A stretch of DNA of 64,000 nt from Thermodesulfobacteriota bacterium (GTDB taxonomy: Bacteria; Desulfobacterota; Binatia; Bin18). The stretch covers positions 1,248,001 through 1,312,000 of the forward strand of contig OZ219926.1 of NCBI GenBank assembly GCA_964291405.2, written 5' to 3'. The position numbers and the translations under genes were made by a program. Positions 1 to 64,000 of the stretch are shown piece after piece. The notes below the pieces were generated by a model, which worked only from the letters and a program-made list of their open reading frames with translations, had not been told where the DNA came from and made no database searches. How positions within the stretch are numbered: position 1 is the first letter of the stretch; the number at the start of each line of letters is the position of its first letter.

Positions 1-120
1 TTTCCTCTTGGTGTTGTATTGTCGGATCTCGTTATTGAGCTTTTGAACATTCTGGCGCTGCTTAGCCTGCGCCTGTCGCAGCATGGAACGGTATTGGGAC
101 GGGGTTACGCGGCGGGCCAT
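1..120 (-). CDS. 5' part of a gene running off the window edge; basic, coiled-coil-like N-terminus (MARRVTPSQYRSMLRQAQAKQRQNVQKLNNEIRQYNTKRK...)
   Basis: Manual translation from ATG at 120 is open to base 1; AT-rich promoter-like region upstream; same strand as the DUF488 cluster. Confidence 0.65.
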   Translation of the reverse strand, partial: MARRVTPSQYRSMLRQAQAKQRQNVQKLNNEIRQYNTKRK

Positions 121-213
121 AATAATATCCCTCGCAGATAATATAAGCTTGCTAAATGTAATATATTGTATTCCTAGACTCAAGACACACAGTATATAGT
201 ATCAGTGTTGCCC

Positions 214-257
214 AGCCCGTAGGTCGGCTTACGCTGCGCTAAGCTGACCTACGGGCT
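214..257. repeat. GTAG-family REP-like palindrome; may also act as a terminator hairpin
   Basis: AGCCCGTAGGTCGGCTTA (214-231) pairs with TAAGCTGACCTACGGGCT (240-257) with one G-T mismatch; 5 bp beyond the DUF488 stop codon. Confidence 0.75.
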
Positions 258-262
258 ATCGA

Positions 263-700
263 TTATCCCAAATGGACAATTTCGACATCGCCCCATTGCC
301 TTTCGAGATATTCTGCAACCAGCCGGCGGTGGCAGTGCTCGGGCTTGTCCTCACTGCATAACAGGCATCCATTGGAGATTGTCCTTTTTATGCCCTTCTT
401 ACTAATACGCCTCTTGTCCATAAGGGCCAAAAACTGGCGCTCATATGTTTCCCAGTCCTTGTGCTCTTTACGATAGGCGTCCAGCATCTCTTTGGTAGGG
501 GCAAGGTCCGGCAGATGAACGTACTTCATCCGGCAGATTTTTTTCAGAAAATATGCAAGGTCATCTCTTTTGGCGAATCCCGCCAGTTGGGAGATATTGT
601 TCAGTCGGACATCAACCAAACGTTTTGCGCCGGACTCGCGGAGGAGTTCAAAGAAAGTGGCAGCGGATTTTTTCGTGAAACCAATAGTATATACTTTCAA
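263..700 (-). CDS. DUF488 family protein (short type)
   Basis: YTIGFTKKSA..FF, LVDVR, SQLAGFAK, LAPT and CLLCSEDKPEHCHR motifs; 4-bp overlap with the upstream DUF488 gene. Confidence 0.9.
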   Translation of the reverse strand: MKVYTIGFTKKSAATFFELLRESGAKRLVDVRLNNISQLAGFAKRDDLAYFLKKICRMKYVHLPDLAPTKEMLDAYRKEHKDWETYERQFLALMDKRRISKKGIKRTISNGCLLCSEDKPEHCHRRLVAEYLERQWGDVEIVHLG

Positions 701-1332
701 AGCACACTCTCCCGCTGGTTGGCACTGGCCTGGGATTTTTCGTCAGTATAGGCCACTTTCTGCGCCTGACGGGTAAGAGCGTCAGCGATGACCTCTGCTC
801 TGGAGGTGAACATATCGCCATCATGGGGCAGTTTGAACAGGTCCAACAGCCGGTCCATAGCAGCGGAGTGATTTTCTATTCTGCCGTCGGCCAGGATATG
901 CTCAACTGCAACGCCGCGTTCTGAAAGTATCCGGGCAACCAACAGCGTACGGTGGCATTCCAAGGGTTCTTTCTCGGTACACATCAGGGCAATGCGGCGT
1001 TCATTGGCGTCTCGCATGACACGTCTGAGACCGTCATCAAACAGGGCCGTATTCGCTACCCGGTCGTACCGGACTCTCCCCTTAGTATCGTAGCACGAGC
1101 GGTCGGAAGGTCGTCCGCCCAGTTCGCGACCCAGAAACACATACCCGATTCCCATGCCCTCCAGCATTCTGTTCAGACTTTCGGAGTTGAAGTACGAAAT
1201 ATGTCGGCTGTACGGGGTCGAGCGAACATCAACGACTTCAGCCACGTCGTGCCGTAGCAGCAGTTGGATGAACGTTTCCGGCGAATGGTTGGAGTGGCCG
1301 ACCGTGAACACCGTATATTGGGTTGCGCTCAT
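697..1332 (-). CDS. DUF488 family protein (long type)
   Basis: VFTVGHSNH, VDVRSTPYSR, ELGGRP and IALMCTEKEPLECHR motifs. Confidence 0.9.
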   Translation of the reverse strand: MSATQYTVFTVGHSNHSPETFIQLLLRHDVAEVVDVRSTPYSRHISYFNSESLNRMLEGMGIGYVFLGRELGGRPSDRSCYDTKGRVRYDRVANTALFDDGLRRVMRDANERRIALMCTEKEPLECHRTLLVARILSERGVAVEHILADGRIENHSAAMDRLLDLFKLPHDGDMFTSRAEVIADALTRQAQKVAYTDEKSQASANQRESVL

Positions 1333-1347
1333 TGTGTTATTCCTCCG

Positions 1348-2025
1348 TCAAGGCTCGATAATGGCGGCAATGAGTTTGTAAGCATAGCCGTGAAAGGGCT
1401 CGCCAAGGCTGACCGTGAGAAACCTCTCTCCAATTTGATAACTACCATCAGGTTGTCGCAGATACTGCCGCGTACAAGTAGGATCTGTAACCCGAAGCCA
1501 ATAAGCTATTCCATTATACCTAAACCGGCCTTGCACGCTTCGTCGGTAGCTACCCAGTCGGGAAACATATAATTCTAGCCTGTCAACCTTGATGAGGCGT
1601 AGCGAGTGATTCAGCGATCTAGCGTCACGGATTGGAACTCTGTCGTTCATTCCGTTTGCGGAACTACGTCCGTTAATCCAAAGCGGCGCTACTGGGTCAG
1701 TGAATTGCGACAGTTCATTCGGAGTGACACTGCGAATCTTTTGCCAGTAATATTCTGGATCAAGCAACCAATTCTCTTGTTGGTAATCTTCTGGTTGCGC
1801 ATTGAGAATAGGCACGTCAATAACGTCAAGAACGCGAGGATCACTCCCGTCCTCATACTGCCGCTCCTCCTCCGATACTTCCTGACTCTCCCGATCGCTT
1901 ACAGGGCGAATCCAATCTCTAACCTGCCCATCCTCTCGAATCTCTTTGCCTGCTATACAGCGGCCACTCATCTTGCGGGAGTTTGCAAGGCACACGATAC
2001 GCTTGATGATCTTAGTAGCCATCAT
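1348..2025 (-). CDS. dual OB-fold-like domain protein
   Basis: IVCLANSRKMSGRCIAG, WIRPVS, YQQENW, LRVTDP, LTVSLGEP..GYAYKLIAAI; AGAAGG RBS before ATG 2025. Confidence 0.75.
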   Translation of the reverse strand: MMATKIIKRIVCLANSRKMSGRCIAGKEIREDGQVRDWIRPVSDRESQEVSEEERQYEDGSDPRVLDVIDVPILNAQPEDYQQENWLLDPEYYWQKIRSVTPNELSQFTDPVAPLWINGRSSANGMNDRVPIRDARSLNHSLRLIKVDRLELYVSRLGSYRRSVQGRFRYNGIAYWLRVTDPTCTRQYLRQPDGSYQIGERFLTVSLGEPFHGYAYKLIAAIIEP

Positions 2026-2087
2026 TTTCCTTCTGTAAGATGATCTGACACTATTATACAAGCGATTCTACAGACACAACTCCGCTA

Positions 2088-2122
2088 GCCCCGTAGGTCG
2101 GATTAGCGGAGGATAATCCAAC
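2088..2122. repeat. degenerate GTAG REP-like element
   Basis: GCCCCGTAGGTCGGATTAGCGGAGGATAATCCAAC shares its CCCGTAGGTCGG-TTA head with 214-257. Confidence 0.6.
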
Positions 2123-2176
2123 ATTTCCGTTGCTTTTGTACTTGTCTGTCGGACACTTTTATTTGCACGGTCAAAG

Positions 2177-3430
2177 TCAGCGTCGGCGTGAAGTTCCCGG
2201 CAGTAATAGCTGTTGGGGAAATGCAATCCGGTCTGTGGGACTGACCCGTCTCAGCATCCGCGAGCGTACCGTGCCATCTGGACGGAGAATATCAATTTCC
2301 CTTTCTCGAAAAAGTTCGAGGACGACGGAATCAAGGTCTGAGAAGCGAGCGGCGGTTCTATTCGCAAACATATGCCGCATCGTATCTATGGTGACAGGCT
2401 CTTCAGACGCCAAACTGAAAAGCTCGTCGGGCATTGAGTTGAGCAGTTGCCTGCGCATAGCCTCGGCGTCCAGTTCTTCAAAATGGAACAGTGGAAGTGT
2501 TTCTGAGTTCAAAGCGTCCCATCCCAGCATGTCGAAGCCACCGGGACCATAGTGCTCGAATTTATTGTAATTGTTCCAGTGACATTGGATCATCACATCA
2601 CGTGCTGTGGGGTGTCTCGAAAGATGAAGAAACCACAGGGCGCGCCGCGACTGTCTGGGCCGAATAAAGAACGGCGTATCATAGGTCGCTTTCGTTGCGT
2701 TACGAATGTGTCCCCGGAGTACTCTTTGAACGAGTGCTCTTCCGCCATCACCATTACGGAGTTGGATCAAGTCGGATATTCGTTGTTCTGTCAGTTCGAG
2801 TGGAGTGACCATTCGGACAAATTCCGGCGTCTCCGCAAGAAAGTTGGTGAGGGCGTCTGCCGCAAACGTCAGAATAATCTCCGCAGCAGGTAGCTCACTG
2901 AAAATCCGAGCGATGAGGCTGATTTCCACCTGTGAAAAGCCGCACTGGTCCAGCAGAAAAAGTGAGCGGCCAGCTCTTGGTTGGCGACGGCGAATTTCGG
3001 TGATAATCCCGTCCACCACATCTTCAAACGGACTGTTACGGACAACGATCTTTTCGTTATCCACCTGATAGCCGCGTTCGTCCAAGACTTTTTGGAGGTG
3101 GTTTGTGTGAGCAGCTTCTACATCAACAAAATAATATTTGAAGTCGAAATGAAGGGTTTTGGTACGATCCTGGCTCAGCCTCTCTATCGCGGCTTCAGAT
3201 TCCTCAAGCATGATTAAAGGCGTGCCGGACACGATCTCGTCGCCATCCAGAAACGTCCCTCCGCCTGCGAAGCCATCAATAAGATCGAGCTTGAATTGAT
3301 CGCGAGAAGGGTTGATGCTCAGCCTGTCGAAATAAGCACGAAGATAACTGCGTAAGACATCAAGTTTCGCCTTGCTGTGTTCTTCTATCGAAGGCGGGGG
3401 TTCATCAGGATGCCATTTGAAGTCTGCCAT
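2177..3430 (-). CDS. tcmP: three-Cys-motif partner protein TcmP (SAM-binding methyltransferase-like fold with C-terminal extension)
   Basis: EEHSKAKLDVLRSYL, LIDGFAGGG, GTPL, YFVD and FLLDQCGF motifs; overlaps the DUF5131 gene by 26 bp. Confidence 0.85.
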   Translation of the reverse strand: MADFKWHPDEPPPSIEEHSKAKLDVLRSYLRAYFDRLSINPSRDQFKLDLIDGFAGGGTFLDGDEIVSGTPLIMLEESEAAIERLSQDRTKTLHFDFKYYFVDVEAAHTNHLQKVLDERGYQVDNEKIVVRNSPFEDVVDGIITEIRRRQPRAGRSLFLLDQCGFSQVEISLIARIFSELPAAEIILTFAADALTNFLAETPEFVRMVTPLELTEQRISDLIQLRNGDGGRALVQRVLRGHIRNATKATYDTPFFIRPRQSRRALWFLHLSRHPTARDVMIQCHWNNYNKFEHYGPGGFDMLGWDALNSETLPLFHFEELDAEAMRRQLLNSMPDELFSLASEEPVTIDTMRHMFANRTAARFSDLDSVVLELFREREIDILRPDGTVRSRMLRRVSPTDRIAFPQQLLLPGTSRRR

Positions 3431-4166
3431 CTTCCCCCGCCTCCAAATACCTGGGCACCCCGTTGTACTCGATTCCCTCTAGTATGCGTCCCTTTGCTTT
3501 CGGCGTCGGTCCACCCCACTGCTTGAAAAAGAAGGGCACGCCCTCCTGCTCGCAGCGATCCCGTACCTCAATGACCCACTCGGGCCGCATGGGCCGGGCC
3601 TTGGGGCCGCTTTCTCCGCCGACGATGACCCAGGCGATCCCCTGGAGGTCTAGATCCCCTATGGGGCCGAGCAATGGCTCGATGGAAAGAAAGCGCGTGG
3701 AGATGGGAGCCTGCTGAAGATGCCGGACCCTGGCGGTCGCCGTGTGGTCTTCAACCGACACTCCGCACCAAATATGCCGTGGGGTAGGACGCGATTGATA
3801 GCGGCGCTGGACATATCTTTTCATGAGCGTACTCCGCTTCGTCAATATCTGGAAAATATGCCGATCAGCCGCTTCCATGATGTCGAACACTTGGTCGATA
3901 AATGTTGTGGGAACCCGCTTGTGGAAGAGATCACTCATGGAATTTACAAAGATCATGCGTGGGCGTTTCCACGTCAGTGGTTGGCTCAGGCGCTCAGGCC
4001 GTAGCGTTAAATCGAACCCGTGTTCAAAGGGGTGTCCGGGAACGCCCCGAAAGCGCTCGGAGAAGCGCTCAGCGTAACAGTGGTCACAGCCCCGCGTGAT
4101 CTTGGTACAGCCTGTCACCGGGTTCCAGGTTGCGTCCGTCCACTCGATTGTAGATTTATAGCTCAT
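3405..4166 (-). CDS. DUF5131 / phage Gp37-Gp68 family protein (radical-SAM-like, Cx6Cx2C)
   Basis: IEWTDATWNPVTGCTKITRGCDHCYAE, FVNSMSDLFH, LTKR, WVIVGGESG, FFFKQWGG. Confidence 0.93.
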   Translation of the reverse strand: MSYKSTIEWTDATWNPVTGCTKITRGCDHCYAERFSERFRGVPGHPFEHGFDLTLRPERLSQPLTWKRPRMIFVNSMSDLFHKRVPTTFIDQVFDIMEAADRHIFQILTKRSTLMKRYVQRRYQSRPTPRHIWCGVSVEDHTATARVRHLQQAPISTRFLSIEPLLGPIGDLDLQGIAWVIVGGESGPKARPMRPEWVIEVRDRCEQEGVPFFFKQWGGPTPKAKGRILEGIEYNGVPRYLEAGEDGRLQMAS

Positions 4167-4492
4167 GGTGACACTACGTTACGTTATGCGCACGGCGTGC
4201 GCTACTTGGTTGTCTCAGCATCGGTATCAACTCATAGGCGAATATAAAGCGAAAGTAAAGCTCGAACCTGATGTGAATAACGTCCCAGCCTCGGCAGGGC
4301 GAATCGCGACGATATTGGTGACAACCGATACGCCAGCAGTATCGGATTATGCCTCCGGCTCACCGATCTACAGGACTAATCCATTTTGTTGCAGCTCAGC
4401 GTCGATTTGAGCCTGATTGTATGTTTCAGTAAACTCACGGACAAAATAGGTTTACTCTCTGCTCGGAGGACGAGCAAGAAAGGAGCGCAACC

Positions 4493-5044
4493 TTGGAACG
4501 AAGAATCCGTATACTCGCCCTGAGTCTGATCCTCCTATTCTGTCTCGGTCTCGTCAATCTCTCCTTCTCTGATGACGCGATTCGTCTGGAAAGCTGGCGG
4601 CATAGACCGAATGAGGGCAACTTTGCCCAAGGGATTGCCGGAGTCTACCTCATCCGCCACCTCACAGACGAGGGCACGACGAATTCCTTCCGATTGATTT
4701 CCTTAACTGCAGAGGGGAACTGGGCCAGCACCCATTCCGGTCAGCACGACATCTTTGGCTCCGCCCGATTCAGCGACCAGCACGGGGTGTGGGCGCGGTC
4801 GGGCTGGCGGGAAATTACCGCGGAGGTGGTCGATTTCAACCTAGACGCCTTGACCGGAGCGCATACCGATATCGTGCGCGTCCGCTATGTGGTGCAATTC
4901 AGCAAAGATTTACAGTCCGTCACCGGTACGCAGAGGGGGCGGGTCTTTCCGCTTGATCAAGACCCGCTGGACCCGGAGGCGGTACCGGCCATGGAGTTTG
5001 ACTCGATATTCTCAGGACAGCGCGTGACAGTCGAGTCCGAGTAG
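4493..5044 (+). CDS. hypothetical secreted beta-rich protein
   Basis: AAGGAG RBS plus TTG start; hydrophobic N-terminal signal (RIRILALSLILLFCLG); HGVW motif. Confidence 0.65.
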   Translation: MERRIRILALSLILLFCLGLVNLSFSDDAIRLESWRHRPNEGNFAQGIAGVYLIRHLTDEGTTNSFRLISLTAEGNWASTHSGQHDIFGSARFSDQHGVWARSGWREITAEVVDFNLDALTGAHTDIVRVRYVVQFSKDLQSVTGTQRGRVFPLDQDPLDPEAVPAMEFDSIFSGQRVTVESE

Positions 5045-5196
5045 CAACGGCGTGTGTGACGCCGAAGGGATCTGTCGTAAGCGGTGTGTCGATACCGTCT
5101 AGAGCTCGGGTGCAGGAATAGCCTATTCGGCGCTCATCGAGTTCTCCCCGGATCGGTATGGACGGTCGTAGCTCCTGACGATTATGTTGTTCTGGT

Positions 5197-5330
5197 TCAG
5201 TGCTGAGGCAAGCTCCGCAAACGATAGCGATGGGGTTCCACGACACAATAGCATTGCTTGAGATATTCTTCCGTATGTTCTCTCAAGGGGCGTTGTAGCT
5301 GTTGATGGACATCCTCAAAATCGGTGGAGA
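5197..5330 (-). pseudogene. 3' remnant of a DUF5615/PIN-like toxin gene
   Basis: Manual translation ...DFEDVHQQLQRPLREHTEEYLKQCYCVVEPHRYRLRSLPQH*; no start codon or N-terminal part; directly after DUF433. Confidence 0.5.
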
Positions 5331-5527
5331 TTATGTGGCATAGGCCACACAGGCTTTCACATCAGGTCAATATCAAGGTCAGGGTAATACTTTTCACTAA
5401 TCTCCTTAAAGGGAATGCCTTCTTGGGCCAGTTCCAGGACATGCTCAACTAATATCCGTGTCCCTCTGATATACGGTTTTCCGAAATGGACCTGTGAGTC
5501 TACACTGAGACGGTCACGATACTTCAT
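5331..5527 (-). pseudogene. DUF433 antitoxin, frameshifted near the 3' end
   Basis: AGGAGG RBS; MKYRDRLSVDSQVHFGKPYIRGTRILVEHVLEL...YYPDLDIDLM* (stop at 5357); the expected tail DVKACVAYAT is in another frame. Confidence 0.75.
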
Positions 5528-5617
5528 AGAATGTGTATCCTCCTGGGCGTCAGTCTGAGATACCTGAGCACATCTTTGAAATAAACACTTACTTCACCAC
5601 TTCTCATTCAACCACAC

Positions 5618-6502
5618 TTAACGGGGGTCGTTGGGAAGCGCGCGCTGGGTAAATCCCACTACCATGCCAAAGGCTTGCTCCGGCCCGAGAATGACGGTGT
5701 CTGCGCCGTCCGGTTCGGGTCGGAGTTGCTTGTCTCTCAGAAAATCCCGGGCCTGGCCGAGGTCCGCGGTCTTGAATATCAGGGAGTAAATGCCCTCGCC
5801 GTTTTGCTCCAACTCACGGCCTTCCGGGCTGATCGTGGAAAGGGGCTGGGCCAGTTCTACGACCGTGTCTTCTCCAACAGCCACAAAGGCACTCTGCTTG
5901 CGATCCTCAGTGTGCTCCTCGTGGAGCAGGGTCCCGTCCAGAATGTCGCAATACAGCCGCTTGGCCGCGGACAGGTCCCTGACGACGACACCGATGTGCG
6001 AGGCACGCTGGATGCCGAGCGGATGCTGGCGCCAAGGGTCGCTTGACCAGCCCGGTTCCAGCCGCGGGTCGGCGATGTAGTCGCCGGACAGGGCAAACTC
6101 CAGTTGGCCGGGTGTCTGTCTCGGATGCGTCCAAATGGCCGCCGTATCGTACGGCGGCTTTACCTCTTTGCCGACAAGGTTATAGAGCCGCAGGCCGGCT
6201 GTATCGAGCCGGGCAGAGATGGCCGCAACATCGTCTACATACCAGGCAATGGAGTGGAAGTGCTGCCCGAAACGATCGTGAAATTTTTTCACCGACGGGT
6301 TTTTGAGGTTCTCCACGCGGGCGGGCATCATCGGTTCCATGATGACGTCTCCGATGGCAATCAGGGAGGCGTTACGGCCGGCCAGCTCTTCATAGCCGTT
6401 ATAGAAGCGCGTGACCGAGAACACGTCGTCATACCACCGGTCAACGGCTTCGAGGTCGTCCACAACATGGGTGAGATGAAACAGTTTGCCTATGGTGAAC
6501 AT
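5618..6502 (-). CDS. VOC/glyoxalase family protein (two VOC repeats)
   Basis: FHLTHVVDDL, HFHSIAWYVDD, SHIGVVVRDL, VELAQP..GEGIYSL. Confidence 0.85.
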   Translation of the reverse strand: MFTIGKLFHLTHVVDDLEAVDRWYDDVFSVTRFYNGYEELAGRNASLIAIGDVIMEPMMPARVENLKNPSVKKFHDRFGQHFHSIAWYVDDVAAISARLDTAGLRLYNLVGKEVKPPYDTAAIWTHPRQTPGQLEFALSGDYIADPRLEPGWSSDPWRQHPLGIQRASHIGVVVRDLSAAKRLYCDILDGTLLHEEHTEDRKQSAFVAVGEDTVVELAQPLSTISPEGRELEQNGEGIYSLIFKTADLGQARDFLRDKQLRPEPDGADTVILGPEQAFGMVVGFTQRALPNDPR

Positions 6503-6553
6503 GCGTGTCTCTCCTTGCTTTGCACGTGCGAGCTGGTCACGGCCTTGCGCCGT

Positions 6554-7012
6554 TCAGTCGTTGTTGGCCCAGCTCTCTTCGTAGTTCGTGTGCATACGCC
6601 CACGCGCGCGGAGGTGCTGTATCTTCCACTCTCCGTTCACTTTGACGTAATCGTCCTCATAGCGCGCCGCCAGCCACTTGGCCTGATTGTTCTTGTAGAA
6701 CGTGAACGGCCCAAAGAAGTACCAGATACCGGTGGCCCGGTCGCCGTCGATTTTGATGATCGGGTTCATTACCTGGTGCTGGGAGAAGCTGATCAGCGTC
6801 TGAAATTTTTTGAACAGCTCACGAATGGCCTCATGGCCCTGGGCTTTGCCGAAACCAGCACCTTCCCAGATACCGTCTTGGGCAAAAATCGTAGTGATGC
6901 GCTCCGGGTTGTGGTCATCATCGCAAATATCGCAGTAGGTTGCCTTGAGTTGTTTGATGGCCTCAAGGTCCTCAATACGCGTGATACGTTGTTCCAGCTC
7001 GGTCATATCCAT
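6554..7012 (-). CDS. NTF2/SnoaL-like family protein (LinA/BaiE-type)
   Basis: RIEDLEAIKQLKATYC..D, HQVMNPII.IDGDRATG.WY, RYEDDYVKVNGEWKI. Confidence 0.88.
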   Translation of the reverse strand: MDMTELEQRITRIEDLEAIKQLKATYCDICDDDHNPERITTIFAQDGIWEGAGFGKAQGHEAIRELFKKFQTLISFSQHQVMNPIIKIDGDRATGIWYFFGPFTFYKNNQAKWLAARYEDDYVKVNGEWKIQHLRARGRMHTNYEESWANND

Positions 7013-7041
7013 TGGTGTACGCTCCTTCCTTCGTTTCGGGC

Positions 7042-8745
7042 TTATTGCTCATGAGTGCGGAGCACCTGCCCCGGCAGGCCGCCGACATATTCTCCCTCTT
7101 CGTACAGTACGTGTCCGTTCACAATCGTATGGGTGATCCCTTCCGACTGCGTGACGAGCCGACGGCCGCCGCCGGGTAGATCATGCCGAACCTCCGGGCG
7201 TTCCGGAGAGCGCACGGTGTTCAGGTCGAAAATGGTGATGTCCGCCGCCATGCCGGGCCGCAGCAAGCCGCGCTGAGGCAGGCCGAAATACTGTGCCGGC
7301 TCGGAGGTGATGCGCTTCACCGCATGTTCCAGCGTAATCGCCTGTTTGTCGCGCACGAAGGTGCCCAACAGATAGGTTGGATAGCCGGCGTTACACAGCA
7401 TATCGACGTGCGCACCACCGTCAGAGATGCCGATCAGCGTGCGTGGGTCACTGAACTTCTTTGCTACCCGTTCCTCATTGATATCGAGCCGCGGCAGCAT
7501 ATAGTCGAGCCTGAGCCCATCTTCAAGCGAGAGGTCAAAGAAGGCGTCGAGCGGCGCCACGCCACGCTCCTGAGCGATCTGGGCGATCGTTTTCCACTCG
7601 AGCGCCTTGAGGGCGGGCTGCGTCGCTTCCTTCACCTGCGTATTCTTCCAGATGTCACGCAAAAGCGGACGGTGTTCCAGGTCGGCGGCAAACGCGCGAC
7701 GAAACTCCGCGTCCGCATAGGTCCGCTTTTGATCTTCGAGCGAGGCATCACCGAATACCGGCTTCATGGAGCGCAGACTGGCGAACAGGAACGGGTTGCG
7801 CAGATTAAACTCAACCGTCAGTGGCCGCACGGCAACCTGAGGGCGACAACCGCGGTCCAGTAGCGGCGCAACCTGGTCCAGAGTGTCGGTCCAGGCTGTT
7901 GGCGCATCGTCCCGGTCACGCAGATTGAGCCAGGTGACGGGCCGGCCGCTCTCGGCCGCGAGCAACTCAAGCAGCGCGTATTCTTTTGCGGAAACCGTGC
8001 TCGGCTGTTTCGTCAGCGCGATTTCAATTGTGCCGCGGCCGCGTTCCGCGAGGAGCCTGGAATAGGTACGCAGTTCATCCCGGCTCGCCAGACGGCAGGC
8101 CAGCGGTTTGGCTTTGTAGCCGATATGCTGTGGCAGGACCGTGAGCGAGAAGCCGAGTGCGCCGGCGTCAAGCGCTTCGCCCAGCAGCGCGCTGATCTTC
8201 GCCGTTTCATCCTCTGTGGCCTCACGCTCCATAGCGTCGTTCCCCATGACGAACTGACGGAACGGAGACAGGGCGGCCAGAAATCCGACGTTGATACCAA
8301 CCCCGCGCTGAGCCGCCGCGGCCATATACTGTGGGAAGCTTTCCCAGTCCCACGGGAGGCCCTGGTTGAGGACTTCGTAGGGAATCGCCTCAACGTGGAC
8401 AAGGTTCGAGGTCGCAATATCGCGCTCTTCGGGCCTACAGGGAGCCAGACCGACACCGCAGTTGCCCATGATGACGCTGGTCACGCCATGCCAGGATGAA
8501 CAGGTGACCAGCGGGTCCCAACAGATTTGGGCATCATAATGGGTATGTGGATCAATAAAGCCCGGCGCAACAATGAGATCGGCGGCGTCGATGACACGCG
8601 TGGCTCCAGCCGTGATTCTGTCCGAGCCCTTGCCTATCTCAACGATACGACCGGCCCGGACTGCCAGGTCGGCCCGAAAAGCGGGCTGCCCGCTGCCATC
8701 GACGAGGGTTCCGTTTTTTATGAGTAGATCGTAGACCATTATCAT
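7042..8745 (-). CDS. N-acyl-D-amino-acid deacylase family amidohydrolase
   Basis: PGFIDPHTHYDAQ, HGVTSVIMGNCG, SDGGAH, RGLLRPGMAADI. Confidence 0.9.
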   Translation of the reverse strand: MIMVYDLLIKNGTLVDGSGQPAFRADLAVRAGRIVEIGKGSDRITAGATRVIDAADLIVAPGFIDPHTHYDAQICWDPLVTCSSWHGVTSVIMGNCGVGLAPCRPEERDIATSNLVHVEAIPYEVLNQGLPWDWESFPQYMAAAAQRGVGINVGFLAALSPFRQFVMGNDAMEREATEDETAKISALLGEALDAGALGFSLTVLPQHIGYKAKPLACRLASRDELRTYSRLLAERGRGTIEIALTKQPSTVSAKEYALLELLAAESGRPVTWLNLRDRDDAPTAWTDTLDQVAPLLDRGCRPQVAVRPLTVEFNLRNPFLFASLRSMKPVFGDASLEDQKRTYADAEFRRAFAADLEHRPLLRDIWKNTQVKEATQPALKALEWKTIAQIAQERGVAPLDAFFDLSLEDGLRLDYMLPRLDINEERVAKKFSDPRTLIGISDGGAHVDMLCNAGYPTYLLGTFVRDKQAITLEHAVKRITSEPAQYFGLPQRGLLRPGMAADITIFDLNTVRSPERPEVRHDLPGGGRRLVTQSEGITHTIVNGHVLYEEGEYVGGLPGQVLRTHEQ

Positions 8746-8774
8746 TACCCCCTTTATTGGGCTCCGGTGCGTGA

Positions 8775-10562
<1,788 letters not shown>

Positions 10563-10570
10563 ACGCCTCC

Positions 10571-11701
10571 TTATGCGTCCAAATGGTATATTCTGGCGGT
10601 ATTGCCACCGACAATCTTGGCCCGTTCCTCCTCGCTGCACTCGCTCAGAATCTCGTCGAGAATCTGCTGTGACCGGGGAAAGGTACATTCGGGGTGAGGA
10701 TAGTCCGACCCCCACAGGAGATTGTCCACGCCAATAAGCTGCCGGTCTCTGATGCCCAAGGCATCTTCCTGAAAGCTGATAAAGACGTTGCGGTGGAAAT
10801 AGTCGCTGGGCAGCATATCTTCCGTAAACCGATACGCGCCGTGCTGCGGCCTTTGGGTATAAGTATAGTCCAGACGTTCGAGGAAATGAGACGCCCAGGA
10901 GACCTCCTGCTCGATTGAGCCCACCTGGAGTTTCGGATAGCGCTCGAAGACCCCACTCAAAATCAGGCGGGCGAGCGACATGCGCACCCAGTGGTCTACA
11001 TTCACCAGGGCCGGGTAGTCAATGGTCTCAAGGGTCCCCTCATCGATATAGCCCGAACCCGGCCGATTGGTCGCCAGGTGGAGGCTGAGCGGCAGGTCCA
11101 AATCCTGGGCCGCGGCCCACAAGGGTTCGTATATCGGTCGGTCGTACGACTTCTGCTCGGTCGGATAGACCGAGATCATCGCCCCGACCAGCCCCAGTTT
11201 GGCGCAGCGCTTCATCTCACGGATACCCGACTGAACATCGTCAATGTCGAGCATGGCGATGCCTTTCAGACGGTCGGGGAAGGCGCTACAGAATTCGGCC
11301 AGCCAGCTATTATACGCGTAGCATAAGGCGGTCAGCAGTTCGCTATCCGGATGGCCGTACAGCAACAGCCCCTGGCTGGGATAGAGGAGCGCGACATCAA
11401 TGCCATCCGCGTCCATATCGGTAATACGCGCCTCGGGGATATAGGCTCCAGGCCGGACATTGTCCATGCGATCGGCAAAGCTCATCTTTTCCGGGTTTTC
11501 AAACCGCATCCCCATCTGCGATCCGCCCGACCCGCCACTGGCTCCGATGAGTCCGTCGCACATCCACCAGTCGGTGTCGTCCTCCGCGCGGTGGACAACG
11601 TGGGGAGCGCGGTCCCTGAACTTCGCCTCAACCCGACTCGTCCACAAATCGGCCGGCTCAAAAACATGGTCGTCCGACGATATGACTCTCCGGCTCGCCA
11701 T
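10571..11701 (-). CDS. amidohydrolase_2 family protein
   Basis: ISSDDHVFEP, YNSWLAEFC, LSLH, FERYPKL, WGSDYPHPE; GGAGG RBS before ATG 11701. Confidence 0.9.
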   Translation of the reverse strand: MASRRVISSDDHVFEPADLWTSRVEAKFRDRAPHVVHRAEDDTDWWMCDGLIGASGGSGGSQMGMRFENPEKMSFADRMDNVRPGAYIPEARITDMDADGIDVALLYPSQGLLLYGHPDSELLTALCYAYNSWLAEFCSAFPDRLKGIAMLDIDDVQSGIREMKRCAKLGLVGAMISVYPTEQKSYDRPIYEPLWAAAQDLDLPLSLHLATNRPGSGYIDEGTLETIDYPALVNVDHWVRMSLARLILSGVFERYPKLQVGSIEQEVSWASHFLERLDYTYTQRPQHGAYRFTEDMLPSDYFHRNVFISFQEDALGIRDRQLIGVDNLLWGSDYPHPECTFPRSQQILDEILSECSEEERAKIVGGNTARIYHLDA

Positions 11702-11714
11702 GGTAATCCCTCCT

Positions 11715-13457
11715 TTATACGGCCGCTCCGTGGCGGAGCAGTTTGCCCGGGGTCGCCTGCGTACACTGCCCGTCTTCGAAGATAGTGACCCCGTTGACCA
11801 GAATGTGCCGATACCCTTCGGCTTTCTGCACACGGCGCCACTCGTTGGTCGGCAGGTCGTGCACCACTTCCTCCGGCAGCGAGCGCAGTTGCTCCAGTTC
11901 ATACACCACAATGTCCGCCGCCATGCCAACGCGCAGGCTACCTCGATCTTTGAAGCCCGCTGCCCAGGCCGGCATCCCGCTCAACCGGAAATGCGCCTCC
12001 TCCAGACTGATGATCCCGGCATCCCGGACCAGCCAGGATAAGACCTCCGTCGGATAGATGGCCGGGGTGATGAATTTGACGTGGGCACCCCCATCGGAGA
12101 GGCCCGGCATGGTGTAGGGCGAGTTCATGACATCCCGGTAGCCCTCGATATTGGCATTGGTGGTCGGCCCCGCCCATTCGGTCCGCAAATCGTCCGCCAC
12201 CGACAGGTCGAGCATGGCGTCAACCACATGCTTGTGCTCCCGCTCGGCAATCTGGGCCACCGACAGCCCCTCGTACGTAGTTTTGAGTTCAGGATTGCGG
12301 ACCTTGCGAGCGATATAGCGCGTCAACGCTCCAAAGGCGAGATCCAGGGTTTCAAAGCCGCCCTGGTCATAGTCCTGTCGCATGGCCTGGCGCAGTTCGG
12401 GATTGGACAGTTTCGCTTTCTTTTCTTCCACGGTTCCGAGCGTTGCCTCGCGCCACAGCGGGGAGCCGTCGAACATATTCCAGTGTTCGAGAGTCATCCG
12501 AACCGGTGCCCGGGCGGTTACTGCCTGGCCAAACACGCGACGGCCGCGGTCGTTCGCCTCGGCGATCCATTTGAGTTGCGACTGGTGCGACTCCGGATGG
12601 GCATCAAAGATCTCCACCGAGTTGTACAACAGCGGGCGGCCACTCTCCGCCGCCAATTTTTCCAGAAAGATAAAATCCGCCTCAACTCCGAGCAGGCTTT
12701 CACCTGCCCCGGATTGAGAAAACTGGATACAGCCCTCTCCGCGTTCAGCCAGCGCTCGTCCCAGAGCCAGGTAGAATTCGTCCGGTAAAATGTCGGTAAT
12801 CATCGGCGTGCCGTCATAGTCGCGCTGGACCGAAATCCGGCTCTCCGGCACAAAACGCTGGGCCGACCAGCCCACCGCCCCGGCGTCCAGGGCCGTGTGC
12901 AGATGACGGATAATGGCCTGCGTCTCCTGTTCATTCGGAAAGCGCTGCTTGGCCGCGTCAAAGCCACCCATCTCATAGGCGACGGCCGGGGCCACTGGAA
13001 ACAGATGCGAGATATTGATCCCCAGCGGCATCCGGGCGAGCGCGGCCATATATTGTGGAAAGGTCTCCCAATCGGCCTGTATCGAGACTTTCATGGGCTC
13101 AAGCGGAATGGCCTCGTTGCGCGACAGGGCCAGCATGGCCCGCTCGGCATCTTGGGCGTGGAGCGGCGCAAAGCCAAAGCCACAGTTCCCGATCGTCACG
13201 GAAGTTACCCCATGCCAACTGCTGATCGTACAATAGGCGTCCCAGTGAATCTGCGCATCGTAATGGGTGTGCAGGTCAATAAAGCCCGGCGCTACGATGT
13301 ACCCACTGGCGTCAATCACGCTGGCCGCCTGACTGGTCTTGAGGTTGCCGATGGCTGCGATCAGGCCGCTCTTGATGCCGATATCGGCTCGGTAGCGCGG
13401 TACCCGGGTGCCGTCGATGACGGTCCCGTTTTTGATGATCGTATCAAATTGCGGCAT
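11715..13457 (-). CDS. N-acyl-D-amino-acid deacylase family amidohydrolase
   Basis: PGFIDLHTHYDAQ, HGVTSVTIGNCG, SDGGAH, DRGSLRVGMAADI; paralog of 7042-8745. Confidence 0.9.
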   Translation of the reverse strand: MPQFDTIIKNGTVIDGTRVPRYRADIGIKSGLIAAIGNLKTSQAASVIDASGYIVAPGFIDLHTHYDAQIHWDAYCTISSWHGVTSVTIGNCGFGFAPLHAQDAERAMLALSRNEAIPLEPMKVSIQADWETFPQYMAALARMPLGINISHLFPVAPAVAYEMGGFDAAKQRFPNEQETQAIIRHLHTALDAGAVGWSAQRFVPESRISVQRDYDGTPMITDILPDEFYLALGRALAERGEGCIQFSQSGAGESLLGVEADFIFLEKLAAESGRPLLYNSVEIFDAHPESHQSQLKWIAEANDRGRRVFGQAVTARAPVRMTLEHWNMFDGSPLWREATLGTVEEKKAKLSNPELRQAMRQDYDQGGFETLDLAFGALTRYIARKVRNPELKTTYEGLSVAQIAEREHKHVVDAMLDLSVADDLRTEWAGPTTNANIEGYRDVMNSPYTMPGLSDGGAHVKFITPAIYPTEVLSWLVRDAGIISLEEAHFRLSGMPAWAAGFKDRGSLRVGMAADIVVYELEQLRSLPEEVVHDLPTNEWRRVQKAEGYRHILVNGVTIFEDGQCTQATPGKLLRHGAAV

Positions 13458-13471
13458 AGCGCCCTCCTTGA

Positions 13472-14380
13472 TTACGTGTTTTCTGAGTGGCCCGAACTTG
13501 ACGCCGGGCGATAATCGGCGTGCAGGTCAGCCGCACAGACCCAATCGTGCTCGCCTCGGCCGCTGGCAACTCCAGCCTCAAAGAGCCGTGTCAGGGCATC
13601 AAACATACCGGGGTCAATGTCCGCGTCTCGACTGTAGTTGGCAATCAGCCGGCTAATGGCAACCATGACACTGACGCTGCTTTCAATCTTGTCGGGGTTG
13701 GTTGCGAAATCCTCTTGCCGAGCTTTGTCCAGGATATCCGTCACCATCAACGGAATAGTCTTTTTGATAAAGGCTTCATACTGATCCAGGGGAACGCCCT
13801 CGTTCCGGCAGATCTTGACCGCCTGGAGCAAACCGACCACCAGGGGCGCGACGGGGATGATGCAGGACAGGTCGAAGGCGGATGCAGCTCCAGGGTTATC
13901 GCCTAGAAAGAGGACGCCACCGAGCCGCTCCAGCATGGACCGGCAGGTTGAGAAAGCCGCCGGGTCCCCGCTACACAGAATCTGGAGTTGAGGGGTTCCC
14001 ACCAGATTGGGATAGCCAATGACCGCCCCGTCCAGATAGCGTCCGCCGGCCGTGGTGATGTGGTCTCCCAGCCGGCGTGCTTCGTTTGGCGTGCCGGTCG
14101 TCAATTCAATAATGATTTTTCCTCTCAGTCGGCGCTGTTCGTTTTCAAGCAGGGTCAGGCAGTCGGCGCAGTTCGCGATATTGAAAATCGTCCACGGACT
14201 GGCCTCAAGGGCCGCCCCAACAGAGTCGGCGACGGTCACCCCGGTCACGCCGGACCGGACAATCGCCTCGGCTTTCTGTCGGGTACGATTCCAGATTGTG
14301 AGTGTGGACCCGCCTTTTGCCAGCGTGCGGACCAGGGCCGAGCCCATTAGCCCACACCCAATGATGCTGATCTCACTCAT
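13472..14380 (-). CDS. NAD(P)-dependent oxidoreductase, imine-reductase/beta-hydroxyacid-dehydrogenase fold
   Basis: IIGCGLMGSAL..TIWNRT, LTTGTP, YLDGAVIGYP, GAASAFDL. Confidence 0.85.
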   Translation of the reverse strand: MSEISIIGCGLMGSALVRTLAKGGSTLTIWNRTRQKAEAIVRSGVTGVTVADSVGAALEASPWTIFNIANCADCLTLLENEQRRLRGKIIIELTTGTPNEARRLGDHITTAGGRYLDGAVIGYPNLVGTPQLQILCSGDPAAFSTCRSMLERLGGVLFLGDNPGAASAFDLSCIIPVAPLVVGLLQAVKICRNEGVPLDQYEAFIKKTIPLMVTDILDKARQEDFATNPDKIESSVSVMVAISRLIANYSRDADIDPGMFDALTRLFEAGVASGRGEHDWVCAADLHADYRPASSSGHSENT

Positions 14381-14460
14381 AGCCCCCCCTCGCCTTCGTC
14401 ACTTACCATATTCTTGCGGAGAAAAGGAGTTGGTAGTTTTCCCTTTTCACCGCAGAACAA
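14353..14460. repeat. ~108-bp direct repeat, copy 1 (leader plus first codons of the oxidoreductase gene) containing a hairpin
   Basis: Aligns by eye to 15504-15610; shared core CTCGCCTTC...CGGAGAAAAGGAGTTGG.AGTTTTC.CTTTT.ACCG.AGAACAA. Confidence 0.85.
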
Positions 14461-14583
14461 AGAAGCTGAAAGCGGGCGGCCAACCCCCATCATCGTTCGC
14501 ACCTCAGCAGCGTTGAGGCGGCCCTGCGCGCCCTTGGACGCGACTTGACCTATGCGGAAAAGGTCACCTCGGCCAGAGATGCT

Positions 14584-15474
14584 CTATCCTCCGAACATAT
14601 ACTTCATGGTGAACATCACCGAGTATTGATGCGGGCTGCTGAAATGTTCGTTGGAGCGAAAGTCAGGGTTCTCTCGATGAACCGGATGATCGCGGTAGCC
14701 TGCTTTGGCTTCGAGATCGTCCATAATGGAATACGTCAGTTTCACACCTGCCAGAATCTTGTCAGTCAGGTGGTAATCGGTGCCAATGTAGAAATTTCCA
14801 ACTACGACCGTATCCCACATATCGGCATCCTTATGGGAGTTATAGAATGACAGATCCCTCGAAGGGTCGGCCAAATCTTCGTAGTTGGTGGAATAATGCA
14901 CGTCGGACATCTCGCCGAATGCGACACCCAGGCCGACACCCAGGTAAGGCGTAACCTTTGGGTGGAATACGTCCAGGAAATCGTAATACACGTTTAATGA
15001 CAGGGTGCGCGTCGTGAGATCGTCAATCCTGGACACACTGTTGGAGACAACCTTGTTGTGTGCGGGCGGTTGATATGGAGCCCTGTCATCCAGATAGGTG
15101 CTGCCGGTGAACGTCTGGTCAATATCGTTCTTACGTTGTGCGGCCGAAATTTCCAGGCGCCACCGGTTGAACGTGCGGCCGAGCGAAATCTCGAACGCGC
15201 TGCCGAGATCCAGATCAAGATCGTAATTCCAGCGGTACCCCGGAATGGAAATTCCTTCGATGTTCTCGCTCAGACCCGGCTCATCACAGATACGAGGAGA
15301 GCAGTATGTATCCCGATTCCAGCCCTTCTCTTCTATGTCGTGAACCCAATTGGCCCCAATCCCACCACCAATATACCACTGGGACCGTTGTGGTTCCGCA
15401 CCCGCTTCACCTGATATGGAACAAACCAGCACCATTGTACTGACAGCAACCCACCGTATTAGTGAGCGTTTCAT
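14584..15474 (-). CDS. outer-membrane beta-barrel protein (opacity/OmpA-like/Msp2-type)
   Basis: Signal peptide MKRSLIRWVAV..; WYIGGGIG, WRLE, LNVYYDF, PYLGVGLG; C-terminal MKYMF. Confidence 0.85.
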   Translation of the reverse strand: MKRSLIRWVAVSTMVLVCSISGEAGAEPQRSQWYIGGGIGANWVHDIEEKGWNRDTYCSPRICDEPGLSENIEGISIPGYRWNYDLDLDLGSAFEISLGRTFNRWRLEISAAQRKNDIDQTFTGSTYLDDRAPYQPPAHNKVVSNSVSRIDDLTTRTLSLNVYYDFLDVFHPKVTPYLGVGLGVAFGEMSDVHYSTNYEDLADPSRDLSFYNSHKDADMWDTVVVGNFYIGTDYHLTDKILAGVKLTYSIMDDLEAKAGYRDHPVHRENPDFRSNEHFSSPHQYSVMFTMKYMFGG

Positions 15475-15503
15475 CGGGGATTCCTTTTGCCGGCGTCTTC
15501 GTT

Positions 15504-15610
15504 CACAACCAATGATGTTGATCTCACTTATAGTTCTCCTCGCCTTCATCACCTACCACATTTCTACGGAGAAAAGGAGTTGGCAGTTTTCTCTTTTAAC
15601 CGTAGAACAA
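15504..15610. repeat. ~107-bp direct repeat, copy 2 (upstream of the beta-barrel gene)
   Basis: Contains the decayed start ATA-AGT-GAG-ATC-AAC-ATC-ATT-GGT-TGT (ISEINIIGC versus MSEISIIGC). Confidence 0.85.
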
Positions 15611-15695
15611 ATCGGCTAGGACAGGTGCTGAAACCTCGCTCAGCGGGACACGGACTACCCGGTACGCCCTGCCGCGTAGGAGAAGGGGGAACAGC

Positions 15696-16565
15696 ATGAC
15701 AGCCAACCGAACGTATGAGATTGATGTAGAAGACGTTGAGTATCTCCGTCACGGGGACAAGCCCTTACTGGCACGTATGTTCAAGCCGCGCGGGCCGGGG
15801 CCGTTTCCGGCCATAATCGAACTCCACGGCGGAGCCTGGTGTTTAGGCGACCGATTGATGGACGTTACCATCAACGAGCCCCTGGCAAAAAGCGGGGTGG
15901 TCGTGGCAGCGCTCGATTTCCGCGTGCCGCCCGAAGCCTCGTACCCCGGCTCTCTGGCTGACATCAACTACGCCATCCGGTGGTTCAAGACACAAGCCAC
16001 GGAGTTTGGGAGCCACCCGGACCTCGTGGGCGCGTTGGGTAGCTCTAGTGGTGCCCACCAGGCAATACTGGCGGGCATGCGACCGTTCGATGCCAGGTAC
16101 GCGGCCCTCCCATTACCTGCCGGCGCGTCGGATGTTGATGCACGTCTGCGCTGTGCCGTCCTGTGCTGGCCGGTTATCGATCCCCTGGCGCGCTATCACT
16201 ATGCCAAGAAGCTGAAGGCGAGCGGTCAGCCCTACCCCGATTTAGTGGACCTCGTGCTGCCCCTGCACGACAAGTACTGGAAAACCGAGGAGGCCATGGC
16301 CGAGGGCAATCCGGTCCTCGCCCTGGAACGCGGAGAGCAGGTCGAACTACCGCCCGCGCTCTACATCCAAGGCACCCGCGACAGGGCCCATCCCCGTCCC
16401 GACCTCGACCGTTTTGTCGAACACTACCGCCAGGCCGGCGGTCAGGTCGCCCTGGAGATGTACGAGGACGAGGCGGAAGGGTTTATTATCAGGAATCCGT
16501 CTTCACCAGCTTCCGAGCAGGCCCTTCAGAAAATCATCGAATTCGTCCACGCACAGCTTCAGTGA
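15696..16565 (+). CDS. alpha/beta hydrolase, HSL-like esterase
   Basis: HGGAW oxyanion motif, GSSSG nucleophile elbow. Confidence 0.88.
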   Translation: MTANRTYEIDVEDVEYLRHGDKPLLARMFKPRGPGPFPAIIELHGGAWCLGDRLMDVTINEPLAKSGVVVAALDFRVPPEASYPGSLADINYAIRWFKTQATEFGSHPDLVGALGSSSGAHQAILAGMRPFDARYAALPLPAGASDVDARLRCAVLCWPVIDPLARYHYAKKLKASGQPYPDLVDLVLPLHDKYWKTEEAMAEGNPVLALERGEQVELPPALYIQGTRDRAHPRPDLDRFVEHYRQAGGQVALEMYEDEAEGFIIRNPSSPASEQALQKIIEFVHAQLQ

Positions 16566-16586
16566 AGATAGAGTGGGCTGCTCCAT

Positions 16587-17984
16587 ATGACCGTCGCTGA
16601 TTTCACGCGGTTGGGCATTTCTGATGTTGTCGGCCTGATTCGGACGGGCCAGCTCTCGCCGGTAGAACTCGTTCAGTCCTGCATCGACCGCATCGAGTCG
16701 CTCAATCCTGGGTTGAATGTCTACCTCACCGTCCTGGCGGACGAGGCGCTGGTTGCGGCCAAAGCGGCGGAACAAGTGGTAACGACGGGAGATGCACTCG
16801 GGCCGCTGCATGGCGTTCCCGTTGCGCTGAAGGACAACTGTGAAGTTGCGGGAGTCCGGCTGACCGGGGGGACACCGTTCTTGAGGGACAACGTTGCGAC
16901 CGCCGACGCCGAAATCGTCTCACGCCTGCGCCGGGCGGGTGCCATTATTCTGGGCAAGCTCAATATGCACGAATGGGCCATTGGCGGCACGACACGCAAT
17001 CCGCATTATGGCCCGTGTCATAATCCCTGGGATCGAGACCGCATTCCCGGCGGTTCCAGCGGGGGCTCGGGCGCAGCCGTTGCTGCGGGTATGGCACTCA
17101 TAACAGTCGGTACGGATACGGGTGGGTCGGTACGTATTCCGGCGGCGCTGAATGGGGTCTGCGGTCTTCGACCTACGATGGGTCGCATCAGCAATCGGGG
17201 CGTTATTCCGGTCAGTTGGACCTTTGACACGGTGGGTCCGCTGGCCCGACGGGCGGAAGATATCGCGCATGTGTTGCAAGTCCTGGCCGGCTATGATTCG
17301 CACGATTTGACCTCCCTCGATCAGCCGGTTGGAGATTATTTGACCGGACTCAACGACGGCGTCAAGGATTGGCGCATAGGACTGCTCGGTGGACATTTTC
17401 AGACAGAGCCCCAACCGGCGGTGGTGACGCTCATCAAGCAAGCGGCCCGCGTTTTTGAAGAGCTGGGTGCCCGCGTAGAAGAGATAGAGTTGGTTGACGC
17501 GAAAGAAACGATTGAGCGCGCGAGTGAGATGCTTCTGGCTGACGCCGCCGCATTTCATCAAGCCCGGCTTGCGGAACGGGCGGAAGGTTTCGGACCGGAC
17601 GTCCGGACACGGTTACAGATTGGCGCACAGGTCAGCGGCAGCCAGTATGCCCTCGCCCGCCAGGAGCAGCGCCGCTGGCAACGCCAGCTCAAGCAGACCT
17701 TTGAGCGCTACGATCTCCTCCTGGCACCGACCTGCGGCATTCCGGCTCCACTCATTGAAGAAAGCGAGGGCGTCCAGACAACCCGACTCCTGACCCGTTT
17801 CACCTATCCGTTTAGCTTGGCCCAAGTGCCAGTGCTGAGCGTCCCGTGCGGATTTACCCAAGGCCCGCTTCCGGTCGGCATGCAGCTCATCGCCCCAGCC
17901 TGGGCAGAGGCCGCTATCCTGCGTGCGGCACAGGCGTATCAGCAGGTCACCGACTGGCATATGCAACGGCCTAACGCGGGATAA
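16587..17984 (+). CDS. amidase signature family protein (GatA-like)
   Basis: LHGVPVALKD, GGSSGGSGAA, GTDTGGSVRIPA. Confidence 0.93.
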   Translation: MTVADFTRLGISDVVGLIRTGQLSPVELVQSCIDRIESLNPGLNVYLTVLADEALVAAKAAEQVVTTGDALGPLHGVPVALKDNCEVAGVRLTGGTPFLRDNVATADAEIVSRLRRAGAIILGKLNMHEWAIGGTTRNPHYGPCHNPWDRDRIPGGSSGGSGAAVAAGMALITVGTDTGGSVRIPAALNGVCGLRPTMGRISNRGVIPVSWTFDTVGPLARRAEDIAHVLQVLAGYDSHDLTSLDQPVGDYLTGLNDGVKDWRIGLLGGHFQTEPQPAVVTLIKQAARVFEELGARVEEIELVDAKETIERASEMLLADAAAFHQARLAERAEGFGPDVRTRLQIGAQVSGSQYALARQEQRRWQRQLKQTFERYDLLLAPTCGIPAPLIEESEGVQTTRLLTRFTYPFSLAQVPVLSVPCGFTQGPLPVGMQLIAPAWAEAAILRAAQAYQQVTDWHMQRPNAG

Positions 17985-19713
17985 GAGGCAATACGATATG
18001 GGAGGGGCGGCTCTCATCATGAAACACGCGCTGCAAGGCTGGTTCTAGCCGCCGCGCCTCGGCGGCAGCTTCTCCGGTCTGCGGATTGCGATCAAAGCGT
18101 GGGAAATTCGAGCTGGCAATCTCGACCCGTATGCGGTGGCCGGCTTTGAAGACATTGCTGGTGGCCCATAAGTCTATGGAGTATTCGTAGACCTCTCCCG
18201 GGGTGAGCAGTTCCGCCGCTGCGCGCGATTTCCGATAACGCCCGCGCAGAATGCCGTCCGTGAGATTACACGCATAGCCGTCCGGCTGTACGTCTACCAG
18301 CTTGGCGGTAAAATCCGTATCCACAGCGCTGGTTGCCGCATACAAACTGAGCGTGACAGGACCGGTCACCTCCAGGTCTCGCTCCAAGACTGGCGTGGTG
18401 TAGACCAATACATCCTGCCGTTCCTCGATTGCGCGTTGATCGAATGCTCCGCCCGGCATAGCTGCCGGCCAGCCGGTTACCCCGCCGCCTCTGGTTGGTA
18501 CGGGGTTCCGGGGGTCGGAGACATACACATCCGCCGGTTCGGTACGCGGCGGCTCGGGACTCAACCGGCCATCGCCGCGCAGGCTCTTCGCGTTGCCGTT
18601 ACTGTGCAGGTAATATTTTGTGTATTGGGTGCGGGCGAGCGGCCATTCATTCTCCATCCGCCACACATTCTCGCCCATGACAAAGATACGCACTGGCGGC
18701 TCTTCTAAGAGCCCGTTCTGTTTTCCTTTGAGCCAGTAGTCAAACCATTTGATATGGAGGCCGTCCAGGTCGGTGACGAAGGCATGACTGGAAAAGCCGT
18801 AATCCACCTCTCCGACTACGTTGCCGAGGGGCAGGGTGTGATACCAAGGGCCAATAACGAGTTTTTGGCCCTGCCGGGATTCCTGAGTCGCCCCATGCTC
18901 ACGCATGCCGAGATAATTCCGGAGCGTGCCGCCCAGAAAAATATCGTACCAGCCGCCCACATTGCAGACCGGCACCCCGACCGCGCTATGTCGGGATTCA
19001 ATATTCCAGCGTGCCCAGTACTCGTCGTCGTCAGGGTGGGCAAGCCAGTCATAAAAATACGGAGCAGACTCGTTCAGGAGCGGGAAATCGTTCAGCGGCA
19101 GATGCTGAAACCATGCGCGCAGGTCATCAATCGCGCCGATCAACTGCCTGAGTCGGTCCGCAGGCGCACCATCTTTCCGGATCAGGCGCATCAACGTATC
19201 CGGCGCAAGGCGAGCCAACGTCCAACTGACGTTAAACCCGAGGGCAAAGGCTCCGCCCTGATACGCCCAGCCTTCGTGATAGTGGGAGGCGGTAATCAGT
19301 GGAAAAATGGCTTTGAGATGGGGGGGCGTACTGATCGCGGCGAGCCACTGGGTCGCACCGACATAGGACGCCCCATACATGCCAACGTTACCATCAGACC
19401 AGGCTTGAGCCGCACACCACTCCACCGAATCATAGCCGTCCAGGATGTCATCTCGGAAGGCATAAAACTCCCCATCGGACGCGTACCGCCCGCGGGTGTC
19501 CTGGATGACCACGGCATACCCCTCGCTAGCCGTCCGTATGACGTCAAGCATCAGGATTACTCCAGCGAGCAGATTTTTATTATACGGCGTGCGTTGGAGG
19601 ATAACGGGATATTTCCCAGGTGTGGCCGGGCGGTACACGTCGGCTCGCAACACGGTCCCATCCCGCATTGGGACAGGGACGTCTTTTTCAATGCTGAGAC
19701 TTGATTCTCCCAT
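17971..19713 (-). CDS. CocE/NonD family hydrolase
   Basis: VPMRDG..LRADVYRP, RTPY, GASYVG, GGWYD, ASSNFPRFDRN. Confidence 0.93.
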   Translation of the reverse strand: MGESSLSIEKDVPVPMRDGTVLRADVYRPATPGKYPVILQRTPYNKNLLAGVILMLDVIRTASEGYAVVIQDTRGRYASDGEFYAFRDDILDGYDSVEWCAAQAWSDGNVGMYGASYVGATQWLAAISTPPHLKAIFPLITASHYHEGWAYQGGAFALGFNVSWTLARLAPDTLMRLIRKDGAPADRLRQLIGAIDDLRAWFQHLPLNDFPLLNESAPYFYDWLAHPDDDEYWARWNIESRHSAVGVPVCNVGGWYDIFLGGTLRNYLGMREHGATQESRQGQKLVIGPWYHTLPLGNVVGEVDYGFSSHAFVTDLDGLHIKWFDYWLKGKQNGLLEEPPVRIFVMGENVWRMENEWPLARTQYTKYYLHSNGNAKSLRGDGRLSPEPPRTEPADVYVSDPRNPVPTRGGGVTGWPAAMPGGAFDQRAIEERQDVLVYTTPVLERDLEVTGPVTLSLYAATSAVDTDFTAKLVDVQPDGYACNLTDGILRGRYRKSRAAAELLTPGEVYEYSIDLWATSNVFKAGHRIRVEIASSNFPRFDRNPQTGEAAAEARRLEPALQRVFHDESRPSHIVLPLIPR

Positions 19714-20106
19714 AACGTTGCTCCCGACCGGTCATACTAACCACGCTTGCAAACTGTCCCTGATACGATTCGGCACCTAGCCGACCAGCGGCTCGAATGT
19801 CAAGGCGAGCACCCATCCCACGAGCAATAAAGCGGGGGGTCCTTGGCCCACCCCAGCTAGCCTGTAATGGCAAATGGTTTTTCCTACTTTCTATCTGATC
19901 TGTGAGCATGATACCGTCCTGTCCCAGATGTCTGGTGGAACTGCCTCGGGAGGGATATTGGCGCGCCTGCCAGATGTTTAACCCGAACAACACAAAGCGG
20001 GTGTGTGGTCAGTGTGGGGCTACACATCCGCCAGTTGATTTCACAGGCGTTCACTGGCCAGAGATTGCGGCTGCAATCAGGAGTGAACAGGACTAAGGGG
20101 GCCGGT

Positions 20107-21210
20107 ATGGACACGCAGAATGGAAAATTTGTCGATTGCTCGGGCGCGTCAGCACCAAAGCTGAACCTCTGGCCGTCCGTCCTCATTTCCAAGGAAGACA
20201 TTGAGGCCGAAGTCGCCCGCCTCGCAGATGGCTCCACTCCGGCGAATGGCCGGCGTGCCTCCCTGATCGTCCATCCAAACGCTCGTGAACCAGGTCTCGG
20301 GCTTGCGCCTGGCATCCGCGTGACGCTGAACGTACTGCGGCCCGGCGAGCAGACCCAGCCGATTCGCCATAACTCCACCCAGGTGGATTTTTGCATCCGT
20401 GGTGCGGGCTCCGTTATGGTGCACGGCAGGCGTATCGACTTCGGGCAGTATGATGTGTGGAATACTCCATCAATGGCCCCATATTGGTACATGAATGACG
20501 GTGATGAGCTGCAAGTGCGACTCACGTATAGTAACGCCGCTCTGCTCGAAAAGATGAACGTGCATATTGTGGATGACGACCCACCGCTGACAGAAGGGCC
20601 TGAGGAAGCGCCGGAAGCAGAGGCAAGCGCGCAGGGTGAAGGCGAAAGTCCCTTTGGCACCTTCCAATTAAACGAGGACGGCGCGTTCTTAATGCCCTAT
20701 GAGCGCCTTATTAATCCGACAGCAGTCGCGTCCGCCCCGCTGCACTGGCCCTGGCAGCGAGTCAAGGCGGAACTCGATAAATTAGCCGCGCTGGGCAAGG
20801 ACTACGTCGGACGACGGTTGTATCTGCTGTACAATCCAGCCACCGGCAGAACAAACGGCACCACCCAGAATTTCTTTGCGACCATGACGGTACGGCCGCC
20901 TCGAATAGTTGACCGTCCACACCGCCATACGTCGGCGGCAATCAATTATTATTTTGCCGGTAGTGGGCGCAGCACGGTCGAGGGGAAAATCCACGAGTGG
21001 AAGGCGGGCGACCTGATGCTGTCAGCACCGGGTTGGGGCGTTCACAACCATGCATCGTATGATGAGCCGGTGTACGAACTGACGATTCAAGACCAGCCCC
21101 TCAATATCGCCATGGAGTCGCTGTTGTGGCAGGAGAGTTTACAGCAATCCATGAAAGTACTTGGTGCGCAAGCCGGGTTCGCCACCAACCGGAAGGTTGG
21201 GAGGAATTAA
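20107..21210 (+). CDS. bicupin protein, gentisate 1,2-dioxygenase-like
   Basis: Two cupin repeats; C-terminal HRHTSAAINY...WKAGD...HNH...IQDQP; AAGGGG RBS. Confidence 0.75.
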   Translation: MDTQNGKFVDCSGASAPKLNLWPSVLISKEDIEAEVARLADGSTPANGRRASLIVHPNAREPGLGLAPGIRVTLNVLRPGEQTQPIRHNSTQVDFCIRGAGSVMVHGRRIDFGQYDVWNTPSMAPYWYMNDGDELQVRLTYSNAALLEKMNVHIVDDDPPLTEGPEEAPEAEASAQGEGESPFGTFQLNEDGAFLMPYERLINPTAVASAPLHWPWQRVKAELDKLAALGKDYVGRRLYLLYNPATGRTNGTTQNFFATMTVRPPRIVDRPHRHTSAAINYYFAGSGRSTVEGKIHEWKAGDLMLSAPGWGVHNHASYDEPVYELTIQDQPLNIAMESLLWQESLQQSMKVLGAQAGFATNRKVGRN

Positions 21211-21328
21211 GGGGTCCTCAGCGGTCTAAAATCCGGCACGGCCTGTTGCTATATAACGACTTCATCTCAACCGAACCTCGCAAATTTGGTTACTGACGGA
21301 GTTTTACGGTCCAATAAAGGAGATCACG

Positions 21329-22309
21329 ATGAAAATCGGATTCAACATGCCACAGCTCACGACGTTCGCCAGCCGGCGGGCCGTCCATGAATTTGCAGTC
21401 CGTGCCGACCAGTTGGGCTATGACTCACTGTGGGTCCAGGATCACTTGCTGTATCCAGAACGCCCTGCCCAGAGTCATCCCATACACCAAGCTGTCCTTG
21501 GGCCGGACAAACTCGTGCAATGGCCCGAGGCGTACGAAAACTTACTCGCGCCTTTGGAATCACTCGCCTATGTCGCTGGGATAACCCAGCATATCCGCGT
21601 CGGGACTTCCGTTCTGGTCTTTGGCTATCATCGGCCCGTGGCGCTCGCCAAACAAATCGCAACTATTGACCTGCTCTCGGGCGGACGGTTCGATCTTGGT
21701 ATTGGCCTAGGCTGGTCACGCGAAGAATACGCACAGATGGAGACGCCATTTGAGAAACTGGGCGCTCGTTGTAGCGACTTTATTCGCGCCTTACGCGCGG
21801 CGTGGAAGACGAATCCAACCCAGCATGACGGTCCATTTTACACTATTCCACGGGGATCAACCTCACCCAAACCGACGCAACGTGACGCCCACGGTAACCC
21901 AGCCGTACCGATTCTTGGTGGCTTTCTGAGCGACGCAGGCTTGTCACGGGTAGCTGAGTTGTGTGATGCCTGGCATCCGGCTGGTCATACCGTCGAGCTT
22001 GCGATCACGCGCATGCAACATATTAACCGGATGGCAAAAGAGGAGTTTGGCCGCGGTCCGCTTCAACTCGTCCATCGTGTGTTTGCCGCCCCTGCCTTAC
22101 CCAGTATTGAGAAAATCGGTGACCAACTCATGCAGCCAAACTGGATCGGCACGCCTGACGAGATGCTGCCACAGCTCAAAGAATGTAAGGAGGCCGGCAT
22201 CGATGAAGTCGTTATTGACACGAGCTTCTTCCAAGAAATGACAAGTGAAGACGACTGGATCGCCCAACCCGACTTTTTTAAGCCGTTGTTGGACGAAGCG
22301 CATCGGTAA
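21329..22309 (+). CDS. LLM-class oxidoreductase, probably F420-dependent (TIGR03619-like)
   Basis: GYDSLWVQDH, VGTSVLV, LAKQIATIDLLSGGRFDLGIGLGW..EE. Confidence 0.88.
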   Translation: MKIGFNMPQLTTFASRRAVHEFAVRADQLGYDSLWVQDHLLYPERPAQSHPIHQAVLGPDKLVQWPEAYENLLAPLESLAYVAGITQHIRVGTSVLVFGYHRPVALAKQIATIDLLSGGRFDLGIGLGWSREEYAQMETPFEKLGARCSDFIRALRAAWKTNPTQHDGPFYTIPRGSTSPKPTQRDAHGNPAVPILGGFLSDAGLSRVAELCDAWHPAGHTVELAITRMQHINRMAKEEFGRGPLQLVHRVFAAPALPSIEKIGDQLMQPNWIGTPDEMLPQLKECKEAGIDEVVIDTSFFQEMTSEDDWIAQPDFFKPLLDEAHR

Positions 22310-22330
22310 TTGCACAAGAGGAGGACACCC

Positions 22331-23461
22331 ATGCCAGCCCGTCTGACCGACGGCTATGTCTCAGCTGACGGCCATGTCGTTGAGCCGGCCGATTTATGGA
22401 CGACACGCATGGACCGGCGCTTCCGAGACCGGGCGCCCCACATCGAGACCCGCAAGTCGGTCGATTTCTATGTGATCGACGGGCTCGACCCGGTGGCGGT
22501 CGGTCTTGATGGCGCGGCCCTGGAAAGCAAGATTGCCGGCAAGGTCGAGTCGCCGGTGGCCCGTCACGCGGATACCCGTCCGGGAGCCTGGGACCCGCAG
22601 GAACGGCTCAAAGACCAGACGCTCGACAACCTACGGGCCGAGGTGATCTACCCTGGTCAGTGGAGTCTCATGTTCTACCGTATTGCGGATGCCGAGTATC
22701 AACGCGCGGCCGTCCGGGTGTATAACGACTGGCTGAGCGAGTTCTGCGCCTATGCGCCGAGTCGTTTGCTTGGTGCGGCCATCCTACCCATGCAGGGACC
22801 GCTCGAATGGGCTGCCGAGGAAGCCGAACGCGCCGCCAAGATAGGCCTCAAGGCGGTCATGATCCCGGCAGCCGTCCCGGCCCGACCGTATATTCATCCC
22901 GACTATGAACCGTTGTGGACGCGTTTGGAAGAGATCGGGCTGCCAGCGGTCTCCCACTCGGGGACCGCCGCCGATATTGGGGCCTCAACCCACGAGAAAG
23001 CCCGTCGGGTCGGGCCGGGTATGGCGTTTATGGATGAAAAGGCATTCCAACCTATGAACGCCATGACCGAGTTGATCTGGAGCGGCGCGCCCCAGCGGTA
23101 TCCCAAGCTGAAGTTTATCATCTCCGAGGGCGGGATCGGCTGGATTGCCTGTCTGCTGCGCCTGATGGATCACTGGTGGGAAGATCATCGCCACTGGATG
23201 CAACCGCAGCTCAATGAGCCGCCCAGCACGTATTTCAAGCGCCAGTTCTGGGCTACGTTTGAAGACGACCGGGCCGGGATTCTGACCCGCGAACTCATTG
23301 GCGTGGAGCGCCTCATGTGGGGGGCCGACTATCCCCACACCGAGGGCACCTTTCCCAAGTCCCAACAGCAAATTGCCAAGGATTTTGTCGGCGTCCCGGA
23401 CGACGAAGTGTATCAAATGGTGGTCGGTAACGCAGCGCAGCTCTTCGGGATACCGCTCTGA
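22331..23461 (+). CDS. amidohydrolase_2 family protein
   Basis: SADGHVVEP, YNDWLSEFC, EGGIGW, WGADYPHTEG; GAGGA RBS. Confidence 0.9.
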   Translation: MPARLTDGYVSADGHVVEPADLWTTRMDRRFRDRAPHIETRKSVDFYVIDGLDPVAVGLDGAALESKIAGKVESPVARHADTRPGAWDPQERLKDQTLDNLRAEVIYPGQWSLMFYRIADAEYQRAAVRVYNDWLSEFCAYAPSRLLGAAILPMQGPLEWAAEEAERAAKIGLKAVMIPAAVPARPYIHPDYEPLWTRLEEIGLPAVSHSGTAADIGASTHEKARRVGPGMAFMDEKAFQPMNAMTELIWSGAPQRYPKLKFIISEGGIGWIACLLRLMDHWWEDHRHWMQPQLNEPPSTYFKRQFWATFEDDRAGILTRELIGVERLMWGADYPHTEGTFPKSQQQIAKDFVGVPDDEVYQMVVGNAAQLFGIPL

Positions 23462-23478
23462 ACAGAAGGAGAACACGC

Positions 23479-24546
23479 ATGATCGAACCGTATAATGCCG
23501 TTGGTTTAGTTCCGACGTTTTGGGGTATCCGCACGCGGGCGGATATGCAGAAAAATATCGAGCATATCCGCAGTTTGACCAAAGCTGCTTTCTGGCTCTC
23601 CAATCTTGATATTCCGGTCCGTCTGCTCGCCATCCCGGAGGGCGCTCTGCAAGGTTTTAATGACGAAGTCCTGGACGTCGATCACACCGAGTTTGCACAG
23701 ACGTGTGCGATTGACATCCCGGGCCCGGAGACCGACCAGCTCGGCGAACTCGCGCGTGAGTACGGAGTTTTCATCATGGCCCAGGCCAAGGCGCGGCATG
23801 AAGACTGGCCAAACCTGTTCTTCAATGTTGGCTTTATTCTCGATCCGGACGGTCAGCTCATTCTCAAACACTATAAGATCTCCGCCTTGTTGCCGTGCGA
23901 GCGTTCGGTGTCGCCCCACGATCTTTTTGACTGGTGGATTGAAAAATACGGACGCAGCCTGGAGGCCTTTTGGCCCGTGGCCGACACCGAGATTGGCCGT
24001 CTCGGCATTATGATGGCCATGGAGGGTAACTACCCGGAGAATGGCCGGGGGCTGGCGATGAACGGCGCGGAAGTCGTCTACCGCGCCTCCCTGCCCGGCC
24101 CGTTCACCCAGAACGATATGTTTGAGATCTCCAATCGGGCCCGGGCGCTGGAAAATAACATGTATATTGTTGCCCCCAATATCGGCGGCTACCACCTCTA
24201 CCCGGACAGCGAGACGCCGATTGACGCCGGCAGCGGCCAGTCCATGGTCGTGGATTACAAGGGAACGATAGTCGGCAAGCAGCGCGACACCAACGGGTCG
24301 ACCTACGTCAGGGGCGTGATCGACATCGAAGCCTTACGCCACCACCGGTCCAACGCCCAGGTCACGAACTGGATGAAGGACGTGCGTGCAGAAATGGCGC
24401 AGCTCATCTATGAAAAACCGATCTATCCCAAGAATCGCTATATCGACAACATCCCCGGCAACCACGCGCAGTACAAAGAAGAAGTCATCGACCAACAGAT
24501 TGCCCTGATGCAGGCCCGCGATATCTGGAAGAAGCCGGCGAAGTGA
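23479..24546 (+). CDS. nitrilase/C-N hydrolase superfamily protein lacking the canonical Cys nucleophile
   Basis: PEG (Glu), FNVGF, HYK (Lys), DTEIGRLG-IMMAMEG, GAEVVY, RARALEN. Confidence 0.85.
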   Translation: MIEPYNAVGLVPTFWGIRTRADMQKNIEHIRSLTKAAFWLSNLDIPVRLLAIPEGALQGFNDEVLDVDHTEFAQTCAIDIPGPETDQLGELAREYGVFIMAQAKARHEDWPNLFFNVGFILDPDGQLILKHYKISALLPCERSVSPHDLFDWWIEKYGRSLEAFWPVADTEIGRLGIMMAMEGNYPENGRGLAMNGAEVVYRASLPGPFTQNDMFEISNRARALENNMYIVAPNIGGYHLYPDSETPIDAGSGQSMVVDYKGTIVGKQRDTNGSTYVRGVIDIEALRHHRSNAQVTNWMKDVRAEMAQLIYEKPIYPKNRYIDNIPGNHAQYKEEVIDQQIALMQARDIWKKPAK

Positions 24547-24577
24547 GGAGATAGGGAATAGGCACGGGAGAGAGAAT

Positions 24578-25441
24578 ATGTCACGGGAACAGGACAATTT
24601 ACTGCCCTTAGTGAGAAAGCTTCGCAGGCGGATTAAGATTCATCGTCCTGCACTTAGCCAGAGCGAGATGCAGACCCGCTACGCACTGATTGATCCTCTG
24701 CTACGAGAGTTGGATTGGGACCCCGAAAACCCTGCCTTTGTGAGACCCGAGTTCAGAGGGAAGGATGGTAGGCCAGATTATGCCCTACTCATTGACGGCA
24801 AACCTGTCGTGATAGGGGAGGCTAAGAGGCTGAAGGCGGAGAATCTGGAAGACGCCCGCAAGCAAGGATTTGGTTACTGCAAAAAAGAGGCGACTCGATA
24901 CCTCTTTGCTACTAATGGCAAGCAGTGGGAAATCTATGACACCTACAGAAATGTATCCACCCCAATAGTATGGTTCAACTTGGAGAAGCATACGGCTGCT
25001 GAAGTATGCAAGAAAGTGAAGGCGTTGCAGAGAAAGAACGTGCTGAGGAAGCATAGACAGCCCATATCCATATTGAGATGGAATCCACCACCAAAATCTC
25101 GTCCAATAAAAATTCAGTTCCCCGACAATTCGGATGTCTCAGTTAAGACGTGGAGATCACTCTTAGTCAAGGTCACACGTTGGCTCATAAATGGCAATCA
25201 CCTCAAAACAAGCCACTGTCCTATCCTGTGTAAGTTGAAAGGAAGAACACACTACGCGGTATCTACCGAACCTTTTCATTTGGGTGGGAAGCCATTTGGA
25301 TCTTCCGTCAAAATAAGATCATTCTATGTTGAGGCGGGCGGTGGCAGCGAATATGTCTCTATCGCCTGTCGAACCATCATTGAACACGTAGGCCAAAACC
25401 CGGCGAAATTCAAAGTCTGGTTTTCTTCACCAAGGACTTAA
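24578..25441 (+). CDS. solitary HsdR-N-terminal-like PD-(D/E)XK nuclease domain protein
   Basis: EMQTRYALIDPLLRELDWD, VRPEF, RPDYAL, EAKR, ATNG..W.IYD; visibly more AT-rich than neighbours. Confidence 0.8.
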   Translation: MSREQDNLLPLVRKLRRRIKIHRPALSQSEMQTRYALIDPLLRELDWDPENPAFVRPEFRGKDGRPDYALLIDGKPVVIGEAKRLKAENLEDARKQGFGYCKKEATRYLFATNGKQWEIYDTYRNVSTPIVWFNLEKHTAAEVCKKVKALQRKNVLRKHRQPISILRWNPPPKSRPIKIQFPDNSDVSVKTWRSLLVKVTRWLINGNHLKTSHCPILCKLKGRTHYAVSTEPFHLGGKPFGSSVKIRSFYVEAGGGSEYVSIACRTIIEHVGQNPAKFKVWFSSPRT

Positions 25442-25550
25442 TCTGCTCCTTCATAAGGAAACCACATTCTCTCACGGTCTCAAGAAAAGGGCTGCAGCGA
25501 GCTTCAAACCCTTTGAACGAAATCGGGTATAGGGAAACCTGACGCTTTGT

Positions 25551-26604
25551 CTAATAATGCGCAATAATTTCCCGCGCAAACTCAACAATGCTCTCCTCAA
25601 CATAGCCCCATGGCGGAGAGATCACCATTTGGGTCAGACCGGCGGCTTCTAATTCTTTGAGGCGCGTGATCACTTCCTCTCGGGTTCCGGTCACGCTCAT
25701 GGCTCGAATCACCTCCGGGGTAATGAACTCCTCTTCGCCTGGCTGTAGAAACCGTGAGTGGGTCACATGAATGTCATCCCAGCGTTCGTCCAGATACGCT
25801 CGGTATCGTGGCGTGAGAAACGGTTCAAAATAGGCGGGCGCTTTCCTGCCCTGTCGAACGACCTCATACGCATAGTGCAGCCCAACGGCAATGCGTGGCC
25901 CTACTCGGGTGAGGACCCGAGGGCTATCGAGCGTTTCGCCCGGACGCAGTACGCACGCGACACCGACAGTGACGACCGGATACTCCTTGTGGTCGCCCCG
26001 ATGATTGCTGCCTGCCCCTGGCCGCTTTCTCCAATGTCGCCGTCAGTGCGTCGGGGGTAATGGTACTCACGGTAATCAATCCATCACCGAGTTCTCCGGC
26101 TAGGGCCAGCGCCTTGGGATATGAAGCAGCAAGATAAATCGGGACGGGATCGTTGACGTTGATATATCCGCGCTCGCGGTCGAGGAAACGGATCCGACTG
26201 TGACGCCCGCGTTCATGGTATTCAACGGCTTCTCCGCGCAGCAGTTTTCGACACACGTCGATAGTATGCCGGAACGTATCCAGGCGGACGGGCGGCATGC
26301 CCATGGTGCGCCAGGCAGTGTGGCCAGTCCCGAGGCCCAGAATGGTCCGGCCTGGTGCGAGTTGGTTCACCGTGGCGATCGAGTGGGCAGTGACCGGGGC
26401 AATACGGGTGCCGGCGATGGCCACGGCTGTCCCAAGCTGGATGGTGCTCGTATGCTCAGCCGCCAGGGTCATACACGCATACACGTCTGAGGCCAGCATC
26501 TGGGTATCGACAAACCACGCGTTGCTGAAGCCCATCTGTTCGGCCAGCACGGCATGCTTCCAACTATTTTGAATATGCGACTGAAAACTCACACCAAAGT
26601 TCAT
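25551..26604 (-). pseudogene. LLM-class flavin/F420-dependent oxidoreductase with one frameshift near 26010 (real or sequencing error)
   Basis: N-half AEQMGFSNAWFVD..LGTAV..LAPGR..LGLGTG; C-half GDHKEYPVV..LRPGETLDSPR..VTGTREEV..LEAAG continues in another frame to the stop at 25551. Confidence 0.8.
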
Positions 26605-26613
26605 GGCATGCCC

Positions 26614-26964
26614 CTACCCGATCTCAACGTCTTCGACAATAAACATGCGGGAGTTGGCGAAGTCCACAAACCTTGCCTCATCCGGGCGGATAATTTCGAG
26701 ATAGCGGGGATGGGTAAACGCCTTGCCAATATCCTCCACACTGTCAAACCACAGCTCGGCGATGCCATCGAATGGCTCATAATCTGACGGCGGGAACCCC
26801 GGCACGGAAGCGCTGAGCGTATGACCCTGGACATATTTGCGGACGTACTGCCAGAACTCGGGCACACTTTTGACCAGTGGGCCGTGGTTGTTCTTCCAGT
26901 AGTCCTGAAACTCGGCCACACTCATCCCGGCCTTGCGGCGCGCGCACCCAATGAATTTCACCAT
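26614..26964 (-). CDS. EthD domain-containing protein
   Basis: RKAGMS..EFQDYW..HGPL, FDGIAELWFDS, PDEARFVD. Confidence 0.9.
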   Translation of the reverse strand: MVKFIGCARRKAGMSVAEFQDYWKNNHGPLVKSVPEFWQYVRKYVQGHTLSASVPGFPPSDYEPFDGIAELWFDSVEDIGKAFTHPRYLEIIRPDEARFVDFANSRMFIVEDVEIG

Positions 26965-27060
26965 ACGTTACCCCCTCCATCGAAAGTCGGACAAAAATAA
27001 TCGTTGGCATGGTCGGGTAAATCCGTGTACGAGTCAAGTTGTGATCCCGAAGGAGGACGT

Positions 27061-27882
27061 ATGCCCTACGCGAACGATAACGGAGTCAAGTTATGGTACG
27101 ACGTGAATGGAACCGGCGAGCCGCTGGTTGTCAGCGGAGGATTCGGCCTTTTACACGACCAATTCGCGTATATCCGAGATCTGCTCACACCCCACCTCCA
27201 AGTGATCGATTGGCATTACCGGGGCGCCGGCTTGTCGGACCGCGCGTGGCCCGGCGGTTATCCTTTTGATCGCTGGGTCGATGACTTAGAGGTGATTCTG
27301 GATCAGGCGGGTCTCGATGCGGTCCATCTGTGGGGGACTTCGACCGGCGCACCGCTGAATGTCCGGTTTGCTGCCCGGCATCCCGAGCGTGTCAAAAGCC
27401 TTATCACCTATCCTGGGATTTCTTTTAGCCCCGAGAGCCGCCGCATGTTTCAGGTCTTTCAAGACGTGACCGAAGCGTTCGGATACGAGGCGTTAGGGCG
27501 CCTGACCCAATGGATAGGCAGCGCCGAGCACAACGTGTTCGGCGACAGGGCCAATGAGATCGCCCTTTTTGAAATCGAGTCTTTCAAGCGGAATTTTTCC
27601 ATCCCGTCTCTGGCAAAGACGCTGGAAACTTTTTCCCATTGTGACCTGTCTGCCGATGTCGCCAGGCTCACCATGCCGGTCCTGGTGTTCATGGGGAACT
27701 CCGGCCATCTGGGAGCGGCCACACCAGGACAAACCGCGGCAATCGAAGCTTTTACAGCCCTGTGCCCCCATGCCGAGGTGAGGCTCGTTGAGAACGGCGG
27801 CGGGACCTATCACATGATCGAGCAGCCCGAACCGACGGCTGCTATTGTCATTGATTTTGTGAACGCCCATGCCGGAGCCTGA
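27061..27882 (+). CDS. alpha/beta hydrolase
   Basis: RGAGLSD, WGTSTG elbow, ARHPERV, C-terminal His; AGGAGG RBS. Confidence 0.88.
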   Translation: MPYANDNGVKLWYDVNGTGEPLVVSGGFGLLHDQFAYIRDLLTPHLQVIDWHYRGAGLSDRAWPGGYPFDRWVDDLEVILDQAGLDAVHLWGTSTGAPLNVRFAARHPERVKSLITYPGISFSPESRRMFQVFQDVTEAFGYEALGRLTQWIGSAEHNVFGDRANEIALFEIESFKRNFSIPSLAKTLETFSHCDLSADVARLTMPVLVFMGNSGHLGAATPGQTAAIEAFTALCPHAEVRLVENGGGTYHMIEQPEPTAAIVIDFVNAHAGA

Positions 27883-27942
27883 GCGAAGCCGGAAAGGAGG
27901 AAAGAGTTTGATTATGTGTTGCGTTTGTGTCACATTCTACGC

Positions 27943-28203
27943 ATGAATAAGTCAGCGGTCATACACGCGCGGATAGAGCCCCAAATAAAAAATCAAGCCG
28001 AGGGCGTTCTCCAGAAGCTTGGACTCAGTCCCACGGAAGCGATTCGGCTCTTCTACCGCCAGATTTGTCTACGCGGAGGTCTCCCGTTTCCAGTCCTTAT
28101 CCCTAACAAATTGACGGCCAAGACGCTGAAGAAAAGCCAGCGGGGGGAGGACGTCGACACATTCGACTCACTGGAGGATATGCTTGAGAGCTGGGAGAAA
28201 TGA
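27943..28203 (+). CDS. dinJ: RelB/DinJ family antitoxin
   Basis: ARIEPQIK..AE.VL..LGLSPTEAIRLFY.QI...GLPF; 4-bp overlap with the toxin gene. Confidence 0.9.
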   Translation: MNKSAVIHARIEPQIKNQAEGVLQKLGLSPTEAIRLFYRQICLRGGLPFPVLIPNKLTAKTLKKSQRGEDVDTFDSLEDMLESWEK

Positions 28204-28469
28204 AAAAGCTCTCCCAGACAAAGCAATTCGTGCGGGATGTCAGACGGATGCGCCGCCGCGGTAAAGATATTGGCAAGCTCAAGACCGTAGTGGGCCAGTT
28301 GGCACAGGGAAGGGCTCTTGATGCAAAACACCGCGATCATGCACTGACAGGGATGTGGAAGAATTACCGCGACTGCCATATCGAGCCGGATTGGGTCTTG
28401 ATCTATTCGATGGACAGGAACAATCTTCGACTTGAGCGTACAGGCTCACACAGCGACCTTTTCGAATAG
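28200..28469 (+). CDS. yafQ: YafQ family mRNA interferase toxin
   Basis: RDHALTG.W..YRDCHIEPDWVLIY, RTGSHSDLF. Confidence 0.93.
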   Translation: MKKLSQTKQFVRDVRRMRRRGKDIGKLKTVVGQLAQGRALDAKHRDHALTGMWKNYRDCHIEPDWVLIYSMDRNNLRLERTGSHSDLFE

Positions 28470-28601
28470 CCGTGTCTAAGCGAGATCGTGGGAATTCGTG
28501 TAGGAGTCAAAATGTAATTCCCGAAGGAGGACCCTGCCAAACCTTGACGGCAGGTCGAGCGCTTTGCGATAAGAAGGTATCCAGTCTAAAGGAGGGGTCC
28601 T

Positions 28602-30041
28602 ATGCTCGATTGCATTATCAAAGGTGGACAGGTCGTTACTCCCCAGGCAGTCGGGGAAATGGATGTCGGCATCCAGGGCGAAAAGATCGTCGCCGTAGGC
28701 TGGTCAGGCACGCTGTCTGAACAAGCCACCCAGGTGATTGACGCCAGCGGTAAAATTGTCATCCCGGGCGGTATCGAGCCGCACGCGCATATCGGTATTC
28801 CCGTGCCGAGTGAGTGGTCGGGTCAGCCGGATATCATGACCCAGCCACCCCAGGACGCCAGCCGGGCCGCGGCGTTCGGTGGTGTCACGACTATCGTCGA
28901 TTTCGCCGGGGATCTGAGTTTTGCAGAGGTCGAAGACGCAACACCCAAATCCATCATGAGTGTCGTGGAGGAACGCCGCAGTGTGTTTCGCACGCACTCC
29001 TATACTGACTATACGTTTCATTACATTCTGGCGGGCGAGGTCGCGCCGGAGACGATCGGCGAGATTGGCGAGGCCATACAGGAAGGGGTCGCCAGTTTCA
29101 AAATCTTTACCACCTTCCATCCCATCCGGGTCCCCTACGGACATCTGTGGACGATCTTTGCCGAGGTGGCCAAGCACGGCGGCATTATGGCGGTCCACGC
29201 CGAAGAAGACGAAGTCGTGCGCTATATGACCGAAAAGCTCAAGCGTGAGGGCCGCGACCAGGGGTATAACCTCCACCTCGTTCACAACAACATCTCTGAA
29301 GATTTGGCCTTCCGTCATATCATCCGTCTGGCCCAACATACTGAGGCGGGCATTTATTTTGTGCATACGACCGCCAAAGAAGGCGTGGCAGCAATCGCTG
29401 AGGCGCGCGCCGCGGGTCAGCCGGTGTATGGCGAGGCGCTCCACAACTATCTCCAGTTTACCTGCGATGATTACAAAAAACCCGGCGGAACCGCGATTCA
29501 TACCTATCCGGCCATTAAGTTCGCGGATGACCGAGACGCGCTGATCTCCGGCTTGATGGACGGTCGTCTGGCGACCACGGCCACAGATGAATACACGACC
29601 CATAAAGGCCCGAAGCTGTGGGGCGATACCATTGAGACCGTCTGTGGCGGGCATAACGGCATTGAGACCCGCATGCCGGTCGCCTTCACCAAGTTTGTGG
29701 CAGAGCGCAATGTGTCTCTGCAACGCTTTGTTGATATTACCTCAGCCAACGCCGCCAAACTCCTCGGGCTCTACCCCCAGAAGGGGGCGATTCAGCCGGG
29801 GAGCGATGCCGATATCGTCCTGATTGATCCCGACATGCAAAAAACCCTCACCATGGACGATCTGCATGCCGACTCTGACTACAGCATCTGGGAGGGCTTC
29901 ACCTGCCTGGGCTATCCGGTGTTGACCATGCTGCGCGGCAAGGTGATTGTTGAGCAGGGCAACCTGGTCGGGAGTTCGACTGACGGCCAATGGCTCAAAC
30001 GGCGGGTGTCGGGGGATATCATCTCCCGACCAGTGGTATAG
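28602..30041 (+). CDS. dihydropyrimidinase/hydantoinase-like cyclic amidohydrolase
   Basis: PGGIEPHAH, AAAFGGVTT, SFKIF (carbamylated Lys), VHAE, GLYPQKG.I.PGSDAD. Confidence 0.88.
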   Translation: MLDCIIKGGQVVTPQAVGEMDVGIQGEKIVAVGWSGTLSEQATQVIDASGKIVIPGGIEPHAHIGIPVPSEWSGQPDIMTQPPQDASRAAAFGGVTTIVDFAGDLSFAEVEDATPKSIMSVVEERRSVFRTHSYTDYTFHYILAGEVAPETIGEIGEAIQEGVASFKIFTTFHPIRVPYGHLWTIFAEVAKHGGIMAVHAEEDEVVRYMTEKLKREGRDQGYNLHLVHNNISEDLAFRHIIRLAQHTEAGIYFVHTTAKEGVAAIAEARAAGQPVYGEALHNYLQFTCDDYKKPGGTAIHTYPAIKFADDRDALISGLMDGRLATTATDEYTTHKGPKLWGDTIETVCGGHNGIETRMPVAFTKFVAERNVSLQRFVDITSANAAKLLGLYPQKGAIQPGSDADIVLIDPDMQKTLTMDDLHADSDYSIWEGFTCLGYPVLTMLRGKVIVEQGNLVGSSTDGQWLKRRVSGDIISRPVV

Positions 30042-30065
30042 AGCCCTGAGGACCGGGAGGGTTGC

Positions 30066-30668
30066 ATGAAAAAAGTAGGCGGAGTGCTGGCCTGGCATCC
30101 CGAAGTGGCCATGACCCAGGAAGAGATCGACGATTTTCTGTCCGGGCGCTGGGTTGTGCGCCTGGCAACACTTGCGCGGGACGGATATCCGCACGTGACT
30201 CCGCTGTGGTACTACTGGGACGGTCAGTGTCTCTATCTCGCCCTGACCCGGAATCGACTCGCCTTCAAACACCTCAACCGCGACCCGCGCTGCTCGGCCG
30301 CCATTGATATGGATGACCGCCCGCTTATGGGTATGCGGACCAATCTGGCCAAGGCGGTGGTGATCAAAGGCAAGGCGGAAATGGTGGCGGTTGGCTCAGG
30401 GAAAACCGTGCAGATCGAGGCCGGTCCGTGGCAGGGTGAGCATACCCCGGAACACCTGCTGACCTTGCTTGCCAGACGCTATAGCCTCTCCGCACACGAT
30501 GGGGCGCTCGGCTTTAGTCACGAGGAGTTTGGCGAGCTCTTCGCTCGGCCCGAGGGACGGGACAGCCAGCTCTTTAAGGACAACGAAGGCCGCGTCATCA
30601 CAAAAATTCGACCGCAAAAGATCCAAGCCTGGGACTTCTCAAAGGCACCTATGGGCTATGTAGAGTGA
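30066..30668 (+). CDS. pyridoxamine 5'-phosphate oxidase-like split-barrel flavin/F420-binding protein
   Basis: RLATL.RDGYPHVTPLWY, L.RDPR, AWDFSK. Confidence 0.85.
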   Translation: MKKVGGVLAWHPEVAMTQEEIDDFLSGRWVVRLATLARDGYPHVTPLWYYWDGQCLYLALTRNRLAFKHLNRDPRCSAAIDMDDRPLMGMRTNLAKAVVIKGKAEMVAVGSGKTVQIEAGPWQGEHTPEHLLTLLARRYSLSAHDGALGFSHEEFGELFARPEGRDSQLFKDNEGRVITKIRPQKIQAWDFSKAPMGYVE

Positions 30669-30686
30669 CGCGCAAGGAGACATGGC

Positions 30687-31595
30687 ATGACACGTTCTTT
30701 CACAGTGGCCGCGGCCCAGCTCGGGCCGAGTTCCGACACCAAGGCCCAGACCGTCGAACGCATGGTCGCGCTGATTCAGGAAGCCGGACGGCGAGACGTC
30801 GAATTACTGACCTTTTCCGAGCTTTCCCTGACCCCGTATTTTGCCACACGGGTACGCGAAGACTGGCAGGATTTCCCTGAAGACGGCCTGCCTTCGCCGC
30901 TGACCCAGCCGCTTTTTGAGGCCGCGCGTCAGGCTGGACTGCACTGGGTCTTTCCCTTTGCCGAGCGCGAAAATGGCCGTGTCTATAATACCGCAGTTCT
31001 CATTGATCCGACCGGAGCCATTGTCCAGAAATACCGAAAGGCTCATATTCCCGGTGTGGTCGAGCCGCGGTGGGAGGGCCTCGATATTTTTGAAAAGCGC
31101 TATTTTACCGAGGGGAATCTGGGCTTTCCGGTGACAGCGTTACGGACCGGCGAGTCAGCCAAGCTGGGCATGCTCATCTGTTATGACCGGCGGTTCTCAG
31201 AGGCCTACCGGGCACTCGCGCTCGGCGGGGCTGAGCTGCTCTGCATTCCATACAATACACCCACGTTTGGCCGCCCCCGAGAAGAAGGGCATGAAACCGC
31301 CGAAATTCTCCTGCGCGCCGCAGCCATAGAGAACCAACTCTTTATTGTCGCAGCCGGAAAAGCCGGCGTTGAAGATGGCGTCGAGTATATCGGGGGCAGC
31401 GAGGTCATCTCGCCCGAGGGGAAGGTATTAGCCAAGGCCCAGACCGACGGGGATGAACTGGTCATCGCAACGATCGACCTGGATGCGATTACCCAACTCA
31501 AAGCCAAGTGGGATTTCATGCCGGACCGCCGGCCGGAGCTATACCAGCCCCTCTCAGACGAGGACGGTACACCCACAGAGTCAGCGGGAAAGTGA
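30687..31595 (+). CDS. N-carbamoyl-amino-acid hydrolase-like nitrilase family protein
   Basis: AAAQLGP, FSELSLTPYF, KYRKAHIPG, EKRYF..GNLGF, LICYDRRFSE (E-K-C triad intact). Confidence 0.85.
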   Translation: MTRSFTVAAAQLGPSSDTKAQTVERMVALIQEAGRRDVELLTFSELSLTPYFATRVREDWQDFPEDGLPSPLTQPLFEAARQAGLHWVFPFAERENGRVYNTAVLIDPTGAIVQKYRKAHIPGVVEPRWEGLDIFEKRYFTEGNLGFPVTALRTGESAKLGMLICYDRRFSEAYRALALGGAELLCIPYNTPTFGRPREEGHETAEILLRAAAIENQLFIVAAGKAGVEDGVEYIGGSEVISPEGKVLAKAQTDGDELVIATIDLDAITQLKAKWDFMPDRRPELYQPLSDEDGTPTESAGK

Positions 31596-31633
31596 GAGCA
31601 GCATTCGCGACTGCGCGTAAGACTGTGGAAGAA

Positions 31634-32659
31634 ATGACGATGAAAGCCGAGCACGACGCATCTGAACGTCGAGCGCGCTGTAGCGTGTCGGACGAAGAAA
31701 TCCCGATCCTTGATTTGGGCCCGTTTCTCGCGGGACAGGACGGGGCGGCCGAAAAGACTGCGGCGGAACTGCGCTCCGCGCTCGAGCAGATTGGTTTCTT
31801 CTATATTCTGAACCACGGTGTTGCCAGAACGCTGCGCGACCGCCTGCTTGAGCAGACCGCGGCGTTCTACCGCCTGCCGCTTGAGCGGAAGCTGCCGCTC
31901 AAGATGGACGCCTACGGGGTCGGCTATGTACCCAGGCGGGGCGAGTTGCTCAAAACCTCACCGTATTACACCGGCACGAAAAAACCCGATGTGTGTGAAG
32001 TCCTGATTCTGCAACGCGACTGGGGGCCGGGCTCGGAAGCGCGGCAGAATTCATGGCCGGACCATATGCCGCTGTTCCGGCAGGCGGTTCAGGACTTTTT
32101 TGAAGCCACGGAGGATCTCGCGATTCAGATGATGCCCTTATATGCCTTGGCACTCGGGCTTGAGCACGACTTCTTTACGCAGAAGTTTCGCAAATATAAA
32201 GCCCTCAACGCCCTGCGGGTTTCGTATATGCCGCCGGATAGGCTGGATGACGACGAGTTTCACGTCGGCCCGCATACGGACGGATCGTTCATGACTCTGC
32301 TGGCAACATCGGATCAGCTCGGCTTGGAAATTCTGTCGCCGTCCGGGCAGTGGCTGAAGATGCCGCTCATTCCAGACGCCTTTGTGGTCAACTCGGGCGA
32401 CCTGTTAACCCGCTGGTCCAACGGGCGGGTTCGTTCCACACCGCACCGTGTCATTAACACCTCGGGGGAGGACCGCTATTCGATCCCCCTCTTTGTGCAG
32501 CCCACCGCGGACACGATCATTGATTGCCTGCCGACCTGCTGCAGCCCGGACAACCCGCCCCAAGAGCCGCCTATCGCCTGTGTCGATTACCTCCGGTGGT
32601 TTATGGCAGAGAATTTTGCGCTGGGAGAGCGCAGCTACGATAGGCCGGAGTCGTCATAG
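31634..32659 (+). CDS. isopenicillin N synthase-family 2OG-Fe(II) oxygenase
   Basis: IPILDL, GFFYILNHG, HTD, NSGD...WSNG...STPHRV, RYSIP. Confidence 0.9.
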   Translation: MTMKAEHDASERRARCSVSDEEIPILDLGPFLAGQDGAAEKTAAELRSALEQIGFFYILNHGVARTLRDRLLEQTAAFYRLPLERKLPLKMDAYGVGYVPRRGELLKTSPYYTGTKKPDVCEVLILQRDWGPGSEARQNSWPDHMPLFRQAVQDFFEATEDLAIQMMPLYALALGLEHDFFTQKFRKYKALNALRVSYMPPDRLDDDEFHVGPHTDGSFMTLLATSDQLGLEILSPSGQWLKMPLIPDAFVVNSGDLLTRWSNGRVRSTPHRVINTSGEDRYSIPLFVQPTADTIIDCLPTCCSPDNPPQEPPIACVDYLRWFMAENFALGERSYDRPESS

Positions 32660-32694
32660 GTTTTTCAGGAAAGGAACAGACTGCATCTACCACC

Positions 32695-33012
32695 ATGACT
32701 CACACTCCCATCGGACGACTACGCTTGGTCGGCATTGCAGAAGGTATTTCTTTTCTCATTCTCCTCGGCATTGCCATGCCGCTGAAATATGTATGGGGAC
32801 AGCCGCTGGCGGTGCGAATTGTCGGTCTGATTCACGGCCTCCTGTTTCTCTGGTTTTGCGGCGTATTACTCAACGCAAAAGACGCGGCCGGCTGGGACCT
32901 GAAAAAGGCCGGTCGGATTCTCGTTGCCGCACTGTTGCCTTTTGGCCCCTTTGTGATTGATAGAAGCTTACGCAGAGAAGATGAGACACTGAGAGCAAAA
33001 ACACCGACCTAG
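32695..33012 (+). CDS. DUF3817 membrane protein
   Basis: AEGISFLILL.IAMPLKY, G.IHG.LF, LPFGPF. Confidence 0.9.
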   Translation: MTHTPIGRLRLVGIAEGISFLILLGIAMPLKYVWGQPLAVRIVGLIHGLLFLWFCGVLLNAKDAAGWDLKKAGRILVAALLPFGPFVIDRSLRREDETLRAKTPT

Positions 33013-33026
33013 GAAAGGAGCAAGCC

Positions 33027-33893
33027 ATGCAAACAGTCAGCAAGGAGCATATTGTCCGCACCTTTGACGCGACCCATTCGCCCGCGGCCCGTGTCCAGCC
33101 GGGAGAAGTCTTTGTCATGGAAACCAACGATCGCTTCCGGGATTGGAACGACGGCGGCCGGTGGCCTATGGAGCAGTTGTCTGTGATGACCGGCCCGGTA
33201 TGGATCGAAGGCACCCAGCCCGGTCACACCCTGGCAATCGAAGTCCTGGATATTCAGCCTGCACTGGGGTTTGGCTATGTGGTGGCGATTCCGGGCTACG
33301 GGTTGCTCAAGGACCAGGTCGAGTTTTGCAAAAAGGTCGTGCCGATTGAGGGCAACCGTATTCGCTACAGCGATACAATCAGCCTGCCGTTTATTCCGAA
33401 TATCAGTAAGATTGGTCTTGCTCCTGCCGACGAAGCCCTACCGAGTAACGCGGTTGGCGCCTTTGGCGGCCAGCTCAGCAACAGCCAGCTTGGTGTCGGT
33501 TCCACCGTATTTTTGCCAGTAAGTGTCGAGGGTGGAATGCTGACCATCGAAGATGTGCATGCCCGGATGGGCGATGGCGAGGCAACGGCGTCGGCGGTTG
33601 AGATTGCCGCAGAGGTAACGCTGCGCTGTCGCGTCGCCCACGAGTTTCCGGTGCAGCGGCCGCTGGTGATCACGCGGGATGAGGTCCTCACCATGGGCGA
33701 CGGAGAGACGATGGAGGTCGCCGCACGTCAGGCCCTGGAAGACCTGTCCGGCCTCTTAGTAGATCGTGCCGGGGTCAACCCAACCGAGGCCGCCATGCTG
33801 GCCAGTGTGGCCGCCGACCTGCGCATTTCAGAAGTGGCAGGCTCTCCGTGCCATGTGCGGGCCGCAATAGATCGGGATATTCTTAATTTATAA
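33027..33893 (+). CDS. acetamidase/formamidase family protein
   Basis: MTGPVWIEG.QPG.TL..EVLDI, FGG.L, DVHARMGDGE..SAVE. Confidence 0.85.
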   Translation: MQTVSKEHIVRTFDATHSPAARVQPGEVFVMETNDRFRDWNDGGRWPMEQLSVMTGPVWIEGTQPGHTLAIEVLDIQPALGFGYVVAIPGYGLLKDQVEFCKKVVPIEGNRIRYSDTISLPFIPNISKIGLAPADEALPSNAVGAFGGQLSNSQLGVGSTVFLPVSVEGGMLTIEDVHARMGDGEATASAVEIAAEVTLRCRVAHEFPVQRPLVITRDEVLTMGDGETMEVAARQALEDLSGLLVDRAGVNPTEAAMLASVAADLRISEVAGSPCHVRAAIDRDILNL

Positions 33894-33914
33894 GTATTCT
33901 CCCCGGCGGCTTCC

Positions 33915-34220
33915 TTAGCCTTGGGGTGGTTTGAATGCCGGCGCCATCACGGCGCTGGCATTTGTCGTAATTGCCAGACGGATATCTTTGACCGGTTTGT
34001 ACTCCGGGTCGTCCATGAATTCCTGGATTGCCTGCTCGGAGGGGAATTTGAGCACTACCACACCTTGGGCGGGCTCACCCTGGAGCGGGGTTGCTTTAAA
34101 GTCGGCCACCACGACTTCGGCCTGATACTTTGCCAGAAAAGGTAACACTCCAGGGATGTACTCCTTCTGGTACCGATCTGGGTCCGTAATCGTCTGGGTC
34201 AAAATAAAATATGCTGACAT
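33915..34220 (-). CDS. DUF1330 family protein
   Basis: ITDPDRY..Y, VVLKFPS..A...DPEY...R; GGAGG RBS. Confidence 0.88.
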   Translation of the reverse strand: MSAYFILTQTITDPDRYQKEYIPGVLPFLAKYQAEVVVADFKATPLQGEPAQGVVVLKFPSEQAIQEFMDDPEYKPVKDIRLAITTNASAVMAPAFKPPQG

Positions 34221-34242
34221 CGTTATCCTCCTTGAACGGTAT

Positions 34243-34857
34243 TTACTGTTTTGGGGCCTGCCCGAACGATCCGCTACCGGAGTCCAGAAACGCCTGCTCT
34301 TCCGGCGTGGACGTTCGTCCGAGCAGGGCATTGCGGTGCGGGAAGCGACCGAAGCGCTGAATAATAGACAGATGCTTTCGGGCCGAGCCTTGAAAATCCT
34401 CGATCAGTGCTACCCACTCCGCGGGAGCAGTCGCCAGCACGGCATCTCCCCGACGCACCGCTTCCTCCTGGAGTGCCAGGTCCTCGGCGTGCTGGAACGG
34501 CATCAAACAAAATAGTTGCTCCAGCACGCTCAAAGAAGCATAAAAGGATCGCTCAAAACCTCGCCTGGCGACGTGTTGCGCTAACGGATCAGCCGCAAAG
34601 GCTGCGGCCGTGCCGCGGTAGAGATTCCGCGGCAGTTGGTCGAGGGCGATAATCAGCGCCAGCCATCCGCGGGGACGAGATTCCCAGGACGCCAATCCGC
34701 CGGACTGGGCCTGCCTGACGAGATCGGAAAAGCGGGTTCGGATGACGGCATCGGTTTCGGGGGTGGCCTGAAACCAAAAAAGATAGCGCTCTTCGGCCTT
34801 GCGCGCGTCTGAAGCCGCATCGGCGAACCAGAACTGAAGCAGCTGTTCGGGATCCAT
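34243..34857 (-). CDS. DUF924 family protein
   Basis: LLQFWF, LDQLPRNLYRG, MPFQHAE, IQRFGRFPHRN.LLGR.ST.EE. Confidence 0.92.
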   Translation of the reverse strand: MDPEQLLQFWFADAASDARKAEERYLFWFQATPETDAVIRTRFSDLVRQAQSGGLASWESRPRGWLALIIALDQLPRNLYRGTAAAFAADPLAQHVARRGFERSFYASLSVLEQLFCLMPFQHAEDLALQEEAVRRGDAVLATAPAEWVALIEDFQGSARKHLSIIQRFGRFPHRNALLGRTSTPEEQAFLDSGSGSFGQAPKQ

Positions 34858-34868
34858 AGGCGGCCGGA

Positions 34869-35531
34869 TTATCCGCTTGGCTGGAGAACTCTGACGTTCT
34901 CCCCGTCCTGAACGAGAACGGTAGGGGCCATCCCCACAAACAGCCCCGAGTCAACAACGCCGGGAATCGAGAGGATGTCTTGTTCAAATTGGGCGAGGGC
35001 TGTAATCGTGCTGATCGCACAGTCAATAATAGCGTTACCGTTATCAGAGAGGAACACTCCAAAGTCAGTCTGGCGAGGTAGTGGGTCGCAGGACAACGCC
35101 CGGAGGTGGCGACAGCACGTCGTCACCCCAAACGGCACGACTTCAACCGGCAGCCGGCCGCGCTCTCCGAGCACAGACACCAGCTTTTCAGTCCCCACCA
35201 GAACAATGAATTTTCGGGCCGCGGCAGCCACGATCTTTTCGCGGACCAGGGCACCGCCGTAGCCTTTGATGAGGTTCAGGGCGGGATCAACCTCATCCGC
35301 ACCATCGACGGCAATATCAATACTCTCGACGGCATCAACCGTTGTGAGGGGAATACCAAGCTCCTGGGCGAGAGCCCTCGTTCCGTGGGATGTCGGGATC
35401 CCGCGGATATGTAAGCCAGCCTGTACCCGAGCGCCAAGCGCACGCACGAAGGCGCTCGCGGCCCGGCCCGTGCCCAGGCCGACAACATCTCCATCTTTCA
35501 CAAATTCGAGAGCACGTTCAGCGATGGTCAT
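34869..35531 (-). CDS. rpiA: ribose-5-phosphate isomerase A
   Basis: VGLGTG, DGADEVD, LIKGYGGAL.REK, LPVEV, DNGN.IID, PGVVDSGLF. Confidence 0.96.
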   Translation of the reverse strand: MTIAERALEFVKDGDVVGLGTGRAASAFVRALGARVQAGLHIRGIPTSHGTRALAQELGIPLTTVDAVESIDIAVDGADEVDPALNLIKGYGGALVREKIVAAAARKFIVLVGTEKLVSVLGERGRLPVEVVPFGVTTCCRHLRALSCDPLPRQTDFGVFLSDNGNAIIDCAISTITALAQFEQDILSIPGVVDSGLFVGMAPTVLVQDGENVRVLQPSG

Positions 35532-35560
35532 GCCTTGCTCTGCTATATCAGGAGAGACAT

Positions 35561-38422
35561 CTAGGCCAGGGCCTGGGTGATTGTCTCGCGCAAGGTTCGC
35601 AAGCCGGCCGGTACGTCCGACCCGAGGTGTACGCGCAGCACTCGCCGCCCCCGTTCGGCCAGCACCGCAAAGTCTCCCTGGGCCTGGAAGGATTTCAGCG
35701 TGCCAAAACTATAGCGATGGCCGGGAATGTCCAGATCCTCGGCGTCGTCTGACGTAATCTGTAGAAAAATGCCGGAGTTGGGGCCACCCTTATGCAGTTG
35801 GCCGGTGGAGTGCAGGAAGCGCGGACCAAAACCGAGGGTGGTGGCCACTTTCTTCGCGTCCCGTACGGTGCGGCGCAGGGCTTGCAACTCGGCGCAGGTT
35901 TCCTCGTTCATTTCAATATAGGCGTTGATGGCAAAATAATCGCCTGTCTGAAGCAGTCCGAGATGCGCACTGAGCAACGCCACCGCGTCCCGGCCGGCTG
36001 CCGCCTGGAGCGCTTTGGCGTTTCCTGAATCCGAGAAGAAGCGCAGGTCCCGGTCTTCTAGAAACGGCGTCTCGTCCGGCACCTGGCCGGTCTCTTCAAA
36101 CGCTGCGGTCAGCTGTCGGGTTGCCCTTTTACTGGCTTCCACGTCGGGCTGGTTAAACGCGTGAACCCCGAGCATGGCGCTGGCTACAGCCGTCGCCATT
36201 TCCCAGCGGAAAAATTCCTGACCAAGGCTGAGTGTATCTTCGAGGCTGATACGCACCACCGGCTGGCCAGCTTTTTCGAGCGCGTCCACGGCCGTATCCT
36301 GTTCGTCTGAAGGCGCGCTGTTGAGTCGAATATAGATAAAGAGCCGATCCTGCCCATAGACCTCGGGTGCGCCCAGAGGCTCTGCGTCAATCGGAATAAG
36401 CCCGTGCCCCTCCTTGCCGGTCGATTCGGCGATGAGTTGCTCCAGCCACGCGCCTAAGGCGTCGATGCCCGGCGAGGTCACGAGCGTCACCTTGTCTCGA
36501 CCGTGTTGCGCCAGGGTGCCCATAATCGTTCCCAGCGTGACACCGGGATTGACCTCGGGCGGCACACTCGCCGAGCAGGCCTGAACCATCAGGGTGGAGC
36601 GGTCCAGGAAACGTTGGACATCGATGCCCATCAGGGCGGCCGGGACCATGCCAAAATTCGATAGGGCGGAATACCGGCCGCCAATGCTTGACACCCCCGG
36701 AAAGATGGAGCGGAACTGGTGGTGTTCGGCGAGCTGTTGGAGCGGGCTGGCGGGGTCAGTAATGGCGATAAACCGCGAGCCGGCCTTGTCCGTGCCAATG
36801 GCCTGGGCAACTCGATCAAAGAAATATTGCGTAAAGGCATTCGGCTCGGTCGTCCCACCCGATTTTGAGGAGACGATAAACAGCGTCTTCCTAGAGTCGA
36901 TCTTTTGCGCACAGGCTCTGACTTGAGCCGGCACAGTCGAGTCGAGAACGAGGAGTTCGGGGTGACCGTCGATCACGCCAAAGGTGCGTTTCAAGACCTC
37001 CGGGCATAAACTCGACCCACCCATGCCAAGCAAGAGAATATACTGAAAGTCGTCGGCCTTGATCTCTTCGGCGAGCTGAGTGAGGGGGCGGATGTTCGTT
37101 CGCTGCGCCTCCACAATATCGAGCCAGCCAAGCCACTGATCCTCATCCTTGCCTGACCAGAGCTTAGGGTCCTTCTGCCATAAGCGCCGGACTTTCCCCT
37201 GTGTCCGCCATTCTTTCAGGCTGGCTTCAATGAGAGTGGAAGCGCCATCCAGACTATACGTCTGCTGGGAAAGCTCACTGCCCAGCATGGTCTGGCGCTT
37301 ACGCTCTATTGAACTGAGCAGAGTGTCGAACGGGTCAACGAATTTGCGTACGCCTTCATCCAAGAGTTGGTCGGTTGCAGCGTGCAGAGACACCCCGACC
37401 TCGGCCAGGGTACGGATGATGGTCCGTGCGTCTTCTAGGTTTTCTTCCCAATTAGTGGTCAGCCTTGGCTCGGCCCGACCTCCATCCCGAAAGGCCGTAA
37501 AGGTTTCGCCCGGTATGGTATTAACGGTGTCCGGGCCAATCAGTTCATCAACATAGAGCGTTTTGGAATAGTGCGGATTTTTCGTACTCGTGCTGGCCCA
37601 TAAGAGGCGTTGCGGGCGGGCACCGTTTGCTTCGAGGGCACGCCAGCGTTCACTGGCCATCAGGTTTTTATACGTCGCGTAGGCAATTTTTGCGTTCGCA
37701 ATGGCGACTTTCCCGAGCAGGCGCTCGATCTTGGCCTTTTGCTCGGCGCTGTCTGCGGCCTCAATAGCCTGGCCGAGTTTTTCGTCGATCAGAGTGTCGA
37801 TACGACTGATAAAAAAGCTGGCGACACTCGCCACCGTACTCAGGTCTCCACCCTTTTGAGCGAGCTGCTCCAAGCCGTCCAAATATGCCTCGGCAACCGC
37901 CTCATACGCCTCGACCGCAAAGAGCAGGGTCACATTGATATTGATCCCCTCACCGATCAACCGGGCGATGGCCGGAACGCCGGCCTGGGTGGCCGGCACC
38001 TTAATCATGACGTTGGCCCGATCGACCATTGTGTACAGGCGACGGGCTTCTTCGAGGGTCCCTTGGGTGTCATGGGCCAGATAGGGAGAGACTTCAAGGC
38101 TGACATAGCCGTCTTTGCCCTCGGTTTTTCGGTAGACCTCAGACAACACGTCCGCGGCCATCCGGATGTCCTGAAGCGCCAGACGCTCATACACGTCTAT
38201 GGCCGACCCGACCCCCTGTTCGACCAGGGCCTGCATGGGTTGATCGTAATCGGAACTGCCCGTCAGCGCCTTCTCAAAAATAGCCGGATTCGACGTCATG
38301 CCCAGGAGGCCGTCATGATCGACCATGGCCTGGAGATCACCAGAAGTGATCAGACTGCGGTGGATATTGTCATACCAGATGCTTTGACCCAATTGCTGGA
38401 CAGCAACTAATGGATTCTCCAT
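35561..38422 (-). CDS. tal-pgi: bifunctional transaldolase/glucose-6-phosphate isomerase
   Basis: Tal motifs GQSIWYD, TSNPAIF, MIKVPAT, LLWASTSTK; Pgi motifs LGMGGSSL, SSKSG.T.E, GGRYS, EQLIAESTGK, FNQPDV. Confidence 0.95.
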   Translation of the reverse strand: MENPLVAVQQLGQSIWYDNIHRSLITSGDLQAMVDHDGLLGMTSNPAIFEKALTGSSDYDQPMQALVEQGVGSAIDVYERLALQDIRMAADVLSEVYRKTEGKDGYVSLEVSPYLAHDTQGTLEEARRLYTMVDRANVMIKVPATQAGVPAIARLIGEGININVTLLFAVEAYEAVAEAYLDGLEQLAQKGGDLSTVASVASFFISRIDTLIDEKLGQAIEAADSAEQKAKIERLLGKVAIANAKIAYATYKNLMASERWRALEANGARPQRLLWASTSTKNPHYSKTLYVDELIGPDTVNTIPGETFTAFRDGGRAEPRLTTNWEENLEDARTIIRTLAEVGVSLHAATDQLLDEGVRKFVDPFDTLLSSIERKRQTMLGSELSQQTYSLDGASTLIEASLKEWRTQGKVRRLWQKDPKLWSGKDEDQWLGWLDIVEAQRTNIRPLTQLAEEIKADDFQYILLLGMGGSSLCPEVLKRTFGVIDGHPELLVLDSTVPAQVRACAQKIDSRKTLFIVSSKSGGTTEPNAFTQYFFDRVAQAIGTDKAGSRFIAITDPASPLQQLAEHHQFRSIFPGVSSIGGRYSALSNFGMVPAALMGIDVQRFLDRSTLMVQACSASVPPEVNPGVTLGTIMGTLAQHGRDKVTLVTSPGIDALGAWLEQLIAESTGKEGHGLIPIDAEPLGAPEVYGQDRLFIYIRLNSAPSDEQDTAVDALEKAGQPVVRISLEDTLSLGQEFFRWEMATAVASAMLGVHAFNQPDVEASKRATRQLTAAFEETGQVPDETPFLEDRDLRFFSDSGNAKALQAAAGRDAVALLSAHLGLLQTGDYFAINAYIEMNEETCAELQALRRTVRDAKKVATTLGFGPRFLHSTGQLHKGGPNSGIFLQITSDDAEDLDIPGHRYSFGTLKSFQAQGDFAVLAERGRRVLRVHLGSDVPAGLRTLRETITQALA

Positions 38423-38594
38423 GCTCTTCCTCGTCCTTCCCCCTCACCCCAGGCACTCATTCCTACCGGGTAGGGTCTGATATGGCATCAGCGATCTGCA
38501 CGACCCACCCTCTTCTAGCATAGCTCCTTTCTTGGCGGCAAAGGGGGCGGATTTGAGCAGCGAGCGTCGGCAGGCTATCCGCACTTACAGGGGC

Positions 38595-39119
38595 TCAGTC
38601 GGGAATATCGGATTGCGCGCCCGCGGCCTGGGCGAGCCGGCCTTCTTGCTGAGAGACGGCCTGGGGACGGTCGCGCTCTGCATCGACGATGCAGAAAAAC
38701 CCAAAGGGCTCCTCGCCATCAGCCAGAAATTGATGGGGGGTCCAGGGAGCAACGTACACGGTATCAAGCGCCTGCATCTCCCAGGCTTGATCGTTCAGTA
38801 TGACCCGCCCCTGCCCGCGCACGGCAATCACCACATGCGCGTGGGCATGTTTCTCCAAGCTGGAGTAGCCGCCCGGTTCGATCTCAAAATAGCGCAGATG
38901 AAAGCCGGTCTCTTCGGCCTGTTTACCGACCAGAACCTGACGGACAATGCTTTTCCACTCTCGTCCCGCTTCCTGGCCCTGCTTGTAGGCCTCACATTCG
39001 ACCTCGGACCAAGTGTACGGGTCATGGTCTTTTTGCGCCCGGATGAGACGACTTTTGGGAGCGGACGCCGCCCCCCTTTTCCCTTGTGGGGGCTGCCGAG
39101 TAAAACGAGGCGGGGGCAA
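38595..39119 (-). CDS. cupin domain protein
   Basis: LRYFEIEPGGYSSLEKH.HAH, PWTPHQF, PFGFFCIVD..RDRP. Confidence 0.85.
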   Translation of the reverse strand: MPPPRFTRQPPQGKRGAASAPKSRLIRAQKDHDPYTWSEVECEAYKQGQEAGREWKSIVRQVLVGKQAEETGFHLRYFEIEPGGYSSLEKHAHAHVVIAVRGQGRVILNDQAWEMQALDTVYVAPWTPHQFLADGEEPFGFFCIVDAERDRPQAVSQQEGRLAQAAGAQSDIPD

Positions 39120-39130
39120 AATGGCCTTCC

Positions 39131-40165
39131 TTAGGCAAACTCAATGATCGTCTTGAGTGAGTCTCGCGCTTCAGCCGCGTTGCGATAGGCCGCGTGGAGT
39201 TGATCGAACGGGAAACGATGGGTGATGAATTTCTCGGCCGTAATGACGCCGTCCTGAACCAGCCGAAGCGCTTCGCGGGTATCGTTCGGTCCGCAGGAAT
39301 AGCTGGGGATCAGGCGGACTTCGTTAAAATACAGATCGTTGGGCGAGAGGGTCAGCGTGTCGTCCGGTTTACTGGCCGTAAACAGCACCACGGTTCCGCC
39401 TTTGGCCGCACAGCGCAGACCCAGTTGCATGGCTTCGATCGAACCCGGTCCGACAATGACGATCTCGGCCATCTCGCCCTGGGTATATTCCCGCAGCGCG
39501 TCCTCGATATTGCCATCTTTCACCTCGTGCGGATTCAGCGTGAGATCGGCGCCGAGTTCACGCGCCTTTGTACAGCGGTATGGGACTAAATCGGTTCCAA
39601 TAATGGACCGCGCTTCGGCGTGTTTTGCCAGGGCGACGTGCAACTGCCCCATGATACCGAGTCCGATCACAAAGACACTGTCGCCGGCCTGAAACCCCGA
39701 GCGCCGTAGGGACTTGACCGCGCAGGCCGTGGGTTCGACTAAAGAGCCGTCGGCAAACGACATCTTCTCAGGCAGGCGTAAAGTATCACCGGATAAATTA
39801 TCCTTGGGCACTACGAAGTATTCAGCCATTCCACCCGGAACAATCTTTGTTGCCCGCCACGTTGGACATTGGACAAACTCGCCGCGTTGACACGCCCGGC
39901 ACGAAAAACATGGGGCGTGATGATGGACGAACACCCGGTCGCCGGCCCGAAAGTCCTCTACTCCCTCGCCGATTTCAACGATTTCACCCGCGGGTTCATG
40001 CCCAAACACCAGCGGGGCTTTTTTCTTCATATACCAACCCATCACATCGCCCGAACAAATCCCGCACGTCCGCGTCTTCACCAGCGCCTCGCCCGGTCCA
40101 ACAGCGGGGATAGGGTCGTCTTCAAAACGAATATCGGTTGAGTCATACAAACGGGCAACTTTCAT
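39131..40165 (-). CDS. zinc-dependent medium-chain dehydrogenase (sorbitol/threonine DH-like)
   Basis: CGICSGD, GHEPAG, C-x2-C-x2-C-x7-C, GLGIMG. Confidence 0.9.
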   Translation of the reverse strand: MKVARLYDSTDIRFEDDPIPAVGPGEALVKTRTCGICSGDVMGWYMKKKAPLVFGHEPAGEIVEIGEGVEDFRAGDRVFVHHHAPCFSCRACQRGEFVQCPTWRATKIVPGGMAEYFVVPKDNLSGDTLRLPEKMSFADGSLVEPTACAVKSLRRSGFQAGDSVFVIGLGIMGQLHVALAKHAEARSIIGTDLVPYRCTKARELGADLTLNPHEVKDGNIEDALREYTQGEMAEIVIVGPGSIEAMQLGLRCAAKGGTVVLFTASKPDDTLTLSPNDLYFNEVRLIPSYSCGPNDTREALRLVQDGVITAEKFITHRFPFDQLHAAYRNAAEARDSLKTIIEFA

Positions 40166-40381
40166 AGTGAACATAATGTGGGGAGTTTCCTTTCTGCCGA
40201 GTGGACCTGGACCATTATGCCAGGATGGGAATTCCCGGCAAGCCGGACGGAGTTCTTGCGACAATCCTGCGCCGTCGAGTTTGTCATAACAACAAGATGA
40301 GGCAGGGAAGGTTCTTTTCGGCCGCTCTTTTATATGGATAAAAATAGCTATAAAAATATATATTAGAGCGCAGGAGGAAAT

Positions 40382-40612
40382 ATGAAGACTGTTCAGATGA
40401 CATTGGATGAGGATTTAGTCAAAGCCGTGGATAAAACCGCTCGGAAATTACGAACCTCCCGCTCTGCATTTACCCGTGCAGCGCTACGTGCAGCCTTAAC
40501 GAGAATCAGTGAGGAAGAGCGAGAAAAAAAGCAACGGGCAGGGTATCAGCACAAGCCTGTCCGGAAGGGAGAGTTTGATATTTGGGAAAATGAACAAGTC
40601 TGGGGCGAATGA
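40382..40612 (+). CDS. CopG/ribbon-helix-helix antitoxin
   Basis: MKTVQMTLDEDLV..VD....SRSAF.R.AL; AGGAGG RBS; 4-bp overlap with the toxin gene. Confidence 0.88.
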   Translation: MKTVQMTLDEDLVKAVDKTARKLRTSRSAFTRAALRAALTRISEEEREKKQRAGYQHKPVRKGEFDIWENEQVWGE

Positions 40613-40923
40613 TGCAACATGGGGAAGTCCGTTGGTATAAATTCGCGCGGCCAGACAAGAGGAGGCCGGTTGTCATCCTGACCAGGGATTCCGCACTAGA
40701 GTTTCTCGGAGAAGTCACCGTCGCCCCAATTACCACGACGATCAGAGATATTCCTTCAGAGGTTGCCCTCTCCCAAATGGACGGAATGCCGCGAGAATGC
40801 GCTGTGAATCTCGATCATATACAGACTGTGGCAAAAGCGAAGATCGGCCCGGCTATCACAACATTAAATAGGAATCGGCTGACCGAGATTCGCGCGGCCC
40901 TGCTGTTTGCGTTGGGCTTTTAA
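40609..40923 (+). CDS. mazF: MazF/PemK family toxin
   Basis: GEV.W, DKRRPVVILTRD, TVAPIT, AVNLD.IQTV. Confidence 0.9.
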   Translation: MMQHGEVRWYKFARPDKRRPVVILTRDSALEFLGEVTVAPITTTIRDIPSEVALSQMDGMPRECAVNLDHIQTVAKAKIGPAITTLNRNRLTEIRAALLFALGF

Positions 40924-40931
40924 GCGAATGG

Positions 40932-41354
40932 CTACGGCCCACCTGTCACATAGGCCGCGAGGTTGATCGGGCCGAGCGGAGCGGCCAGAGCGGCAAGGCG
41001 GGTCATTTCCTGACGGAAGCGCGGGCCATGGTGCACATTGGTCGCTATATGGGCCATTTCGTGGAGCAGGATGCCTTCCCCTTTGGGGAAAGGAAAAGCC
41101 TCTAGCAAAATTCGGCGTCGTTTCTTGTCGCAGTAGCCGGCTATGTATTTGCTCATTGCGGCAGGTGTCCCAGGGACAATGAGCGGGTCATGGAGCGTGA
41201 CGCGGTATGGGGGCAGCGCATTGGCGAAGTACTGGCGGTTGAAATACTCGAAGTGGCGCTGGTACTGCTCCTGCCACTCGGCGAGCTGGGCGGCGGTGGC
41301 TCTATGGCGCTTGCGATCTTTCCAGGTGGAAAGAGTGGAGCGAGCGGCTCCCAT
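40932..41354 (-). CDS. SprT-like zinc metalloprotease domain protein
   Basis: FNRQYF.NALP, LLHEMAH, HHGPRF..EM; AGGAG RBS. Confidence 0.8.
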   Translation of the reverse strand: MGAARSTLSTWKDRKRHRATAAQLAEWQEQYQRHFEYFNRQYFANALPPYRVTLHDPLIVPGTPAAMSKYIAGYCDKKRRRILLEAFPFPKGEGILLHEMAHIATNVHHGPRFRQEMTRLAALAAPLGPINLAAYVTGGP

Positions 41355-41448
41355 GTATTTTCTCCTGTCGTGGTCTGAAGTTGTATAGAGGGAAGGAAAC
41401 ACTCTCCCCTATTTAGGGAAAGAGAAACAAGATGTGGGCAGGAAGAGC

Positions 41449-42448
41449 TTACGCCGCCATCATCCACTTGGCCATGCGGAGCATGTCCTGCGGGCTCTCG
41501 GGCAGTTTGCGCATGACCGAGGCCTCAAAGCCGGAGTGCATGAGACAGTTCTGACACAAGGCGTCTTCACGTTTTTCCCAATAGTCCCAATCCACCCCGT
41601 TCCAGAACTCGTCCCAGGTCTTGAAGTATTGCTTGCCGATGAGGTAGCACGGGTCCTTCCAGCCAAAGGGCGTCCGGGTGACATTGCCCCATGGCGTACA
41701 GGGATAGTCGCGCTCGCCAGCGGCGAATTCGAGGAAGAGCGGGGTGAGCGAGATCTTGTAGCGCTCGGACAGTTTCAGCACGTGTTTGAACTTTCTGGTG
41801 GATCTCGTTCCGATAGAGAAAGTGGTTGGTCTTAAGCGCCTCGTAATGATAGCCGGGCGAAATCATGATGCCGTCGACTCCAAGCTCGGTCAGCATCTCG
41901 CACATCTCTTCGATCTCTTCCATGCTGGTTTCGCGGAACACCGTGGTGTTGGTGCACATGGAGTAGCCGAGCTGTTTGCCGAGCTTGATCATTTCAACGG
42001 CCTTGTCAAAGACGCCAGGCTTGTCACACACAAAGTCGTGGGTGTCGCGCATGCCATCCAGATGAACATTAATGGACAGACGCTTATGCGGCTTCCCTTT
42101 GGCGTAAAATCGCTCCAGCAAAATCCCGTTGGTACACAGATAGATGTGGCGCTTACGGCCAATAATGCCCTCGACAAGCTCCGGCAGCTCCGGATACACG
42201 GTTGGTTCTCCACCACAAATTGACACCACCGGCGCACCGGACTGATCCACCGATTCAAAGCATTGATCGAGAGAGAGCCGATCTTTGAGGTCGCCCTGGT
42301 GCCGCTCCGGCGTACATCCCACACAGGCCAGATTACAGGTATAGAGGGGCTCAAGCATGAGCACGACGGGGTAACGAGACTGGCCGCGCAGCTTGTTCTT
42401 GAGCTGCCACTTAATCATGTCGGTCGTGATATGTAATGGAAACCGCAT
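41449..42448 (-). CDS. hpnH: adenosyl-hopene transferase (radical SAM), with an apparent one-base insertion near 41795
   Basis: YPVVLMLEPLYTCNLACVGC, GGEP, CTNG, ISPGY; C-half CTPWGNVT, PCYL, C.NC.MHSGFE in the next frame; CAGAAAG has one more A than an in-frame HQKFKHVL reading. Confidence 0.9.
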
Positions 42449-42607
42449 ACCTTTCCTCGCCCTTGGCCTGCTAGGCTTTTTGATCCCCCAGACCTGCAGG
42501 CTGACCGTTCGGTTAGGGGATATTACCGATCCATAGGCAAGCTCGCAAGGGGGAAGTTTGCGTAATGAGCGCTTTACAAGTTTTCGGGCCTTGGTCACAA
42601 TAGAGCT

Positions 42608-42928
42608 ATGGTAAAGAAGAAGATGGGTGGTCGGGGTAGTGGTGGAAGACAGGAGAACGCGACGCTCGGAGAGCTGAAAGAGGTCGCGATACGGCTGGGC
42701 ATTCAAGTCCGAGAGGAAAAATTGCTGCGTGAAGTTGGGTATCGTGTTCGTGGTGGAAGCTGTCGAGTGCACGATCAAGATGTCGTCTTCCTCGACCGAG
42801 ATCGCCCGGTGACCGAACGGGTTGACATCTTGCTCGACGAGTTATCGCAACGCGAGGTTGATACGCGGGCGCTGTCACCATCGATCCGTCACCTTTTCGC
42901 AGGAACCACAGGAGACCATCCATCATGA
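42608..42928 (+). CDS. conserved hypothetical protein coupled to fur
   Basis: LGIQVR.EKL..GG.CRV..Q..VFLD pattern; ATGA overlap with fur. Confidence 0.7.
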   Translation: MVKKKMGGRGSGGRQENATLGELKEVAIRLGIQVREEKLLREVGYRVRGGSCRVHDQDVVFLDRDRPVTERVDILLDELSQREVDTRALSPSIRHLFAGTTGDHPS

Positions 42929-43389
42929 GTGAGCGGCTTGACACCTTTCGGCTCTGGATCAAAGAGCAGGGGCTCAAGGCCACCGCTCAACGAGAGGACA
43001 TCGCTCGCGTTTTTTTCTCGACCACCCGCCACATCAGTGTGGAAGAACTCTATAGTGAAGTCCGCCAGGTCAATCCGCGGGTGGGCTACGCCACCGTCTA
43101 CCGGACCCTCAAATTACTCAAAGAGTGTGGGCTTGCTGAGGAGCGCCATTTTGCCGACGGGCAAGCCCGCTTTGAGAACGTTGAAGCCGAACGGCACCAC
43201 GATCATCTGATCTGCGAACGCTGCGGGCGCATTATCGAATTCGTCCAGCCCCGGATTGAGGAGCTCCAGGAAGAGCTTGCCCTGCGCTACGACTTTGTGG
43301 CGACCACGCACAAGATGGAAATCTACGGGATTTGCAAAGAATGCCGAGAAAGTCTTGACCCGCGTCAGGGGCGTTCCTTCAGCGGTTAG
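42925..43389 (+). CDS. fur: Fur family transcriptional regulator
   Basis: GLKATAQR, HISVEELY, GYATVYRTL, HHDHLICERCG, GICKEC. Confidence 0.93.
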   Translation: MSERLDTFRLWIKEQGLKATAQREDIARVFFSTTRHISVEELYSEVRQVNPRVGYATVYRTLKLLKECGLAEERHFADGQARFENVEAERHHDHLICERCGRIIEFVQPRIEELQEELALRYDFVATTHKMEIYGICKECRESLDPRQGRSFSG

Positions 43390-44165
43390 GCATCAAGCCG
43401 AAAGAGACGCGCGGTATTGCGCCACGTGGCCTGAGCCACCTCTTCAAGCGGTACGGCCTTCAGCCGGGCAATCGTTACCGCTACCTGAGAGACATACGCG
43501 GGTTCGTTCCGCCGACCGCGGTATGGGACCGGAGCCAGATACGGGCAATCGGTCTCAATGAGTAGCCGGTCCATTGGCACAAGGGGCACGACTGCGCGCA
43601 GGTCCTGCGCGTTCTTGAACGTCACAATCCCACTGAACGAAAGAGACAAACCCAGGGCCAGCAGGGCCTCGGCTTCTGGTATAGTGCCAGTGAAGCAGTG
43701 CATGACGCCTCGGACTCGGCCACCGCCTTCTTGGCGGAGAATGTCAGCAGCCTCAGCGTAGGCCTCACGGACATGCATGGAGAGTGGCAAGTCGAGTTCG
43801 AGCGCGAGTTGGATAAAGGCTCGAAAATGCTGCTGCTGCGCTTCGCGTGGAGAATACTCGTAGTAAAAATCCAAGCCGGTCTCACCCAACCCAACGACCT
43901 TGGGCTCCTGGGCCAAGCGGCGCAGTTGGTCATAGGTTTCCGGGGTAATCGTTTCGGCATTGTGCGGGTGCACTCCGACCGTGGCAAAAATATCGGGGTG
44001 GTCCTGGGCTAGCGCCACGGCTTTTTCGTTATGCCAAAATTCGCCCGTCGCTCCAATCGTAATAAAACGTTCGATGCCGGCCTGGCGTGCCCGGGTCAGG
44101 AGGGCGGCCCGGTCTTCGTCAAACTGCGTGTCGGTCAGATGACAGTGTGAGTCGGCCAGGCGCAT
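43386..44165 (-). CDS. tatD: TatD family nuclease
   Basis: DSHCHL, GVHPH, GETGLD, HCFTG, ETDCPYLAP. Confidence 0.95.
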   Translation of the reverse strand: MRLADSHCHLTDTQFDEDRAALLTRARQAGIERFITIGATGEFWHNEKAVALAQDHPDIFATVGVHPHNAETITPETYDQLRRLAQEPKVVGLGETGLDFYYEYSPREAQQQHFRAFIQLALELDLPLSMHVREAYAEAADILRQEGGGRVRGVMHCFTGTIPEAEALLALGLSLSFSGIVTFKNAQDLRAVVPLVPMDRLLIETDCPYLAPVPYRGRRNEPAYVSQVAVTIARLKAVPLEEVAQATWRNTARLFRLDA

Positions 44166-44183
44166 GGTCGGCGTCGCTCCCCG

Positions 44184-45938
44184 CTAACCCGCCGCCTCTT
44201 GCTCCGGCACGTTTTCATCGAGTTTGACAAATAACGGCGTGGGCTGCCGCAGGGCTTGGCCTGGGACGAGCGTGCCTGGTTCCCACTGGCCGATAGCTGT
44301 GCTGTTGTCATAGCGCAGCACGAGATGCTCACCTCTTGTGTCTTTGACGGTCTGCGTATACTGACGGCCAAAGAGCTGACCATCATAGCCGAGGAACTCG
44401 TGGAGCTGTTGGCTGGTGTGGGGCAGTATAGGTGCCCAGAGAATTTTCAACCAGTCGATGGCTTGCAGCGCCACATAGACTGACGTGGCGGCTTGTTGCG
44501 GGTCCGTCTTGATCGTACTCCAGGGTGCGGCATCGTGCAGATACTGGTTCGCCCGTTGGCTCAGGCGTCGGACTTCCTGCATGGCGGCTTTGAGCTTCAC
44601 ACCGTCGTATAAGTCCCCAACGCTGTGGAACCCAGCTTTGACTTCATCAAGCAGACCCTGCTCTTTTTCGCTCAACGGTCCAGGCTCGGGGATGACGCCC
44701 TTCCACCGCTTATAGGCAAAGCCTAACACCCGGTTCACCAGATTGCCCCAATTTGCCACCAGTTCGTTATTCACGCGTTCCACAAAATCGTCCCAGGTAA
44801 AGTCCACATCGTTTGCTTCCGGCGCAATGGCGGTGAGCGCGTACCGCCACGCGTCAGCCTGGTAGCGTTCGAGCACGTCCAGAATGCTGATAATCCGCCC
44901 CTGACTTTTGCTGAACTTCCGGCCGTACATATTCAGGTATTCGTTGGCCGGCACGTCATAGGGCAAATTCAGGTTCTGGTAGCCAATCAGCATCGCCGGC
45001 CACATCATGGCATGAAAGGGAATATTGTCCTTGCCGATAAAGTTATAGATACGAGCCTGGGGGTTGGTATTGGCATCCCACCACTGCCGCCACTGTTCGG
45101 CGTCGCTGTTGAGTTGAGCCCACTCTTTTGCCGCACTCAGATAGCCGATGACGGCGTCGTACCAGACATAGATACATTTCCCTTCCGTGTTCGGCAGCGG
45201 GATTGCCACACCCCACTCCATGTCGCGGGTGATCGGACGGCCGCGCAGCTCCGTTTGTTCGACCTGGGTACGCGCAAAATGGATGACGTTCGGACGCCAG
45301 TGCGTTTTGCCGTCTTGCAGCCAAGACCGCAGCGGTTCCTGGAGTTTCGATAAATCCAGGAAGTAGTGTTCGGTCGCACGGACTTCGAGGGTGGTGTTCC
45401 CGGTAATCCGCGAGCGCGGGTTTTTGAGCTCGACCGCTTCGTAGGTACGCCCGCACTGATCACACTGGTCCCCGCGCGCTTCGTCGTAGTCACAAAACGG
45501 GCAGTTGCCCTCAACATAGCGGTCGGGCAGAAAACGGTTTGCCTGAGCGTCATACAACTGCTGCTGGCTGTCCTGGTAGATATAGCCTCCCTCCAGATGG
45601 GTGCGAAAAATATCCTGCGTCACATCCCAGTGGTTTTGAGTCTCTGTATGGGTGAAGAGGTCGAACGTCAAACCGAGCTTGAGGTAGCTGTCAACAAACG
45701 TGGCATGAAACCGATCAACAATTTCAGCCGGGCTGACACTCTCTGCCTCAGCTCGGACGGTAATAGGGGTGCCGTGCGTGTCGGAGCCACTCACCATCAG
45801 GACATGGTTGCCGCGCATACGCTGGAAGCGGGCAAATATATCAGGTGGAAGATAGGCGCCGGCAATATGGCCGATGTGCTGTTCGCCATTTGCGTACGGC
45901 CAGGCGACGCCAACAAGTATATGCCGTGGGTGATCCAT
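44184..45938 (-). CDS. metG: methionine--tRNA ligase (short form, no C-terminal tRNA-binding domain)
   Basis: AWPYANG..HIGH, SGSDTHG, CPFC...[28 protein letters not shown]. Confidence 0.96.
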
Positions 45939-46016
45939 GTGTGTCTCCTCGAATCTCTCTAAAGAGCAAACGTGCCCAGCTTCATTTGGCTGTTTGGAGG
46001 GCGCGTTTACTCTTTC

Positions 46017-47051
46017 CTAGCGGGCGGGCGCCACCTCAGCAAGTTCCAGCAGCATATCTTCGACGGCGAGTCGCGGGTTGGCGTTTCGGTCCAGGGCCTG
46101 CATTGTATCGTAGACGGCGTTAAGATCGCGTAAGGCCCTGGAGATACTCACGTTCGCGGTCGCCTGGCCCAAAGCGGACAGGCAGTCCTGATAGCGCACG
46201 ACCGCGCTCTTGCCAAGTAAGAGGTAGCGCAGCCCCTCTTCATACCAGGCCAGAACGAGTTCCAGGCGAGCGCCTCTCTCCAAGGCTTGTGGCGTCTCGG
46301 CTTTCTTCTTTGCCTTGGGGGTACGGTCGGCTACCAGCCATTCAGCTAGCTGGGATAAGGTTGAAAAAGAAGCACCGTGTACGGTGGAGAGGTGCTCGAC
46401 AACCCGCTGTCGCTCCTCAATCAGGGTGGGTGGATCAAGGCTGAGGGCACGGCCAATACTCCCGCGACTGTAGCGGGCGAGGAGGCTGGCTGTGTCGGCC
46501 TCCAGACCGGCCGCCTGCCGCAGGATGCGTTCCACGTCCTGAACCGGCAGGGGAGCAAAGCGCACGTGTTGGCAGCGCGACAGTAGAGGTAGAGAGAGCG
46601 TGGCCCCGCTCACGGCAATCAACACGATAATCGCGTCGCCGGGCGGTTCTTCAAGAACCTTGAGCAGGGCACTCTGCGCCTGATCTGTCAGAATATGCGC
46701 CCCATTGAGTATACAGACTTTCTTGCCGCCACGAACAGGCCGGAGCCCTAAAAAGCGCTGCATCGTCCGAATCTGATCGATACCCATGCTCTGCTTTCCA
46801 GGGAGGGGCGCGCTGAAATAATAATCCGGATGGGAGCCCGCTTGCAGAGACACGCAGGCAGAGCAGGAGGTACACCCGCGCTGAGGGGCCTCCTGGCAGA
46901 GTAAAGCGTGGGCCAGGGCAACGGCGGTACAACGCTTACCGATGCCGTCCGGCCCGGTAAAGAGATACGCGTGGGCAACTCGATCATTGGCCAGTGCCTT
47001 GCGCAATGTCGCAAGCGCTGAGGCATGGCCGTGTATCTGATCCAGCAGCAT
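46017..47051 (-). CDS. holB: DNA polymerase III delta-prime subunit
   Basis: HAYLF.GP.GIGK, zinc Cys cluster, HPD, ALLK.LEEPP, SRC; follows tmk. Confidence 0.93.
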   Translation of the reverse strand: MLLDQIHGHASALATLRKALANDRVAHAYLFTGPDGIGKRCTAVALAHALLCQEAPQRGCTSCSACVSLQAGSHPDYYFSAPLPGKQSMGIDQIRTMQRFLGLRPVRGGKKVCILNGAHILTDQAQSALLKVLEEPPGDAIIVLIAVSGATLSLPLLSRCQHVRFAPLPVQDVERILRQAAGLEADTASLLARYSRGSIGRALSLDPPTLIEERQRVVEHLSTVHGASFSTLSQLAEWLVADRTPKAKKKAETPQALERGARLELVLAWYEEGLRYLLLGKSAVVRYQDCLSALGQATANVSISRALRDLNAVYDTMQALDRNANPRLAVEDMLLELAEVAPAR

Positions 47052-47071
47052 GGTTTTCCCTCTGTCTCTCC

Positions 47072-47722
47072 TTAGAGAAGGGCGGGCAAACGATTGCGGA
47101 CACCGGCAAGAACAGTAGTGTGTACAGCCTCGATATCCTGGGTTGCATCAATTAAGCAGACCCGCTCGGGCTCAGCGCGGGCAATGGCTAAGAACCCCTC
47201 GCGCACCCGCTCGTGAAAACTCGCTGACGCAGCCTCAAAGTGGTCAATCGCCGCCCCTCCCCGTCGTGCGTTGGCTCGCTCCATCCCAACGGTAACCGGC
47301 AAATCCAACACGAAGGTCAGTTGCGGTCTGCATGCGCTGCACACAAAGGCGTTCAGCCGCGCAACCTCAGCCAGATCAAAGCCGCGTCCATAGCCTTGAT
47401 ACGCGGTGGTCGAGTCCGCGTACCGGTCGCATAACACAATACGCCCGGCTTGCAGGCTGGGTAGGATGACCTCATGAATATGCTGCGCCCGGTCGGCAAG
47501 CATGAGAAGTAATTCAGCCGAGGGAGCGAGCGGGTCAGTCGGCTGCCCGGTGGACGGGCGTAACAAGAGCTGGCGCAGGGTCTGCCCGATTGGCGTGCCG
47601 CCCGGCTCGCGCGTCTCAACAACGTCGTGGCCGCGCGCGCGCAACGCCTCGGCCAGGAGAGAGATCTGGGTGGTCTTCCCGCCGCCTTCACTCCCCTCAA
47701 AGGTGATCAAAAATCCGCTCAT
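47072..47722 (-). CDS. tmk: thymidylate kinase
   Basis: ITFEGSEGGGKTTQ, TREPGGT, CDRY.DST.AYQG. Confidence 0.96.
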   Translation of the reverse strand: MSGFLITFEGSEGGGKTTQISLLAEALRARGHDVVETREPGGTPIGQTLRQLLLRPSTGQPTDPLAPSAELLLMLADRAQHIHEVILPSLQAGRIVLCDRYADSTTAYQGYGRGFDLAEVARLNAFVCSACRPQLTFVLDLPVTVGMERANARRGGAAIDHFEAASASFHERVREGFLAIARAEPERVCLIDATQDIEAVHTTVLAGVRNRLPALL

Positions 47723-47761
47723 GAGACGTGCTCTCTGGGCGTGTGGAACATAGCGAAAAAG

Positions 47762-49627
47762 TTAGCCGACTTCCAATCCAACCGATCGCATCAGCGCTAA
47801 GGCATTACTCTTTTGGACGACACCGGTCCGCATGCGATAATCGAACTGCAGATCGCCGTCTTCGAATTGATCCTCAAAACAGAAGACTACGTTGGTCACG
47901 CGCGGAGATAGACTATCGGCAATCCGGGCCAAGGCGAGATCGTGGGTAGTGACCAAACCAATGGCCCCCCGTTCAAGTAGACTCCGGACCACGGCGGCTG
48001 CACCAATCTGGCGGTCGTGAGAATTTGTCCCGTGAAAAATCTCGTCCAAAAGAAACAGCAAGGGTACCGGACCAGCCGCACCATCCATCAGTTGGCGGAT
48101 GCGTATCACCTCCGCGTAGAAGCGAGAGGTGCCGGCATGCAGAGAATCCTGGATACGCAGGCTTGCCCCGAGCGTCAGCGGAGAGAGGCGGAGGCATCGC
48201 GCCCGCACGGGTGCACCAGCCAAGGCCAGGACGGCGTTCACCCCGACGGTCCTGAGTAGCGTGCTCTTGCCCGACATATTGGAACCGCTGACAATCAACG
48301 CCTGAGGAGATTGATTCAGGGTAATATCGTTACGTACACAGCGCTGTTCAGGCATCAACGGATGACCGAGCCCAGTTCCTTCAAAACAGACACAACGTTG
48401 GCCATCCTTTTGCCGGGACACAATTTCCGGGAAGGGGTCGGTCGGATGTTCATACGCATAGCCGGCCAGCGCATTCAGGCCCTCGAATTGGCCGATCGCA
48501 CGCAGCCATTGGGCAATGTCTCGGCCCGATACGGCCCGCCAGCGTTCGATGGCAGCGGCAATCTGTGTCGTCCACAGCAGCAGAGCGGCCAGTGGAACAA
48601 AAATCTGATTCTTGCGAGATTCGAGCAAGGTAATCAAACGGTTGAGTCGAGCAATCTGGCGCGATGGCGGTGAGCCGCTCGTTGCAATGAATGCCTGAAG
48701 ACGGGCCAGCCACGGACACGCAAACCTCTCTTGTTCCAGACAGGTCAGAACTGCGGACAGCAGGCTGAGCTCGCGTCCGATCCGCTCGATATTCACAACG
48801 GCACGTCCGACCCGCTGCCGAACACTGGCGGCAAAAAGACCTTGCACCACACTTGCCACCACAAACGGGCCTGGCCCTATCGATGTCAGTCCCCAGGCGG
48901 CGAGGGTCGCTAACGACGCAAACGAGAGGACGCCGGCAACAATAGACACCCACCAGCCAGAGAGATGCGGCGGCGCTTGTCCCCAGTCTTGCAGGATCTG
49001 GGGCGAGACACCAGCTTCAATATCGTCGCCACGGATGGCCAACTCTTCGCGCAGGTCGAGGCGGAGACATAATTCATCAATAGCGGCCTGACGAGCGCGA
49101 ATCTCTTCGGGCGTCGCTGGTGTTGTGAGCCATGCGGCCAGGGTCTGTCGTCCGCTCGAAGTCCGCGCGGTACACAGCAAGGCGAACACCGAGCCTGGAC
49201 CAAACAGGTCGAGGTCGGCGGCATAGGGATGACCGACCCGCTGACTCTCTTGCAGGAATTCGTCCCCAGACTCCCCGCGCTCAACCCAACGCTCTTCAAG
49301 CCGGTCTAATCCCTGGGTGTAAAACGCTACACTCCGCTCTGCCCGCAGCCGCCGGTGCTTAACCCGTTCATGGTAGAGCACGAGTCCGGCAAAGCCGATC
49401 ACAAAAGGCAGTAACCAGCCCCATGACAGGGTTCCGGGCCGCAGGAAAAACCATGTAACACCACAGCCGACAAGAAAGAGCATAAGACGCGCATTGCCTA
49501 TCGTGCGGTCCCGCTGCGTACAGTAGCGAAATTGGCTTTCGCGTTGACTCAGCCGCTCAGTATACACGGCCTGCGGGTCCGCGGGACGCGGTTGGTCTTC
49601 AGTATTCCGCGACAGGTCGGCCGACAT
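47762..49627 (-). CDS. membrane-anchored MutS-domain-V ATPase (MutS-related)
   Basis: TM segments; YAADLDLFG, GHPL, SGSNMSGKSTLLR, SRFYAE, LDEIFHGTN, TTHD. Confidence 0.9.
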   Translation of the reverse strand: MSADLSRNTEDQPRPADPQAVYTERLSQRESQFRYCTQRDRTIGNARLMLFLVGCGVTWFFLRPGTLSWGWLLPFVIGFAGLVLYHERVKHRRLRAERSVAFYTQGLDRLEERWVERGESGDEFLQESQRVGHPYAADLDLFGPGSVFALLCTARTSSGRQTLAAWLTTPATPEEIRARQAAIDELCLRLDLREELAIRGDDIEAGVSPQILQDWGQAPPHLSGWWVSIVAGVLSFASLATLAAWGLTSIGPGPFVVASVVQGLFAASVRQRVGRAVVNIERIGRELSLLSAVLTCLEQERFACPWLARLQAFIATSGSPPSRQIARLNRLITLLESRKNQIFVPLAALLLWTTQIAAAIERWRAVSGRDIAQWLRAIGQFEGLNALAGYAYEHPTDPFPEIVSRQKDGQRCVCFEGTGLGHPLMPEQRCVRNDITLNQSPQALIVSGSNMSGKSTLLRTVGVNAVLALAGAPVRARCLRLSPLTLGASLRIQDSLHAGTSRFYAEVIRIRQLMDGAAGPVPLLFLLDEIFHGTNSHDRQIGAAAVVRSLLERGAIGLVTTHDLALARIADSLSPRVTNVVFCFEDQFEDGDLQFDYRMRTGVVQKSNALALMRSVGLEVG

Positions 49628-49664
49628 TATGCTGTAGTCCTTTTCACGTTAAAGGTGGAGTCGG

Positions 49665-50486
49665 TTAGCGGAGGCCGAGATACCACACGATCAGGGATTC
49701 TCCTATGAAGAGATAACACCCTGCGCCAAACGCCAGGAACGGACCGAACGGTAAAGCGAGTTTGGAGTCGGCCCGACGCCGTATCATAGTGACAATTCCG
49801 ATCACCGATCCGGCGCAGGAAGCGATCAGCAGGGTGAAAGGTATGGCGCGCCAGCCCAGAAAAGCACCTATCATGGCCAACAGTTTGATATCTCCCCCGC
49901 CCATGCCCTCGCGTCTCGTCACGGCCCAATAGCCGAACGCCACTATCAGCAGGACACCGGCGCCAAGCCCAGCGCCTATGAGTGATTCCCAGAACGTTAC
50001 ATGTGAGGAAATTAGAGAAAAGAGCAGGCCGAGGATAATCCCAGGCAGACTAATGACATCGGGAATAATTTGATGATCCACATCAATAAACGTGATGACG
50101 ACCAAAGCTGCGGCAAAGACGAAATACCCTAGGGTTACCAGGGTGACGCCAAATTGAATCACCAGCAGGATGGCAAGACAGGCGGTCAGCAGTTCGACCC
50201 AGAAGTAGCGGACAGAAAACCGGGCGCCGCACACCCGGCAACGTCCGCGTCGAACAAGATAGGAGAACAACGGAATATTGTCGTACCAGGTAAGCGGGGT
50301 TGAACAGCTACGACAGTGGGAACCTGGGGAAATCACCGACTCCTCAAGAGGGAGACGGTAAATACATACGTTCAGGAAACTCCCAATACAGGCGCCGCAG
50401 ACGCAAACGGCCAGGGAAACGAACAGCGGTGGGAGGTCAATGGGTAGCAACCACTGTAGTCTAATCGATCCGGACCCGACCGGCAA
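49665..50486 (-). CDS. pilD: prepilin peptidase (A24); true start codon uncertain
   Basis: GSFLNVCIYRLP, SHC..C, WYDNIP, GMGGGDIKL, PFGPFL. Confidence 0.93.
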   Translation of the reverse strand: MPVGSGSIRLQWLLPIDLPPLFVSLAVCVCGACIGSFLNVCIYRLPLEESVISPGSHCRSCSTPLTWYDNIPLFSYLVRRGRCRVCGARFSVRYFWVELLTACLAILLVIQFGVTLVTLGYFVFAAALVVITFIDVDHQIIPDVISLPGIILGLLFSLISSHVTFWESLIGAGLGAGVLLIVAFGYWAVTRREGMGGGDIKLLAMIGAFLGWRAIPFTLLIASCAGSVIGIVTMIRRRADSKLALPFGPFLAFGAGCYLFIGESLIVWYLGLR

Positions 50487-50745
50487 GATTGATCACAATG
50501 CGTTTCGAGAATTGTCCGTCAAGAGACGCCAGCGTGAGAGGCGTCCCACCGCCAACATGGCCACGAGGACTTCAATCAGCGAGCTGCATAGCAGTCGGTT
50601 TCTTCTATGCAGGCTTTTTGCCCTCCCTACTCCTCTATCGATCTCTACTTTTCACAAGAGGTCGTTCGGTTCATGTGAGGATTTGCGTCCTTTGTCTCGC
50701 CTCATCCGTCTGTATAGATAGACGCTGTTATACAGGAGGTTTTCT

Positions 50746-51264
50746 ATGAACGGTCAATCTGCAGTAGAATTTGCGACTCCGACCCGAGTCCACATTGGTT
50801 TGTCAGTCCGTGATACGGAGCGCTCCACTACATTTTATCGACACCTGTTCGCCCAGGAGCCGACCAAGGTACGCCCAGGCTACGCAAAATTCGAGGTCGC
50901 CGACCCTCCCGTGAACCTCACATTGAATGCAGATGCGGACCGACAGACCCGGCCCGGTCCAAGTGCCCACTTCGGGGTTCAGGTCAAATCAACCGAGACC
51001 GTCGCTCGGATCGCAACCCGGTTGCAGGCCACGGGGCTCAATCCACGCCTGGAAGATGCCGTCTCGTGTTGTTACGCTGTGCAGGACAAAGCCTGGGTCA
51101 CCGACCCGGACGGGAACGCCTGGGAGATTTTTGTGGTCCTGGATGCCGATGCGCCAGATTACACAAGAACGAAGCGGAATGCCGGCGATGCGGGAACGGG
51201 TGACGCTGCACACCAAGAAGCCACTCAAAGCTCTTGTTGTGCAGTCGAATGCTGTTCGGAATAG
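50746..51264 (+). CDS. ArsI/CadI family VOC metalloenzyme
   Basis: PTKVRPGYAKF..DPPVN, HFGVQV, CCYAVQDK.WV.DPDGN.WE; Cys-rich tail; GGAGG RBS. Confidence 0.9.
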   Translation: MNGQSAVEFATPTRVHIGLSVRDTERSTTFYRHLFAQEPTKVRPGYAKFEVADPPVNLTLNADADRQTRPGPSAHFGVQVKSTETVARIATRLQATGLNPRLEDAVSCCYAVQDKAWVTDPDGNAWEIFVVLDADAPDYTRTKRNAGDAGTGDAAHQEATQSSCCAVECCSE

Positions 51265-51272
51265 GAGGCCGG

Positions 51273-51860
51273 ATGAACGTCTCAACTGAGCATGCCTGGC
51301 AGACGCTGAGCCAGCAGATGCGCGCGTTCTTTCGCCGCCGTGTCACGGATGACCAATTGGCGGAAGACCTGCTCCAAGAGACGTTTGTACGGGTCCACAA
51401 CGGACTCGCCTCCCTCCAGGAACAGGAACGGCTGGCAGCCTGGGTCCAGCGGGTTGCCCATAACACGCTGAGAGATTATTTCCGCAAGGGCTTCGTCTCG
51501 AAAGAGGTACTCGCCCCTGACGGTGTCGTGGCGGAGGCTATTCCTGAAGAGCACATCTCAGACGATAACTATAATCAGGAGATCGCGGGCGGCCTAGGGG
51601 ACATCGTGCAGCAGCTGCCGCCACGGTATCGTGAGGCAATAGAGCTAGCGGAACTCGAAGGGCTGACACAAAGTGAGGTCGGTGCACGCTTAGGCTTGTC
51701 CCTGTCTGGGGCCAAGTCTCGCGTCCAACGCGGTCGGGATAAGCTGAAAGATCTGTTACTGGAGTGCTGCCATTTTGAGCTTGACCGGCACGGCAACGTG
51801 GTCGATTACCAGCCGCAGCGCGCGTGTTCTGACTGCTGCGGAAACCCGGTTAAGACCTAA
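51273..51860 (+). CDS. sigZ: ECF sigma factor, SigZ-like
   Basis: AEDLLQETF, AWV.R.A.N...DY.RK, LP..YREAI.L.ELEG, SGAKSRVQRGR, CCHFELDR.GN. Confidence 0.88.
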   Translation: MNVSTEHAWQTLSQQMRAFFRRRVTDDQLAEDLLQETFVRVHNGLASLQEQERLAAWVQRVAHNTLRDYFRKGFVSKEVLAPDGVVAEAIPEEHISDDNYNQEIAGGLGDIVQQLPPRYREAIELAELEGLTQSEVGARLGLSLSGAKSRVQRGRDKLKDLLLECCHFELDRHGNVVDYQPQRACSDCCGNPVKT

Positions 51861-52070
51861 GCCGCCCCGGTCATGGCGAGCCAGGCAGATAGCCGCTACG
51901 GGGAAAGAGGAATCGCTCCAGAGGGAGACGCTCAACACCTCTCATAGAGCGCCTGTCCATTGTGTAGACTCCTCCCTCGCCCACCCCCCGGTTGCTCCAT
52001 ACGCGTGAGCAACTGCACATTGCATCCTTTTTCGAGACCGCATAGTTTTCAGACAGAGAGGAATAAAACT

Positions 52071-52505
52071 ATGCCGCATGAAACCTTGTTAAAATTCAAT
52101 TACCCGAACACTCTGCTGCGCGAGTATACGCACTGGGCGGTCTTACTGCGTCCACAGCAAGTGACAGTCGGTTCACTCGTGCTGGTGTGTCGCGCAGAAG
52201 TCACGAGTATGGCGGAGGTCTCAGCCGAGGCTTTTGCCGAGTTGCAGACGGTTACGGCTGACCTGGAGGGAATGCTCAAAAAAGTCTTCGCCTTTGACAA
52301 AATTAACTATCTGTTACTTATGATGGTCGATAGGCATGTCCACTTTCATGTCATTCCGCGCTACGCCACCCCGCGGACGGTAGGTGGTGTTGAGTTTCCT
52401 GACCGAGCGTGGCCCAAGCCGCCTGACGTCACGCAAGCGCTGGAGTTGACCGAGCAGCAGTTTGCGGAATTATTCCAACTGCTTCGGACGGCGTGGCCGA
52501 CATAA
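52071..52505 (+). CDS. HIT family protein
   Basis: Q.TVGSLVL, KINYL.LMMVD.HVHFHVIPRY. Confidence 0.9.
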   Translation: MPHETLLKFNYPNTLLREYTHWAVLLRPQQVTVGSLVLVCRAEVTSMAEVSAEAFAELQTVTADLEGMLKKVFAFDKINYLLLMMVDRHVHFHVIPRYATPRTVGGVEFPDRAWPKPPDVTQALELTEQQFAELFQLLRTAWPT

Positions 52506-52662
52506 GGCATCGGACGCAGCCAGCCCTTCGATGTCAAGGCTCGCGCCTCTCCTAGAGAAATGTTCACGATCTTCGAGAAAAATATCTGCCACGTAAAAAT
52601 ATCGGAGGAAAGATCGATAGGGGGGTTGCAAAATCTGCACTAACAGCTAGTAAGCTATAGCT

Positions 52663-52986
52663 ATGATGCATGCTGCTGTGGATATGATGATGATGGTGGA
52701 TGTGGAAGGTGGCGAGCAGCAGCCCCGCTATTCGTCATACAACCCATTCAAAGCGCTCCTCCGCAACGTCTTATCCGATGCCTTTGTGGTACGCGATTTG
52801 GTGCGGAAGGGTAACAGCTTGTTTCTCTCTCAGTTTGAGTTAGACCGGATGTGGTTCTTCTCAAAAGATGAGAGCCCGTTCAGCTTCCTGTGGATCTGTC
52901 AGCACCTGGCTCTCGACCCGCAGAAGATCCAAGCCCTGTATTGCTCTGCTGAGCCGACGAGGATCCCACGTTGGTGGGCGGCGTAA
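52663..52986 (+). CDS. hypothetical protein (WF...PFSF..IC..L.LDP motif)
   Basis: Sits alone in an intergenic gap; protein-like conserved-looking motif. Confidence 0.6.
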   Translation: MMHAAVDMMMMVDVEGGEQQPRYSSYNPFKALLRNVLSDAFVVRDLVRKGNSLFLSQFELDRMWFFSKDESPFSFLWICQHLALDPQKIQALYCSAEPTRIPRWWAA

Positions 52987-53018
52987 GAGAGAACTGCGGC
53001 TCTTGCCGCGAGACAAGT

Positions 53019-54857
53019 TTACCGCTCAGCCTTTGCCTTTCGTAAGGCCTCGGTCAAGAGCGGCACGACTTCGGCGTAGTCGCCGACAATGCCGAGATCG
53101 GCCGTTTTGAATATCGGCGCTTTCGCTTTGATGTTGATAGCCACAATGGTGCCGGCCTTGCGCAAACCCACCATATGCTCGAACGCGCCTCGAATACCAA
53201 TGGCAAAATACAGCTTCGGTGCGATCGCCCGACCGGTGATGCCGACCTGATGTTGTCGGGGAAGCCAACCCAGGTCCGAAATATCCCGCGTCGAAGCCAG
53301 TGGCACCCCGCCTAACACAGCGGCCAGTTGTTCAATCACGGGCAGATTCTCCGGCCCGCCTACACCTTTCCCAACGCCAATGGCGATATCTGCGGCATCC
53401 AGGGCCGCGGCTTTGGCTGCGTCGGCGCCCGTTTGTGACACCAGTTGCACCCGGCTGTGAATATCGTCCTCAAGCGTCAGTCTTTCCACCCGTGCCTGAC
53501 GGCCGGCAACGGGCTGAGAGGGGGACAGCATACCAGGTCGGACCGTTGCCATTACGGGTGTTGTTTTCGACAGAATCGGTGCAACGATATTGCCGCCAAA
53601 CGCGGGCTTGAGTTGCAGCAAGCGCCCCTGATCGTCAACTTCCAAATCCACGCAATCGCCGGTGAGGCCCAGGCCAAGCCGCGCCGCAACCCGCGGCGCC
53701 AAGTCGCGGCCAATCGCGGTTGAACCCAACAGCAGCACCTGGGGCTTGTGGGTTTGAACCGCCCGACTCAAAAGCGCGGCGTAGAGGTCGGTGTCATAGC
53801 AGGCAAGACGAGCATCCTCGGCCCGATAGACCACGTCGGCGCCATACTCAGCTAAAGGTGCAATATGCGCTTCAAGACCGTTGCCGATTAAAACAGCACC
53901 CACTTCACCGCCGTACTGGGTCGACAGCTCAACAGCTTTTCCCAAAAGCTCAAAGCTGACCGGCCGGAGCGTGTCACCTAAGGTTTCAGCCACAACCCAG
54001 ATGGCCTTTCCCGGCTCGGGGTCAGCACTTCGGACTTTCTTTTCGTCCGCGGTCCCATCATCGGTCCACGTTCCAAACAGCCCACGAGCTAACAGTGCTT
54101 GGACCAGGGTATCGATCTGTTCAGGTAATTCCCCTTCGAGCACACGGCTTTCACGGTTGTCTTCAACAGTCTGGACAGACTCCACCCAGGTCGGCGATCC
54201 TGCGGCCCCAAATCGCGCAAGGTCCGCAGAAAGGTCACCTGCCGTCACCATCTCCACCGGCTTCTCTTGGGCAGCCTGTCGATCGGCTTTCCTGGGGAAG
54301 CGTTCCGGCGCCAGATCTTCGGTGGCTGACACCAAGACCGGCAGGGGGCAGTCAAGGGTGTCAAAACCGCTATCGGTCTCACGCTCAACCCGGAGAGTCT
54401 TTCCATTGGTGTTGAGCGTTAATGCGGCCACGCCCGTCACCTGAGGAATATCAAGCAACTCGGCAATCTCCGGTCCAACCTGACCGGTTTCCGCATCGGT
54501 GCTATGCCGGCCACACAGGATGAGGTCATAGCCTTCTCGCTCGCACGCCAGGGCTAAGGTGCGCGCAGTCGCCAGCGTGTCTGCCCCGGCAAAAGCCCGG
54601 TCCGTCAAATGCACGGCCCGGTCCGCTCCCAGGGCCAGGCAGTAGCGCAGCGCCTCCTCTGCCTGGGGTGGTCCCATCGTCAGCGCAACCACTTCGCCGC
54701 CGTGTTCGTCCCGCAGTTCCAGCGCTTTCAACAATCCACGGATATCAAATGAACTGACCTCGGACGGCACGCCCTCCCGCTGGAGGGTTTTTGTTTCCGG
54801 GTCGAGCTTCATGGCCGAAACCATGGGCACCTGCTTCACCAACACAATACTCTTCAT
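53019..54857 (-). CDS. fused electron-transfer flavoprotein beta/alpha subunits
   Basis: Beta motifs VLVKQVP, TMGP, GADTLAT, DAETGQV; alpha motifs GRDLAPRVAARL..GLTGDC, PAFGGN, QVGITG, LYFAIGIRGAFEH. Confidence 0.92.
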   Translation of the reverse strand: MKSIVLVKQVPMVSAMKLDPETKTLQREGVPSEVSSFDIRGLLKALELRDEHGGEVVALTMGPPQAEEALRYCLALGADRAVHLTDRAFAGADTLATARTLALACEREGYDLILCGRHSTDAETGQVGPEIAELLDIPQVTGVAALTLNTNGKTLRVERETDSGFDTLDCPLPVLVSATEDLAPERFPRKADRQAAQEKPVEMVTAGDLSADLARFGAAGSPTWVESVQTVEDNRESRVLEGELPEQIDTLVQALLARGLFGTWTDDGTADEKKVRSADPEPGKAIWVVAETLGDTLRPVSFELLGKAVELSTQYGGEVGAVLIGNGLEAHIAPLAEYGADVVYRAEDARLACYDTDLYAALLSRAVQTHKPQVLLLGSTAIGRDLAPRVAARLGLGLTGDCVDLEVDDQGRLLQLKPAFGGNIVAPILSKTTPVMATVRPGMLSPSQPVAGRQARVERLTLEDDIHSRVQLVSQTGADAAKAAALDAADIAIGVGKGVGGPENLPVIEQLAAVLGGVPLASTRDISDLGWLPRQHQVGITGRAIAPKLYFAIGIRGAFEHMVGLRKAGTIVAINIKAKAPIFKTADLGIVGDYAEVVPLLTEALRKAKAER

Positions 54858-55071
54858 AGATACGCCCACTCCCTGGATCAAAGCGGTGCGCAGCAACCTA
54901 TCTTGCGTAGCCGCACAGCGTCAACCAAGCAGGCTGTCCGTTCTCAGGCACAGCTCCCGCGGGCATACACTCCCAGCGGTGAAGGCAAAAGAGTCGCCGT
55001 CGAGAACGGTTTTAGTCGGGACCGGGTAGGAGAACGCTGTGACCGGAGAAAGGAGGAGATACTAACTGGAG

Positions 55072-55524
55072 CTACTCCGCCCCGCGTCCGGGTGTATATT
55101 CGTCGGCCGTGAGGCTGTAGTAGGTAATGATCTTGCGTTCCTTAAACCACCAGCGGCCTTCGTCTTTGATGAGTTTGTCATCATAGCGACCAAAGACGAT
55201 CATGGGCTTATTCGTCGACTTTGTGATGGCGTCAGCATCCAGATAGCAGGTTGAGGTGGCCTCGTTGCCTGATACTTCAATCACGGGCGACTCGATTTTG
55301 TGGCGCAGAAAGCGCACGCCGTTCCGTAGTGTATTGTCGTAGTTGGCATACCAGCCCTTCACGGCGTCGCGGCCCTCATAGCGCTTGTCGCTTTCGTATG
55401 CCGGAAGCAGAACCGCGTCGGTATGAAACAGGTCGGCGATTTCGTCTACCGTGCCACGGTCTACCACATGGCAGTAGGTATGGAGCAGTTGCTGAATGGC
55501 AATAATATCGTCCGCGTAAGACAT
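55072..55524 (-). CDS. NTF2/SnoaL-like family protein
   Basis: D..AIQQL..TYC..VD, RH, GRYDD.L....GRWWFKER; GGAGG RBS. Confidence 0.85.
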   Translation of the reverse strand: MSYADDIIAIQQLLHTYCHVVDRGTVDEIADLFHTDAVLLPAYESDKRYEGRDAVKGWYANYDNTLRNGVRFLRHKIESPVIEVSGNEATSTCYLDADAITKSTNKPMIVFGRYDDKLIKDEGRWWFKERKIITYYSLTADEYTPGRGAE

Positions 55525-55546
55525 GCTCGGTCCTCCTGTTGCGTAT

Positions 55547-56404
55547 TTATTGTCTCCGTCCACGTATCCGGAGTAATTCGTTAATCGTGAGATCGATATC
55601 CTCATCTCGCAAGAGCGGCGCCGCGACGCGCTTCCGCCGGGCGACATCGAGGCTGATGTCCGCGGTCACAAAATCTTCCTCGTAATAGCGTCCTTTGGCA
55701 ATACATTGCCCAAAAGGATCGATCACCTCTGAGCCACCCCAGAACCCCACTCCATCTTCAAATCCGGCACGATTAGCGTAGATCACAAACACCCCGAAGG
55801 TTTCGGCATAGACGCGATTCAGCGCCTCCCAATAGCGCGCGTTCTCGTCCCGTTCTCTATTGTCGACAATGCCACGGAGCGGGCTGGACGACGGACAGAT
55901 GAGCATCAGGGCCTGATCGAGGGTCGCAATATACGCCGTGGACGGATGCCACAGATCTTCACATACCAGGGTTGCCGCGCGACCGTACGGGGTGTCAAAG
56001 GCGCGCACGCTATCCCCGCGCGCGAAATAGCGTTGCTCGTCAAACATGCCGTAGGTCGGGAGATAGACCTTGCGATGAACGTGGCGGATATCGCCCGCCC
56101 GGAGATAAACGGCAGAGTTATAAAAACGAAAGTCCGGGCTCTCTTCGACCAGCCCGACCAGACAGGCCACCGATTTGCTCAGCTCCCGCAGTTGGGCGAA
56201 CTCCGGCGCGTCTTGACGCAGGGCAACCGTCGCCACCATGTCCCGCAAGTGATAGCCGGTCAGACTCAACTCGGGAAAAATGAGAAGCTCAACGTCCTCG
56301 TTCTTGGCGCGATCGATGGCCTGTTCGTAGAGGGTCAGGTTGGCGGCAACATCTCCGAGGCGCGGGCTGAGCTGGGCAAGGCCGATTTTGAAGTGCGCGT
56401 TCAC
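55547..56404 (-). CDS. nitrilase-family C-N hydrolase (NadE glutaminase-domain-like)
   Basis: LAQ..P.LGD...N, FPELSLTGY, HRKVYLPTYGMFDE.RYF, VCEDLWH, NRAGFEDG..FWGGS; GTG start approximate. Confidence 0.88.
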   Translation of the reverse strand: MNAHFKIGLAQLSPRLGDVAANLTLYEQAIDRAKNEDVELLIFPELSLTGYHLRDMVATVALRQDAPEFAQLRELSKSVACLVGLVEESPDFRFYNSAVYLRAGDIRHVHRKVYLPTYGMFDEQRYFARGDSVRAFDTPYGRAATLVCEDLWHPSTAYIATLDQALMLICPSSSPLRGIVDNRERDENARYWEALNRVYAETFGVFVIYANRAGFEDGVGFWGGSEVIDPFGQCIAKGRYYEEDFVTADISLDVARRKRVAAPLLRDEDIDLTINELLRIRGRRQ

Positions 56405-56417
56405 AGTGACACGGTGG

Positions 56418-56948
56418 TTACGCGGTGCTTCCTTTTCCAAACAGACTACTCAGCCATCTGACGAAGGTCCGCCACAGCCCTTCCCGTTTCCCGGTTTTGA
56501 CCTCGTCGGGCAAGGCTTGAATTTCGGCCTCCATGGCCCTGAAGAACTGGCCGATCAGCATCTTTGCCGCACCGTCTACCAGGCGTTGTCCGACGCTGGC
56601 CAGCAGCCCGCCGATCTGGACATCCCCGTGGTAGGTCAGGATGGTCTGGCCGTTTTGCTCGGCTAAATCAACCGTGCCCGTCCCCTTGAGAAAGCCCTGC
56701 TTACCCTTTCCATCAAGGCTAAGCTTGTAATGCGAGGGGGGCTGGATCTCCTCCATCTTGACCGTCCCGTTATAGACGCCCTTGACCGCGGCCACACCAA
56801 CCTTGATCTCCCCGCTGTACTCATTCTCGCCGCTCTCTGTCAGACTCTCACAGCCGGGCATGCACTTGGCGAGTTGGTTCGGGTCGGTCAGAAAATTCCA
56901 CACCTTCTGTTGGGAGGCTGGAATGGTTCGTGTTCCGTTGAGTTTCAT
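56418..56948 (-). CDS. CoxG/SRPBCC family protein
   Basis: VW..LTDP..L..C.PGCE, KVGVAAVKG, GGLLASVGQRL. Confidence 0.88.
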   Translation of the reverse strand: MKLNGTRTIPASQQKVWNFLTDPNQLAKCMPGCESLTESGENEYSGEIKVGVAAVKGVYNGTVKMEEIQPPSHYKLSLDGKGKQGFLKGTGTVDLAEQNGQTILTYHGDVQIGGLLASVGQRLVDGAAKMLIGQFFRAMEAEIQALPDEVKTGKREGLWRTFVRWLSSLFGKGSTA

Positions 56949-56986
56949 AGGTGTTGTCCTGTTCGTGCGGGTTCGCTCCTGACAGC

Positions 56987-58153
56987 TTATGCTCTGAGTG
57001 ACCGGAAAAAGGCGCGGATATCATCGACCAGGAGTTCGGGTTCTTCCATTGGCGCGAAATGTCCACCCGAGGGCATGGACGTCCACCGTTGTAAATTGTA
57101 ATACCCTTCGGCCCATTTGCGCGGCATGAGAATAACTTCTTCTGAAAAAACCGCAACGCCAGTCGGTGCCTGGACAATCGGAGTCTTCTCATGCGACGGC
57201 TTCCAGGGGTTATGGGTTGCTTCATAATAGTAGCGTGCAGATGTGCCAAAGCTCTGGGTAACCCAGTATAACGTCATCGTGGTACACAGGTCATCCTTGC
57301 TAAACCGTTTTTCGACATCTCCGTTGCAGTCGCTCCAGGTACGGCGCTTTTCCAGGATCCAGGCACACAGCCCGACCGGAGAGTCATTCAGGGCAAAGGA
57401 CAGGGTTTGCGGCTTGGTGGTCTGCAAGGCGGAATAGCCGCTCTCAGCGGCAAAAAAATTCAGGTTCTTTTCGTACCAGCCCTCCTCCCCCGGACCATAC
57501 TCGGACGCCGCGGGCATGGGGCCGACAAAAACATCCAGCGGAACCATAAGGTTGACATGACAGCCGAGTAGGTGCTCGGCGTACTTATGCCCAAGCTGGG
57601 CGGTAATGAGCGCGCCCCAGTCTCCGCCCTGGGCGGCGAATTTTTCATAGCCCAAGACACCTTGCATGAGCCCGCGCCACAGGTCGGCCGTTCGCCAGAA
57701 ATTGATACCTGGGGTGGTCAGCGGGGTGGAAAATCCATATCCCGGCAGGGACGGTACAACCACATCAAACGCATCGTTCGGGTCGCCGCCAAACGCGGCC
57801 GGGTCGGCCAGCGGCCGAATGACTTTATGAAAGTCCCAGAAGGTCCACGGCCAACCGTGGCTCAGGATCAGCGGTGTCGGATTTGGGCCTTTTCCCGGCT
57901 CGTGTATGAAATGGATCGGAACGCCGTCCATCGTCGTCTTATAGTGGGAGAAGGCGTTCATCTCGCGTTCAACCGCACGCCAGTCGTAGTCGGTGCGCCA
58001 GTACTCGACCAGCTCTTGGAGATAGGCTTGATTCGTCCCGTACGCCCACTGCTCGTTGGCAAACTCGCCCGGCCAGCGCGCCTTTGCCAGCCGCTCCCGC
58101 AGGTCCCTCAACACCTCATCCGGGACAGAGACCGTAAACGCTTCCTTGCTCAT
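56987..58153 (-). CDS. epoxide hydrolase (microsomal-type)
   Basis: YDWR..E..MN, HGWP, PSLPGYGFS, QGGDWG, DSPVGL, GGHFAPMEEP. Confidence 0.93.
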   Translation of the reverse strand: MSKEAFTVSVPDEVLRDLRERLAKARWPGEFANEQWAYGTNQAYLQELVEYWRTDYDWRAVEREMNAFSHYKTTMDGVPIHFIHEPGKGPNPTPLILSHGWPWTFWDFHKVIRPLADPAAFGGDPNDAFDVVVPSLPGYGFSTPLTTPGINFWRTADLWRGLMQGVLGYEKFAAQGGDWGALITAQLGHKYAEHLLGCHVNLMVPLDVFVGPMPAASEYGPGEEGWYEKNLNFFAAESGYSALQTTKPQTLSFALNDSPVGLCAWILEKRRTWSDCNGDVEKRFSKDDLCTTMTLYWVTQSFGTSARYYYEATHNPWKPSHEKTPIVQAPTGVAVFSEEVILMPRKWAEGYYNLQRWTSMPSGGHFAPMEEPELLVDDIRAFFRSLRA

Positions 58154-58308
58154 GACGCCCTCCTTTCTGACTCATCCAGTGCGTTGCGCACCCAGCAGGA
58201 CAGATACTGCCCTAAAGAGTAAACGTGTCCTCCAATAGACATGAGATGCTGGACACGTTTACTCTTTTCCCCACGGCTGGCAAGAGGGGCATCTTCCTGC
58301 CGAAACGC

Positions 58309-60156
58309 TCAGTCCACCTCGACTGTCGCCGGCGCTACGTCGGGCTGCCTCTCGAACTGAGCGGCAACTCTTTCCAGCTCTTCCCCGGATATGGTCTCTT
58401 TCTCTAATAAGACCTGGGCGGCCTGACGCAGAATGGGGAGCTTCGCCTTCAATATTGTGGTGATACGTGCGTGCTGGTCCTCGATAATACGGCGGACCTC
58501 ATTATCGATCTCCCGAGCGGTCTCCTCGCTGTAGTCACCCGGTCCGTGCGGTTGGCCGTTTTGCAGAAACATGGGCTGGCGCTCCTGGTCAAAGCTTTGC
58601 TGACCGAGCGTATCGCTCATGCCGTAGGCTTTGACCATACTCCTGGCCGTATCCGTTGCCTTGAGCAGATCGTCCCGGGCCCCAGTCGAAACCTCCTGGT
58701 AAATCAGCTCTTCGGCCACCCGACCGCCGAGGAGCACCGCAATTTTGTTTTCCAACTCGGATTTGGTCATCAGAAACCGATCTTCGCTCGGCAGTTGGAG
58801 GGTATAGCCCAAGGCCGCGACACCCCGCGGAATAATCGAAATCTTTTGTACTTCATCCGACCCCGGTAACGACATGCCCGCCAACGCATGCCCAATCTCG
58901 TGGTGGGCGACGCGCGCCTTTTCTTTTTGGCCTAGGACACGATTCTTCTTTTCCAGTCCGGCAATCACCCGCTCAACCGCTTCCTGGAGTTCGGATAAGC
59001 CCACCGTGTCCTTGCCGCGCCGGACCGCCAGCAGCGCCGACTCGTTGACGATATTAGCCAAGTCGGCACCGGCAAAGCCCGGTGTCATGGCAGCAACCAC
59101 TTCCAGGTCGGTTTCAGCCTCAAGGGGAACAGCGCGGGCGTGCACCTGAAGAATGGCCAGCCGGCCGGTTTTATCCGGCCGGTCTACCACCACGTTACGG
59201 TCAAAGCGCCCGGCCCGCAGCAGGGCTTGGTCCAGAATCTCAGGTCGGTTGGTGGCTGCCATCAGAATGACACCGGCCCGCTGATCAAACCCGTCCATCT
59301 CCACGAGTAGCTGGTTCAGGGTCTGTTCCCGCTCATCGTGCGAGACGGGTCCCATACCACGCGCTTTGCCCAGGGCGTCCAGTTCATCCATGAAAATAAT
59401 GCAGGGGGCCTTTTCTTTGGCCTGGGTAAATAGGTCTCGAACTCTGGCCGCCCCGACGCCGACAAACATCTCCACAAACTCGGAGCCGCTGATCGAGAAA
59501 AACGGCACCTGAGCTTCCCCCGCCACCGCCTTGGCCAGGAGGGTTTTCCCGGTTCCCGGCGGCCCAGCCAGCAAAATACCTTTTGGGATTTTCCCTCCCA
59601 GCCGGCCAAATTTTTCTGGCGTCTTGAGAAACTCAATGACTTCCTGGAGCTCCGTCTTGGCTTCTTCAACTCCGGCCACATCGGTGAAGCGGACTTTGAC
59701 ATCCTGCTCCATATAAATCTTGGCTTTGCTCTTCCCGATCGACATAAAACCGCCACCGAAGCCTCCACGCTGGGCCATCCGCCGCATGAGAATCAGCCAG
59801 ACGCCAAAGAATAACAGGACAGGCAAAATCCAGGACAACAGGTCGCTGACAAAGGTGCTCTCAATCTCCCCGGCGAAGCGCACCTCGCGGGTGGCCAACT
59901 GCTCGGCCAAGTCGGGTGCCACCCGGACCGTCACAAACTGGCTGGGCTGTCCTTCGACGAGATCTTTGAGCGTGCCTTGGATGTAGTGCTCTGAGATACG
60001 AATCTCTGCGATACGACCGTCATTCAAGTATTCCTGAAACTGACTGTAGGGGATCTGTTCAATGCGGGTCGCCTGCATCCATACGCTATGCAGGATGACG
60101 ACACCCCAGAGCGCAATAAAAAGATACCAGATGTTAAACTTTGTCTTTTTGTCCAT
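58309..60156 (-). CDS. ftsH: ATP-dependent zinc metalloprotease FtsH
   Basis: Two TM segments; [36 protein letters not shown]. Confidence 0.96.
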
Positions 60157-60290
60157 GGCTGCTCCATTATAGCGCGCCGAAACCGACTGCCTAGTCAACG
60201 TCGTCTTTCTACTGACGGAGCCCGGCGTTCCGCGTCAGGACGCGGCATTCGCCTTGCACTTTCATCTGAGCCGGGCAATAGTCAGTACCC

Positions 60291-61124
60291 ATGCGTCACT
60301 CCCCCACGAACCGCTTCATCCATGTAAGCGGTCTTGCCCTGCATTACCTGGAATGGGGCGAGGCGACGAATCCCGCGCTCATCCTGCTTCACGGCGGTTC
60401 GGCGCATGCCCATTGGTGGGACCATATGGCCCCGGCGCTGGCACAGACGCACCGTGTGCTTGCCTTCGATCTCCGCGGTCATGGAGAGAGCGCCTGGACG
60501 CACCCGCCCGCCTACGAGATCACGGATTACGTTGCAGACCTTGAAGGCGTTGTCGCCGCTCTTGAACTCGATGCTCCCATTCTTATGGGTCACTCGCTCG
60601 GGGGCTTTGTGGCACTGCGTTATGCCACAACAGCTACAACGAGCTGTGGCGCATGCGTTATTGTTGATATCGGTCCCCGGCTGCGCTCGAGTCGCACCAT
60701 GCGTCTGCTGCGTTCTCTGCCTCCGCCAGTGTACTCCACCGAGGCTGATGTCTACACTCGATTTCGCCTGCTGCCGGCAGAGACACGAGCAACGCCTGAG
60801 TTGCTGAGACATATTGCCCTCCATAGCGTAAGACCGGACCATACAGGGCGTTTCCACCTGAAAAGCGATCGTGCGGTCATGACCCGTCAGCCGTGTGACC
60901 TGGAGCCCCAGCTTACACGTATCGCTTGCCCCATCCTGTTTATCCGAGGCCAACACAGCAGCACCCTCTCGGCTGAGCGATTAGCCCACTTGGTCCAGGC
61001 CTGTCCGCGGGCCACAGGGATTGAAATTCCCCAGGCCGGACACCATGTTTTTCTCGACCAGCCCGCAGCCTTTCTTGACACGGTGACCACTTTCCTGCAC
61101 GAGACAAGCAAGGCTCCCGCCTGA
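60291..61124 (+). CDS. alpha/beta hydrolase
   Basis: LLHGG, DLRGHGES, GHSLGG, AGHHV. Confidence 0.9.
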   Translation: MRHSPTNRFIHVSGLALHYLEWGEATNPALILLHGGSAHAHWWDHMAPALAQTHRVLAFDLRGHGESAWTHPPAYEITDYVADLEGVVAALELDAPILMGHSLGGFVALRYATTATTSCGACVIVDIGPRLRSSRTMRLLRSLPPPVYSTEADVYTRFRLLPAETRATPELLRHIALHSVRPDHTGRFHLKSDRAVMTRQPCDLEPQLTRIACPILFIRGQHSSTLSAERLAHLVQACPRATGIEIPQAGHHVFLDQPAAFLDTVTTFLHETSKAPA

Positions 61125-61186
61125 TTCACGCAGAGAGTCCAGAGTGGATGCTCTTCAGGCGCTGGTGGCAATAGGAGGTAGGGTCT

Positions 61187-61324
61187 ATGTTCTGGTTTGG
61201 CTTTATTGTTGGTGCGGCCGCGGCCACCGTATTTATTCTGTACGGCAATGGTGAGTTGCTGGTGAAACTCCGCGATCGGATCAAAAGCGTCTCTGATCGG
61301 TTTTGGGAGTCGCAGAAGAAATAA
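61187..61324 (+). CDS. small single-TM protein (45 aa), below the ORF-track size cut-off
   Basis: AGGAGG RBS; MFWFGFIVGAAAATVFILYGNGELLVKLRDRIKSVSDRFWESQKK. Confidence 0.65.
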   Translation: MFWFGFIVGAAAATVFILYGNGELLVKLRDRIKSVSDRFWESQKK

Positions 61325-61468
61325 ACGCCACGTCAGGCCGATCTCTCACAGCGTCCTTTCTCTGGGTGGTCTTTTTTCTTTCGCTCACTTTGTTCGCCTC
61401 TTGTCCTTGTGCTAGAGTTCGGGCAAGCGAGAAGCAGACACAAGAAGCACATCAAAGGAGGGCATTGT

Positions 61469-62677
61469 ATGGCAAAGCCGCTGGATGGAATTCGTGTCCT
61501 TGACTGGACCATATGGCAGCAGGGACCGGTCGCGACCATGATGCTCGGCGACCTCGGGGCTGAGGTCATCAAGCTTGAAGAACGCGTGGGGGGCGACCCT
61601 GGGCGTGGCGTGATGCAAATTGCCGGAGCCAAAACCGGCGCGCGCAACTATTATTTTGAAGCCAACAACCGCCATAAAAAGAGCCTCACGCTCGATCTCA
61701 AGAAGCCCGAGGCAAAAGAAATCGTCTATAAGCTAGTCGAAAAGTCAGACGTCTTTGTCCAGAACTATCGGAAGGGCGTGGCGGCCAAGCTCGGCCTTGA
61801 TTATGCCACCCTCTCGAAATACAACCCCAAGCTGATCTATGCCAGCGCAACCGGCTATGGTCCGAACGGACCGGACGCCGGAGAACCTTCCTTCGACTAT
61901 ATGGGCCTGGCCCGGTCCGGGGTCATGACCGCGGCGGGCGAGCCGGACATGGATCCCATGAATATTACCGGGGGTATCGCCGACCAAATGGGCGCCATCA
62001 TGCTGGCCCACGGAATTACCGTGGCCCTGTTGGCCCGCGAACGCTTGGGCGTCGGTCAGGAGGTCGATACCTCGCATCTGGGCAGTATGATGGCCCTCCA
62101 GGGGCTCAATCTGGCCTGTCGCCTGACCCTGGGGAAGGAGTTCAAGCGTTTTTATCGCACCAAAGCGATAAATCCGCTCTGGAATCACTATAAGTGCCAG
62201 GACGATAAATGGATATGTCTGGCCATGCCGCAAGCCGACCGCTACTGGCCGGATTTCTGTAAGACGCTCGGCATTCCGGAGCTGGAGAAGGACCCACGTT
62301 TTGAGAACATGAAAGTACGCGGTCGCAACGCCGAGGAAATTATCGCTATTGTCGATAAAATTTTCGCTTCAAAGCCACGCGCGGAATGGATGCAAATTCT
62401 GAGAGCCGGTGGTGACTTCATTTATACGCTGGTGAATAACATCACCGACCTGCCCGACGATCCGCAAATGCAGGCCAACGACTATGTCGTGGATTATGAT
62501 CACCCCACCTGGGGTGAAACGCAGATCGTCGGCTCACCCCTGATCCTGAGTGAGACGCCGGCCGACCCGAAAGCCCCGGCCCCGGAGTTTGGCGAGCATA
62601 CTGAACAGGTACTAGTCGATATGCTGGGCTATTCCTGGGAGGACGTGGGGAAATTACGAGAGGCTGAGGTGCTGTAA
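61469..62677 (+). CDS. family III CoA transferase (CaiB/BaiF)
   Basis: PLDGIRVLD, LGDLGAEVIK.E, NRHKKS..LDLK, DVFVQNYR, GYG..GP, FD, APEFGEHT. Confidence 0.94.
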   Translation: MAKPLDGIRVLDWTIWQQGPVATMMLGDLGAEVIKLEERVGGDPGRGVMQIAGAKTGARNYYFEANNRHKKSLTLDLKKPEAKEIVYKLVEKSDVFVQNYRKGVAAKLGLDYATLSKYNPKLIYASATGYGPNGPDAGEPSFDYMGLARSGVMTAAGEPDMDPMNITGGIADQMGAIMLAHGITVALLARERLGVGQEVDTSHLGSMMALQGLNLACRLTLGKEFKRFYRTKAINPLWNHYKCQDDKWICLAMPQADRYWPDFCKTLGIPELEKDPRFENMKVRGRNAEEIIAIVDKIFASKPRAEWMQILRAGGDFIYTLVNNITDLPDDPQMQANDYVVDYDHPTWGETQIVGSPLILSETPADPKAPAPEFGEHTEQVLVDMLGYSWEDVGKLREAEVL

Positions 62678-62687
62678 GGATTATGCG

Positions 62688-62710
62688 GGGGCAGCCTTTG
62701 TGGCTGCCCT
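62688..62710. terminator. hairpin between convergent genes (probable terminator)
   Basis: GGGGCAGCC-TTTGT-GGCTGCCCT, 10 bp after the CoA-transferase stop; weak U-tract. Confidence 0.55.
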
Positions 62711-62745
62711 TGTCGCTACAAAGAGTGAACGTGTCCAGCTTCTAT

Positions 62746-63717
62746 CTATTTGAATTGAAGGACACGTTTATCCTTCGACCACACAACTCGATGCCGCAGC
62801 TCTTCCCCTGCTACATAACGCCGGAGATTGTCCAGCCACAGTTCGCCGACCCGCGGCAGATACAACGGCGAGGTTGAGGCCGTATGCGGGGTGATAAACA
62901 CATTCGGCATATCCCATAAGTCATCGTCCGCAGGCCACGGTTCGGTAGGTAAGACGTCGAGGCAGGCGTGACGCAGCCTTCCCGCTCGCAATGCCTCTTT
63001 GAGCGCCGCCATATCGACGATGACCCCCCGCGCGATATTGATCAGGGTGGCAGAGGATTTCATAAGGGCCAGTTCGTCTACGCCGATGAGCCCGTGCGTC
63101 TGGGGGGTAGCCGGAGTGGCCAGAATGACAAAATCGGCCTCGGAAAGAAATTGGTGCAGGTCGGCCAGCGTGCCTTGCTGCTCCACCCCGACCACCGGCT
63201 GAGCTGATTGACGAATGCCGAGGATCCGCATCCCGAAGCCGGTGAGCATGGCAACAATGCGACTGCCAATGGCACCGAGACCAATGACCAGAGCGGTTTT
63301 GTCGCTCAGGCTCTCAAGCCTGGCCTCCTGCCAGCGGTGCTGGCGTTGACGGGCGGACAATTCACCAAACCGTTTTGCCGACCACAGCACAAAGCCCACG
63401 GCGAATTCAGCCACCTCAGGCGCATTTGTACCGGGACTGTGAGAAACGAGCGCCCCCTTAGTCCGCATGGCATCATAAAAACGGCCGTCCGTGCCAGCGT
63501 CTTCGGTATGCGCCCAACGTGGCTGAGGGAGCTGTATCATGGCGTCGATGAATGCTTTGCGATACGCGTCGCCGGCTAACACGATGAGGTCGCAGTCATC
63601 CGGCGAGGCGGACCAGGAGCCGTCCGGCTCAATCAAGGCCCAGCCCAGCTCTGGCACGATAGCCTGGGCAGCTTCCCCAAAACGGACAAAAAATTCTCGG
63701 CCGGCCGCAACTTTCAT
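62746..63717 (-). CDS. D-2-hydroxyacid dehydrogenase
   Basis: VAEF, IGLGAIG, P.TP.T.GLI, LINIARG, LDV...EP, ITPH; GGAGG RBS. Confidence 0.9.
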   Translation of the reverse strand: MKVAAGREFFVRFGEAAQAIVPELGWALIEPDGSWSASPDDCDLIVLAGDAYRKAFIDAMIQLPQPRWAHTEDAGTDGRFYDAMRTKGALVSHSPGTNAPEVAEFAVGFVLWSAKRFGELSARQRQHRWQEARLESLSDKTALVIGLGAIGSRIVAMLTGFGMRILGIRQSAQPVVGVEQQGTLADLHQFLSEADFVILATPATPQTHGLIGVDELALMKSSATLINIARGVIVDMAALKEALRAGRLRHACLDVLPTEPWPADDDLWDMPNVFITPHTASTSPLYLPRVGELWLDNLRRYVAGEELRHRVVWSKDKRVLQFK

Positions 63718-63860
63718 CAAGACCTCCCTCTCCAGCGGTCTTACCACGAAAGAGAAGCGTATGCCTATAGAGACAGGAAAAATCAGCGGGAAAAGCGTAC
63801 CCTACGTTGACTGGACAGCCCAGTCCAAATATGCGACACGGCAGCACGGAGGAGCACTGC

Positions 63861-64000
63861 ATGAAATTCGGCATTATCCATGACTTTCGCAATCCCGCCC
63901 AATGGCACCGCCCATATCCGGAACTGTATCACGCCCTGCTCGATCAGATTGTTCGGGCCGAAGAGCTGGGCTATGACAACGTCTGGCTGGCGGAACATCA
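63861..64000 (+). CDS. LLM-class flavin-dependent oxidoreductase, 5' part (runs off the window)
   Basis: GGAGGAG RBS; MKFGIIHDFRNP...AEELGYDNVWLAEH. Confidence 0.85.
   Translation, partial: MKFGIIHDFRNPAQWHRPYPELYHALLDQIVRAEELGYDNVWLAEH

Follow-up and report, generated by a model that had tools for sequence, protein, structure and literature searches.

At the left end of the window, by which we mean the whole 64,000-nucleotide stretch analyzed here, five open reading frames follow one another on the minus strand: DUF5131 (3405 to 4166, 253 amino acids), a radical-SAM-like member of the phage Gp37/Gp68 family; TcmP (2177 to 3430, 417 amino acids), a name we use in the sense of the three-Cys-motif partner family TIGR04474; DuOB, a dual-OB-fold protein (1348 to 2025); a long DUF488 paralog (697 to 1332, 211 amino acids); and a short DUF488 paralog of the DUF488-N3a type (263 to 700, 145 amino acids, TTG start). 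The open reading frame called for DuOB runs from 1348 to 2061, and the ATG at 2025 or 2022 inside it is the likely start. From the coordinates, DUF5131 and TcmP overlap by 26 bp, 15 bp separate DuOB from the long DUF488 gene, and the two DUF488 genes overlap by 4 bp, an arrangement that agrees with the original prediction of five co-oriented genes. The DNA is also AT richer, as had been claimed, with a GC content of 0.50 to 0.54 across positions 1 to 4000 compared to mostly 0.55 to 0.62 in the rest of the window. A decayed toxin-antitoxin pair proposed nearby was recovered in part; a 56-amino-acid DUF433 gene lies at 5357 to 5527 (profile match, 7.6e-13), but no partner was identified below it, where there are only broken frames.

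The neighbors of both blocks are a type IIG restriction-modification enzyme and a protein with a nuclease domain. The latter begins within the window (1 to 183, minus strand), where the N-terminal part of a 311-amino-acid protein is encoded by a gene that exits the left end; its C-terminal half is a pP_pnuc_1 domain, a predicted pPIWI-associated nuclease (PF18165, 5.5e-41; full open reading frame at 14248 to 15183 of locus L003). Searches with this protein recovered no homolog in any other DuOB/DUF488 locus so searched, and the gene is a separate module of the island. To its left lies the restriction-modification enzyme, of 1,114 amino acids (PADLOC REase_MTase_IIG, 9.1e-94).

Profile searches placed all five proteins in families and, together with a structural model of TcmP, bore out the predicted domains: a three-Cys radical-SAM-like enzyme, a partner with a SAM-methyltransferase fold, a dual-OB protein, and two DUF488 proteins. 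DUF5131 matches PF07505 (3.8e-95), and its translation contains the expected Cx6Cx2C motif as C20-x6-C27-x2-C30, which is unchanged, together with a GGESGP stretch, in 9 of 9 aligned homologs. The three invariant N-terminal cysteines and invariant GGE stretch resemble those of the radical SAM superfamily, although the spacing is CX6CX2C rather than CX3CX2C; there was no match to the Pfam Radical_SAM profile at an E value of ≤0.01, and TIGR04471 scored 76.9 bits against a cutoff of 355. By its motifs, we regard DUF5131 as a radical-SAM-like enzyme. The DUF5131 subgroup is Megacluster-5-2 at RadicalSAM.org, where spore photoproduct lyase is Megacluster-5-3 (PMC9477430). Neighbors of DUF5131 in a language-model search include a cluster automatically named "DNA repair photolyase" (score of 0.84, which the tool treats as a lead only).

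TcmP matches TIGR04474 (1.5e-56; 192 bits, cutoff of 53) and carries the predicted DGFAGGG motif at residues 52 to 58; residues D52, G56, D161, Q162, E184, and H269 are invariant across 87 sequences. Its AlphaFold model (pLDDT of 93.3) indicates a class I SAM-methyltransferase fold like that of RlmJ, with a helical region after it at the C terminus, and the top Foldseek match was Escherichia coli RlmJ (6qe0; E value of 7.4e-8, probability of 1.0). RlmJ, the 23S rRNA m6A2030 methyltransferase with a DUF519 fold (6qe0, 4blu), aligns with the TcmP model at a TM score of 0.49 to 0.53 on the RlmJ side, and the two have in common a glycine-rich SAM loop, DGFAGGG in TcmP. Sequence identity is, however, only ∼10%, and TcmP, for which methyl transfer is a prediction, differs further in an invariant D-Q-x-G-[YF], in ∼110 extra C-terminal residues, and in its obligate radical-SAM-like partner. 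Amino-methyltransferases have (D/N)PP(Y/F) at what would be the equivalent of D-Q-x-G-[YF] in TcmP. The C-terminal helical region has a weak winged-helix match (GMT-wHTH, 17.7 bits, under the cutoff of 27). DUF5131 adjoins TcmP in 23 of 25 viral loci, a TcmP-like gene adjoins DUF5131 in 27 of 40 loci from the phylum, and the two are fused in three 662-amino-acid proteins (P0037, P0057, and P0107). With a leader at 4167 to 4261 (minus strand) that contains the palindrome GCGCAC-GCC-GTGCGC and has been copied together with the pair, DUF5131 and TcmP form a self-contained 2.1-kb unit.

The other three genes form a second module. DuOB matches PF22557 (4.8e-73), the long DUF488 protein matches PF04343 (6.4e-22), and the short one matches both PF04343 (1.3e-25) and PF22751 (2.3e-12). 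The DVR and C-x-E-x5-CHR motifs are present in both paralogs, with five residues between the glutamate and CHR where four had been reported; the corresponding positions are invariant in 21 sequences of the long form (D35, R37, C118, E120, C126, H127, and R128) and 20 of the short form (D30, R32, C115, E117, C123, H124, and R125). The model of the short protein (pLDDT of 87.1) weakly resembles cysteine phosphatases of the PTP/dual-specificity type, aligning over 93 to 115 residues with laforin (4r30), a Sulfolobus PTP (2dxp), and a baculovirus RNA 5'-phosphatase (1yn9) at Z scores of 5.0 to 7.1, with a P-loop-like layout in which the invariant Cys115 lies at a strand end and C-H-R-R opens the next helix (124 onward). 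It nevertheless lacks the HCX5R signature, and class III methyltransferase N-domains match it equally well or better (Z of 7.5, the best value, all matches being below 8, a range that the tool rates as common); Foldseek returned no match for this model at an E value of ≤0.001. The triad is complete in all 9 loci of one DuOB/DUF488 set and in 12 of the 13 of another, with varied gene order, and DuOB adjoins the short DUF488 gene in 36 of 41 viral loci. In four related loci the DuOB domain is fused to RecQ-type helicases, and five loci have the triad embedded within a helicase/methylase/ATPase (Hma-like) system. Taken over TcmP, DUF5131, DUF488, and DuOB, the fold work supports DNA-directed enzymology.

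Between the two modules lies a 151-nt spacer (2026 to 2176, minus strand) with a perfect TATAAT at 2058 to 2053, whose context is conserved in the related locus L004, and with GGAAA as a ribosome-binding site ahead of the ATG; a consensus scan of the spacer found no full -35/-10 pair. Given the TATAAT and GGAAA ahead of DuOB, the triad is probably transcribed from a promoter of its own, and this spacer suggests that the two modules are expressed separately. Directly after the short DUF488 stop, an inverted repeat (I3; 214 to 257, minus strand; 18-nt arms, 94% complementary, no U-tract) is predicted to form a strong RNA hairpin of -32.6 kcal/mol (z of -4.3; 0 of 200 shuffles were as stable), which marks the end of the block common to relatives, with homology to L004 stopping at window position 253. 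A 16-nt direct repeat (D3, CCCGTAGGTCGG[C/A]TTA; 94% identity, spacing of 1,874) occurs at 2090 to 2105 and 216 to 231, so that the triad is bracketed by a repeat pair, and its 12-mer core occurs only three times in the 4.9-Mb genome.

Each block matches a separate PADLOC phage defense candidate (E values of 1e-18 to 1e-102), which supports the original surmise that parts of the locus had already been predicted computationally. DUF5131 and TcmP correspond to the B and A proteins, respectively, of PDC-M30/M41 (DUF5131 to PDC-M30B, 3.5e-102, and PDC-M41B, 7.1e-101; TcmP to PDC-M30A, 4.1e-18, with an A-protein match for PDC-M41 of 3.5e-13). DuOB, long DUF488, and short DUF488 match PDC-M45A (2e-92), PDC-M45B (4.5e-80), and PDC-M45C (1.1e-74), with each match spanning nearly the whole protein. 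Payne et al. (bioRxiv 10.1101/2024.01.29.577857) describe 145 PDC systems, all of them predictions, obtained through "guilt by embedding"; both modules were catalogued because they were found nested in defense systems. PDC-M30 has been recorded in 32 P. aeruginosa strains, 68.8% of which were phage resistant, a purely correlative association (PMC10855318).

A survey of the two modules shows that they are independent of one another. Of 401 phylum genomes, 16 contain DuOB, 88 contain DUF5131, and 4 contain both, compared to 3.5 expected (Fisher P = 0.48); only in the genome of the window does one contig carry both. TcmP or DUF5131 was found in the fetched flanks of 3 of 64 DuOB/DUF488-centered loci (3/9, 0/13, 0/41 on viral contigs, and 0/1 by set), and DuOB or DUF488 was found near none of 75 TcmP/DUF5131-centered loci (sets of 40, 7, 25, 2 other copies in this genome, and 1 from the same genus), counts to be read knowing that many loci are on short contigs and some neighbors may have been cut off. 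Each module also occurs alone on many phage contigs. A second DUF5131-TcmP site in this genome is 97.1% identical over window positions 2172 to 4261, but the homology ends 5 nt beyond the TcmP stop codon; the triad is missing there, and next to TcmP come an AbiGi-like gene and a type IIG gene with 83% identity. In G110, a genome of the same genus, a type IIG enzyme and DUF5131 are present but the triad is absent. The three positive loci represent two lineages. In relatives labeled Binatia or Binatota, all five genes are collinear as a 4.0-kb block (L004, 84.8% identity over 4,023 nt, with its left boundary also at 4261; L008, 76.5 to 88.9%). In L007, from an unrelated actinomycete, both modules lie inside one tightly packed Hma operon, a second, independent co-location, and a second actinomycete has an Hma-nested triad without the pair. 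Two independent co-locations in ∼60 loci exceed random genome placement, an excess that we tentatively attribute to clustering in islands.

We therefore consider it likely that the locus is a patchwork defense-type island of independently mobile modules and not one five-gene system. In the first module, DUF5131, as a radical-SAM-like iron-sulfur protein, would bind to and work with TcmP, a SAM-binding protein with an RlmJ-like methyltransferase fold of the base-flipping type that may bear a DNA-binding tail, and together they may add a chemical group to a nucleic acid base, or take one off, most likely in DNA. In the second, the tandem-OB DuOB would hold DNA that a helicase has made single stranded and offer it to one or both DUF488 proteins, Rossmann-like enzymes dependent on cysteine, which may act on DNA ends or phosphates. 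Each module probably contributes separately to conflict with phages or other mobile DNA.

An alternative that bears on function alone, and does not conflict with the modular architecture, is that one or both modules serve DNA repair or maintenance for cells and mobile elements rather than immunity; for example, DUF5131-TcmP would use radical chemistry to mend a damaged base, and DuOB and the DUF488 proteins, with their link to RecQ, would process DNA ends. Two RecQ-fused DuOB loci (L020 and L021) are flanked by housekeeping genes, about half of 22 genomic triad loci have no recognizable defense neighbor, and on phage contigs the DuOB-DUF488 pair lies near terminase genes and the TcmP pair near repressor, integrase, or replication genes; the photolyase-named cluster, a lead only, points the same way. 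We nonetheless find this role possible but somewhat unlikely, considering the origin of both catalogue entries in defense systems, the type IIG enzyme and nuclease that adjoin the modules here, the five Hma-nested triads and the triad that adjoins a pAgo-like gene, and the lack of a canonical LexA box in any of 30 upstream regions (three classical consensus forms tried).

It is more doubtful that the modules, though autonomous, have been kept together by selection in this lineage because they are complementary, as in stacked defense systems. The block retains 77 to 89% nucleotide identity in L004 and L008 despite different flanking genes, so some selection for joint retention may be at work, and the modules are co-nested independently in L007; but conservation among close relatives is explicable by common descent of one insertion, the genome's latest duplication involved only the pair, and the same-genus G110 lacks the triad. 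Least probable is an integrated writer-reader-eraser system of the kind originally proposed, in which DUF5131-TcmP would write a base modification and DuOB and the DUF488 proteins would read it before removing or cleaving nucleic acid with or without it: the common orientation of its genes, a block inherited in three related genomes, and the nesting in L007 are outweighed by chance-level co-occurrence, rare adjacency, the second pair without a triad, the actinomycete triad without a pair, the spacer with its own TATAAT, and the phage contigs that carry either module alone.

The island of modules that we favor is best compared with systems already described. Payne et al. (bioRxiv 10.1101/2024.01.29.577857) report that defense systems are often embedded in Hma, and in relatives the triad lies between an SNF2 helicase, a DUF1156 methylase, and a HEPN-DUF499 ATPase (L005, L007, L016, L019, and L144), with the TcmP pair nested there as well in L007; the island in the window, in contrast, has no Hma genes and has the type IIG enzyme and pP_pnuc_1 protein as neighbors. 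The first module shows no structural difference from PDC-M30/M41; both proteins match, and their genes are adjacent, co-oriented, and overlapping. The second has the same DuOB and two DUF488 proteins as PDC-M45, and the triad recurs in relatives, although here it stands alone next to the type IIG enzyme while relatives are RecQ fused, Hma nested, or reduced to two genes (DuOB and short DUF488); the related PDC-M19 is matched just at ∼1e-19 (PDC-M19A), through the common DUF488 domain. The locus is thus a further instance of two known, already catalogued candidate modules, side by side.

The five genes at the start of the window are two separate candidate modules, a DUF5131-TcmP pair and a triad of DuOB (dual-OB) and two DUF488 genes, that lie side by side in a slot of variable content, beside a type IIG enzyme. 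All five are minus-strand ORFs at exactly the places where the original prediction had put five co-oriented genes, and all matched Pfam or NCBIfam families strongly: DUF5131 (3405-4166, 253 aa; PF07505, 3.8e-95), TcmP (2177-3430, 417 aa; TIGR04474, 1.5e-56, 192 bits versus a 53-bit cut-off), DuOB (listed as 1348-2061; PF22557, 4.8e-73), the long DUF488 (697-1332, 211 aa; PF04343, 6.4e-22), and the short DUF488 (263-700, 145 aa; PF04343, 1.3e-25). Both DUF488 proteins score above the PF04343 gathering score of 22.2 (78.9 and 90.8 bits); against the DUF488-N3a model (cut-off of 27), the short one passes at 47.7 and the long one fails at 17.1. For DuOB, a reading of the sequence makes the ATG at 2025 or 2022 the more sensible start, with GGAAA just before it, and the 151-nt spacer ahead of the gene contains TATAAT at 2058-2053. 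The coordinates agree with a 26-bp overlap of DUF5131 and TcmP, a 15-bp gap between DuOB and the long DUF488, and a 4-bp overlap of the two DUF488 genes, and the CX6CX2C, DGFAGGG, and DVR motifs that had been claimed are all found in the translations; the C.E....CHR motif is present too, with an E-to-C interval of five residues rather than four. The impression of AT-richer DNA was also borne out (GC of 0.50-0.54 in the first 4 kb of the window versus mostly 0.55-0.62 elsewhere). Just outside the island, the gene at 4493-5044 (plus strand) encodes a protein of 183 aa whose N-terminus resembles a signal peptide and which has no family match in Pfam, NCBIfam, or PADLOC. A decayed TA pair had been proposed nearby, and half of it was recovered: within 5040-5527 on the minus strand, a 56-aa DUF433 (antitoxin-type) gene at 5357-5527 gives way to some 300 nt of disrupted frames, which may be all that is left of its partner.

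Parts of this arrangement had been suspected to be predicted computationally already, and each block does match a separate PADLOC phage defense candidate. DUF5131 matches PDC-M30B (3.5e-102) and PDC-M41B (7.1e-101), with model positions 3-235 of 241 covered, and TcmP matches PDC-M30A (4.1e-18); the gene content of PDC-M30/M41, a B-type DUF5131 with an overlapping A-type TcmP, is present in the window. The triad matches PDC-M45 near full length, with DuOB as A (2e-92), the long DUF488 as B (4.5e-80), and the short DUF488 as C (1.1e-74), all three encoded together. The window locus is a further instance of two known candidates side by side, not a new system. Full-text literature searches recovered no functional study of DUF5131, only gene tables for TcmP, and nothing functional on the DuOB/DUF488 module; for PDC-M30/M41, listings and surveys were found but no phage-protection assay, and the literature searched had nothing relevant to DuOB, GMT-wHTH, or DUF488-N3. 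DUF488 may reportedly be treated in 2023 work by Burroughs and Aravind in NAR Genom Bioinform. The PDC systems are introduced as unvalidated phage defense candidates predicted by guilt by embedding (PMC10855318; bioRxiv 10.1101/2024.01.29.577857), and a term search of the main text of the latter, by Payne et al., finds none of DUF488, DUF5131, and TcmP named.

The settings in which the two modules are found fit mobile conflict or DNA-maintenance cargo. Temperate-phage contigs carry both, never together in our samples. On phage contigs the TcmP pair adjoins repressor, integrase, anti-repressor, late-activator, or terminase genes, and for the second module a two-gene form (DuOB and the short DUF488) predominates, with DuOB adjoining the short DUF488 in 36 of 41 viral loci and the long DUF488 present in only 14 of them. 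A conserved phrog_464 gene of about 200 aa follows this two-gene form on four viral contigs (L113, L116, L123, and L131, at ∼6420-7100), in three of which (L113, L116, and L131) the form is next to the small terminase subunit. The complete triad occurs at 9/9 and 12/13 genomic loci, in varying gene order. Of the 22 genomic triad loci, roughly 10 have recognizable defense-type neighbors (components of Hma, a pAgo-like gene, RhuM, and MmeI or type IIG enzymes), and the others lie among metabolic genes. Neighbors do not prove defense, and a function in repair instead of immunity is therefore retained as a possible, minority reading. On a Bradyrhizobium chromosome (L009, 6144-9911), the triad adjoins a pAgo-like gene with a Piwi domain, a PD-(D/E)XK nuclease, and an HTH regulator.

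Further copies of the pair show how its surroundings vary. The window's own genome encodes three DUF5131 genes, all in DUF5131-TcmP pairs. One copy, near C3:4015175 (L014, 8154-10155), is a 2090-nt block 97.1% identical to window positions 2172-4261 that comprises a 95-nt leader, DUF5131, and TcmP and stops 5 nt past the TcmP stop codon; next come an AbiGi-like gene of 333 aa and then a type IIG gene 83% identical to the one beside the window, and neither the triad nor a pP_pnuc_1 gene was found downstream. The reading frame of this second type IIG gene (L014, 11283-14769, minus strand) is broken into two that overlap, one of 930 aa and one of 313 aa, as a frameshift or a misassembly would leave it. 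The third copy, near C3:1191499 (L013, 6256-8284), is divergent and in reverse order beside a HEPN gene, with a TcmP-like protein bearing a GMT-wHTH domain first and DUF5131 second. In another genome of the same genus (G110), the type IIG enzyme is oriented toward DUF5131 and a 308-aa gene and directly adjoins them, with neither a triad nor a pP_pnuc_1 gene in between. By these comparisons, the pair forms a self-contained unit of 2.1 kb, and the stretch that separates it from the type IIG gene is a slot whose content varies. The idea that the pair is generally linked to type IIG enzymes was rejected: the association holds in this genus (the window, the second copy, and G110) but appeared in none of 40 loci from the phylum searched by phmmer with two type IIG queries.

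The island is patchy and extends past the left end of the window (C3:1248001-1312000): to the left of the triad comes a co-oriented gene for a 311-aa protein containing a pP_pnuc_1 nuclease domain (5.5e-41), beyond which lie a convergent type IIG restriction-modification enzyme of 1114 aa and then core metabolic genes. A hairpin at 214-257, between the pP_pnuc_1 gene and the short DUF488, has a folding energy of -32.6 kcal/mol (z of -4.3) and no U-tract; inspection by eye revealed no GTTRRRY/RYYYAAC cores in it, and the idea that the triad is an integron cassette was dropped. A 16-nt direct repeat (216-231 and 2090-2105), one copy of which forms a hairpin arm, brackets the triad and might be a cassette boundary; the flanking 12-mer core does not qualify as a genome-wide repeat, with 3 copies in the genome versus 5 for a reversed control.

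The original prediction joined all five genes in one writer-reader-eraser system, whose two blocks should co-occur above chance and adjoin each other in unrelated lineages; the surveys gave a different picture. In a sample of 401 genomes of the phylum, DuOB is present in 16 and DUF5131 in 88, and both are found in 4 genomes versus 3.5 expected (Fisher p=0.48), or in 3 versus 3.3 expected without the window's genome, which is the only one of the 401 to carry both families on one contig. Approached from the DuOB/DUF488 side, TcmP or DUF5131 lies in the flanks of 3 of 64 loci, from two lineages (3/9 in the genome collection, 0/13 in the phylum, 0/41 on viral contigs, where the scan used a DUF488 alignment, and 0/1 at a further actinomycete locus). 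From the TcmP/DUF5131 side, DuOB or DUF488 was found in the flanks of 0 of 75 loci: 0/40 in the phylum, 0/7 in metagenomes (one with only ∼350 nt downstream), 0/25 on viral contigs (one unconfirmed as TcmP by profile), 0/2 for the further copies in the window's genome, and 0/1 in the same genus. Locus flanks were often ended by contig ends, which makes these adjacency counts lower bounds on nearby genes.

The cases in which the modules do stand together are few. Two MAGs labeled Binatia/Binatota, the closest relatives found (L004 and L008), have all five genes in unchanged order. Window positions 4261-253 align collinearly with L004 (84.8% identity over 4023 nt), whose neighbors are unlike those of the window: upstream lies a PIN-domain gene, and downstream an HSDR_N-like one. 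In this lineage, then, the five genes move together as a block. An actinomycete MAG (L007) is an independent co-location in which a methylase gene separates the modules: a WYL regulator, an SNF2 helicase, TcmP, DUF5131, a DUF1156 methylase, DuOB, the long DUF488, the short DUF488, and a HEPN-DUF499 ATPase follow one another, co-oriented and tightly packed. In another actinomycete (G787), a system of this kind encloses the triad but has no TcmP pair, and three further loci (L016, L019, and the partial L005) place the triad beside helicase, methylase, and ATPase genes, again with no pair. We read the actinomycete operon as two cassettes taken up by one system known to host embedded cassettes, a role given to Hma in a section heading of Payne et al. 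(bioRxiv 10.1101/2024.01.29.577857).

For these joint loci, facultative synergy of the two modules is an unlikely reading. Less probable still is a specific form of cooperation in which DUF5131-TcmP would set or erase a radical-SAM-dependent DNA mark and DuOB/DUF488 would treat marked and unmarked single strands exposed by helicases differently; if true, this would be a new kind of modification-linked immunity and would explain both the 4-kb five-gene block of the Binatia-labeled relatives and the capture of both cassettes in one actinomycete Hma operon. The least probable reading is the single integrated system, which the Binatia-labeled block and the shared actinomycete operon favor but which fares poorly against co-occurrence at chance, rare adjacency, a 97.1% identical pair without the triad, and Hma-type settings that hold the triad without the pair.

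Taken as a module of its own, the pair is a recurrent one: DUF5131 is beside TcmP in 23 of 25 viral loci, and a TcmP-like gene adjoins DUF5131 in 27 of 40 phylum loci (phmmer, divergent queries). The existence of fused DUF5131-TcmP proteins of 662 aa (P0037, P0057, and P0107) argues for a physical complex of the two. A fused ORF of ∼662 aa also occurs at L008, 7868-9868. Across 9 of 9 DUF5131 homologues there is no variation in cysteines C20, C27, and C30 of the CX6CX2C motif or in the stretch G183-G184-E185-S186-G187-P188; an Atlas search with this protein gave sub-threshold leads only. The predicted TcmP model (pLDDT of 93.3) has a class I SAM-methyltransferase fold, with 181 PDB matches by Foldseek at E≤0.001; those listed are methyltransferases, RlmJ being the closest (E of 7.4e-8, probability of 1.0), followed by Trm1 and DUF519. 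Among 87 representatives, two residues of the DGFAGGG loop (D52 and G56), the pair D161-Q162, and H269 never vary.

The palindrome GCGCAC-GCC-GTGCGC (4180-4200, minus strand), some 20 nt ahead of where DUF5131 starts, persists in imperfect form in the 97% identical copy and could be an operator; a de novo count yielded no palindrome shared among the upstream regions of TcmP pairs. LexA (SOS) control of the TcmP pair was not borne out in this phylum for three classical LexA consensus forms (CTGT-N8-ACAG, GAAC-N4-GTTC, and GTTC-N7-GTTC), which matched 0 of 30 upstream regions.

The triad offers other leads. In four loci (L018, 7963-10971; L020, 5658-8696; L021, 7722-10601; and L022, 7838-9795), DuOB is part of one protein with a complete RecQ-type helicase (DEAD, Helicase_C, RecQ_Zn_bind, RQC, and HRDC), at the C-terminus in two and the N-terminus in two, with both DUF488 genes adjacent each time. 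Both DUF488 paralogues keep D-x-R and C-x-E...C-H-R. The predicted model of the short DUF488 (pLDDT of 87.1) is a five-stranded alpha/beta domain in which C115 lies at a strand end and the C-H-R-R motif opens the next helix (residues 124 onward). Its best structural matches are weak, at Z 7.5 for class III methylase N-domains and Z 5.0-7.1 by VIA for many cysteine phosphatases, all below 8; Foldseek returned nothing at E≤0.001, and PDB sequence searches with the five window proteins and a DUF488 profile gave nothing meaningful. From the motifs and the model, DuOB/DUF488 may be a cysteine-dependent enzyme tethered to single-strand DNA that would act on DNA ends or phosphates.

Both modules are widespread and found on many phage contigs; if either were shown to modify or process DNA, thousands of genes would gain annotation. 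The window's genome provides a natural experiment, as one of its pairs is accompanied by the triad and another, 97% identical, is not. Such paired natural variants and the residues to mutate are of practical value, and the models add putative structural leads in the RlmJ-like fold of TcmP and the apparent cysteine-phosphatase-like layout of DUF488.

Set against known systems, the window triad differs from cassettes nested in Hma, which lie between the Hma helicase, methylase, and ATPase, whereas the flanks of the window contain no DUF1156, DUF499, or SNF2 gene and hold the type IIG, pP_pnuc_1, and core metabolic genes instead. The short DUF488 has C115-x7-C123-H-R, whereas protein tyrosine and dual-specificity phosphatases have the HCX5R P-loop. 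A GGE-type motif binds SAM in radical SAM enzymes. DUF5131 has such a motif in common with that superfamily, but its cysteines are spaced CX6CX2C in place of the canonical CX3CX2C; a RadicalSAM.org perspective counts DUF5131 as a subgroup of the superfamily (PMC9477430). TcmP shares a Rossmann-type fold and a glycine-rich SAM loop with RlmJ-like class I methyltransferases. Unlike amino-methyltransferases, it has, by sequence alignment, no conserved catalytic (D/N)PP(Y/F) tetrad in 87 sequences and carries the invariant D161-Q162 followed by x-G-[YF]; given the lack of a DPPY-type tetrad, TcmP may not be a conventional methylase and could bind SAM and a flipped base without methyl transfer.
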